DNA of 64,000 nucleotides, from assembly GCA_964016885.1 (NCBI GenBank), contig OZ024741.1:46748001-46812000 (forward strand). Direction: 5' to 3'. Under the pieces are notes generated by a model, which was given only the letters and a program-made list of their open reading frames with translations, was not told where the DNA came from and ran no database searches. Source of the DNA: Eledone cirrhosa (lineage: Eukaryota). Of the stretch, positions 1-64,000 are shown piece by piece. Within the stretch, counting starts at the first letter, position 1; every line of letters starts with the position of its first letter. The translations under genes and the position numbers were made by a program.

Positions 1-240
1 TGCAAGAAACCGCTCAACAATATCAGATTTGTAACGAGATGACGGATTGGTAGTCATGAACGGCTATACCATGGGTAGATTTAGAAAATACCTGATAAAC
101 ATATTCAAGGTTTAAATATGATCAGCTCCATAGATCTAATAATAGCTAACACCCCAGGCCTTACGTCAGGTAAACACAACTCAAATAGGAAGCCAAACAA
201 GTTCACGGTATCTATATGTATAACATAACGTGCTCTAATT
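1..240 (+). pseudogene. Degraded Naiad-type Penelope-like RT remnant
   Basis: Translates SDL*RDDGLVVM, matching the GLYRDD(G/A)L RT motif of other PLEs in the window, with a stop in the motif. Confidence 0.6.
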
Positions 241-339
241 ACAATAATTTCAATGGAATACATTTCTAACACGATATCTTACTTTCTTCTTCTTGCCTTT
301 TTCCTTTCTTTCTTTACCCTCTTTTTTCACGAGACTATA

Positions 340-505
340 TAAGTGCAATTATCCCAGTTCATTACTGGTACTTTATTTTATCGACCCCGTAAGGATGAAA
401 GGCAAAGTTAACCTCGGCAGGATTTGAACTCAGATCATAAAGGGCCGTAACTATGCTGCAAAGCATGGCGTCCGACCCTCTACCGATACTACCAATCCAC
501 CACCC
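340..505 (-). mobile_element. tRNA-derived SINE (Meta-domain-like body)
   Basis: Minus strand has the B box GAGTTCAAATCC followed by TTTGCCTTTCATCCTTACGGGGTCGATAAAATAAAGTACCAG; near-identical copies at ~3035-3214 and ~4770-4884, degraded copies at ~1092, ~6470, ~6840. Domain name is recalled, not verified. Confidence 0.8.
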
Positions 506-564
506 TCCTGCCTTCTAAATAATGACAGAAATGTTTATGAATATAAATACAATTTCTGCACAGC

Positions 565-839
565 TACTCTCGGGTCCCAAATATTAGAGGGAGGGTGGGG
601 TGGAAAATTGGTAATTTTTCTAGGTTGTCTCCGATGATTTAAAAAAAACTAGAATTAGATATCGTATGGGATTTCTAATAATGTATTTTCTTTTTTTGTC
701 ATGTATAATGTTTTCTTAATGTATAAAGAAAATTAATTGTTGCAGTAATGCTACCACTTAAAATTAAAATTTTGTCGAAGATAGATGAGCAGAATTTGAT
801 AAGCGGGGGGTGGGGACGATTTTTCGAGACCCGAGAGTA
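565..839. mobile_element. MITE with short TIRs, TA-flanked
   Basis: TACTCTCGGGTC ... GACCCGAGAGTA inverted ends; diverged second copy at ~1841-2105. Confidence 0.7.
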
Positions 840-2237
840 TGTCGATAAAAATTGAGTTCCAAACATTCTCGAAGCTTCCTTGGGGACGTAGTAGTGGATG
901 GTCCAGAATGACCATGATGATCAACAAGGGGAAAAAAGCCACACAAACATTTTGCTGCGTTCGTCATAATACCAAAATGATGAAAACGATTAAATGATGT
1001 CGATTCTAGTTTATGGAATGTTATAAGCGGTGAATTGGTAGAGTCGTTAGAACGTCGGATAGAATGGTTTATGGTATATTCTGGCTCTCTGCTCAACATT
1101 GCCATCCATCCTTTCGAGGTCGATAAAAAGCTACCAGTCTAGTACTGAGGTCGATTCTTCCTCTCTCTGGAAGAAATCTGCTGTACTCAAGCCTGGAGAG
1201 GGATGGGCTCCGCTAGGCTTAAAATGCACAAGAAACCCTGCATATCAATACGGCGTCCCTACGACTCAGGAGTTTCAGGACCATACCATAATCAATAGGT
1301 TCAACAAGTGTTTGGTTGCAAGTTCGAATGAAATTGACTATGTTCAGTGAGGAAATAAATTATATGTGTGTGGTAAAAGGTACTTGTCTGGAATGGTGTG
1401 AGAATTTAATATATATGATAATCCTTGCAAGGACGTCAGACACCAGAAATTCTCTTGAAACCATATGAAAAGGAGAAAACCAATTAGCAGATAAAGGACG
1501 AATAATAATTACAGCAGGTGGTTGAATTCCAGTTTGGATATATTTAAAGAATCTGAAACTAATATATGAGGCTTCGACAAAATAATGTGATATGCAACAA
1601 CAATTTTAATTTTTTTTTGCTCATTTTCAATCTCTGATGTTTAAAAGAAACCAACAGACAAAAAAAAAAAAATTAAACTACTTTTCTAGAAAGTAAAAGA
1701 ACGTTTGAGGAGGTGATGGTTAAAACAAAAATGTATGCTAAAATGAAGTCATTGTGTACAAAAGTTGATATAACTATATACCAGACCTGCCAACATCGAA
1801 AAACTCAAACGTGGTGTACCATGAAATAAACTGCACTAAGTAGTCTCGGGTACCAAATAATAGGGGCGGGGAGTTGGAATAAACTTAAATTCTTATAAGC
1901 GGAGGGAGGGATTCGGTAATATAGTGTATGGGATTTTTGTAAAGTTCTTTTTGTCATATATAATGTTTTTTTAATGTAAAATAAAATTATTAGATTCTCC
2001 AGCTGCTGTATTGATATGAATCACTTACAATAAAATTTCGCCGGAGAGAGATTTGCAAAATTTAATAAGTGGGTGAGGAGTGGGGGGACTGAAAATTACT
2101 AAGTAGTTTATATATATATTTAACTACTTTTGTTTGATGTATTTAGAATTTTGTAATGCAAGGCCAGAATTTTAGTAAATATTTGGAATATAAATGTTGG
2201 ACTTCCCGATTACTTATGACTCACTATATATATATAT

Positions 2238-3008
2238 ATAAGTATGTATACGTACATATATATATGTATACAGACGTATATATATATATATACATACATG
2301 CACACATATATATATGTAAATATGGATTCACCGAATATTTATTATAATGCTCGGTGTGTTTGTAAACAAACATCCCGAATATTAAGCCGTACAGTGTCTA
2401 GCAATAAATGTTCGGTGAATCCATACGTACATATATATATGTGTGCATGTATGTATATATATATACATACTACTGTACGTCTGTATACATATATGTATGT
2501 ACGTATACATACTTATATTTAAGTAACAGCCGTACTAAGAGTGAGAAATGAAATTTCGTTTCTTTTTTTCCGTTTATCGTTTTCGGTACCCCGGCCGATT
2601 AACTCACTCGATATGCAAATTAGGCTGCTCAGCCGTTAATATGCATAATGAAAGTACATACTTTCAGACGTTCAATCATCTGGCAGGAAGGTATACGTGG
2701 CTGACGATAGCTAATAAGCTTGAAACTAGTACAGCATTCCTTTGTCAGTGTTGAACAAACGAGCAACGATGGTTGCTAGACACTACGGCTTAATACGGGA
2801 TGTTTGTTTACAAACACACCGAGCATTATAATAGATGTTCGGTAAATCCATACGTACATATATATGTGTGCATGTATGTATATATATATATATATATACA
2901 TACTACTGTACGTCTGTATACATGTATGTATGTACGTGTACATACTTATATTTAAGTAACAGCCGTACTAAGAGTGGGAAATGAAATTGTTTCATTTTTT
3001 CCGTTTAT
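2238..3008. repeat. Inverted plus direct repeat cluster (A' A spacer A)
   Basis: 2238-2404 is the reverse complement of ~2773-2950; 2403-2577 is a direct copy of ~2829-3008. Confidence 0.8.
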
Positions 3009-3034
3009 ATATATATATATATAATAATAATAAT

Positions 3035-3214
3035 TGTTTCTACTTTAGGCACAAGGCCAGCAATAACCCAGTACATTACTGGTACTTTATTTTATCCATC
3101 CCGTAAGGATGAAAGGCAAAGTTAACCTTGGCGCGATTTGAACTCAGAATGGCAAAGGGCGTAACTCTATGCGTCAAAGCATAGCGTCCGACCCTCTAGC
3201 GATACTGCCAATCC
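3035..3214 (-). mobile_element. tRNA-derived SINE, same family as 340-505
   Basis: Shared body sequence; (ATT)n tail on the minus strand. Confidence 0.8.
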
Positions 3215-3384
3215 AATAATAATAATAATAAGTTGAACGGACCCAGCATAGGTATCAATGCGAGGACCTGTTGCATCTAAGCGTACACAATAGGTAATGT
3301 AAAATACACTCCCAGAGGATACACACAGTTATTCGGGTACACATGAGTGAGTGAGTGTATGTGTGTGTGTCTCTGATGGTAGCT

Positions 3385-3627
3385 AAGATGCTTCCATAGG
3401 CGGTATGCCGGTTGAGCACTCTATGTTCTTACAGAGCAGAATGTGATATAATATAAAACGAAAAATCAGTGATGCATCTGAACTCAATTTATTGTGTGTT
3501 ACAATTGTTTCGCCGGCAGTGAGAAAATTTGATCTGAAATGATTAGAAGTGTCCGACGAACCTGCAGATCCAGAATCAGACAGATCCACACTATGATAGT
3601 GTCTCGAGCTGTCTGCCGGCGAAACAA
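3385..3627. mobile_element. Inverted/rearranged Naiad pseudo-LTR fragment with a split hammerhead
   Basis: 3520-3627 (+) aligns to ~53148-53255; 3385-3519 (-) aligns to ~53243-53390. Confidence 0.75.
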
Positions 3628-4659
3628 AATAATATCAAAATCTCATAGATCCGATATTATGTGAGATAAAGCTTTTACTGTGAAAATATAATAGCAAATA
3701 TAGAGTAATGGAAATGATAAAGGGTTAACTCAACCATAATTCTTGACTGGAACATAGTTTATTAACTCCAGAAAGATGAAAATATAGAAAGTTACCCCAG
3801 CTGATTATTGAACTTAGAACCTAACAGAAGCTAACTAAATACTGTAAGATGTTGTTAAACAATTGAGTCAACATCCCAGGAAACTCTTAAAAAACTGTAA
3901 TGCTTGCACGCCTTTCTTTCTCATCTTTAAGCTCAGAATGTAAAAAGCTGGAACAAATGCCACAAAGCATCTCGTCCAATGCTTTAACATCACCAATTGA
4001 TGGAGCAAAATTTACCAATCATCCTACTGCAGTTCACACCAATGCCCTTTCATCTCAGAAACGTTAGGAGTCTGAAGAGCAATCTTGTTGCTCTTAACAT
4101 AAAACATTTAACACTGCCTGTGTTACTCACCTATGGAATTTACCTGTCTGAGATTGGCAGTTTCTTCAGCCTGCTCCTTGATTATAAGGTTCTCATCGAA
4201 TTGGATTTTATCAACATTGGTGTACTTCAAGATTTAGTCAACCCGCCTTTATTCTTCCATCTGCACAGTAATGATCTAGTCACATCCAATTCTCCGAAAA
4301 CATTATTGTACATCAGATATCATCTTTCAATTCTTAATCTTCCAACACAAGTGAAAGATAGAGGGAAGGGGGGGGGGGCAGTAAAATTGCCATGAAATAC
4401 AAGGTAAACAAGTATAGTTATTAGATTAAATTCTTTTGAAAGTGAATGAGAAAAAGTTTATAGAAAAGATTGCAAAAAAGAAAAAAAAGGACAAGGTGAA
4501 AGAGAATGCATGGTATGGATGTCACTAACTTTTTCATTACTATGGTTTTAATGAATGACACTTCCTATGATTTTCAAGTAATTTTGAAAATAATCAAAAA
4601 TTTGGATGGATTTAGGAATGCGACTAACTTCATTATTAAGCTCGTGTTTGTAGCATAAC

Positions 4660-4982
4660 TTAATCCTTTAGTATTTAAACCCGCCATATCTGACGAGAAT
4701 TCTCTCACCACTTTCTGTCCAAATTGGACGTAACCTCATACTGATGTTAAGGTATTGTTTTCAAAATAATTGTTTCTACTTTTGACACAAGGCCAGCAAT
4801 TACCCAGTACATTACTGGTACTTTATTTTATTGACCCCGTAAGGATGAAAGGCAAAGTTAACCTCGGCGGGATTTGAACTCAGACCAACATCAAAATCTC
4901 ATAGCTTTGATATTCTGTGAGATAAAGCCTTTACTGCAAAAATACAGTAGTAAATATAGAGTAATCTAAATGCTAAAACGTT
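4660..4982. mobile_element. piggyBac-like MITE interrupted by a SINE
   Basis: TTAATCCTTTAGTATTTA left end and TAAATGCTAAAACGTT right end; another right end ending AAAGGGTTAA at ~3635-3728. Confidence 0.55.
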
Positions 4983-5568
4983 CTTACATAAAAATTAAAA
5001 AAATTATGAAAGATTTTTATATAATTGTAAAATCTTTAAATGAATAGTTTGGCACTGTAGAACCAGGGGTGGCTTCAAAAGGATTTTAAATGACTGGAAG
5101 TGACCATTCCAATTTAACAACTGCATTGCAGTGTAGTGTGTATATTTGTAACCATTATGAAAAAGAAGTGTCAATCACTCCAGCCAATAAACTGAAAATA
5201 AATATTTAAAGAAAACTAAAAGACAAAACCATTTGTTGTGTAACTTTTATTTAAAACAATTACAATATAAGAATGAACAATACAATATGAATAGTAGGTT
5301 AATTCAAAATGAAATCAGCTAAGGGAGACAACTCAATAAAACAAAAGTATAATTTTCTTTCTTTTTTTTAATACTATTTAGTGAGGGAGGAAGAAAGTAA
5401 CTGGTGTCATACACACAAAAGGAAATCTTAATTGAAATTTCCCTATTAACAGAGAAAAAAAAATAACACCCTCGTGGCAATTGTTAGCAATTTTCAAAAA
5501 AGGGAAAAAAAAGGGGGGGAAAAGGGGGGGGGGGCAGATAACTGCCAAAAATTAATTTCTAAAAACTA

Positions 5569-5765
5569 CTATATATACTCGAATATAAGCCGAGGAATAT
5601 GTGATAAAAGAATTTTTTTTTTTTTTTAAATTGCTGGTTGGCATATTTTAAATTGAGGTTTGGCATATATACACCATCTGTTGATTTGCTGCCTCAGCTT
5701 ATAAATGGGTTTAAATTTTTGCCACATAAAATAGGATTGGTCAGTTAATATCCAAGTATATACAG
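5569..5765. mobile_element. Tc1/mariner-pogo-type MITE
   Basis: TA|CTATATATACTCGAATATAAGCCGA ... TCAGTTAATATCCAAGTATATACAG|TA imperfect TIRs with TA flanks. Confidence 0.65.
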
Positions 5766-5905
5766 TAAATTACAAGTGGCGTCACTGAAAGGGCAAGAAA
5801 AATTTCTAGGTCAAAGACGTCACAACCTAGAATAAAGGTGGCCCATGGGAGTGTATTCACATAGACTGCGCTTTTCTTATGAGCATCGGAAATTGAACAA
5901 GGAAC

Positions 5906-5985
5906 AGTAAATTACAAATTTCTACTTCAACAGTTCTTCAGTTTATTGTGCTTCATTGTGTTGAAGTAGAAAATTGTAATTTACT
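5906..5985. repeat. 80-bp hairpin (27-bp arms, 1 mismatch)
   Basis: AGTAAATTACAAATTTCTACTTCAACA / TGTTGAAGTAGAAAATTGTAATTTACT. Confidence 0.85.
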
Positions 5986-6094
5986 TGACACAAAGAAATA
6001 AACAAGACACCACAACAAGCTTAGGGAAAAGAGATCTTTAACAGGAACGGACAACTATTTACATGCTTTAGTTTATTACAACTATTAAACAATC

Positions 6095-6320
6095 AATCAA
6101 CAAGATCCCAGGCCTCATTCGCTTAATGAAGACCGAGGAGGCAATGTTTCTATTGCTTTTTTTCCAATTGCTAATACTATCTACTGGTCACAAATCCAAA
6201 CAGAAGAAGCAACGTGAAATAGAGTGTCTTGCAAAAGGACATAATGCATCGCCTGGTCTGGGACTCACAACCTCAGGATTGTGATTCTCATTCTCTAACC
6301 ACCCAGCAACATGCCTTACA
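6095..6320 (-). mobile_element. Degraded CORE-like tRNA SINE
   Basis: GTGAAATAGAGTGTCTTGCAAAAGGACATAA matches the SINE at 59040-59425. Confidence 0.6.
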
Positions 6321-6983
6321 TACAGAAAAAAGAGTTATGAACGATTTGGAGTCATAAGGATGCCATTGTCACACAACCACCATGGTAACTTTAAACCTGG
6401 CAGAGTACATCACTCTCTAGGTCTGAACACAGCCAGTTTCTGAGTGTGAGAGGGGGAAGGGAGAGTATCGACTCCAATACTGGATTGACTAGTACTTTTT
6501 TTTATCAATCTCGAAAGGATGAAAGGCAAAGCATTTTATCTGAAGTTCTAACGACTCTATTCTCTGCCTAATGATATAAATTAGGATGATTTAATTAAGT
6601 GGTGAAGTACTGAGTGCCAAAGGTAAAAAATATTCTTAAGTAAAAAATTTCGTTAGTGGGAGGGAAAATAAAAAAATAAAAAAAATAGATGACTTTAAAA
6701 AGAATTAATTAACAAGAAGCTAGCAATTTTTCAAAATGTATTTACATGTTTAAAAGAAAAAAGTATGTTCTTAGGTTGCAGGCAAGAGACAATGAGGGAC
6801 ATGTTTCAATCTATTACACCTCATAAGCATTATATAATCCCACCGAGGTTAATTTTACCTTTCATCATTACGGGGTTGATAAATTACAGTAACTTACTGG
6901 GGTCAATTAATCAACTTTTCTTTCTACCAAAAATTGTTGGCCTTGTGCCTGAAGTAAAAACCATTTATAGTCTAATCAAGCAT

Positions 6984-7102
6984 GTACAATAGGATGGTTA
7001 GTACAATAGGATGGTTAATACAATAGGATGGTTAGTACAATAGGATGGTTAATACAATAGGATGGTTAGTACAATAGGATGGTTAATACAATAGGATGGT
7101 TA
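6984..7102 (+). repeat. 17-bp minisatellite x7, (G/A)TACAATAGGATGGTTA
   Basis: Direct reading; first base runs G,G,A,G,A,G,A. Confidence 0.95.
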
Positions 7103-7769
7103 TGTGTTGGCCTGATCAGATGAAGTTATGGTGAATCTTATAATGTGGTGGATAGAATTGCTTTAAAAAAAATTGGACAAAATGCATTATGGTATTTTGT
7201 TTACATTCTTCTGTGTTTGAAGTTCAAATCCTATATCCTGTGTTGACTTAAACATTCATCCCTCCAGGATTGATATGACTACACACTTTGGATTTTTGTG
7301 GAAATGTATTCCAATGGTTTGACAGTCCATCTGCTGTCAACATCTAAGGAATACCTATTGTTATAATTGTTATTGTTACCTACCTTTATTTCATTAACCC
7401 TAGTATGCCAGTTTTCAGACATGAGTCACTTGTGGAATAATAGAGTTAGATATCATGATCGCAACACCCCCCAGACACAGGGACAGATCTGTAGAGATTG
7501 AGCCTGATTGTCACCCCAACACCAACTGCCAAGGTAATGGGCATAGACACTGTTATGCTTACTGTGGGAAATTCTTTAACATGCACTGCCATAAAGAAGG
7601 CTGGGCTGGCTTGTCGGAATCTATCATGCACACTGCACCAGGAATTTGTTGACCTGCAGGGCGGATTATATAGAGATGATGCTCTTCTAATTGTAAAAAA
7701 TGTCAACGGTCAACAACTGGAAAAAAGGAAAGCTATAGGACATATATATGGTGGCAGCGGTGGGATATG

Positions 7770-8140
7770 GGGGTGTATTCACCATGAAGCCCAAAAATCC
7801 CTTATAGGTAAGGACGCTCTCCAGTTGATAGAAGCAGTAGACACTGCAAGAGCATTTGAAGCTACTACAAAACAAATGTCCTCAGATTTCAAACAAATAC
7901 AATAGGCAATAGTGTGGATATTATCTCTAGACATGAGACGAAACATATCCACAAGCAAAGAAGTTGCCAGTACTGTGGTACCGAGTATGTGTTCAATGAC
8001 CAGAGGAAATGTCCTGCATTTGGTACACACTGCAAAGCATGTGGAATGCCCAACCACTGGAAAAAATTGTGTAGATTAACAGAATATCACAAATACAAGC
8101 CTCAACTTTCAAAGAAGAGCAGAAAGAAAAGACAATGAGA
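7770..8140 (+). pseudogene. LTR-retrotransposon gag remnant with Zn knuckles, preceded by a tiny PLE RT fragment (~7650-7730)
   Basis: CQYCG...CPAFGTHCKACGMPNHWKKLC (CCHC); GGLYRDDALLIV upstream. Confidence 0.65.
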
Positions 8141-8239
8141 TGTATATGCCCAACAATAGGAATAAAACTTATTAGTGATGTTAATATGATTCAACCATGT
8201 TTATTTACTTGGCATGTTTATATGTGTATATAGCAGAGT

Positions 8240-8344
8240 AATCGTGAACCGACAATTCCGCGAACAACTCAGCGCCAACAATTCAGCACATGACAATTTA
8301 GCGCAAGGACAATTCAGCGCAAGGACAATGCAAAATGATATATA

Positions 8345-8392
<48 letters not shown>

Positions 8393-10212
8393 TTATTTAT
8401 TTAAAAAAGGAAATAGAATGACTTCACTTGTGGTTCCAAATAATTTATTTTCTTCAAAAATCCAAAGGTTTACAATTTGAAATTTTTAAAGAGAGCTGGA
8501 GATGAAATTCTTAAGCAAAGTTTTTTCTTAAGAGAAATATGTGTAGGAATGGGGGAGTGTTGAAAGCGGTTGGTGGTAGTAGTGAGTTGAGATAGCGAGT
8601 GGGGTGGAGGAAAAAGAAAAAAATATATATACAGCAGGTGTGATGTGTTTTGGTCAATTTTAGAATTCTTTTGTTCAAGAAGAATGTTTTTAGAAGGTGT
8701 TTGTGAGCAGCACATTAGGGGGTACAATTTGTTTGGGTCACTTAAGCTTGGATTCTTTTGTTCAAAAGAATGTGTCCCTAGCAATTTTTAGTACCAAAAA
8801 CGAATTTGTGTGTGTGTGTGTGTAGTTAGTTTCTCAGTAGGAAAACAGAATAAAGGATTTTCCACTCCTATCACAACTCACCACTACCACCAACCACTTT
8901 CAATACTCCCCCATTCCTACACATATTAAAACTCCACCCACCCACAAACACACCAAATCCATTTATATAGAACCACACAGCACATACAAATCAGTTTGAA
9001 GACCGCGATTCAGCGAGAAAGTTCTTCACACACACATTATTTGTGGTACTTCCTTTTTAGGAATCCAGTTGGTTATAAACATTTACCAAGTTAAGACTAA
9101 AAAACAGGCCCTATGGAGCACATTGGACGGGAGCACATTTTATTAAATGGATTCTGCTATCGTTTAGATAGAAAACTTAGAAATGGAAAAGAGTCTTGGC
9201 GTTGTACTGAAGACAAATGCAAAGGTCGTATCCATGTTAATGAAAGTTTATGGGAAGATATTACAACGCATACCCATGTGCCGCAGCCAGCAGTATCAAG
9301 GATGAAGCAGATGATTTCAAACATTTGTGAACGAGCTGGTGCATCTAATGATGTCCCGAGAAGAATGATCCAAGAGGCGCAAGTCTCTTTGCCAGATGAA
9401 GCAACAATTTTACTACCTAAGTATTCAGCGCCATAGAAAACGAGATGGTGAGTCAATTCCAGCACCTGATAATGTTAGTGATATTGTATTACCTGAACAT
9501 TTGCGTGTAACACACAGTGGCAAACCTTTTTTATTGCACGATTCCGGCAGTGACGATACCAAAAGAATGTTGATATTTTCGACTGAAAAAAATATTGAAC
9601 ACCTTAAAGAATACAAAAACTGGCTTACAGACGGTACATTTAAAGTAGCCCCGCACCTTTTCTAGCAACTTTATATTATTCATATGCTTTGTGAAGGACG
9701 TGTTTTTCCAGTGATATATATAATATTGCAAAATAAAACAGAGGAATCATATGAGAGAGCATTAAGGACTATTTTGAATTTATACCCGGATCTGAAGCCA
9801 GACACTATGCTCTGTGATTTTGAAAAGGCATTCCAAAATGCATTTACAACTGTTTTTGAAAGCACGCAAATAAGTGGTTGCTTTTTTCACCTCGCTCAGA
9901 GCGTATGGAGGAAAATCTAGTATTTAAATCTTACTCAGCTTTATATAAGGGAGGAACATATTCGTGGATACTGTAAGATGTTAGTAGCTTTAGCTTTTGT
10001 GACAGTTGACGATATTTGTGGAGTATTTGAATCTTTGCAAGATGTTATGCCTCAGGAATTGGAAGAATTAACAAATTATTTCGAAGATACATGGATTGGC
10101 CGCCCCTTCCGCCGTCGTAGAAGGGATGCCATTTTTATACCCGAATTCTGGAGTATTTTTGATCGTGTTCGAGGAGACCTACCAAGGACCAACAATTCTT
10201 TAGAAGCAATGT
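8240..10212 (+). mobile_element. Mutator-like (MULE) element, 5' part with disrupted FLYWCH + DDE transposase (9113-10210)
   Basis: WRC...CKGRI...HTH FLYWCH-like motif, DGTFK, CDFEKA, GCFFHLAQ, PRTNNSLE; stops and frameshifts; tandem ACAATTCAGCGC subrepeats at 8251-8330. Confidence 0.85.
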
Positions 10213-11872
10213 GGAAGCATTTCGGTGCTTTTCAAAAGTGAGGCCCTTGCACAAAAATACTCGGTGACCGCAGTCACCTCTGCCAAATACACCTTTTTCC
10301 CCTTCATACATGGGAAAAAGGACACAGAAAATAAACATTACAAACATACCACCAAATATTAACATCTGGTGGATTCTGGCAGGGTTCTTGGAGGAGGATG
10401 AAGACAATACTGTTGATCCAAAAATCCACAAGTAACACATGGAATGGCACAGCCACTGAGATACGGAACTCTCTAGGCAACTGCGGGAAATGCAAATCAC
10501 CCGGTCTAGATGGTCTACCCTATGAGTTTTACATAGGCATGCCGGACTTTTTGAAAGTGTCCTCGAAGCCGTCTACTGCAACTGGTAGCAGAACAGGAGA
10601 ATTCCCAGTTCTGTAGGCAGGGGCGTAGTAATGCTGATCAGGAAAGACGAGAACAAGGAGGACGAGATACGTCATTTCAGGTCCATAACTCTCCCAAAGA
10701 CAGAGTTAAAGATTTTGGCCAAGGTGTTAGCAACGAGGCTGGCGCTTGTCAAGAACCTGGTGGGAAAGGCTCAAACGTGTGCAATTCCAACCAGGTCCAT
10801 CCACGACAATCTCCACCTCATGCGATACATCATAGAGAGGGTGGGGTGTAAACCTGGCTTCAGTGGGGCTCTGATCAATTTAGATCAGTCTAAGGCATTT
10901 GATAGGGTCGACCATCGATACTTGGAAGCGGTTCTCAAGGCGGCCGGTTTCGGAGCCGTCTTCAGAGGCTGGATCACAGCCACGCATACCAACATATGCT
11001 CGACAGTCAAGGTGAACAGCTACCTATCGGAGTCGTTCCCAATCACACGTTCCATCCAACAGGGATGCCCTCTCTCCTCCATTCTGTACGTGTTGACTCT
11101 CGAGCCACCTATGGACAACTTCCAAAGGTCCCTGGCCTGGCAGTGCTACCGAGGAGTTCTACCACTACGCGATAAGATCTACAGGCATGGATGTCCCGGC
11201 AGGAATCTTTCAAAGAGGACGTGTGCAAGATGCGAGCGGGACATTGAAACCGTCTTGCACGCAGTTGTACACAACCTGGGCATAGCCGACCTGTGGAACT
11301 ACACAGAACAACTACTGTCGCGTGTGGGACAAATCCAGTTGACTGCCGAGTCCATAGTAAGGATCAAATCGCCACCTTCATTTAAAAAGAAAGAGAGGCG
11401 ATTTTCCTCTGTATAGTGGCTATGGTGAAAGAAGTTATATGGTGGACAAGGTTAAGAGGACTAAGGACAGATGCCTTTCTCTCCGGACAACAACTCTTCC
11501 TTTCTTTAGGTACCACTTTAGAAGGAGAATCAGAGTGGAGAGAGAGGTACTGCACCCCAGTAAATTTACTGAAAGGTGGGTGAATGTGGCGAAAATGGCC
11601 CGAGTGATTGGGCCTTCTTTGTATATAAACCTGTAGGTCGAAGAAGAGAGCGGAAGGAAGAAAGGAGCACTTGCACAACATGCTCCTGGAGTTCAGGGTT
11701 GTTCTATCTACGGGGTATAAAGCAACTCATTTGTAACGCCTCCCCCTATTGGGGATTTCGATTATTATATTTTCATGTTAAAACTTTTTTACACGACTGT
11801 ATCTAAAATCCCTGCCATATGTCTTTGTAGTGTCCCCTTTTCTTGTGCACTCTTGTGGCAAATAAAGAAATA
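10213..11872 (+). mobile_element. Tx1/L1-like LINE, internally deleted (ORF1 piece + partial RT + zf-RVT + 3' end)
   Basis: KSPGLDGLP, LDQSKAFDRV, QGCPLS motifs; ORF1 piece matches 13181-13430; AATAAA at the 3' end. Confidence 0.85.
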
Positions 11873-11890
11873 TATCTATCTTATATATGT

Positions 11891-11923
<33 letters not shown>

Positions 11924-12234
11924 TGTGTGAACATATAACAGATAGATACTTCCTTACATTGTCACTATAAGTGCATTACACGCATTTCGCACACTACCTA
12001 CGTAATGCTCTATCTACTCCTGCAATATGGCTATCTTAACATAGTCTGGACGTGTACCACTTAGCTGGTAAGTATTTTGTTAATTTTGCATGCAAAAAAC
12101 AAACTTTTTGTTAAAAAATACATTGTTTTGAGGATTAACCCCCTGGCTAAATTGTCAGCTGGGCGGTAACCGTATTTTTCACCCCTAAGGGGGCGGAAAT
12201 TTTATTTGAAATAATTTTCAAAAGCTGAAATATT

Positions 12235-14981
12235 TTGCTATCGATAATGGCTAGCTCAGTAGAAAGAACACTAGCGAACGCCGATGAAAAAAATAGAGAA
12301 AGACAGACAGAGAGTAACGTTCCTACAAGCTCTGCCGGTATAGACGTCACTATGGTGACAAGTAGTGAAAACAAAGATTTGTTTCGCAATGAAAGCGAAA
12401 ATGCAACTCACAAGTTGGACCACACAGCTCACAACAGACATCAAAAACCACAGAAAATGAAACAATTTACACAACTACAAACGAAAAAAGTGACAACCAC
12501 AACAACACCAAAAAAATAACATTTGCACAAACAATCATAAACAAACAAGACTTCAAGGATCTTGATATCTACAATGCGAGACAGATGTTTTCTGAAGCAA
12601 AGGAATTTATTATTTTCGGAGAAAACGGTGGGTTTAAAATAAACTCACCCCCAGAAATTCGTCTTGAAACACTTTGAAGGACAGTTACCTTCAGAACTGT
12701 TTCAAATGAAACAAGAAAGCCGGCATTCCTCAGTCAAGGGGAAATAGAAACAACCTTGAAGGAGGTTGTAGTAAGATGCCTCTCGCCACCTAATGGCGAA
12801 TAAAGTAAACAGAGAGTCGTCTCCCTTGTTTGTGACGTCACAATAAACTCAGCAGCAGCAATCCTCTTTCGACAAGAACTCTGAAAGGAGTCAGACGTGT
12901 TCATTATGGGTTCTCAAAAATAACCACTGCGGAATGTTGGCAGAATTAAACACGAGACTTGCATGTTCTTAAATTAATATATTATAAAAGTTCAAAGGTA
13001 TGTAACTCTATTATAATATTGCATTCACATCGAATAAATATGTTGTTAACTGAAAGCAACAAAGTAATTACGTTTTCTGTTCAAGAAGTTAGATACGCAT
13101 TATCTAAAGTGGTGACCAGAACGTGGAAAATGTAAGGTTTTGTCGGATATAGACTTTATGCAGAGGGCCAGACAGTATGGGAGCATTTTGGTGCTCCTCA
13201 AAAGCGAAGCCCTCGCACAGAAGTATTCAGTAATGCCGATCAGTTCAAAGAAATACACCTTTTTCCCTACTTACCTGGGAAAAAGAACCCAAAACATCAA
13301 AATATCCAACATACCACCAAATATTAATATTTGGTGGATTTTGGCAGGATTTTTAGAGGAGGAACAGGACACCATACTCTCCACCAAGAAATCGAGACAC
13401 ACGTGGTCTGGTACAAATTTGGAGATTCTGGTTCAAATGAGGCCGGAGAGAATCTCCAAAATACCTGCAAAAATGCTGGTGGACAACAACAGCCACATAA
13501 ACATTTCAGCTAAGGAGGGAGACCACACTGCTTTCGATGTAACAGTATATCGCATCTAAAGGCCTCCTTCCCTTTACAGACAAACTTTAAACCCCCCCCC
13601 CCCCCCCCCACAAAAAAAATACTGTTACCAACACCAAAACCACCACCACCACCACAACAACAACAGCACCACACAAAACAAGCAAACACACCAAAACAAA
13701 CAGCCACTCAACCAACAACAACAGAAAAAACACAGACAACTCCCCTGAAGAACAGTCCCACCGCATCCCACTCCATCCAAAACTACCACAAACACACACA
13801 CAAAAACACCATCACCACACAACATACCCCTACCGCACACTCCTGATGAGGAGAGCCTCGGAAATAAAAAAAAAAAAGAAACACCGCAAAGCCACAAAAA
13901 CACCAATCACCAACACTAACACACAACCACCGACACAAACAACACCACAATCAAACCTCCCCCTACCAGCAAAACAAACACCAACACCACCCCAAACACA
14001 AACACACACCATAAAAAGAAAACTCCCAGATGAACAACAAACAAAAACAACAACAAAAACACAAACAACAGTACGCATACATCAACACCAACAACAAAAA
14101 CCTGATGGAGGTCATCTCCAAAGACCCCCCAAAGTGGAAACCAAGGGGAAAACTTTCGTGAAATCAAGATCAGCACCACACCTGAAATTGATAAGAGTTC
14201 CTATGGAAATTTATAACAAACTGAAAAATGAATTTCCGCAGGATGTCAGAAACCCCTGCCAAAACCCATAAGGGCCAACTTTCAAACGATCTTATGTCAC
14301 ACAGTATGGATGTGATAGCCATCACCGAGTCCAGGATCCACAACAGGCAGCAACTAACCCCCATCTTCAATGACTTTGAGATCTACACATTTCTCTGTCA
14401 GCCAGGAAGTGGAGGGGGAGTGGCTGTCATGTTTCGGAAAAACCTGGACGTCAAAGTACAGCAAGTACACTTGGACCCGAGGGGTAGACTGGTAGTCCTA
14501 GACGTGAACAGTGTTGGAGGTGGAGCCTTCAGACTGGTGGTCGTTTATGCCCCGAATGGGCAATCGCGGCCAGACTTCTTTAAACGTCTAGAGTCTTTTC
14601 TGGGAACATCTCGCTCCTTGCTTTTAGTGGGGGTCTGGACTGGTATCCTAGATGCACGATGGGACTATGTAGGAGCATGTCCCAGTAGAGAGGAGTGCAA
14701 CGGCCTCAAAAATTTAATCGGCCAATTCCAACCAACTGGCCGATAGGTATCGACTAGATTTCCCGACTGCACCACAGTGGACGTGGACAAACTGCAGCCC
14801 GACATCTAGATCGTATTTAGATGCCTTTCTCTCCGGACAACAACCTTCTTTAGGTACCACTTTAGAAGGAGAATCAGAGTGGAGAGAGAGGCACTGCACC
14901 CCAGTAAATTTACTGAAAGGTGGGTGAATGTAGCAAAAATGGCCCGAGTGATTGGGCCTTCTCTGTATATAAACCTGTAGG
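12235..14981 (+). mobile_element. Tx1/L1-like LINE, second copy (ORF1 + APE endonuclease, RT deleted)
   Basis: DVIAITE, GGVAVMF, VYAPN endonuclease motifs; 14819-14981 matches 11469-11638. Confidence 0.85.
12767..13134 (+). mobile_element. Lone LTR + PBS of a second CsRn1-like Gypsy family, TSD AGGT
   Basis: Starts TGTAGTAAGATGCCTC, ends CTAAA-G-TGGTGACCAGAACGTG; AGGT at 12763-12766 and 13135-13138; removing it restores host ORF1 TLKEVLSDIDF. Confidence 0.8.
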
Positions 14982-16391
14982 TTGATTCTGCCCAAATTAC
15001 CGATCTTGTGGGCCTTTTTCTTCTATTTAACATTAATTCATCTTTTCTCCACCTTAAAGGTGGTTTATATCGTGATGATTGTCTTCTTCTATCCACTAAT
15101 CTTAGCCTATCAGAAATTGAAAGAAATAAAAAAACTTATTAGAACTTTCCTCAAAGACTATTATAGTCTCACTATTACATTTGAAAACACCAGTAAAGTA
15201 GTTAATTTCCTAGATATAACTATGGACCTATCTACGAGTATCTACCAACCTTACCATAAACCTAACCAAACTTGCATTACATATACTCACAATCTAATCA
15301 CCCTAGATCTATCCTTAAAAACCTAGCATATAATATCTCACTCAGAATCTCTAACCTTTCATCAAATCAAGATGTATTCGATAAAAATGCGCCCTTTTAT
15401 AATGAAGCTTTAGCTAGAAGCGGCCACAAGAACAAATTAGTCTATATACCTTGCACCAATAATATTTCAAACATACAACCTAATATTACCAACAAACACT
15501 AAATGAAAAACCCACACCTAAATGCCACTCATGCTACACCTAAAAACACCAACCCAAAACTTAATTTCTCTACCTCTTCTCACATAAAAATAATGACTTT
15601 CAAAAAACCATTCACCCTAATACTCTAACATATGTCAACAACATAACTAACAAAATTCCTAATAATCAGACTAAAACACCTAAATCAATTAATCTAACTA
15701 AACCTATATATAATAAAATCACTAATAGTAACTCTCTCAGTAAACCTCCCGATACATCATATAAATATAAGAAAATGTTGAAACCGTAATAGACGAGTTA
15801 CTTGGTATAATGCTCCATTTAATCTACAGATTAAAGACCATATCCCTAAAAATTTCTTTGCTCTCCAAAACAAACAGAACTCTACTAGCTCCACATCCCC
15901 TAAACTATCACCCACCAACAACCTGTCTAACCATACTAATCTAATTACAACCCATTCTAAACCATACATTAATGAAAATAGTAACACTCATACCACTATA
16001 GATAACAATTAACTCTCCTGATAGAATATTTACGAATGGTTGTAACTGTAGAATCAAAAGAAATTGCCCATTAAAGGGAAATTGTCTTATTAATAACAGT
16101 CTATAAATGTGTAATTAGTACTAAGGACTCCACTCAATCCTATATAGGAGCTACATCTAACCAATTTAAAGTAAGATTTAATACCCACAAACATAGATTT
16201 AAAAATGCTGCATTAGCTAATACAACCGCCTTGGCTGAAGCAATTAATAATTATAGAAAGAAGGATATTGATTACAACCTGACCTGGTGCTCAAAAGGGC
16301 CACTCTTTATCAAAATAGCAGATACGAGTGTAGGTTATGCTTCCAAGAACTATTTGAAATCATGAAATCTAATGATATCCTATTAAATAAG

Positions 16392-16819
16392 TGTAGTAAG
16401 AGTTGCCTCCCCTGCCACGACAATCGAATCGCTGTTCTCTAGACAGGAAGTAGGTGGAGTTGCTTCCCTTTGGGATTGACCAAACTCCCTAGTGGTCACT
16501 TCCGGTCAACAGAGATAAAAGGAGCGATTAACCGCGAAATCTCTCTCTCGCCTCCTGATTCCTGAAGTGGTAACATCTTCGACCATAGCTGGTGATTCTT
16601 TCTGGACGACCCTTTCGTTACCAGCACAATCCAGCTCACCAGCCTGAGATGAGAGCGCCAAGACATTTTCTACCAACTTCACAATGGTATTATTGCCATC
16701 GGGTAACAACCCTTTACCTTATACACCTTTGACTTCTATGAAGTAAAACTTTATCACACACACCAGTACTCTTTGTCTTTTATATTATGTTGCATGTGCA
16801 CCGATATCTATTTCCTAAA
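16392..16819 (+). repeat. 5' LTR
   Basis: Matches 22043-22470 with 3 substitutions seen by eye. Confidence 0.95.
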
Positions 16820-16820
16820 G

Positions 16821-16840
16821 TGGTGACCTGCCGACGTGAT
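16821..16840 (+). promoter_or_regulatory. Primer binding site, tRNA-Trp, with a 2-nt insertion
   Basis: TGGTGACC[TG]CCGACGTGAT versus the tRNA-Trp complement TGGTGACCCCGACGTGAT. Confidence 0.85.
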
Positions 16841-17311
16841 ATTATTTTTTTTTTTTTTTAATGGGAAATGGTTATACGGTGTATCTGATATGATATAAGA
16901 CACAAACAAAAAAAAAAAAAAAGAAAAAAGAGAAAAATATAACACCTACAATTATTGACACGCAGACAAACCACAATTCTATAAATGTTTTCACGATTCT
17001 CTTTTCTCTCCTTTTTCTGCCTTTCGCTTCTCTCGCAAAAAAATAATTTTTATGAGGATGACAAGATGGAGTCTCTCTTCTCTTTAAATAGTGTTTTGGC
17101 GCGAAATAGTCCGCCATGTTGGATTTTTTTTTGTTGAGTTTTTAGGCCCCCCGAAATTAACGTAGATAACAGCATTCAAGTAATCGCTGGTTCGCACACT
17201 GTCCCGGATGCATTAGTTTTCCGGTTCAGTGCTCTGACGAAAGATTTTAGTTTCCATTTACTGTTACCTTAGAGACATTTTCCCCATACGGTAGATCACT
17301 ACGGCATACCA

Positions 17312-18106
17312 ATGGCTTCCCACTCTGTTCTGCCAACGTACACGGGCGACGTAAGGTTGTGGTTCTCGCAATTAGAAGCTTTCTTCAGGGCGAACAGAGT
17401 CGACGAGGAACTACAGCATTCTGTGGTCCTCAGTGCCATTCCGCCGGCAATTCTCCCAGCGGTCAAGGACCTCGTGTTGGAGGCAACGACAGAGTCGTCG
17501 TACGCGTCTCTGAAGGCTGAAATACTCAGCCGGACAGAACAGTCGTCAGAGAGGAGATTTAGGGCTCTGGTCCACCTGGAGCACATAGGGGATGGCACAC
17601 CATCGAACCTCCTTAGGCGGATGAAGGACCTAACGGAGGGGTCTGCAGCGGAAACTGCCCTGCTGAAGCAGTTGTTCTTTTCGCGCCTGCCGACGAACGT
17701 ACAGGCAATTTTGGCCCCCATGAGGGATTCGAGCTCGGTTGAGCAGCTTGCCTCATCGGCGGACAAGATATTCGAGGTGACGAATGCCGGAGACAGCGAC
17801 CCCCTCGCCGCTGTTCAACACCCAGCTCGGGCCACACACGGCCATGCGATCTACGCGGCAGCACCAACGGATAGCTTGGCGATCATTGCGATGCAAAGGT
17901 CCATTCAGGAGCTCACCATGGAGCTCCACAAGATGAAGGCCTTGTGTGGTGGCTGTTCGCGCTCCCGCAGTCGCGGGAGATCGCAAAGTTTCAGACGACG
18001 GTCCAAATCACCTGGTTCAGCCTTATGCTGGTACCACGAGCGGTTCGCGGAGAACGCGAAGCACTGCGTGCAACCTTGCTCCTATCATAAGGCGGGAAAC
18101 GCTTAA
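17312..18106 (+). CDS. gag: Gag
   Basis: 264 aa; [10 protein letters not shown]-terminus; C-X2-H-X9-C-X3-C ([18 protein letters not shown]). Confidence 0.93.
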
Positions 18107-18125
18107 GAGGTCCTCTGATGGGGAC
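18094..18125 (+). promoter_or_regulatory. -1 ribosomal frameshift signal
   Basis: G_GGA_AAC in the gag frame; pol lies in the -1 frame and is open from here; downstream hairpin GTCCTC-TGAT-GGGGAC. Confidence 0.8.
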
Positions 18126-21100
18126 AGATGTCCTCAACATAAAGCCACCAAACCGCCATTTCTTCATTAAGGACCTAATATCCGGAAGAGGTTTCCTCGT
18201 GGATACAGGAGCCTCCTGTAGTATCTGGCCGGTCCATTGCCTGAAAGATACCCCCATAGAGTCATCTGTCACGCTGCAGGCAGTTAACCACTCGTCTATA
18301 AAGACGTACGGGCAAATCTCGCTCCCTCTTAAATTCCTAAATCTCCGAAGGGATTTTAAGTGGATTTTTACGGTTGCCGATTTGCCATATCCCATCTTAG
18401 GAGCGGATTTCCTCCACAACTTCTCTTTAACTGTGGACGTCCGTGGCCAACGCCTGGTGGATAACATCACCGGCTTTTCAATTCATGGCCAGGAAGCCAA
18501 GGCCCCAATAGTCAGCCCCGTGTTCTTTATTGCTGCCGCTGGTGACGCTTACCATGCGTTACTGGGTTCTTTCCCGGAGCTCACGGATGGAAATTTTCGA
18601 GTCACTGACCCAACACACTCGACCGAACATTTTGTTTCCACCACCGGTGCCCCAGTGTTTTCGCGCCCACGCCGCTTACCGACGGAAAAATTAAAGGCAG
18701 CACGGTCCGAGTTCGACCATATGCTGCAGCTGGGCATTATTCGCCCATCTACGAGTCCTTGGGCTTCACCGTTACACATGGTGCCCAAGACTTCCGGCGA
18801 CTGGAGACCCACAGGGGATTATAGGAGGTTAAATGCCATGACCGTCCTGGATAGGTATCCCATTCCCCATCTCCACGATTTTGCATCTTCACTGCAGGGG
18901 TGTAGGATTTTTTCTAAGCTAGATTTAGTGCGAGCCTACCACCAAATTCCGGTCAGGAAGGAGGATATTCCGAAAACTGCAATTACAACCCCTTTCGGAT
19001 CATTCGAATTTTTGACCATGCCTTTCGGACTCAGGAACGCCGCTAGCACTTTTCAGCGGTTCATAGACGAGGTCACGCGTGGTCTGGACTTTGTTTATGC
19101 TTACATAGACGATATTCTCGTCGCTAGTTCCTCTCCGGAAGAGCATATGCGCCACATGCTTCTCTTACTTCGGCGACTTCAGGATTACCGCGTTCGCGTG
19201 AATCCTGCAAAGTGTGTTTTCGGTTCCACTTCCCTACATTTTTTAGGCCACCTCATCGACGCCGAAGGTATTAGGCCGCTCCCTGAGCGAGTTCAAGCCA
19301 TACAGGAGTTACCGCCGCCTACTACACTTCACCAGTTGCGTCACTTCTTAGGCCTAATCAATTTCTATAGGCGTTTCATTCCTCATTGTGCTAATTGGCT
19401 ATCTTCCCTTACTGACATTTTAAAAAAACGTCGTAAGAAGAATGAAGACATTTCCTTGACACAAGGACAGCTTCAGGACTTCCAGTCTGCCAAGACAGCC
19501 CTCGCTAGTTCTTCTTTGCTAGCCCACCCGGTACCAGAGGCCAAGCTTTCGCTTTGTGTTGATGCATCTGATACCGCTGTGGGTGCAGTTTTACAGCAGT
19601 CTTACGCTGAAAGCCAACAACCTTTGGCATTTTTCTCGAAGAAGTTGAAACCAGCAGAAACGCGTTATAGCACGTTTGGGCGGGAATTATTAGCCATATA
19701 TCTGTCGGTGAAACATTTCTCTCATATCCTTGAGGGGAGAAATTTTACGGTTTTTACCGACCACAAACCGTTGACCTTCGCTTTGAGGGCCAAAGCCGAC
19801 AGATATTCGCCCAGAGAGACAAGGCACCTGGACTACGTTTCACAATTTACAAACGATATCCAGCACATTGCCGGCTCGCACAACATAGTTGCAGACGCAT
19901 TATCTCGTTTGCCAATTAGCTCCATCTCGTCATCCCAGGACATCGATTTAGGTCGTTTAGCTGCAGACCAACCTGCACTCCAATCGTTGGACACTCTTTC
20001 CACCGAATTTGCGACTTGCATTTTCAAATATCTGCCCTTGTCCACCACCGACAGGCAGATCCTTTGTGATGTATCCACTGATGCACCACGACCACTTGTT
20101 CCTGAGACTCACCGTCGAATTGTGTTCCTGGCTCTGCACAACATTTCTCATCCAGGATCGGCTGCCACAGTTAAACTTATAACAGCCAGATTCTTCTGGC
20201 CTAATATGAGGCGAGACATTGCTGTTTTTTGCCGTTCCTGTATCGCTTGCCAGAAATCGAAGATCCATAGACACATCCGGACTCCACTTGGTACTTTCAC
20301 CACTCCAGATGCCCGGTTTCAACACATCCACATTGACATCGTTGGACCTTGGCCATTCAGCAGTGGATATTCATACATATTGACGTGTGTCGATCGTTTT
20401 TCGAGATGGCCTGAGGCCATCCCTTTACAAGACATGACGGCTGAGACTGTAGCACGTGCCCTGGTATCAGGGTGGATTACCCGCTTTGGGGTACCAACTA
20501 CACTCACCACAGACCGCGGTAGACAATTCGAGTCCCATCTCTTCTCTGAGCTCACAAAAATAATTGGAGCTCAACGGATTCGGACCACAGCCTATCATCC
20601 TGCTTCAAATGGAATGGTGGAACGATTCCACCGCCAATTAAAGGCCGCTCTTCGCGCCTATCCAGACTCTCAACGTTGGAGCGAGTACCTTCCTAATGTG
20701 TTATTAGGAATTCGGTCATCAATAAAGGAGGACCTTGGGTTCTCCCCGGCCGAATTAATCTACGGTGCTCCTCTAGCGTTGCCTGGGCAAATGCTTGCCC
20801 CTGTTGATCTTGCTTTCCAAGATCCGCTTTCCTACGTATCCCGTCTGCGTTCTTATTTACAGGACCTGCCGCCGATGGATACGAGGAAGCAAACTGTAAA
20901 ACATGCGGTCCCGAGGGACATTGCCTCGTGGACCCATGTGTTCGTAAGCAACGATGCTGTGAGACCACCCCTCACACAACCATACTCTGGACCCTACCGT
21001 GTGTTAGCACGCACTGACAAACATTTCACAGTAGACGTTAAGGGGTCCAGAGAGACAATTTCGGTGGATAGACTGAAAAGGGCACACAATGACGCTCATA

Positions 21101-21246
21101 CACCCGAGCCACAAATACCCCAATCTTTCACCATTGTGCATACACCTGCTCCTTCTGCCCCACCATCACCTACATACAAGACTACGACCCGTTCCGGTCG
21201 GAGAGTCCACTGGCCCAAAAAGTTCTGCCAAACTATTTTTATATGA
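18118..21246 (+). CDS. pol: Pol polyprotein (PR-RT-RNaseH-integrase), probably made as a Gag-Pol fusion
   Basis: DTGA, YIDD, DAS...RELLA, HHCC, D-D-E and GPY motifs; 1042 aa uninterrupted. Confidence 0.97.
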
Positions 21247-22029
21247 ACTGGCCATTGGAGCCTTATATATATATATATATATATTTTTTTTTTTTTGTTT
21301 TTGCTGTTCTTATTTATTTGATTTATTGTATTGCAATGTACCTCTCATGACCATTTCACTGGATGTATATATATGTTTTTTCGTTTCCTTTACAATGAAC
21401 ATTTTAAGCTACATTCTTCTCTTTGCCGGTTTATAAGTTTGCAATGTAAATTTACCGTTGATAACCGCGCATTTAGTAAGAATGCTTATTTCTCTGGTCG
21501 CTGGCCTCTGGACCCTTCCAGATCAACGCATTCTCAACATCGACCATCAACTTCGGCTGCTATTTCTAGCACTTTGCGCAACTCATTTTTTCTGAAAAAA
21601 TTTTTGTCTACTGTGAATTTAAACACCGAATACGCTCACTCAGCAGCAACACCAACAGCAATATAACAGCAACAGCAATATAACAGCAACAGCAATACAG
21701 CAGCAACAGCAACAGCAATACAGCAACTCAGCTTCACCAACAACCAAAGCCAGAGAATTTATTTTTGCAGCACTCTTCCTGTGAGAAAATCCATTTGGAT
21801 GTTGGAAATTTCACGATATACCACAAAAAAAAAACCACCTGCATTCATTCTCTGGAACACACTTTCTTTCCTGCTGTCATGTGATTGCACACCTGTGAAC
21901 TATATTTTGTACATTTGAACTTTTGACTTTTCTTACTTCCATTACTCTGTACCATATTTTTCATGCCTCTTACATGCTCGCCATCTTACTCCATGCATGC
22001 TTCTTTCGATTTTTTATGTTTTAAAAATC

Positions 22030-22042
22030 TGGCGGGGGATAC
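22030..22042 (+). promoter_or_regulatory. Polypurine tract
   Basis: TGGCGGGGGATAC immediately before the 3' LTR. Confidence 0.7.
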
Positions 22043-22470
22043 TGTAGTAAGAGTTGCCTCCCCTGCCACGACAATCGAATCGCTGTTCTCTAGACAGGAA
22101 GTAGGTGGAGTTGCTTCCTTTTGGGATTGACCAAACTCCCTAGTGGTCACTTCCGGTCAACAGAGATAAAAGGAGCGATTAACCGCGAAATCTCTCTCTC
22201 GCCTCCTGATTCCTGAAGTGGTACCATCTTCGACCAAAGCTGGTGATTCTTTCTGGACGACCCTTTCGTTACCAGCACAATCCAGCTCACCAGCCTGAGA
22301 TGAGAGCGCCAAGACATTTTCTACCAACTTCACAATGGTATTATTGCCATCGGGTAACAACCCTTTACCTTATACACCTTTGACTTCTATGAAGTAAAAC
22401 TTTATCACACACACCAGTACTCTTTGTCTTTTATATTATGTTGCATGTGCACCGATATCTATTTCCTAAA
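22043..22470 (+). repeat. 3' LTR
   Basis: Copy of the 5' LTR followed by TSD TAAG. Confidence 0.95.
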
Positions 22471-23263
22471 TAAGCGACAGGAGTTATTTATATCATGCAA
22501 TTATAGAATTAGAAAAACCTTCAAATATTATACACTTAATTAATATATATCTCACTCTTATATTTTACAAATTATTATAATTTAAAAAAAGATCTTTTTA
22601 ATTTAGTTAACCTATAATTAGAAATTTACTACAGAGAATTTCATAATTTTATTTCCCCCTTACATCTCACTTTAACTAAAGTTATCTTTAACCTCATTAC
22701 TTCTTTTAACCGCACCCCCTATTTATCACATTTAATACCTAGCATTATTAAATATAATTAATATCTTTAATATTATGGATATTTAGATAGATACACTACT
22801 TTTTATTAAATTTTATCTATATATATATTTTTTTTACTTCTTTATTTATCACATCCATAAGAATTAATATAATTTTAACTCTGTAAGTATACCTATCAAT
22901 TAATTTAATTTCCTTTTATGTATCTAGGTTCCTTGAAATTTAAATAGGATTAGTATTTCTCACTAACATTCTCATCCCACAAATTTTTTTCCCTTCGCTT
23001 TTAACAGCATTCTTTAATAACATCAATTTTTTGGGAATCCTTCACTATCTCCTTGATTTGACCTTATTTTAACTCCTATCTTTCTCTTCCCCATTGTATT
23101 CTTTTCATTCAAAGCATAAATTTACATTCCTCCACTCCTAGCATCAAGTTCGAGTACTGTTATTCTATCAACTTGACCTCTAACTCTTTTCTATTGGTCA
23201 ATTCAAAACCTGTTCCCAAACAGACCTTTTATTTTAATACTTTGTTTCTTTCAATAAACATAC

Positions 23264-23406
23264 TTCATCATTTCTGAAGATGGCATGTATAAGTGAAGGT
23301 ATGTATATCTCCTCTGATAATTTGTAATATTTTTTTACATAGATCTTTAACATAATATACATACCAACTCACATATATATCCCAGAAACGGTCGTAAAAT
23401 GATGAA
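23264..23406 (+). ncRNA. Type I hammerhead ribozyme with a 104-nt stem II
   Basis: Stem I TTCATCATTT/AAATGATGAA; core CTGAAGA...GAAA; stem III ACG-GT-CGT; GUA site at 23394-23396. Confidence 0.8.
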
Positions 23407-23525
23407 TTTTTCAATATAAGGAACCTGTTCTTTGTTTTTATTTCATTGTTTTTATTAATTTTTATATATATATGTGTGTGTGTGTGTGTATACATGTGTG
23501 TATCCCATAAGTTATGTCCGGATTT

Positions 23526-23578
<53 letters not shown>

Positions 23579-23629
23579 TATATATATATAAACACACACA
23601 CATATATATATATATACAAGGAGGCTTAG

Positions 23630-23987
23630 TTGTTAGAGCATTGGCCTTGTAATCGAAAGGTTGTGAGTTCAATTCTCAGACCGGGTGATGTGTTGTTTCC
23701 TTGAGCAAGACACTTTATTTCACATTGCTCCAGTTTACTCAGCTGTAGAAATGAGATGATAGGGACTGGGGTCCCTATCATTCCACTGCAAAGTGGTCAT
23801 GGAGGTGCCATGGCAAAAAAAGCACCCAGCTCACACTGTAAAGTGGACGTGTAGGTGCCACGGCAAAAAAGCACCCATGATGTTGGTGTTAGAAAGGGCA
23901 TCCAGCTGTAGAAATCAAGCCAGAAGTAGTTCCCGTCCCACCCTTGCAAGCAGGAATAAGCGGGCGTAAAATGATGGATGGATGGAT
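23630..23987 (+). mobile_element. tRNA-head CORE-like SINE with an RTE-derived 3' tail
   Basis: A box GGCTTAGTTG, B box GAGTTCAATTC, CCTTGAGCAAGACACTTT core, GGGCATCCAGCTGTAGAAA tail shared with the RTE 3' UTR, (GATG)n end. Confidence 0.85.
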
Positions 23988-24039
23988 ACAGATATATATA
24001 TATATATACACACATACACATATATATACACAAACACAC

Positions 24040-24084
<45 letters not shown>

Positions 24085-24090
24085 AATATA

Positions 24091-24157
<67 letters not shown>

Positions 24158-24240
24158 ATATATATATGTGTATATATATATATGTGTGTGTGTATATATA
24201 TATATGTGTGTATATATATATATATATATGTGTGTATATA

Positions 24241-24275
<35 letters not shown>

Positions 24276-24460
24276 CATCATCATCATTTAACATCCATCT
24301 CCCACGCTTGCATGGGTTTGGACGGGAATTTTCCCACTTGAGGCAAAATTGGTTGTCTTGCTCGCATAGGACTGTCTGGCAGGTTTTCTACGGCTGGATG
24401 CCCTTCCTAACACCAACCAAGTTTACAGTGTGGACTGGGTGGTTTTTACCGTGTTACAGC
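24276..24460 (-). mobile_element. RTE LINE 3' end
   Basis: Matches the reverse complement of ~50290-50495, with a (GAT)n tail. Confidence 0.85.
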
Positions 24461-24461
24461 A

Positions 24462-24862
24462 TTTATGGTATCGATTATTTCTGAGGGTGTGACTAACATA
24501 GACGCCACAACTCTCTCCAAGAATAGTAGCAGACGTGCAGCTAAGAAGATCAGAACTGTGGGGACTGAACACATAAAGGAACAATTTGCTGTACCAGACT
24601 TTGTTACCTTGCATTGGGATGGCAAAATAATTCCTGGTGACCACGAGAGGCTAGGTGTGCTAGTTGCTGGAACTCCGGACTTCAGAGAAGGTAAACTCCT
24701 CAGTGTTCCCATAATTCCTGATGGCACTGGAACCACCCAAGCCAAAGCATCATTTGATCTTGTTAAAGATTGGAATGTTGATGGGTCTGTGGTGGGCTTG
24801 GTCTTCGACACAACTGCTTCGAATTCTGGATGGAAGAATGGTGCCTGCGTGAAACTAGATAC
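24462..24862 (+). pseudogene. hAT (hATm-like) transposase fragment
   Basis: LHWDGK ... LVFDTTASNSGWKNGAC. Confidence 0.75.
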
Positions 24863-25255
24863 ATATATATAATTCCTATAAAAACCTGAGCATTCTGGTA
24901 CAGTAAACATAATCTCTGATGATATGGAATCGATTGTGCATTGGATGTCGAATGCTGTACTAACTATATAATATTATAGATGCAGCGAGATCTAGGCAAA
25001 TTGATGTCTATTGAAACGTACGTTAGAACCGAATAAATCTCTTTTACTGCATCTTTCTGTTCTTTTTGATTCTTTATACACGCCCCGGAGTATAGCTAAA
25101 CTGGAATATACACCTATTTTCTGCATGTCGTTGAGCACCACTCTGTTGTAAGCTGACCTTTTCCTACACGGTACATAACACTGTGTCCTGGAAAACCTTA
25201 ATGCACTCGTGCATAACCAATTATATATATACATATATATGTATTTACATATATA

Positions 25256-25860
25256 TGGTGGCTGCCAACTCGTTTTCGAGTACGGCCACTACTTTATATC
25301 CATGTAGAAGAACCCCTACCGATGCGCTGAACAAGTGTGACTTTTTAGTCCAGCCAGCGACTTGAAAACTCTGGTACAAACACTACACTTGTGACAATTA
25401 TTGACACATAGTGCTGGGCCCATGGTACCATGTGAGGACAAGTGCAGAGAGATCTCCAGATATAAAACAATGCCTGTGCCGTGAAGCTTTTATAGTGAGC
25501 AAAGGCATTGCACAGAGCCAGTCCCACTCTCTTAACCAAGATGATACTTACCAAACAGAAGAACAAGTCAACATCATTGGATACCATCAGGGTTGCAGGT
25601 GTTATATCAGAGTTTTCCTTCTCCTAGAATTCTGCCTTGACAAAGGCTAAGGGGTCATCTCTCCCAGTGATTTTGGATGGCCATTGACTCTTAAGAGATC
25701 CTTTGCCTTTTGACAGGTTTTGTTTTTAGTCGTGCAGGATGTCCAAAGTCACCCTCCTCCCCAAGAAACCTTGGTGGGGTTGCCAGTTTAGTCGCCAACG
25801 ATCCAACCATGAGACAGGTTGTACTGGGATACATGTTACTAGTAGCACCAACTGGTGACC
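25256..25860 (-). mobile_element. ~600-bp non-autonomous RTE-like derivative, copy 1
   Basis: Close copy at 36969-37546; minus strand encodes a C2H2-like remnant HKCSVCTRVFKSLAGLKSH near its 3' end. Confidence 0.7.
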
Positions 25861-25861
25861 T

Positions 25862-26352
25862 GACATATATATACATATATATGTACATACGTATATACAT
25901 ATATATACATATATATACATATATATATATACATATATATATATACATATATACATATATATATATATATATGTATATACATATATATACATATGTATAT
26001 ACGTATATACATATATATACATATATATGTATATACATATATACATATATATACATATATACATATATATGTATATACATATATACATATATATACATAT
26101 ATACATATATATACATATATATGTATATACATATATACATATATATACATATATATGTATATACATATACATATATATATATACATATATATGTATATAC
26201 ATATACATATATATATACATATATATATGTATATACATATACATATATATATACATATATATATATATACATATATATATATACATATATATACATATAT
26301 ATATATACATATACATATATATATATACATATATATATATATACATATATAT
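25862..26352. repeat. (TA)n/(TATACA)n microsatellite
   Basis: Direct reading; similar tracts at 23460-23628, 23988-24275, 27935-28337, 35405-35772. Confidence 0.98.
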
Positions 26353-26389
26353 AAATCAGGAAAGAAGGTTTACATGGTTTGCTATACAA

Positions 26390-26900
26390 AAAAGTTTTTA
26401 ATCACATAGCATACATTTGTTTCACTGAACTGGTATGTCTAGAGATCGCTATTCGCTTAATTTTGCGTTACTCGATCGCCAATACAGAATTATAACCAGT
26501 CAGATCTTCGTAGCATGCGAGAATGAAGAAAATACACAGGCAAGAAAAGAAAAGAAAATACAGGCTACTATATGAAGTAGTAATGGCATTCAATTAGAAC
26601 AATAACAACAATTACAACAATGCTATCAATAAATTATTTAAGGAGACCCTGACATTACTTAGGTGGGGGGTATATAATGTATCTAATGTTACGGCGTGTA
26701 AAACTAGCTGTCATAAGGCAAAATGAAGCGTTGGCATGTACAAAGTATCGTAGTGTATATCAATTTTAAATTATAAAGATAAGCTAGTTTTTACAGTCTT
26801 TCTCTTCATCTTCAACAGTATACATGAGTGGGACCACTGTCAAAGCTAAATAGTTGTAGAGTTAATACAGAGGTTAACGAATTAATATACGCATACATTT

Positions 26901-26947
<47 letters not shown>

Positions 26948-27720
26948 CACATATATACACATGCATGTGTACATAGACACATACATACACATCAATATAC
27001 ACTCGTACAAAAATATACATACATGCAAAGAGAAAAGCGTGCTAATTGTAATTATGGCAAAAAGAAGGTAAAGTAACATTGTAGTAGTGAAATGAGAAAA
27101 ACTAGGATTTAGGATCAAATGATGGCAGCAGCTGAGAAGGAGTAAGATTGTTGGTAGATGAGGTACTTACAGACAATTGTGTGGTATAGACTTGTGAAGG
27201 ATATAGTATATATTTCTGTGGGTAGTAGGTATTCTAATTTAAAGCTATGTTATGTTGGTTCGATTCACGGAGGTTTGAATCTTATGAATTTAGTGGCTAT
27301 TCTATGTCTGCAGAAGATAGATCTTTCTAACTTATTGTTAAGTAGCCTTTTAACATTTCTAAGGATATACAATAGCTCAAGATCACATAGCCCGCAATAG
27401 GACATCCCTGTACTATAGGTTTTAGCAGCCGACAACTTCGACCAGTTGATACTGTAGTTAGTGTTGCTGTCCTTCAATTCCCATATTTTTTTGGCGAGGG
27501 TGGTGGAACCCATAAGTGCACGGTTTTTCATTGAGTGCCTGTGCACATACCATCTTTTCTTAAAAGAACCCGCGGTGGATCCTATGTAATTCCAGGTGGA
27601 GTTACCCAAGATGACAGTGCACATGTACACCAGGCTCGAATCAAGACATCTGTTCGCCAATGGGCACCTATCTGGGAGGTGACAGTTACAGTTTGACTGC
27701 ATTTAACTATTATTTGTTAA
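26390..27720 (-). mobile_element. Naiad-type PLE 3' part (GIY-YIG 27265-27702 + 3' UTR with degenerate hammerhead)
   Basis: CNCHLPDRCPLANRCL, VY...YIGST..FKKR, CGLC, LNNKLE...CRH. Confidence 0.85.
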
Positions 27721-27973
27721 TCCGTATATACATATATATATATATATATACATATATATATACATATATATATACATATATATATATATAAAGAATTAAT
27801 ATCTAGTAACATATATATACATACAGATGCATATCAATGCTAGCAAATATATAGGTTTTGTCTTAGTAACTTTGTGGTTCAATGCATGGGGTTGCAGAAC
27901 AATAATATGAGACGTAAAATAAGAAAATTATAAAATTATATATATATACATATATATACATATATATATATAC

Positions 27974-28010
<37 letters not shown>

Positions 28011-28077
28011 TATACATACATATATATATATACATATATATATATACATATATATATATACATATATATATATATAC

Positions 28078-28224
<147 letters not shown>

Positions 28225-28285
28225 CATATATACATATATATATATACATATATACATATATATATATACATATATATATATATAC

Positions 28286-28339
<54 letters not shown>

Positions 28340-28342
28340 TCT

Positions 28343-28818
28343 CTCACTATCATATACGTCGCTCTCTCACTCCCCCTCACTCCCTGCCAACCAAATATCA
28401 ATAAGTCTTGTTACGGGGGACAAAACTCAGAATTTGTCAACTATTATGATGGTCAGTCGGTCAGTCTACTTCTAAGAAATGTAACGTACATATTTCATTT
28501 TCTTCTCAACTCTCCACCCCACCCTTCGGTTCATTCATCTATATATCTATAATCCCACAGAATTAAAAAAAAAACTCGTATTCATAATTGTCTTTCTATA
28601 ATTCTGTCTCACTGTTCTAAAAATCTTCTCCACCTTGTTCTAAATAATATTCCCGCAACCATTTTTGCCGTAAAAAAAAAAAAAAAAATTTTTTTCCAGG
28701 ATTCATAGAAATGGCCTCTCTCTCTCAGCCCGCTAAAATCGCCTCTCACTCTCTCACTATCATATACGTCGCTCTCTCACTCCCCCTCACTCCCTGCCAA
28801 CCAAATATAAATAAGTCT
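28343..28818. repeat. ~66-bp direct repeat pair (28343-28408, 28753-28818)
   Basis: CTCACTATCATATACGTCGCTCTCTCACTCCCCCTCACTCCCTGCCAACCAAATAT present twice. Confidence 0.85.
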
Positions 28819-28989
28819 GCTCCTCGCAAACTACCCCATACTCCTCCCTCCCGCCCCCACTCTCCACCTTATTATTTGGACCAATCACAAGTCAACGGCC
28901 TATGCTATCACTTCTGGTTGCTTTTCGATATGATGGATGAACTAGGGAATTTCTGGAGAGTCTGAAGAATCTGGACACCCGAAGACAAT

Positions 28990-31045
28990 GCAAAAGATAA
29001 CGACAAATTCACCTCATGCTGCCGGACGAAAGGGCAAGGCCCCCCCTCTCTTTGTTGCGGCCGCGGATGGCCAACATAACCCCAACCCCATCCACCTCAC
29101 CCCTCCCTGCACCCCACCCACCAAACGCAATCCAAAACTTCAGAGTTGGTACCATGAATGTAGGGACCTTAAAAGGCCACTCTAACGAGGTTGTAGAAAT
29201 GCTTGAACGTAAGGAGGTTGATGTTTGCTGTATCCAAGAGACCAGGTGGAGGGGCGGGTCTGCTAGATTCATTGTGGGTAAAAAACGATGCTATAAGCTT
29301 TTCTGGGTGGGAAATGACAATGGGCTGGGTGGGTATCATATAGCAGAAAAATGGGTGGATAAGATAATAGACGTAAATAGAGTAAACGACAGAATAATTA
29401 AAATAAGACTTGTTCTAAATAGAACTACTGTGACGATAATATCTGCGTACGCACCCCAATCCGGACTGCCTGGCGCTATAAAAGACAGTTTCTATGAGAC
29501 ACTGATGCTCACTACCTCCCAAATAACCGACAGTGACTATATAATTATTGCTGGCGACCTAAATGGTCACGTTGGACAACATTGTGACGGCTATGATAGA
29601 ATCCACGGAGGCTATGGGTTTGGTACTAGAAATGAGGAAGAATCCTGGAATTCTGTGACGCAAATAACCTAACTATCTGTAACACTAACTTCAAAAAACA
29701 AGACAATCACTTGATCACCTACAGATCAGGGGAACATACCAGCCAGGTAGATTATATCCTTACCGGAAGACGTGACAGAGTGTCTGTTGTAAACACTAAA
29801 TCCCTCCCCCATGAAGAATGCACCTCCCAACATAGACTGATAATTAGCGACCTCATAGTCAGGACGAGACGTACTCGACAGCAGAAGAGGACTATCCTCA
29901 GGAGAAAAATATGGAAGCTAAAGGACCCCACAACCAGAAATAAATTTAAAAGCATATTACTTGATGCTTCCGTCAGTAAGGAAGAGCATTTAGAGTCGTA
30001 CAATATAGAGGAATAGTGGGAATTCCTGAAAGCAAACATGCTGATGGCGGCAGACGAAGTCTGTGGCCGGAGCAGGCCTATAGGCAGGAGGAGAGTAACA
30101 TGGTGGTGGAACAGTAAGGTGGAGGAGTCAATTAAGGTCAAAAAGCAGGCTTGGAAAGTATGGCGGGATGGGGGAAGTAGAGAAGACTATCAAGTGGCCA
30201 GGAGGGAAGCTAGGAGACAAGTGTACATCGCAAGAAGGGAAGCAGAGGAAAGAAAGTTCAAGCATGTTCTACAACGCGAGGACCAAAAACGTGAGGTGTT
30301 CAGGATTGCTAGGCAATGTGTCAAGGAAAACCGTGATATTGTTAGGGAGAAGTGTGTACTTAATGATGATGGCGTACTTGCCATCACTGACGCTGATAAG
30401 AAGGTAGCTTGGAAGTGTCACAACGAAAGGCTACTAAATGAGGAGAATAAATGGGAGAAAGACAGTCGCCCCTACATCGACCCAATAGAGGGACCGGCAG
30501 TGTTAGTCGAAGGTAGTATAATAAGTAAGGCAATCAAAGATATGAAGACGGGTAAGGCGGCTGGGCCTTCGGAAATAGTTGCTGAAATGCTGAAAGTCTC
30601 TGGAACGGTGGGACACACCATGGTCACCCGGATAGTAAACCAAGTCATACAGAATGGGGTTGTTCCGAAGGACTGGCGTAGCAGCATCATCATTAACTGC
30701 TACAAGGGTAAAAAAGATGCCCTAGATAGGAGTAACTATAGGAGCATTAAATTAATCGACCAGGTCATGAAAGTCACAGAAAAAGTAATAGCGCAACTAA
30801 TCAGAGAGAGAATTGATCTAGATGAAATGCAGACGCTCTTTTCATTGTACGACAACTACAGGAGAAGTACCTAGCTAAAAGTAAACCCCTATACTTAGCT
30901 TTTGTCGACTTGGAGAAAGCCTTCGACAGAGTCCCCCATTCCATTATCTGGTGGGCTCTTAGAAAACTAGGTGTTGATGAATGGCTTGTGAGAGCTATAC
31001 AAGCCATGTATAAAGAAACAGTCAGCAAGGTTAGAATTAACAATG
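28990..31045 (+). mobile_element. RTE-clade LINE, 5' half (APE + N-terminal RT), disrupted and 3'-truncated
   Basis: GTMNVGTL, CIQETRW, SAYAPQ, GDLNGHVG, KAAGP, FVDLEKAFDRV. Confidence 0.92.
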
Positions 31046-31533
31046 TACGTAAAATTATTTATTCTCTTAATCTCTTCTGGTTTTTTAGGTTTATTAGGGC
31101 TTATAAGCTTTATGCGCTTATTGAGGTGTTTTTTAAGGTGCTTTTAAGAGATCCCAAGTCTTTTACTTTTAATGCGTAACTTATAAATTCTTTAATTTTT
31201 AACCTTCAATCCCTAACTTTTAGGCCCTTTTCAAATTCTCTTAATTCCCTCTAACCCATCCCTTTTACAACTCCTACAACTATTATAAAAGAGCCCCCTT
31301 AGAATATAGACCCCAGATAAACAAGCTGAGCTGTTGATGTATACCACGATTTCAAACTGCTAATCTTGAGTGAAACGTTGATGAAAATAATGAACTTACA
31401 ATTACTTGTTATATGCCTTGAAAAGTCCCACCATATGTGATCATCGCGATTTACGTACGACCTACCATACATCTTGCTTATTTAGCTCGCTCCGGTAGAG
31501 CTTAATCTTCACTGAAAGACAAACCGCCCTGGG

Positions 31534-34137
31534 GTGGCTTTTCACTACACCGACAGTATACTGACAAAGGACCATCTTCCGTTATCACTTAAGAATATAC
31601 CCATATCACCAAGGGATACTTATGAAAAGCAGCTTATAGCCAGCGTTAATCCGTTTGTAAGGAGAATAAGATGGCGCACCTTCCACTTCGATAGACGCCG
31701 TAGCGCCCCACTAGAGAGTCCATCGAATAATAAGTATGGGTTTACGACATTTAGGAGCTCCCCCCATAACCCTCTACTCGATAAATTTGAGAGTGACCTA
31801 TTGTCTCTCGTCCAGTCTATTAGGTATAAAAAAAAAAACAGTAAGCCTAGCGGCTTCCAAACTGAGTTAGAATCACTAGTTAAATCTTTTAAGGACAGGA
31901 ATTGTATACTCGTACCCTCGGACAAGACTAAGAATATGTACAGCCTGAGTTATGAAGAATACCGCGGATTCATATACAAAGAACTACATAAAAACTATAA
32001 AAAAACCACTGTAGCCAACCTAAATGAGATTAACAGGGAGGCTAAAGTGATAGTAACGAAGCTAGGATTAGAGAAATGCACACAGCCTTACATCCCCCGC
32101 CAACCAAGGTTCACGTTGAAAGATCATAAGGAGGACTTTGCAAATAGCCCCTCTGTCAGGCTCATAAGCCCCTCTAAATCTGACATAGGGATTATAAGTA
32201 AAAAAAATACTGGATGAAGTCATACCTAAAGTTAAGGATAGGATTAGCCTGGAGCTGTGGGGAAACACTGCGGAAGTGATAAAGTGGTTCTCAAGCATTA
32301 GCAACCACAAATCACTACGCTTCATCCAGTTTGATATAGACTCCTACTATACGTCTATATCTCCTATAATACTGAATAAGGCGCTCATACTGGCAATGCG
32401 GACAGGCGGAATCACTAGATCCCAGATTGACATAGTTCTTGCCGCTCGTAAAACAATTATCACATTTGAGGATGAATTGTGGACGCGCAAGAACACACAT
32501 AATAACTTCGACATCACTATGGGTCTAGTGACTCGGCACAGGTGACAGACCTCGTCGGCTTATACCTGCTCAAGGAGCTCAACGAGCAGTTCCCACACCT
32601 CAGAGGTGGGCTGTACCGTGACGACGCATTGCTTACTGTGGAGTTTAAACGACACAACCTAGAAAGAACTAGAAAGGACCTATATAAATTCTTCAAGAGC
32701 TTTAACCTATCAATAACTATGGATAGAAATATAAGGTAGTCAACTTTCTAGATGCCACACTAGACCTAGATAAGTTAGAATATGCACCGTACCATAAACC
32801 TAACGAGAGGCTGACATACGTCAATGCCAGCTCCAACCACCCAGGCTCAGTCCTCAAAGCAATAGTTAAGGGAGTATCTAGTAGGATTAGCGGACTATCT
32901 AGCAGCGTGACCGCATTTAAGGCGAACGCGGAGTATTACAATAAGGCGCTAGCTGGGTCAGGGCACAAAGATAAACTTCATTATATTGAGACAAATGGCA
33001 CCACCCCACTACCCCAACCCAGCACTATAATCACACATATGTCCATGGGGGATGGAGGGAGGTCTAGAAAGACGAATAGGGACAATAAGAATTTAGGTAA
33101 GAACACCAACACTCGCAATGCAGACTCGGATAGGGCCCGCACGGTTGGAAAGCGTTACGCCGCCCCAAGCAAGACCAACAGTGAAAACGGGGGCCAGAGG
33201 TCTAGGAGATTCGAGACCAGTACACATACTACCGGGAGCCCAGGACGCACACCTGGCAGAACCCATAATAATCTAGATAAAGGGAGGTTAAGCAGCATAG
33301 GGGATACGAAACGCAGTGGAAAGAATAGAAGATGTAATAGCACCTTCTTTAACCCGCCCTTCAACTCTAAATTTATTACAAACCGCCCCAAATATTTTTT
33401 CTCTTTGATAGATAGGAACTTCCACCCAGGTAGTAGGTACGGTAGTGTCATCAATAAGAAAACTATCGTACTCGACAACCCCTAATCTGGCCTCCCACCT
33501 AGCCAAGACCAATAAGAATAAGATTAAAGAGGGACTTAAGGCCATCCGAAATAGTGAACCACGCCAGTACACACGACAACATGGGACCAACCCACTGAGT
33601 GAAAGACCCAGGGGGATAACAGGCAATAAACCCGGTCCCACTAGGCAGCCCCGCGGCCGCTTGGAGGGACATACACCCCTGATTGAGGAGCACGACCCTA
33701 TTAGGAAGTGTAATTGCCGACGGAAGGACAAATGCCCACTAGCTGGACACTGTCTTATTAAGAACGTAGTATATGCTTGTAATGTAACCACAGACACGTA
33801 TACTAAGACGTATATGGGGTCAACCGCTAACCAGTTCAAGACGAGATTCAACGCCCACCAGCATAGCTTCCAAAATGAGAAGCTTAAAAATACCACATCG
33901 TTAGCGGGACACATACATAACTTAAAACAAGCAAAAACCCCCTACACACTAAGCTGGAGATCCCTTACTAAAGCTCCTCCATATAGCTCGTTAAGCAGGT
34001 TTTGTAGCCTGTGCCTAACTGAATCTCATGCCATAGTATTCTCAGGACTTAACTTGCTCAACAGGAGGTCAGAAATCTTCTCGTCCTGCCCCCATACTAT
34101 ACTTAGCTCTTTCTTTTTCTTCAGACCGGACACCTAA
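31534..34137 (+). mobile_element. Near full-length Naiad-type PLE ORF (RT + GIY-YIG), several frameshifts
   Basis: SLKNIPI, PSDKTKN, LKDHK, FDIDSYY, GGLYRDDAL, YHKPN, CNCRRKDKCPLAGHCL, YMGST, CSLC. Confidence 0.92.
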
Positions 34138-35418
34138 CCCTGACCCCACCCTGTCTCGCACATGGCTGCCCCGCTGGCGAATAGGTTGCTCTTGAGTAAC
34201 CCCGGCCCCAGTGATGCCTCGGCTCCCCACTTGCCGATGGGGACTCTGGTGAGGAACAGTCGATCCTGTGTCCCACTTGTCAAAATGGGATTGGTGACAG
34301 CATTGTTGCTGGGCGCTCTGGGAGCCGCTGATGCCTGCAGTGTGGGATATTGCGAGTGCCTGGACCCACGCCGCCTGGTCTGAGGATGTACCGTCGGGGA
34401 TACATAACACATTCGGGAATTTGCCCAAGAGAACAGTAGCGGAGCACCCAATGTGGCGGCTTTTCCCTGCCTGTAACCAATCACCCCTCCCCCACCCAAT
34501 GGCTCCCCCTCCCCATTCTCTCCCATTCATTTTTTTTGAGTTCGTTCTTTATTAATAAGGATTTTTTGTATATTACCACGGTTGACATAAGTTTGGAGAG
34601 TTGACTCCCTTGATGTCTGACCACTCGATAAGATAGGGATTATGCCCCTTGAACTAGGGTATATCTTGCTAGTCTACCTGCTGTCAGCTACTACCCGCGA
34701 CTGGACATGGTGGTAGCCACAGGCCTGCGCATGCGCGGTAGCATGGAGTATGTATTTTCTGCTAGTCACCCCGTGTAATATGATACCCCAATATTCCATG
34801 CACGGGAATCACCAAAGCATGCGCAGACTTAACCGGGAGATGACATGCGAATTTGAAAATACCACAAGAGAGATCCTTTAGATAGCATAGACGCCGGACC
34901 ATACCCGCAAATATCTGCATATACACCGTGATCTATCTTGAATATGCATAACTGACAGGATATAGAAGCAACATGGATAATACGACCACCATCTAAGCTA
35001 GAACAGACTCCTACTACATATAACAACAAACAAAGAGGGGACAGTCCTTAGCATTTAACCAGTCACGTGTGAACTTGGAATTGGTGAGAGGAGGGGATAA
35101 TAGCGAGAGACACAATATACCACCCCAGCCAAAACTGGACTTTTTTACCAATATATCCTATACAGCAAAACTTTTGATTTAGAACCGGCAGGCTGATCTA
35201 TCGCAAACGCGTGCGATCCCACGCATGGCTTAATAACTGGCACGACCGAAACTACATGGAAAAGATCGAACGGAGCACACCCTGCGACTACTAGCTGTTT
35301 GATCAGCAGGTCCATCTCCCAGAGAGTGCACACAGCTGATAGTGAATCCCAGTTGATTCGTGAACTTTTCAACAAGACCAACTGTACCCGGAGCTATACA
35401 GATGATACATATATACAT

Positions 35419-35453
<35 letters not shown>

Positions 35454-35458
35454 CATAC

Positions 35459-35498
<40 letters not shown>

Positions 35499-35542
35499 AT
35501 ACATACATATATATACATATATACATACATACATATATATAC

Positions 35543-35591
<49 letters not shown>

Positions 35592-35620
35592 CATATATAT
35601 ATACATATATATATATATAC

Positions 35621-35651
<31 letters not shown>

Positions 35652-35664
35652 CATATATATATAC

Positions 35665-35743
<79 letters not shown>

Positions 35744-35771
35744 CATATATATACATATATATATATATATA

Positions 35772-36882
35772 TCATCATCATCATCATCATCATCAGGTTT
35801 AGCGTCCGTGTTCCACGCTTGCATGGGTTTGGACGGGGGTTTTCCCACTTGAGGCAAGAGTGGTTGTCTTGCTCGCATAGGACTGTCTGGCGGGTTTTCT
35901 ACAGTTGGATGCCCTTCCTAACACCAACCACATTTACAGTGTGGGGCTGGGAGGTTTTTACCGTGTTGCCTACACGGCCACATTACAGCGTGGACTGTCT
36001 GGCGGGTTTTCTACAGCTGGATGCCCTTCCTAACACCAACCACATTTACAGTGTGGGGCTGGGAGGTTTTTACCGTGTTGCCTACATGGCCACATTTACA
36101 GCGTGGACTGTGTGTTTTTTGTCGTGACACCTACACGATCTCATTTGTTTCGGCCTGGATGTTGTGGGACCAACATAACTTTACATTGAAAGGGGCGGTG
36201 TGGGTGGGGTGGAGGTGGTGGGGCGGGGGTGTGTTTTGATAGAGATGCCTACTGACTGTAGTAGGTTTTTACTTTGTATTTAGGTAAGGCGGGTCTTCTC
36301 TATTACTGAGTACCGCCAAAGGTCTCGGTCCAGTGACATTGTCTTGGAGAGGTGTAAGCGTGTGAGGTCGGAATTTATCAGCTCGTCCCATGTTTTTCTG
36401 GGTCTGCCTACTCCGTGGCTACCGTCTATCTTTATTGCCCTGCACTTTGTTATACAGCTGTCGTCTTTCATGCGCATCACGTGACCGTACCAACGTAGCC
36501 TTCTCTCGAGTAAACAACATCTGATCCCTCTTATTTCTAATTTTTTCCTTAGTTCGTTTATGCTTTGCCGTTCACGTATATTACTATTGCACATCCAGCG
36601 GAGCATGCAAGCTTCGTTCCTCTCTAGTCTGCGTATATCCTCTGCACACAATGCCCAGGTCTCACTGCCATGCAGCATTGCTGTTCGTATGCAGGCATCG
36701 TATAACCTGCCTTTCATCTTTAGGGAGAACCCTCTAGCGGCTAATAGTGGTATAAGCTCTCTGAACTTTTTCCATCCAGTTCTGACTCTAGCTACTGTAC
36801 TTTCAGAGCACCCTCCCCCACTGCTGATTTTGTCACCCAGATAACGGAAGCTGTCCACTATTTCTATAGAACCCTCTGCGCA
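35772..36882 (-). mobile_element. RTE LINE 3' fragment with an internal ~112-bp 3' UTR duplication
   Basis: Near-identical to 49504-50495; ORF 36280-36882; (GAT)n tail. Confidence 0.92.
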
Positions 36883-36968
36883 GTATATATATATACATAT
36901 ATATATATACATATATATATATATACATATATACATATATATATATACATATATACATATATATATAT

Positions 36969-37546
36969 GGTGGTGGCTGCCAACTTGTTTTCGAGTACGG
37001 CCACTACTTTATATCTATGTAAGAGAACTCCTACCGATGCACTGAACGAGTGACATTTTAGTCCAGTCAGCGACTTGAAAACTCTGGTACAAACACTACA
37101 CTTGTGACAATTATTGACACATAGTGCTGGGCCCATGGTACCATGTGACGACAAGTTCAGAGAGATCTCCAGATATAAAGCAATGCCTGTGCCGTGAAGC
37201 TTTTATACTGCACAAAGCCAGTCCCACTCTCTTAACCAAGATGATATTTACCAAAAAGAAGAACAAGTCAACATCATTGGATACCATCAGAGTTGCAGGT
37301 GTTATATCAGAGTTTTCCTTCTCCTAGAATTCTGCCTTGACAAAGGCTAAGGGGTCATCTCTCCCGGTGATTTTGGATGGCCATTGACTCTTAAGAGCTC
37401 CTTTGCCGTTTGACAGGTTTTGTTTTTAGTCCTGCAGGATGTCCAAAGTCACCCTCACCAAGAAACCTTGGTGGGGTTGCCAGTTTAGTCGCCAACGACC
37501 CGACCATGAGACAGGTTGTACTGGGATACATGTTACCAGTAGCACC
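36969..37546 (-). mobile_element. Non-autonomous RTE-like derivative, copy 2
   Basis: Aligns to 25256-25852. Confidence 0.7.
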
Positions 37547-37642
37547 AAATACACATATATATATATATATATACACACATATATATATATATACACATAT
37601 ATATACAAACATATATATATATATATACACACATATATATAT

Positions 37643-37674
<32 letters not shown>

Positions 37675-37681
<7 letters not shown>

Positions 37682-38510
37682 TTTACACCCTCCTTCTCTC
37701 TAACTATCAAAACTAATGTAGGAAGGAAATTCCTTGACCTCTTAGATAAACATTTTCCTCCTAATCATAGATATTATAAGATATTTAATAGAAATGTAGT
37801 TACTCTTGTTGCCCATCAATGAAGTCTAAGATCACTAATGCAAATCGTACGAGAACAAATCCAGGATGCAGTTGCAGGAAGACGGATGAATGCCCATTAC
37901 AGGGCAAATGTAACACCAAATCCGTTGTTTATGAGGCCAAAGTGACAACCTTTAATCAACAACCAGCCAGCCAGGAGTGAGCGATATGTTGGCATGAACC
38001 AGGACAGGTTTAAAACCAGGTTTTATGCACATGTCGCTTCTTTTAAGCACTCCGATAAAAGAACGGCAACGGCCCTCGCAAGTAAGGTGTGGGAATTCAA
38101 GGATAAAAACATCCCGTACTCTATCGATTGGTCTATTTTAGACCATTCGAGGGAGTACCAAAGGGGCACAAAGAATTGTTCTTTGTGTTCCACGGAAAAA
38201 TATAGGATTTTACAAAACTTGAAAGCCACTTCTGCTTGCCTGAACTCAAAGACCGGGATCTTCAGATGTTGTCCTCACCTGAAATCACATCTGTAACTGG
38301 ATTGACATTCCTACGATAACTCAACCACCTTGAACTCCTTCTCTGCTCTTTACTTCCACTACGGTTTTTTTTACCTGCTGAATCCACGTTCTGTACTCTC
38401 GTATTCTCTTTCTCCCTTATCTCCCCTTATATTTAAACTTTTTCCTATGTCATTTATTTCCTTTTTTCCCCCCTACTTTCTACCTTACCCTTCACATAAC
38501 CAATTTTTTT
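37675..38510 (+). mobile_element. Naiad-type PLE 3' fragment (GIY-YIG)
   Basis: [48 protein letters not shown]. Confidence 0.85.
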
Positions 38511-38545
38511 ATTTTTAAATATTTATTTTTGTGCGTGTGCGTGTG

Positions 38546-39605
38546 TGTTGCGTATGTCGACCTTGAGAAAGCCTTTGACAGAGTTCCACGTGCTGTAATC
38601 TGGTGGGCTCTTAGAAAACTAGGAGTAGATGAATGGCTTGTGAAAGCGGTACAAGCCATGTATAGGGGAGTAGTCAGCAAAGTTAGGATTAGCAATGAGT
38701 ATAGCGAGGAATTTAGCGTACAGGTTGGGGTCCACCAGGGCTCTGTTCTTAGAACTCTCCTGTTCATCATAGTCCAGCAGGCAAAAACGGAGGAGTTTAA
38801 GACCGGATGCCCATGGGAACTCCTGTATGCTGATGACCTCGCACTCATAGCTTAATCTATGGTAGAACTAGAGAATAAATTCCAAACTTGGAAGCAGGGA
38901 CTAGAAAGAAAGGGTCTCAAAGTCAACATGACAAAGACTAAGGTCCTTGTAAGTAGACGAGAAAACAGAACCCATATCCCCTCGGGGAAATGGCCTTGCT
39001 CAGTATGTAGGAAAGGTGTAGGTAGGAACTCCATTCTCTGCCCCAAATGCAAACAATGGGTACACAAGAGATGTAGCGTGATCTCAGGAAGCTTAATTAA
39101 GAATGTAGGATTCACATGCAGCAGCTGTGCTGAGGCAGCAAACAGCCACAGGAAACAAGTACCACCAATCTCTGGGAGGGCCCTGTAGAAACAGTAGACA
39201 GCTTCTGCTACATAGGTGACCAAATTAGCAGCGGAGGTGGGTGTTAAGAAGTTTAGGGAACTACTACCACTGCTAGCTGCAAAAGGCTTCTCCCTCAGAA
39301 TGAAAGGCAGACTGTATGATGCGTGTACCCAAACAGCGATGTTGCATGGTAATGAGACCTGGGCGCTGAAGGTGGAAGACTTACGTAGATTAGAGAGAAA
39401 CGAAGCCTGCATGCTCCGATGGATGTGTAACAGTAATATATGTGAACGACAAAGCATAAATGAATTGAGAGAGAGAGATTGAGCATAAGAGGAATCAAAT
39501 GCTGTGTGCAGGAGAGGCGGCTGCGCTGGTATGGACATGTGATGCGTATGAAGGATGACAGCTGCATAAAAAAGGTGCAGAGCACTAGAAGTTGATGGAA
39601 ACCGC
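38546..39605 (+). mobile_element. RTE LINE RT fragment, related subfamily, disrupted
   Basis: DLEKAFDRV, GVHQGS, LLYADDL. Confidence 0.9.
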
Positions 39606-39609
39606 GGAC

Positions 39610-41988
39610 CTAACCGGCACTCTCACGAGCGACGAGCTGAAACTCCTACACCTCGGACCTAAGTTCATCGTCACACAACGTCTCGACGACAAACTCAAAC
39701 TCAACATCGAGGCCAACTTTTGTCGAGCCGCTTACCAACTTAAATGGGTGACCGCTATCAACAGCGCCACAGATAATAACAGCGCCGACACAACCCACCC
39801 CAAGTTACCCACCTACCACCCCGACAACCCACCCCCCCACCCACTAACCACAAACTCGACACCAAACTCATCAGGCTTAAACACTCCATCTCGGATATAC
39901 TTCACAAACACACACACACAACACTTAACCTCACCAAATCTCAACTCACCACTCTCTCCAACCTAAAATCGAAGAACCTCATCTATCTCCCCTCCGACAA
40001 GGGAAAAGAATTCTGCGTCATCAGCAGAGAGGCCTACAACACCCTGGCCCTCCAACACCTTGACGATGACAACCTCTACTCCAGGGTCACGGGAATCACT
40101 CCCGCGCAGATAGAAGAACACATCAACTCCGCCTGGACCAACATCTGCGACCGGCGGAAGCTCCCGAAGAAGCTGAGATACAACCTCCTCACGAGGAACA
40201 GCAGACTACCCGCCTTCTACCACCTCGTGAAAACACACAAACAGGGACCCGACCTGAAAATCAGGCCCATCGTATCGAGCGTGGAGGGACCACTCTACAA
40301 AATTTCATGGCTCCTAGCCAGAATACTCAAACCCATCTTAGACACCTTGCCGGGACACGTTAACAGCTCCGAGGAGGTTTTGAAGCGCCTGCATCAAATG
40401 GATCCCGACACCAGAAGGAATAACAGATATGCCTTCAGCCTTGATGTAGTCGCTCTCTACACCTCGGTCCCGGCTCTCCCGGCCGTCAATATACTAATGG
40501 AACGCGTCCAATCCACCGACCTACACTGCTTCGGGCTCACCACCACCGACATCCACCAACTCCTATCCATCGTCGTCGACAACACCTACTTCGGATTCCT
40601 TGACCAAATTTACCAACAAACCTCGGGATTGCCCATGGGATCAAGTCTATCAGGTGTGCTAGCCATCTCCTACATTGACAACCTCGAACGAAAGGCTCTC
40701 AACGCCTGCCACCCCAACGGCGTAGCCTTTTTCTCAAGATACGTGGACGATATCCTCATCCTCACATCTTCCCAAGACACGGCGAACAGAATCTATGAGA
40801 CGTTCAACAACACGGACGAGAACATTGACTTCAGTGTTGAACACCCCAACGAAGACGGGTCACTTGCCCTACTCGACTTCCGAATCAACATCACGGAACA
40901 AGGAGGGATCCACTGCAACTTCTACAGAAAGGCAGCCTGCAGGGACCTATTCGTTCACTACAAGTCCGCCCTCCCTAACAGTGCCAAAAGAGGATACATC
41001 ACGAGCGAGATCGCACGAATCAAAAACAGATTCAGCGATCCCGCGAGTGGTGTCACTCATACCAAGCGATTCCTCGAGGTGCTGGAGACGAACGGGTACC
41101 CTACCTCGATCACAGAGAGAATAGGAGACACCAGACGCAAGAGACAGAGAAGCACCCAAGGCAAGTGCTTCCTTAAAATACCACACCTGGGCGAGAAAAC
41201 CACCAACGCTATCCGCAAGGCTATACGGAGGGAGGGCCTCGACATCCACCTGGCCCCTCCCTGCGAAGATGCCTCTCCAGGAAAACCGAAAAGTCTACTG
41301 ACGCATGCTCCCTCAGAGACTGCCCGATACGCCATGCTAACTGTTGCCTATGCACATACGTCGTGTATAAGATAGAATGTGACAGGTGCAACCAATACTA
41401 CATAGGCAGCACAATTCGACCTTTGCACATCAGGATCAAGGAACACATTAAAACCAGGGCCTCGTCTTTCCGGAAACACATAGACAAATGCGGAAACAAA
41501 GACAGAAGGCCCATTGTCACAATTTTAGCGACTGAAAGAAACGTCGGCACATTACGTATTAAGGAAGGGCTTCTTATCAAACGACTACAACCGCAATTAA
41601 ACAACCGTTTAGAGAGAAGCGAAATGAAATGGCTGGTTTAAGTTAACAAGCGATGCAACAACACACAACACACGCACACACACACAAACGAGACAACTAC
41701 ACACACACACGCACACACACAATAGCATTCCACCATACGAACATACCACACTGCCAATACAGATGAACAAGACAACTACACACGCACACACACACACTCA
41801 AGCGAGACAACACACACACACACACACACAGTAACATTTAACAAGCAGGCAGAGAATGGACTGACAGCTAGCGCCATCCCACTCCCTCATTCGGCCGTTG
41901 ACTTCTGTACGACCGACAACATTTCAGGCGCACGCGCGCCCGACCGAATACCTCAAATATTCAAATCACAAACAGCGAAAGACGCGTT
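39610..41988 (+). mobile_element. Penelope/Poseidon-type PLE (RT + GIY-YIG), frameshifted
   Basis: PSDKGK, KTHK..RPIVS, SLDVVALYT, GLPMGS, RYVDD, YKIEC..C..YYIGST. Confidence 0.9.
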
Positions 41989-43462
41989 CCAAGAGGAAGG
42001 AGCAGCCATTGGTGTTAGCATTGCAGGCGACATAGCTAACTTATTCATGGTATGGTGGGACAGTAGACTTAAACTTAAACTTAAAGAACAATTAGAAGAC
42101 AGCTTAACCCTGATAATGTACTCCCGCTACGTAGATGATATAAACATCGTAGTTAAGACACCCCCACTAGAGAACAGTCAGGAACTAGAGAAAAACACAA
42201 TGGAAAGCATCCAGCAAATAGCAAACTCCATCCACCAGAGCATTAGAGTTACTATAGACTACCCAAGTAGACACCCCAACCATCGATTACCTGTACTAGA
42301 CACAGAGCTCTGGTTAGATACCATTAACAACCAAAAACAAATCCTCCATTCCCATTATGCCAAACCCATGACTTCCAAACATCTGATCCACCGAAACTCG
42401 GCCATTTCGGACCATACCAAAATCAACATACTGATTGCGGATTTGGTACGGGTGATGAGAAATGTGTCCCGCATGTGCAACCCCGAAGAACTAGAGAGAC
42501 ACATACAACACTTCATCCACCGTATGCAGTTCTCTGGTTACAATCAGAGAGATAGAATCAGGGTGTATAGAGGAGCCAGAACCAAATGGGAAAAAATGGT
42601 AAATAATGACATAAATGGGACCTGCCCCTTGTATAGGAGCAAATTTTGGAATAGAATAGAAAGAACTAGGAACAAGGCCAATAGAATAAACTCATGGTAT
42701 GATAGCAATAAATACCAGAGTGTAATGTTCATCAATACAACCCCTAGAGGCGAACTAGCCTACAAATTTAGAAGGGCCCTAAATAAACATAAAATCAATA
42801 TTAAGATAGTAGAAAGACCAGGTACCTCCGTAAAAACACTTATTAGCAAGACATACCCGTTCCAAAGACCCTCATGTATAGATAAGAAATGTATAACCTG
42901 TAAAATAAGCCCCCATATTAACTGTAAAACTAGAAATGTAGTGTATAGCATAAGATGTACTGAAGGACAATGTAGAAACAAAAATATAGTGTACATAGGT
43001 GAGACAGCTCGTAGTATAGGGGAACGGATAAATGAACACTGGCGAGACCTTCAAGATAATAAAGAATCATCTGTACTCTACCAACATGCTAAGATAGAAC
43101 ACAAGGGTAAATTAGAGAACATAGAAATAAAAATAGAATCCACACACAGAAAAGATGCAATGTTTAGGCAAATTACAGAGGCAGTAAGCATAAAAGAATT
43201 ACAACCAAAATTAAATAGAAAATATGAGTGGAACAGCAACATCACAACTTACAATTAAGGACAAAATGAAAACACACACACACATAGAACAAACAACCAA
43301 CCAACAACATGTAAATAAATAAACAAATAGATAAATGAACACAAACACACACAGACACCCGGATGTGGCGCATGCGCAAACTGAGCACACAACACACACA
43401 CAGAAACAAAATGGCGTAGGACAGAAGAAAGGAAAGGCACAGAAACAAAGGAAGGAATCCCC

Positions 43463-43507
43463 AGTCACTGAAGAGGTCACAGAGTGTGTGACGAAAGGAC
43501 TATGACT
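43463..43507 (+). ncRNA. Minimal type I hammerhead ribozyme
   Basis: AGTCA-CTGAAGA-G-GTCACA(GAGTG)TGTGAC-GAAA-G(GA)C-TA-TGACT. Confidence 0.8.
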
Positions 43508-46500
43508 ATATATAAACAACTATCTGGTTGTGGAACCAACCAACCAACCAGAAATTTATAAGTTTGTAGATTTGTGAATTTATAAATTTATAAATATATA
43601 ATAAATTGAAGTGAAAGCAACTGGTGCGTGTGTTTCTTATTGGCAACATGACCCTCCCAAAGTATAACAATATCGGTTTCAACACACGATTTCAGATAAA
43701 GAATCTTGCTAAACAAATTCAGAAACGAAATATCGTAAGCCTTAGCCAGGCTAACAAGATACTGAAAACCACCATGTTCTGTTGTCTACGAAAAACCATA
43801 ACATCTCGACAACTATCCTTCATAAAGCAGTGTGCCTCTTCCAGAATCTACACCAACACCATCAATACCGACGTTAGAAGATTACAACTCACCAAAAAAC
43901 AAGCAGATAGGCTAAAACGAACTTTAATTCTAAACATAAAAAAGAAGATCTATAGAGAATTAAGTCATCAAGAAAAACAAAAGCGTAACCTAATACAAGA
44001 AATAGCTAGCATCACCACACCAACAGAGAAACTAATATTTATAAGCCTTATATGCTCCGAAGAACAGTACATTACTCAAGAATGTGATAAGCACTTTAAC
44101 AGGAAACTAAAGTGGCTTAAACAGGCAAAGCTAAATCAGGATACTATAGAGTATACCAATAGATATCCCGACAAAATTGACGGTATCAACATGGCCGACA
44201 CCTCATTATCAGAAGAGTTCAACAACAAAAACACCAACATTTATGGGAACGCAAAAATAGATAATGATGAAATGTCTGTGTTATGTTTGCCGCCGAAATT
44301 TGCGACATTCAAGAAGGTAAATATGATTAGTTGTCTGTCAGAAATAGAAAAATCATTTACAAAACTACGCTGGAGCATCAAAAACAAAAGCAACAATATA
44401 CGCACACACATATACAACACACATCCCAACAACAACAGACACACAGACACAAACAACAATAACAACAACACACACATCAACAACAACAACAATAGCAACA
44501 TACCCAGAAACAACAACAGACACGCAGACACAAACAACAATAACAACACACACAACAACGATAACACACACGGAGACAACAACAACACACATCAACAACA
44601 GCACACATCAACAACAACAACAACACACACGCATTCAATGCCTCTCACCACCACCACAATCTTAACAAACACACAGACACAGAAAACAAGTAATGACAGT
44701 AGCACAGAAATCAGAGAAATAAGGGAAAGTAATAAGATTAAAAGGAAAAGGAGATGGGAGACTAAGGACAAAGAGAATAACCAAGACGAACACACAGACA
44801 CACAAAATAGGGTAGATAACAACATTGAGCCAGTGGAAAGAGACAGGAGTAATTATGAGAGACATAGAAACAACCATGAGGCTGTTGGTGGAAATAGAAA
44901 TAGAAACAACACAACTAACAATAACAATAGCACTAGTACACATAAAGCAGCAGCCTGGAACTCTCCGTTTTATAATCCCTCCGATAAATCATTCGACCTG
45001 CGACGAGTCCACGCCACGACTTTACCATTTAACAAACGCACGCAGTTGCCGTCGCAGGTCGATGAACAAACAGAAGCACAATTTAGTATAGCTAAATCCG
45101 AACTTAGAAATATTATAGAACAGTATAGCAAGAAGCATAATAGAATAGAGGCCCAGCAACTGGGAAAAAAATCTGCAAATGGTTTGCGTAAGCTCATGCA
45201 GCGCTCACGTAATGGAGAGATAGCATGCTTTCCAACAGACAAGTCTGGCAGAATGTCGGTTGACAGCCTGCCAAACTACATCCAGGCAATGTAACCCCAC
45301 ATCACTAACACAAGAGAGGTAACACCACAGGAGCATGAGGATAGAGAAAAAGCCCTCAATGCCCATATGGTGATGTGGACGAATATAATGCAGCCCAACA
45401 AAGGGACTGCCAACAACTTCCAGGCCTGGAACAATGACGTGCCGGCGTTGTATGGGCTTCGAAAAGACCATAAAACGGGCTGTGACCAGCAACACGGCCA
45501 GTCTGTGGAGCTAACATTGCTAGTAACTACAGACTGTCCTACTTCCTCTCCCTGATCATACGCCCCATCATTGAGATGTCCCCAGATGTATGTGACAGCA
45601 CGGAGGACCTCCTCAGCAGAATCGGCGTGAGTAACCGATCTGGGGACCTAACAAACTGCATAATAGGTAGTATGGATGTTGTGTCCCTGTATCCATCTAT
45701 TGACGTGGATTTTGCTGTGGAGAAATGCGTAGAAATGATAAGCGGGAGCAAGGTTGAGTTCCGTGGGATTGATACCAGTGAGCTGGGACTTCTACTTAAG
45801 CTTACCCATAGTAATAGTTACCTAGACACTTATGACCTTAGCAACCTGCGCCCTACAAGACCAGCAAGAGGCAGACCACCTACCATTACCTCAATGGCCA
45901 AGAAAACCCACACAGATAGATGGAACGGGTGGACCAGAGCCATACAGACACCCGAAAACCACGATGAACTGAAGAAAATGATTGCACATGCGGTAGGGGC
46001 CAGCATAAATTTAACCCTTAAGGAACATATGTTCAAATTTAATGGAAAACATATGCCCAAGAGGAAGGAGCAGCCATTGGTGTTAGCATTGCAGGCGACA
46101 TAGCTAACTTATTCATGGTATGGTGGGACAGTAGACTTAAACTTAAAGAACAATTAGAAGACAGCTTAACCCTGATAATGTACTCCCGCTACGTAGATGA
46201 TATAAACATCGTAGTTAAGACACCCCCACTAGAGAACAGTCAGGAACTAGAGAAAAACACAATGGAAAGCATCCAGCAAATAGCAAACTCCATCCACCAG
46301 AGCATTAGAGTTACTATAGACTACCCAAGTAGACACCCCAACCATCGATTACCTGTACTAGACACAGAGCTCTGGTTAGATACCATTAACAACCAAAAAC
46401 AAATCCTCCATTCCCATTATGCCAAACCCATGACTTCCAAACATCTGATCCACCGAAACTCGGCCATTTCGGACCATACCAAAATCAACATACTGATTGC

Positions 46501-47524
46501 GGATTTGGTACGGGTGATGAGAAATGTGTCCCGCATGTGCAACCCCGAAGAACTAGAGAGACACATACAACACTTCATCCACCGTATGCAGTTCTCTGGT
46601 TACAATCAGAGAGATAGAATCAGAGTGTATAGAGGAGCCAGAACCAAATGGGAAAAAATGGTAAATAATGACATAAATGGGACCTGCCCCTTGTATAGGA
46701 GCAAATTTTGGAATAGAATAGAAAGAACTAGGAACAAGGCCAATAGAATAAACTCATGGTATGATAGCAATAAATACCAGAGTGTAATGTTCGTCAATAC
46801 AACCCCTAGAGGCGAACTAGCCTACAAATTTAGAAGGGCCCTAAATAAACATAAAATCAATATTAAGATAGTAGAAAGACCAGGTACCTCCGTAAAAACA
46901 CTTATTAGCAAGACATACCCGTTCCAAAGACCCTCATGTATAGATAAGAAATGTATAACCTGTAAAATAAGCCCCCATATTAACTGTAAAACTAGAAATG
47001 TAGTGTATAGCATAAGATGTACTGAAGGACAATGTAGAAACAAAAATATAGTGTACATAGGTGAGACAGCTCGTAGTATAGGGGAACGGATAAATGAACA
47101 CTGGCGAGACCTTCAAGATAATAAAGAATCATCTGTACTCTACCAACATGCTAAGATAGAACACAAGGGTAAATTAGAGAACATAGAAATAAAAATAGAA
47201 TCCACACACAGAAAAGATGCAATGTTTAGGCAAATTACAGAGGCAGTAAGCATAAAAGAATTACAACCAAAATTAAATAGAAAATATGAGTGGAACAGCA
47301 ACATCACAACTTACAATTAAGGACAAAATGAAAACACACACACACATAGAACAAACAACCAACCAACAACATGTAAATAAATAAACAAATAGATAAATGA
47401 ACACAAACACACACAGACACCCGGATGTGGCGCATGCGCAAACTGAGCACACAACACACACACAGAAACAAAATGGCGTAGGACAGAAGAAAGGAAAGGC
47501 ACAGAAACAAAGGAAGGAATCCCC

Positions 47525-47569
47525 AGTCACTGAAGAGGTCACAGAGTGTGTGACGAAAGGACTATGACT
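47525..47569 (+). ncRNA. Minimal type I hammerhead ribozyme, identical second copy
   Basis: Same sequence as 43463-43507. Confidence 0.8.
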
Positions 47570-48927
47570 ATATATAAACAACTATCTGGTTGTGGAACCA
47601 ACCAACCAACCAGAAATTTATAAGTTTGTAGATTTGTGAATTTATAAATTTATAAATATATAATAAATTGAAGTGAAAGCAACTGGTGCGTGTGTTTCTT
47701 ATTGGCAACATGACCCTCCCAAAGTATAACAATATCGGTTTCAACACACGATTTCAGATAAAGAATCTTGCTAAACAAATTCAGAAACGAAATATCGTAA
47801 GCCTTAGCCAGGCTAACAAGATACTGAAAACCACCATGTTCTGTTGTCTACGAAAAACCATAACATCTCGACAACTATCCTTCATAAAGCAGTGTGCCTC
47901 TTCCAGAATCTACACCAACACCATCAATACCGACGTTAGAAGATTACAACTCACCAAAAAACAAGCAGATAGGCTAAAACGAACTTTAATTCTAAACATA
48001 AAAAAGAAGATCTATAGAGAATTAAGTCATCAAGAAAAACAAAAGCGTAACCTAATACAAGAAATAGCTAGCATCACCACACCAACAGAGAAACTAATAT
48101 TTATAAGCCTTATATGCCCCGAAGAACAGTACATTACTCAAGAATGTGATAAGCACTTTAACAGGAAACTAAAGTGGCTTAAACAGGCAAAGCTAAATCA
48201 GGATACTATAGAGTATACCAATAGATATCCCGACAAAATTGACGGTATCAACATGGCCGACACCTCATTATCAGAAGAGTTCAACAACAAAAACACCAAC
48301 ATTTATGGGAACGCAAAAATAGATAATGATGAAATGTCTGTGTTATGTTTGCCGCCGAAATTTGCGACATTCAAGAAGGTAAATATGATTAGTTGTCTGT
48401 CAGAAATAGAAAAATCATTTACAAAACTACGCTGGAGCATCAAAAACAAAAGCAACAATATACGCACACACATATACAACACACATCCCAACAACAACAG
48501 ACACACAGACACAAACAACAATAACAACAACACACACATCAACAACAACAACAATAGCAACATACCCAGAAACAACAACAGACACGCAGACACAAACAAC
48601 AATAACAACACACACAACAACGATAACACACACGGAGACAACAACAACACACATCAACAACAGCACACATCAACAACAACAACAACACACACGCATTCAA
48701 TGCCTCTCACCACCACCACAATCTTAACAAACACACAGACACAGAAAACAAGTAATGACAGTAGCACAGAAATCAGAGAAATAAGGGAAAGTAATAAGAT
48801 TAAAAGGAAAAGGAGATGGGAGACTAAGGACAAAGAGAATAACCAAGACGAACACACAGACACACAAAATAGGGTAGATAACAACATTGAGCCAGTGGAA
48901 AGAGACAGGAGTAATTATGAGAGACAT

Positions 48928-50495
48928 GTGGGCTCTTAGAAAACTAGGTGTTGATGAATGGCTTGTGAGAGCTATACAAGCCATGTATAAAGAAACAGTC
49001 AGCAAGGTTAGAATTAACAACGAATATAGTGAAGAGTTTAGTGTAAAAGTTGGTGTTCATCAGGGCTCTGTTCTTAGCCCCCTACTATTTATTATTGCCC
49101 TCCAGGCTATAACAGTGGAGTTCAAGACCGGCTGCCCATGGGAACTCCTATACGCAGATGATCTAACGCTCATAGCTGAATCAATGGCCGAGCTAGAGAA
49201 GAAATTCCAAACATGGAAGCACGGCCTAGAATCAAAAGGCCTTAAAATTAACCTGGCTAAGACTAAAGTTCTAGTTTGTAAGAAAGAAAATAAGGCGGCG
49301 GTCCCCTCCGGGAAGTGGCCATGCGCAGAGTGTAGGAAAGGCGTAGGTAGAAATTCCATTTTGTGTCCCAAATGCAAAGTTTGGGTGCATAAAAGATGTA
49401 GTGGGATCACAGGTAAGCTAACTAAGAACATAGATTTTACATGTGTCCGGTGTTCTGGGGCAATAAGTAGCAGCAAGTGCCCACAAAATACTAGCTCTTT
49501 CAACTGCGCAGAGGGTTCTATAGAAATAGTGGACAGCTTCCGTTACCTGGGTGACAAAATCAGCAGTGGGGGAGGGTGCTCTGAAAGTACAGTAGCTAGA
49601 GTCAGAACTGGGTGGAAAAAGTTCAGAGAGCTTATACCACTATTAGCCGCTAAAGGGTTCTCCCTAAAAATGAAAGGCAGGCTGTACGATGCCTGCATAC
49701 GAACAGCAATGTTGCATGGCAGTGAGACCTGGGCATTGTGTGCAGAGGATATACGCAGACTAGAGAGAAACGAAGCTTGCATGCTCCGCTGGATGTGTAA
49801 TAGTAATATACGTGAACGACAAAGCATAAACGAACTAAGGAAAAAATTAGAAATAAGAGGGATCAGATGTTGTTTACTAGAGAGAAGGCTACGTTGGTAT
49901 GGTCACGTGATGCGCATGAAGGACGATAGCTGTATAACAAAGTGCAGGGCAATAAAGATAGATGGTAGCCACGGAATAGGCAGACCCAGAAAAACCTGGG
50001 ACGAGCTGATAAACTCCGACCTCACACACTTACACCTCACCAAGACAATGTCACTGGACCGAGACCTTTGGCGGTACTCAGTAATAGAGAAGACCCGCCT
50101 TACCTAAATACAAAGTAAAACCTACTACAGTCAGTAGGCATCTCTAACAAAATACACCCCCGTCCCACCACCCCCACCCCGCCCCCTTCTATGTAAAGTT
50201 ATGTTGGTGCCACACCATCCAGGCCGAAACAAATGAGATCGTGTAGGTGTCACGACAAAAAAACACACAGTCCACGCTGTAATGTGGCCGTGTAGGCAAC
50301 ACGGTAAAAACCTCCCAGACCCACACTGTAAATGTGGTTGGTGTTAGGAAGGGCATCCAACTGTAGAAAACCTGCCAGACAGTCCTATGCGAGCAAGACA
50401 ATCACTCTTGCCTCAAGTGGGAAAACCCCCGTCCAAACCCATGCAAGCGTGGAACACGGACGTTAAACGTTGATGATGATGATGATGATGATGAT
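48928..50495 (+). mobile_element. 5'-truncated RTE LINE inserted in the third PLE unit
   Basis: Open RT to 50107 (GVHQGS, YADD); (GAT)n tail; the empty site GAGACAT|AGAAAC is visible in unit 2 at ~44866. Confidence 0.95.
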
Positions 50496-51589
50496 AGAAA
50501 CAACCATGAGGCTGTTGGTGGAAATAGAAATAGAAACAACACAAGTAACAATAACAATAGCACTAGTACACATAAAGCAGCAGCCTGGAACTCTCCGTTT
50601 TATAACCCCTCCGATAAATCATTCGACCTGCGACGAGTCCACGCCATGACTTTACCATTTAACAAACGCACGCAGTTGCCGTCGCAGGTCGATGAACAAA
50701 CAGAAGCACAATTTAGTATAGCTAAATCCGAACTTAGAAATATTATAGAACAGTATAGCAAGAAGCATAATAGAATAGAGGCCCAGCAACTCGGAAAAAA
50801 ATCTGCAAATGGCTTGCGTAAGCTCATGCAGCGCTCACGTAATGGAGAGATAGCATGCTTTCCAACAGAAATACTGAAATATATATATACTTATGTATTT
50901 CAGTATTTTTTTGAAGTTTTATCTCAGATTTTGATTATAAACCTAAGAATTTTAAACTAAACATATAGTCATTATTTGTTCACACATTATTGATATGTGT
51001 CTCATTCATGAATATTGATATTTACATTATAATTCATAAGAATTGATAGACTGATGAAACATAATATTTTAAAACTATCATCTTTATTTCTGAATATATC
51101 TCTTCTCCTCCTCCCTCTACACTTGACGGGACTTATGTATCGGCTGTTTTAACTCTACCTCCTGTATCTCACCCCTCCCCTATCTCTCCCACCTCGTATA
51201 ATAGATATTACTCGATCTACCTCTTTTCTCCCACCACATATATCTCTTTCTACCTCTCTTTATTTATTTTTATTTTTATTTCTCTCCGTATCCTTAACAC
51301 TATAACTAAATAAATAAATAAATAAATAAATAAATCTTCACCTCCTCAATTATTTCTCTCTCCCATATCTCTCTCTCTCTATCTCGCTCTGTGGTTTTTT
51401 CTTTACATACTCTTCATCTTCCTCTCTAACTGTCCTTAGCACTATACACTTTCTTTCTTTTTTTTTTTTCTTTTTTTTCTCTCCGTCTCTAACTGTCCTT
51501 AACATTTTCACTACCATAACAACTTTTTAAATGGAAGTTGTAAAATTTTAAGGTATGTCAAATTTATTTATAAAACTGTTTATATATTG

Positions 51590-51655
51590 TATTTTGTCTG
51601 AAGAGAGCATACCATATTTTTAATATGATATCCCTGAAATATATATAATGAAATA
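51590..51655 (+). ncRNA. Decayed hammerhead-like motif in an orphan pyrimidine-rich PLE-like tail (50870-51690)
   Basis: TATTTTGT/ATGAAATA stem I, CTGAAGA, mismatched stem II, GAAA-TATATA-TA. Confidence 0.5.
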
Positions 51656-51695
51656 AATATGGTTTTATAAATGTAGTTTCCATTTGTTTAATATC

Positions 51696-52917
<1,222 letters not shown>

Positions 52918-53175
52918 TTACTATGTGTTTATTCTAGTACGTGTGGGTGCTTACTCTGAAGTGTGAGGAGACGTGTGAAGTACTGAACCCAGCATGACTC
53001 CATTGAAATATGTTGGACGAAAATAGTTGATGAACAGATAGCAGATACTGACCAGAACTTGTGATGACGTGGAGTAAAAACAGCCAATGGCATGACAAGA
53101 GTGGAAAGAAGGTTTTTTGAGGGGTTGTTTTGATGACAACACCCCAGTGATAAAATTTGCTCCGGACATAACAGA

Positions 53176-53266
53176 CGTGTCTGAAAGAACCCGCAGAAGT
53201 AGAATCAGCCAGATCCATACAAGGACCATGACTCGAGCTACATGCCGGCGAAACATTTGTAACACG
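53176..53266 (+). ncRNA. Hammerhead variant (CUGAAAGA core, long stem II) in the 5' pseudo-LTR
   Basis: CGTGT/ACACG stem I; GAAA-CA(TT)TG-TA; second copy at 58874-58964. Confidence 0.7.
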
Positions 53267-56200
53267 AAATAAACTAAGTCCAGATGCATCACTGCTTTTT
53301 GTTTTCTTGATAATATCTACACTCTACTCTGATGAATATCGAGTGCTAATTTTGTCATACCGCCTACGGAAGAACCATAGCTACCACTATACACAAATAT
53401 ATACTACGCTCCTCCACTAGTAGAGCGCTTACAGTGATTCGCCATGGAAAAATTCAACTACTCTTCTTCCATGAAAGACATACCGATCCAGTCAGATAAC
53501 ACGTACATGAGCCTGCTGTTATACCACACCAACTTGTTCACCAGACGCATGAGGTGGCGCACATTTCACCACGACAGGCAGACACAAGAACAAGCGCCAG
53601 AGAACCCCTCAGGACCGCCTAAAGTGGATTTTTAGATCGAGAAGACACCCACCACACAATGCACAACTGGAGGAATTTGAAAACCGTATGGTCAACATAG
53701 TTCGTAACATCAAGTTCCATAGGAATACTGCGCGACGGACAAAATATCTCAAGAGTCTCGGATCCACCATCAAAAGCATGGAAAAATGCAAGGATTTACT
53801 CGTACCCTCGGACAAGACCGGTAATGTATACATGTTTGACCGTTTTAAATATAATGAATGCCTCGGGAAGGAGATTAGGAAAAACTATAGGACCACTGGA
53901 CAGACAAAGTTAGATAGTATTAACGCCACGGCAAAAAGTATACTGACGGGGCTAGGACTAGAGGATAGGACCGAGGTATATGTACCTAGAAGACCACGTA
54001 TATCTATTAAGGACCACAAATTAGACTTTAAAACTAAACTACCGGTTAGGTTAATAGCACCCTCCAAATCCGACCTAGGAAAGACCAGTAAGAATATTAT
54101 AGATAAGATAATACCGGTACATAGAAACAAAACTAAGCTTAGCCTATGAACTTCCACTAAGGAGGTAATTGACTGGTTCTCAGCAATAGATGACAAACAC
54201 CAAGTAAATTTTATCCAGTTAGACATAGATAGCTATTACACAACGGTATCTCCGATACTAGTTAATAAGGCCCTAATAAGAGCCATGGCCAGATCTAACC
54301 TCACTAGAGACGAGACCAACCTAATAGTAGCAGCCAGAAAGATGCTAATTAGTTTCGAAGACAAGTTATGGGAGAGGAGGGACAGACTCGACAATTTCGA
54401 TATCACCATGGGGTCAAGTGAGTCGGCACAGGTGACCGACCTGGTGGGGATATATCTCATCCATAGGCTGACGGAGGAGATCCCAGGGATCGGAGGTGGA
54501 ATATACAGAGACGACGCACTTTTCACCTTCCGTTTCCTTAACCCCAGTCAGATGGAGCGCATATCGCATTTCTTTAAACAGTACGGCTTATCCCTGACTA
54601 TTAACACTAGCACTAAGACGGTCAATTTCCTGGACGTTGCCTTGGAAATGAATACGGGCATCCACAGACCGTACCATAAGCCCAACGAAAACCTGCAAAA
54701 TGTGAACAGGCAATCAAATCACCCTAAGTCAGTCATAGGAGCCATAGTTAAAGGGGTGTCAAAACGCGTATCCACCCTATCGTCAAACGCAGAAGTGTTT
54801 AAACAGCACGCCGAATATTATAATGAGGCACTGCGCAGGGCCGGTTACAAAGACACCATAGTATATACCCCAGATAGAGTAGAGCCTAACGATATGGCGT
54901 GCAGAAATGACAATAGTGGGGGCGCCTCTTTAGGTAGAAGAATTGATCCGGTAGCAGTAGCCAGGAACACAAATAACAACAATACTAACTTTAATGACAC
55001 AGGACCGACCAGAGATAGGACTAAGGCACCCATGGGAGCCAGACCACCCGGTGTGCGGAGGCATAGGCATGGCACGTACACTGCATACTCAGTGGAAACT
55101 GGGACCTTGGACAGAACTTCGACAAATAAAAACGGGGCACATGCCACGGAGCACGACCAGCCTAGTTCTAGTGCCACAGCACTGACAATAGCATCACATA
55201 GACCTGAGGGGAATAGACGTATAGATGACCACATAGAACAACGTATATTTACAACGGTAGAATATAACCACGACGAACGTAGCAGGCTAATAGACAGGGG
55301 CAACACACGAGACGAAATTGAGGTCGGGCCGAGCACCTGGGTCGGCAACGAGCCCTAGACACAACAACATGAATCCACGCACATGAAGGAAGAGATCTAA
55401 GGCCGTTACCTGGTTCAATGCGCTATACTCTAAACATGTACGCACCAACGTGCCAGGAATTTTCTTCCGAGCGCTGGATGAGTGCTTTCCGACCACAAAA
55501 TCTTCAACCGCCACACGGTGAAATTTTCCTTCTCCGCGGCACCGAATATGGCCGACTGCATGGCTAGAACTAACACGGTGAAGATGGCGCACACTGGTCG
55601 TCAACCGCGCTGACAGAGTGACCATGTTTTGGAGCGCAGAGAACCACCTAGGGACCTGCCTTCAAATGACAACCCGGTCCCCGAGGCGACCAGAGCGCCT
55701 GTCGAGGGCAATATGGTCCAACACTGAGAGGGAAATAGTGGCATGGGGGGGGGGGGACAAGTGTGGCGACAGTGCAGGACAATGAGAACCTTGAGAGGGC
55801 CATTACAGATCAGGGCCCGGACATCGGATGCACAAGAATTGACAGCAGAACTTGCAACTGTAGAGCGAGCACCCAGTGCCCCCTACAGGGAAAATGCTTA
55901 ATGAAGGACCTAGTATACAAGTGTGTGGTTACGACCCAGAATGTGCATCGAACCTACATAGGGGCAACATCCACGACCTTTAAATCGGGGATGTATAATC
56001 ACACGAATTCCTTCAGGGACCGTAGCAAAAGGCACACCACTAGGTTAGCGGACCTCATTTAGGACATGAAAGACCACGGCACCCCATACGCCCTGGAATG
56101 GAGTATCGTTCACCATAAGCGTGCATATTCGGCCGGAAGTAGAAAGTGCCAACTGTGCCTACACGAGGCCATGGAGATAGTCAGACTGAAGGATGGCGCC

Positions 56201-56929
56201 GTCAACCTGAAGTCTGAAATTTTCATGACATGCAGACACCAAAGATGCACTTTTGCAGCATGGAATCCGCCGGGTGACGCAGCCAGGGGGCACGAGAATG
56301 AGAACGTACAGACCCGATTGGTCTAGCGGGATTAGGGGACCTGACGACATACCATGATGACGACGTCCGACCTGCGGGGCAATCATATGTAGACCGGGTG
56401 CGCACGTGACCGGGCACGCAACATTGGAAGATGCACTGCATGGGCCGGGACCGGCTGACACGGGGCCCACTGCCGCTCGGACCTGTGCACTAAACATTTA
56501 GAACAGCACACCCCAGACACGGTGCCATGCCCCATGGCGACTGTGGCGGGCGTCACATTGAATGTGTACACCGTCAATCGTGACTGTATACTCTACACCT
56601 ACTCCACTTTGGAAAAGTGATTGTTAATATTGTTATATCATTGTTTTGTTACTGTTACCTGTTGTATACACGGACACGAGCCTGCATCTCATAATGCCTG
56701 TGTGTAGTACGTCACATGGACACACGCACCTTCTCATATACTCCCCCCCCCCCGTTTCTTTTTTTCGCTATTATTTTACCCGTTCCTTTATTTTACCCCT
56801 TATTTTCCTGCACCTTTATGCGGTTACATACAGATTTAATGTACCCTATAATTTTGTAAATTTATTTACATATTTTATTTTATTATCATATTGTGTTTAT
56901 GTTCACGAGTTCTTTTTATGTGTGGACAC

Positions 56930-57126
56930 GTGTGTGGGTATATGTGCGTGTGTGTAGATGAGTATGCGTGGGTGGGTATTAGGATGTGCGTATGGGCATG
57001 GGTGTGTGGGCGCACGAGCTTATGCGCGCATGTATGTGCAGACATGTGCACATATATATACATATGTGGCAGAATGTGGGTGTATGTGTGTGTATACGTG
57101 TGTCTATATATGAGCATATATGTGTA

Positions 57127-57161
<35 letters not shown>

Positions 57162-58049
57162 CTATATGTGTATGAATGAGTAAGTACGTATAGCCACATA
57201 TGAGGTGTGTGTGTGTGAGGGCGGGTAAGTGTGTGTATATATATGTGGATGTGTATGGGTGTATATATGTCGTTGTGTGTGTGGGTGATGGTGCATTTAT
57301 TCACGGGCCTCTATATGTGTGTATATGTATTTGTGCATACATGTATGTGTTTATGTGCATCTCTTGGGAATGTGTGCGGATGTTTATATATGAACTATAT
57401 ATGTTTTTTTCATTATTATTATTATTCATGTTGTATTATTTTATCACATACCCTCTATACATACCCGTATATATGCGTATATGTACGTATGAGTCTGTGT
57501 ACGTGTGTGTATATATGTATACGTAGGTGCGTATGTGTATGTGTGTGTGTATATATGTATAATAGGGGGATACATGTGTGTGTGTGTATATATATACCAT
57601 ATCGTATATTATATTTCATTGTATATTTTTCTTTAGTTATTATACAGTTTTATGTTGTTATACTGTTTTTTATTGCATAATGTATTTTCACTTACATGTG
57701 TGTTTATATATGTACATGTATATGTAGTGGCACTTCCGTGTGGGTAGGCAGGTGTGCATGTGTATACATGCGGAAGCATGTATGCGCACGCATGTGTAGA
57801 TGTATGTAGTTCGGCCTATGCGTGGGTATTTCTATGTATATGTGTGGATATGCGTATGCGTGTTAAGTTGTCCTTTTTTCTTTTTCTTTTGTGTGTATAT
57901 ATCTATATATACTTATATATAAAATATATATATATATGTGTGTGTGTGTGTGTAGGTGCGTGTGTAGGCAATGTTTATGTACGTATGTGTTCATATTTCC
58001 GTGGACATGTGTGAGTTTACGTTTGTGTATATATGTGTGTATGTATGTA

Positions 58050-58113
<64 letters not shown>

Positions 58114-58620
58114 TATATATATATATATATATATACATATAGTTATGTAATGAACAACATAGGATAGTTGTTTAATTTACCAGTGGTTTCTTGAAAGCAA
58201 ACGATATTTACTTTCATTCATCAGAATGAAAAAATCCTAGGTGTGTATGTATATCTGTGTATGCACATGTGCGTATGTGAATGTATGTGTGTATGTATAT
58301 ATGCGTGTGTGTGTGTATATATATATATATAGAGATATATATATATTTAAATGTATAGAAGGTTGGCCGTATGTGTGCATGTGCGCATATGTATGTATAT
58401 ATGTTTACGTTTGAATATGACATGCTTACCTAATTGATACAGAACAGTCAGAAGGCTCCTGGCGGCCTGTATCAACAAATGTGTGTGACTGGGCCCATGG
58501 GAGAGAGGGTGTGTGAGTATATATACTGCGATGTATGTATGTGGCTGTGTGGGTGTCTGAGCATGTAGACGTACGAGTATGAATGCATAGATAGGTGTAT
58601 GTCTGAGTATATATATGTGT
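56930..58620. repeat. Degenerate GT/AT-rich simple sequence
   Basis: Direct reading. Confidence 0.9.
58171..58231 (-). ncRNA. Type I hammerhead on the minus strand
   Basis: Minus strand: TTTCATT-CTGATGA-A-TGAAAGTAAAT(ATC)GTTTGCTTTCA-A-GAAA-CC(ACT)GG-TA-AATTAAA. Confidence 0.75.
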
Positions 58621-58873
58621 GTTTTACTATGTGTTTATTCTAGTATGTGTGGGTGCTTACTCTGAAGTGTGAGCAGACGTGTGAAGTACTGAACCCAGCA
58701 TGACTCCATTGAAATATGTCGGACGGATAATAGTTGATGAAGATACTGACCAGAACTTGTGATGACGTGGAGTAAAAACAGCCAATGGCATGACAAGAGT
58801 GGAAAGAAGGTTTTTTGAGGGGTTGTTTTGATGACAACACCCCAGTGATAAAATTTGCTCCGGACATAACAGA

Positions 58874-58964
58874 CGTGTCTGAAAGAACCCGCAGAAGTAG
58901 AATCAGCCAGATCCATGCAAGGACCATGACTCGAGCTACATGCCGGCGAAACATTTGTAACACG
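58874..58964 (+). ncRNA. Hammerhead variant in the 3' pseudo-LTR
   Basis: Copy of 53176-53266. Confidence 0.7.
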
Positions 58965-59037
58965 AAATAAACTAAGTCCAGATGCATCACTGATTTTCCG
59001 TTTTCTTGATAATATAAATATAAATATACACATATAT

Positions 59038-59428
59038 CATCATCAACATCATTTCATATTACGTCCGCTTTTTCCCTGCTTGCAAGGGTGGGACGGGAAC
59101 TGATTCTGGCTTGATTTCTACAGCTGGATGCCCTTCCTAACACCAACCTCATTTACAGTGAGTGCTGGGTGCTTTTTTGCCGTTGCGCCTACACGTCCAC
59201 TTTACAGTGTGGGCTGGGTGCTTTTTTGCAGTGGCACCTCCACGACTACTTTGCAGTGGAATGATAGGGACCCTAGTCCTATCATCTCATTTCTACGGCT
59301 GAGTAAACCTGAGCAATGTGAAATAAAGTGTCTTGCTCAAGGACACAACACATCACCCGATCTGAGAATTGAACTCACAACCTTTCGATTGTAAGGCCAA
59401 TGTTCTAACCACTAAGCCACGTGCCTCC
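59038..59428 (-). mobile_element. CORE-like tRNA SINE with RTE tail, same family as 23630
   Basis: Reverse complement aligns with 23630-23987. Confidence 0.88.
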
Positions 59429-59505
59429 ATATATATATATACATATATACACACATATATATATATATACACATATATATATATATACACACATATATAT
59501 ATATA

Positions 59506-60645
59506 TCTATATATATAAATCTGAGGATGTGTGTGTTAAGGTTTGTAACGGATTAACGTCCACAATTTCCAACGGATTCTATTCAAAGTCGGGACAATTA
59601 TTGCTTTTGGTCAGGAAAAGGCCATGAAGCAAGAAAATTTCAAATCCATCAACAATAAGGGCAAAAATTGATCATGATCATTCCCTCTCTCTATAATTCA
59701 ACTGCTTTACTTTCTCTGTCGCTCTTCACTCCCTATATGACAACACTGCAGTGGAGCGTTCCGTATTGACATACGGCTTATCTCGGGCATTTTCAATCGG
59801 TTTATTGCAAATAACAACCCGCAAAATAACACTTCATATAACAGATTAATGCTATAGACATATGAATCGGAATGTTTAAATTATTTATTTTTTAAGACTT
59901 TAATTGGTTAAATATTAATATGACAACACCCATAGCGTTGTAGTTCTGGCAATTCTGCCGAATACACTGATTAGGTGACTGTGCGTTAATGTTTTTTTTC
60001 TTTTCATATAAAGTCAAATATTTCCATCCAAATACTACCAGTTGGTAGATAATTAGTCATACCTACCTCCAATTTTGTTTGAATATTGCATCTTCATTTA
60101 CTTTTTTTTCGTTGCCATTTCATCTTCCATTCAATTGTGTTTACCATTTAGCTTCGAATTTCATAAGGTTTTTGTTTAACATTTTCAGATATAATTCGTA
60201 ATTCGTTTACTGTCGCTGCTAGAGCCGAAGAATCACACAACGATCGCAGTATTAGGCTAGAAAAGAACAATCGGCGTAAAGAAACTGCCCGAGGCATAAA
60301 CATTATGATCCAACACTTAACCTCTCAATGCGGCCTGACATCCAAAATGGGAATATGAGTTAAACTTGCAAGTTCTGTAGTGCAAATAAGTGGGCTGGAG
60401 AACCACCTGGAATGTGCTGCTCCAATGGCAAGGTTAATTTACTCCCCCTAGAGGACTCACCGCAGCCTTTGAAATAACTTCTTACTGGCACAACTCCTAG
60501 GTCAAAAGATTTTCTTGAACTCATCAGAAAATACAATTGTGCCTTTCAGATGACCTCTTTCGGGGCACGTGTTGTCAGAGAAGGGTGGATGCCCACATTT
60601 AAAGTTCAGGGACAGATGTACCATCTAATTGGATCACTCCATCTA
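59506..60645 (+). mobile_element. Helitron 5' portion with a disrupted RepHel N-terminal region
   Basis: A|TCTATATATATAAA start; CKFCSA.KW.GEPPGMCCSNGKV, FL..IRKYNCAFQMTSFG, FKVQGQMYH. Confidence 0.85.
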
Positions 60646-62760
60646 AATGGCAATAAGGGCTCTGGATCAGCATCATGTGAAAGGGTCTGGCCCGGCAGGT
60701 GTCCCAGAGCGCCGCAGTCTGGGCCCGGTCGTCATCAGTCTACAGTGTGCAAACCACTCAATTTTGGGTGCTGGAATGTGCGTACTTTGCTTGATATTGA
60801 AACAAATGTACAGCGACCTGAAAGAAGATCGACATTGGTTGCCAAGGAGCTCAGGCGTTATGATATGGATGTTGTGGCCCTCTCAGAAACTCAACTTCAT
60901 GGTGAGGGCCATTTCACAGAGAAATCCAGTGGATGTACGTTTTTCTGGAGGGGAAGGAAGGAGGGAGGAGGGAAGCTGGTGTCGCTTTTGCCATAATAAC
61001 AGTTATAGCAGACCATCTTCAGGAGCTGCTGACCGGCGTTAGTGACAGACTGATCACTGTGAGAGTTCCTCTAGAGGGTGGAAGATATGCAACCGTGATT
61101 GGTGCTTATGCACCAACTATGGAATGCATTGATGAAGCAAAGCAGGCTTTTTATGACAAATTAAAGTCTCATGTCTGGAAAGTGTCTGCAGCAGACAAAA
61201 TTTTCATTCTTGGAGATTTTAATGCTCGCGTGGGCCATGATTGTGAGACCTGGAGAGCTCTGGGCAAGCATGGGGTCGGAAAGTGCAATGGCAATGGACT
61301 CTTGTTATTGCAAATGTGCACTGAGCTGGACTTGTTCATTGGCAACACTATGTTCCAACAGAAGGACAAATACAAGATGATATGGATGCATCCTGGATCG
61401 AAACAGTGGCACCTGTTTGATTATGTCCTTGTGAGGCGGTGGGATTTACAGGATCTGTGCAGTGTTAGTGTGATGCGTGGCGCAGAGTGTTGGACCGACC
61501 ATTGTCTGGTGAGAGCAAGCGCAAGATGTGTAGTTCGTAATAGGGAGAAACAGCGAGGGGTATCACTTCCGAAATGGCTGAACGTTGCCCGTCTGAAGGA
61601 TCCTGAAGTCAGAGAAAATCTGGTTAAAAAGATGGATGCGTTAGAGTGCGGAAATGACTGGACTTCCTTTAAGGAGGCAGTTTATGGGGCATGTGCTGAT
61701 GTTGGATTCATGGATAAGAAGCATCAGGATTGGTTTGACCAAAATGACAAGCTTATAGACAAGCTTTTGGAGGAGAAATATATGCTCCACTCCGCATTGC
61801 TTGGTAGTGATTTTAGCACCGATCGGTAGAAGGCAATCGCTGATAAGCTGAAGCTCGTAAAAGCTGATGTGCAACGAAAATTGCGTGAAATGAAGAATAA
61901 GTGGTGGAATGACAAAGCCGATGAAATACAACTTGCGTCGGATGTGAAGGACATTAAGGCAATGTATAATCTTCTTCGTGAAGTGTATGGACCACCTACA
62001 TCACCAGTTGCGCTTCTTAGGACAAAGGATGGCAATCAACTCCTTAGAGATCCCAATGATATCCTGTTGAGATGGCGGGAACACTTTGACGAGCTTCTCA
62101 ATAGGGATTCAGAGGTTGACGAAGAGCTTATCAAATCCATACCTGATAAGCCAGTAAAGGAAATCCTTACTGAGTCTCCAACGATCGAGGAGGTTAAAAG
62201 TGCTGTCAGGAAACTCAATGGTGGGAAGTCGCCTGGATTGGATGGGCTGTATGCTGAGATCTTGAAGCACGGTGGAGAGAATCTCTTGCACCGACTTCAT
62301 TCTTTGGTTCTGGATGCCTGGAACAACAATCATGTTCCCGATGACTGGAAGGATGCTGTGATGGTTGTTTTGTACAAGGGAAAGGGAGACAGGGATAACT
62401 GCGGAAACTATCGTGGGATATCACTGTTGTCTGTTGTCGGCAAAGTTCTCTGTAGAATTCTGTTAGACTGTTTATTGCTCCACATTGCTGATGAAGCTCT
62501 ACCAGAGTCGCAATCAGGCTTTCGGGCAGGGCTTGGCACTGTGGACATGATCTTTACAGCCAGACAACTGCAGGAAAAGTGTGTTGAGCAGAATGTGCAT
62601 CTCTACCAGGTGTTTGTTGATCTGACAAAAGCATTTGACACGGTCAACAGAAAGGCTTTATGGGATATCTTGTGGAAGCTGGGGTTCCCTGAGAAGTTTG
62701 TTTCCATTTTGCGTTTGTTTCATGATGACATGAAGGCATGGGTAAATGTTGGTGGACAAA
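60646..62760 (+). mobile_element. RTE/BovB-like LINE (APE + partial RT), disrupted and 3'-truncated
   Basis: CWNVRTLLD..RPERR, ALSET, AYAPT, GDFNARVG, KSPGLDG, FVDLTKAFDTV. Confidence 0.92.
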
Positions 62761-62965
62761 AATTGTGTTCTCATCAGATAAAATAAGGTAACATGATATT
62801 TATATATACTCCAGTTCTACCAACTGTCGAGTGCTACTTATCTGATATATGCATAGTTTTATTGTTCTACAATATTACTCACCTCCTACATTAACCTGCT
62901 CCTTGATTGTTTGAGCGCTAACTCTTATATCGGATACTATTGATGGTCTCTACTTCTATTATAAC

Positions 62966-63785
62966 ATGGATTACTACAGCATCACAACTTCACTTAAAGA
63001 CATACCTATTCCAGGAAAAACTGAATACACAAAACTTTTGATAGAAAAAACAGACTCTTTCGTGTGGAGGCTTAGATGGATCGCATATTTCTATGACCAG
63101 TGCTTAAAAGGAAATTTTTATAGAAAGGAACATAATAACCTTAATTCATTATTTAACTCCAGAAGAAATCCTCTATTTAATAAAAACTTAGCATATTTTG
63201 AAAATGAATTAACTAAAATTATACGAGGTCTTAAATTCAAAAGAAACCCTTATCGAGGCCAGGGACACCTTATCAACCTTAAGAATAAAATTAATGACCT
63301 TAATTCTTCTAAAAACGTTTTAGTTCATTCAAAATAAATAATTTATACGGCATAAGTAAGGATAAATATAATAACCTTATCCTTAAAGAACTAAGAAAAA
63401 ATTATTGCAAAACCACCCACGATAATCTTGAGTCTATTAATTTCGAAGCATATGAGATTATTACCAAACTTGGTATTGGGAAAAAAAACAGAACCCTTCT
63501 TCCCAAGAATTCCGAGGATTAGTCTGAAAGATCACAAAACAAATTTTCGAACCGACTTGCCTGTAAGACTAATTGCCCCTTCTAAATCTGACCTGGGGGT
63601 TGTTAGTAAATCCATCTTGGCTAGAATTATCCCAAAGGTTTGCTCTAATTCTCAATTAAATTTATGGTCAGGTACTTCTGATGTGATAGACTGGTTCAAT
63701 GACCTGAATAATAAAAGCAAACTAAAATTTATTCAGTTAGACATTGCTAGCTATTACTCTTCTATTTCTCCTTCACTCCTTAACC
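62966..63785 (+). mobile_element. Naiad-type PLE N-terminal half, disrupted
   Basis: SLKDIPIP..RLRW, SLKDHK..PVRLIAPSKSDLG, LDIASYYSSI. Confidence 0.85.
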
Positions 63786-64000
63786 CAGCGTTTCTCAACC
63801 GGGGTTCCCCAGAACCCTAAGGTTCCGCGAGAACAAGTGAGATAAGCTAATGCACTTTTGACTTTTTAATTAATTTCATATACATAATATTACCAAACAT
63901 GCACAATATATTCTTGGTTATTGTAATATTGTAATATAGACATCATCCTATCTAACCTATTATGTTATTAAAAAATATAACAATTATTGGGAATATATTT
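63786..64000 (+). mobile_element. hAT/Charlie-like element end
   Basis: CAGCGTTTCTCAACCGGGGTTCC TIR-like start that interrupts the PLE ORF. Confidence 0.6.

What the first reader, a model, noticed from the sequence alone, without database searches (positions are those of the whole stretch)
34140..34470. Tandem pseudoknot-rich RNA domain directly after the Naiad stop codon
Seen: a GC-rich island with two similar modules. TCCCCA-CTTGCCGA-TGGGGA has a loop that can pair with TGGTGAG (34224-34253). TCCCA-CTTGTCAAAA-TGGGA has a loop that can pair with TGACAG (34271-34300). A third candidate has CTGGGCGCTC/GAGTGCCTGG with inner GTGTGGG pairing to CCCACGC (34309-34371). Further hairpins: GGTTGCTC/GAGTAACC, ATGTA/TACAT, CACATT/AATGTG. 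It does not fit SECIS, hammerhead or HDV patterns. Inference: an undescribed structured RNA, for example an RT-binding scaffold, nuclease block or new ribozyme.
Basis: partly seen in the sequence, partly recalled or inferred. Interest (0 to 1): 0.75.

Follow-up and report, generated by a model that had tools for sequence, protein, structure and literature searches.

The report
Long hairpin behind Hydra retrotransposon gene
The supposed tandem pseudoknots are by-products of an imperfect 200-base inverted repeat just after the stop codon of a Penelope-type jumping gene; it is predicted to fold into one long RNA hairpin, its pairs were spared and tightened as the family evolved, and it likely serves as a protein-bound signal on the element's unusually long RNA tail.

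Summary
The pairings are in the sequence, but the reading changes.

The element is not a Naiad. RT precedes GIY-YIG, and the RWR, DKT, CxCX5C, CxxC and CxH motifs plus a (TA)n end mark the Hydra clade. About 100 copies form an age ladder; the window copy is in the oldest group.

The pseudoknot model fails across copies. There is no covariation. Pseudoknot 1's loop helix falls from 6 to 4 of 6 pairs and pseudoknot 3's from 7 to 4 of 7 in younger copies. Only pseudoknot 2 stays possible.

Instead, 34152-34349 is a degenerate inverted repeat predicted to form one rod-like hairpin on the sense RNA. Its inner paired columns carry 5 major changes in 70, against 54 in 238 elsewhere. Watson-Crick pairs rise from 42 to 49 of 64, with two compensatory sites. 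Discovery-corrected support is moderate (P 0.02-0.06).

The rod is family-specific and has no Rfam match. The family's hammerhead lies 2.8 kb downstream. Function is inferred only: a docking site that stabilises or transports the long-tailed mRNA. The scan noted the Hydra tail hairpin before on other DNA; three look-ups showed no note on this rod.

The parts
31052..31437 (+). Upstream pseudo-LTR remnant of the element; the hammerhead part is deleted in this copy
   Evidence: 97% match to the family's terminal region, then a gap of about 135 family bases
31485..31501 (+). Bulged GCTC...GAGC tail hairpin at the pLTR-ORF junction (inner pair mutated in this copy); likely RT start signal
   Evidence: Same hairpin in 9 other Hydra-type loci with inner pairs CC/GG, CU/AG, CAC/GUG; role inferred from PMC11167929
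31516..34137 (+). Hydra-clade Penelope-like ORF (RT, then linker and C-terminal GIY-YIG at 33697-34134), broken by frameshifts and stops in this copy; stop TAA at 34135-34137
   Evidence: Motifs RWR, DKT, CxCX5C, CxxC, CxH; intact 877-aa frame in copy L088; dN/dS 0.15 between old and young groups
34152..34349 (+). Degenerate inverted repeat centred near 34257, predicted rod-like hairpin: P1 34152-61/34340-49, P2 34164-72/34321-29, P3 34182-91/34311-20, inner stem 34208-49/34265-34306
34224..34253 (+).
   Evidence: Loop helix 6, 6, 5, 4, 4 of 6 pairs from oldest to youngest group
34271..34300 (+).
   Evidence: 5 of 5 and 6 of 6 pairs in all five groups; chance of staying intact 0.056; rod fold 10 kcal/mol better than the local hairpins in the youngest group, pseudoknot energy not modelled
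34309..34371 (+).
   Evidence: Outer helix 10 to 8 of 10, inner 7 to 4 of 7 from oldest to youngest group
34478..34556 (+). Pyrimidine-rich tract behind the GC island (77% C/T)
34138..35405 (+). Proximal 1.27 kb of a 3' non-coding region that is about 2.9 kb in full copies; this copy ends in (TA)n about 1.65 kb before the family end, so it lacks the 3' hammerhead

Best explanation
The GC island is an imperfect inverted repeat at the start of the 2.9-kb 3' untranslated region of one Hydra-clade Penelope-like family, predicted to fold on the sense RNA into a single rod of about 200 bases that likely acts as a docking site for double-stranded-RNA-binding proteins which stabilise or transport the element's mRNA. 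Shown: the element class, the inverted symmetry, the loss of pseudoknots 1 and 3 in younger copies, and the sparing and tightening of rod pairs. Inferred: origin by a fold-back duplication; selection on the sense RNA; folding in cells; the function. The pseudoknot look arises because both arms carry the same short words (TCCC/GGGA, TGCC/GGCA), so loops find partners nearby. My odds: 0.7 that the rod is real and selected, about 0.45 that it works as a protein-bound stability or transport signal.
For: A model of the region matches its own minus strand at E 7.8e-7. Only one 49-base diagonal with 27 or more Watson-Crick pairs exists in old group A1. From A1 to the youngest group it gains 1-2 pairs where random placement of the same changes loses 6-7 (P about 0.002). 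Paired columns: 5 major alleles in 70, against 8 in 28 unpaired (p 0.008) and 54 in 238 elsewhere (p 0.003), while rare post-insertion alleles are equal (1.21, 1.11, 1.03 per column). Compensatory sites: 34229:34285 A.G, A-U, G-U, G-C along the ladder; 34157:34344 C-G in 44 copies, U-A in 44. Of 24 group-level changes on rod columns 7 turn G-U into Watson-Crick, 5 create a pair, 2 keep one, 6 stay in mismatches, 4 break a pair; G-U states 13, A.C states 2. On 40 distinct copies: cells paired 2 of 500 shuffles, cells with double change 1 of 500. Young copy L095 folds as the rod at z -3.56, its minus strand at -1.65. The protein was under purifying selection over the same span.
Against: The outer helices were chosen after seeing all groups. 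A simulation that repeats the discovery gives only P 0.02 (energy), 0.05 (conservation index), 0.06 (consistent pairs), 0.41 (double changes), and the coding control also reaches P 0.03 on energy and z -2.8 against -3.4 for the rod. The number of pairs with double changes is not above shuffles (372 of 500), and one lineage gives few independent events. The G-U excess is partly built in, since helices were chosen allowing G-U. The rod is not the predicted minimum-energy fold in the window copy or its group; inverted symmetry is not significant there (49 and 59 of 200 shuffles); young copy L151 folds at only z -1.23. Ensemble-overlap tests between old and young copies show no conservation of the overall fold. 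The domain as a whole diverges at the synonymous rate (59 of 336 against 10 of 56). None of 14 other UTRs has such a repeat, so Hydra elements do not generally need it. No evidence on function, and no A-to-G editing trace in the rod.
Confidence: 0.45

Rival explanations
1. Functionless fold-back relic: an inverted duplication made by template switching, whose symmetry is kept by occasional arm-to-arm copying during reverse transcription or simply by luck in one lineage.
For: Neutral overall divergence; absent from sister families; one copy carries an inversion between the two modules (L051); inverted copies are typical of PLE insertions (PMC8557442 section 6); discovery-corrected P only 0.02-0.06.
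Against: Gains are single-site, at different ladder steps, with neighbouring mismatches left (34230:34284); G-U intermediates persist in whole groups, which copying would not produce; paired columns are spared while rare alleles are not.
Confidence: 0.27
2. The rod is selected as long double-stranded RNA that limits the element: a substrate for Dicer or ADAR that dampens or retains its mRNA.
For: Pairs tighten toward Watson-Crick with time; length of about 60 pairs suits such enzymes (general knowledge).
Against: No A-to-G excess among private alleles on rod columns (4 against 8 T-to-C); frequent internal loops; tightening occurs in the lineage that kept transposing.
Confidence: 0.12
3. Pseudoknot 2, alone or as one state of a switch with the rod, is the functional unit (nuclease block or protein site).
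For: Both of its helices are intact in all five groups; U-G becomes U-A at 34277:34300 in young copies; the window copy has a double change at 34280:34297.
Against: Intactness has P 0.056 alone and 0.117 for any one of three and is also explained by the rod; the double change is in 1 of 77 copies, within the shuffle expectation; pseudoknots 1 and 3 decay.
Confidence: 0.11
4. A new self-cleaving ribozyme or an RT-binding scaffold.
For: Position in a PLE 3' UTR; a CUGAGGA word in old copies.
Against: CUGANRA is in 17 of 21 old copies, of which 1 has GAAA; GAAA is in 76 of 80 younger copies, of which at most 6 have CUGANRA. No invariant unpaired core, unlike the real hammerhead, where only N7 and loop positions vary in 61 copies. 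A better RT-start candidate lies at the pLTR-ORF junction.
Confidence: 0.05

Closest known systems
Hydra clade of C-terminal EN+ Penelope-like elements, incl. Hydra-1_Obim (Craig et al. 2021, PMC8557442; seen: abstract, sections 6, 11, 15, passages, supplement part 2 of 59)
   Same: Domain order, RWR/DKT/CxCX5C/CxxC/CxH motifs, (TA)n target, pLTR and tandem copies, hammerhead near the 3' end.
   Different: Listed Hydra consensus lengths are 1.1-3.0 kb, with the hammerhead about 90-430 bases from the listed end; this family is about 5.85 kb with a 2.9-kb 3' region, an 877-aa ORF, a U3-A8 hammerhead core and the rod. Related families in this genome have hammerheads 1.4-2.4 kb after the stop, behind unrelated sequence.
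Naiad elements (PMC8557442)
   Same: Penelope-like, (TA)n targeting.
   Different: Naiads have an N-terminal GIY-YIG domain, DKA and no canonical hammerhead; none of this holds here.
Stem-loop localisation signals bound by Egl-BicD, including the I-factor retrotransposon ILS (PMC13186709; seen: passages)
   Same: Imperfect bulged double helix in an mRNA, read by shape; precedent in a retrotransposon.
   Different: Those are short stem-loops in Drosophila, the ILS lies in coding sequence; no binding or localisation was tested here.
Rous sarcoma virus RNA stability element and PTBP1 shielding from NMD (PMC4764554, abstract and outline; PMC5580461, search listing)
   Same: Element directly after a stop codon that faces a very long 3' UTR; pyrimidine tract nearby.
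   Different: That element works through PTBP1 sites near the stop; here the tract starts about 340 bases after the stop and the proximal part is a GC-rich helix. Analogy only.
Poseidon PAc RT initiation stem-loop (Frangieh et al. 2024, PMC11167929; seen: abstract, passages)
   Same: Shows PLE RT uses an RNA stem-loop.
   Different: It lies at the pLTR-ORF junction, matching the tail hairpin at 31485, not the region behind the stop.

Membership tests
Hydra-clade PLE | RT followed by C-terminal GIY-YIG | tested here: met
   Pfam gave no hit, so by motif reading
Hydra-clade PLE | RWK-type motif and DKG changed to DKT | tested here: met
   RIRWRTF and VPSDKTK in the window frame; definition in PMC8557442 section 11
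Hydra-clade PLE | CxCX5C linker; CxxC and CxH around the conserved E and N | tested here: met
   CNCRRKDKC, CSLC, CPH
Hydra-clade PLE | Hammerhead near the 3' end and insertion in (TA)n | tested here: met
   Hammerhead with U3-A8 core in 61 family copies, deleted or truncated in the window copy; (TA)n at ends
Hydra-clade PLE | Placement in the Hydra clade on an RT tree with published references | not tested
   Trees held only sequences from this genome
Naiad | N-terminal GIY-YIG, DKA motif | tested here: not met
   C-terminal domain, DKT
Conserved tandem H-type pseudoknots | Both helices of each pseudoknot kept or covarying among copies | tested here: not met
   pseudoknots 1 and 3 broken in younger groups; no covariation
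Hammerhead ribozyme, any strand order (inside 34138-34470) | CUGANGA and GAAA core halves in the same molecule | tested here: not met
   (motifs recalled); Rfam negative
SECIS element | RUGA...AA...GA motif and in-frame UGA in the ORF | tested here: not met
   Pattern in 2 of 101 copies (motif recalled); intact copy L088 reads 877 aa without UGA; stop is TAA or TAG in 124 of the 126 loci listed (loci not de-duplicated)
HDV-like, twister, pistol ribozymes; IGR IRES | Family core motifs or Rfam match | tested here: not met
   Rfam; rough recalled patterns in 0-1 of 101 copies
xrRNA (XRN1 block) | Ring-forming junction and pseudoknot that stalls XRN1 | not testable with these tools
   No Rfam match; needs an assay
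Egl-BicD-type localisation signal or RSE-type stability element | Protein binding and effect on localisation or decay | not testable with these tools
   Analogy from PMC13186709 and PMC4764554

The most novel reading that the evidence does not exclude
A Penelope-like lineage that grew a 2.9-kb 3' UTR recruited a fold-back duplication as a new 200-base cis-acting rod, and its dated genomic copies record the RNA being refolded and tightened step by step, from a hairpin-and-pseudoknot state in the oldest copies to a long helix in the youngest, giving a PLE-encoded shield against nonsense-mediated decay or a germline transport signal.
Probability: 0.2. Interest if true: 0.65.

Novelty: new variant of a known kind. 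Interest (0 to 1): 0.36.

Why it matters
PLE RNA cis-elements other than the hammerhead are almost unstudied. A selected long hairpin behind the stop codon would be a testable handle on how elements with very long tails escape decay or reach the germline nucleus. The graded series of copies offers natural compensatory mutants. If neutral, it is a clear case of how an old inverted repeat mimics tandem pseudoknots in a single copy. It is confined to one family of about 100-150 copies, which limits its reach.

Tried and rejected
Tandem pseudoknots: rejected. Local three-way junction with the hairpin 34337-34353: five compatible changes, but no excess over shuffles for the whole model, and its 3' strand changes fit P1 as well. 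Direct duplication of module 1 to module 2: weak (5-6 of 200 shuffles in two old copies, 38 and 116 of 200 in others); the inverted relation fits more copies. A 73-aa small ORF at 34162-34380: dN/dS 1.44 against 0.15 for the endonuclease, stays open by chance in 55% of simulations, no Pfam hit; the Atlas look-up returned no result. Stop readthrough: another stop follows one codon later in nearly all copies. ADAR footprint on the rod: none. tRNA: none. miR-182 hit: 20.8 bits against a cut-off of 71. Homologues elsewhere: covariance model found nothing in 49 loci of sister families and metagenome Hydra elements; exact patterns found nothing in viral or prokaryote collections; all 15 extra pattern hits checked were truncated or interrupted copies of the same family, no ORF-less derivative. 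Protein search gave 1 relative at 40%. Expression: no RNA holder listed; laid DNA runs showed the same alleles as the genome copies. Literature: eight searches showed no paper on a 3' UTR pseudoknot or long hairpin in Hydra elements by listing; PMC13282606 has no occurrence of hairpin, UTR, ribozyme or Hydra. Only part 2 of 59 of the Craig supplement was read and bioRxiv supplements are closed, so a published consensus of this family is not excluded.

Full report
OBSERVATION. Nested folding of 34138-34470 is ordinary (z +0.55). A descriptor fitted to the two H-type pseudoknots finds two here, at least one in 77 of 1000 shuffles and two or more in 3 of 1000; it was tuned to the case. Rfam has no match at gathering score and only chance hits below it.

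THE ELEMENT. The window lies in a 3.0-Gb genome, octopus-type by inference. The ORF upstream has RT first and GIY-YIG last, with RWR, DKT, CxCX5C, CxxC and CxH. These define the Hydra clade in Craig et al. 2021 (PMC8557442 section 11); Naiads have the endonuclease in front. A protein search scored 150 of 61,463 candidates: 100 at 80-100% identity (this family) and 50 at 61-63%. The unit is about 5.85 kb with about 2.9 kb behind the stop. A hammerhead with a U3-A8 core lies at the far 3' end; in 61 copies only N7 and loop positions vary within it. The window copy has lost it at both ends. Sister families have long tails of unrelated sequence; metagenome relatives mostly have a hammerhead 100-250 bases after the stop.

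AGE LADDER. 101 copies covering endonuclease and proximal UTR were aligned and split by diagnostic letters into five groups of 13, 8, 29, 27 and 24. Singleton changes per site are 0.0106, 0.0054, 0.0068, 0.0045 and 0.0026, and an RT tree of 25 sequences rooted on a sister family puts the window's group first, with modest support near the root. No ancestral states were inferred, so the order of changes rests on this group order. The endonuclease has dN/dS 0.15 between old and young groups, so the differences arose in active source elements. The domain differs at 59 of 336 sites, equal to four-fold sites (10 of 56), and is among the fastest tiles of the element.

PSEUDOKNOTS FAIL. From oldest to youngest group the loop helix of pseudoknot 1 has 6, 6, 5, 4, 4 of 6 pairs; the third candidate 10 to 8 of 10 and 7 to 4 of 7; the two small 3' hairpins 5 to 4. 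Shared alleles in the nine helices keep pairing in 14 of 33 cases, rare alleles in 46 of 118. On 83 gap-free rows (77 distinct) of the 101, no measure exceeds shuffles. Pseudoknot 2 stays possible in all groups, with P 0.056 under random placement. The window's own double change at 34280:34297 is 1 of 77 rows, within expectation.

WHAT IS THERE INSTEAD. RNAalifold paired module 1 with module 2, and a covariance model of the region matched its own minus strand at E 7.8e-7. The best inverted repeat, centred near 34257, is reached by 1, 1, 11 and 0 of 200 shuffles in four copies but by 49 and 59 in two copies of the oldest group, one being the window. In old group A1 only one 49-base diagonal has 27 or more Watson-Crick pairs, 34201-34249 with 34313-34265. 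To the youngest group it gains 1 Watson-Crick pair and 2 pairs overall, where random placement of the same substitutions loses 7.0 and 5.7 (P 0.0026 and 0.0016). Major alleles: 5 in 70 paired columns, 8 in 28 unpaired, 54 in 238 elsewhere; rare alleles are equal across classes, so this is no mutational cold spot. Three outer helices continue the rod to 34152 and 34349. Watson-Crick pairs rise 42, 45, 47, 47, 49 of 64. Two sites are compensatory: 34229:34285 and 34157:34344. Of 24 group-level changes 4 break a pair. G-U states outnumber A.C 13 to 2, pointing to the sense RNA. With every second of 80 gap-free copies plus the window (40 distinct), three of five measures are reached by at most 2 of 500 shuffles and two are not above shuffles; that control ignores relatedness.

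LIMITS. The outer helices were picked with all groups in view. A simulation repeating the discovery gives P 0.02, 0.05, 0.06 and 0.41 on the plus strand, 0.23-0.90 on the minus strand, and the coding control reaches 0.03 on energy; column-shuffle z is -3.4 for the rod but -2.8 for the coding control. The rod is the predicted fold in young copies (z -3.56 and -1.23), not in the window copy, which has private breaks at 34186 and 34323. Ensemble overlap between old and young copies is no higher than random. The oldest group folds 10 kcal/mol better than the next by local helices, so an earlier fold may have been given up. None of 14 other UTRs has a comparable repeat (best 3 of 40 shuffles), and the model finds no homologue in 49 loci.

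MECHANISM. Shown: position, symmetry and substitution pattern. Inferred: a fold-back duplication supplied the arms, and selection on the sense transcript kept the helix. I commit to a protein-bound helix that helps the mRNA survive or travel, because the family has a 2.9-kb tail, a known trigger of decay (PMC4764554, abstract), and because a retrotransposon stem-loop can serve as a transport signal (PMC13186709, passages). Neither was tested. RT initiation is more likely at the bulged tail hairpin before the ORF, as in PAc (PMC11167929, passages). Catalysis belongs to the distal hammerhead.

VERDICT. Observation partly confirmed; interpretation partly supported. A family-specific, probably selected long hairpin in a Hydra element, not tandem pseudoknots in a Naiad. 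New variant of a known kind; interest 0.36.

Noticed in passing
window 31485-31501 and 53408-53426; L034:1384, L080:538, L188:1579, L190:2121, L191:3736, L192:835, L193:2028, L194:2271: Bulged hairpin GCTC-inner stem-TA/TT-GAGC downstream of the hammerhead in Hydra-type elements from this genome and from metagenomes, with compensatory inner pairs; a second, longer copy lies 59 bases after the hammerhead in this family. Earlier scan notes describe the same twin hairpins.
   Followed up: partly
L031 near 6700; L152 about 2430 bases after the stop: The family's hammerhead has U3 and A8 in place of C3 and G8, fixed in the family; only N7 and loop positions vary.
   Followed up: partly
L074, L168, L177, L180, L181, L182, L185: Several related Hydra families in this genome have hammerheads 1.4-2.4 kb after the stop, with tails unrelated between families, suggesting repeated UTR expansion or replacement.
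   Followed up: partly
L170-L183 and L176, L180, L186, bases 200-460 after the stop: Hints of conserved structure in two sister families (alignment z -2.8 and -3.2); these families are more diverged and better suited to covariation tests.
   Followed up: no
L051 / L027, equivalent of window 34250-34280: One copy carries an inversion of the segment between the two modules, bounded by short inverted words.
   Followed up: no
window 33697-34134 in family copies: Private A-to-G changes exceed T-to-C on the sense strand of the endonuclease region (34 against 12, p 0.011), not in the rod; possible editing trace.
   Followed up: no
window 34162-34380: 73-codon frame with a hydrophobic end, open in 75 of 101 copies but with dN/dS 1.44.
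   Followed up: yes
window 37690-38296 and from 53400: Two further Hydra-type elements of other families in the window.
   Followed up: no
window 17273-21246: Element with a gag-like frame at 17273-18106 (+) and a long frame at 18091-21246; appears to be an LTR retrotransposon, not examined.
   Followed up: no
window 29001-31050, 36280-37008, 38560-39000: Decayed LINE-like fragments (endonuclease and RT); the Hydra copy interrupts the one ending near 31045.
   Followed up: no
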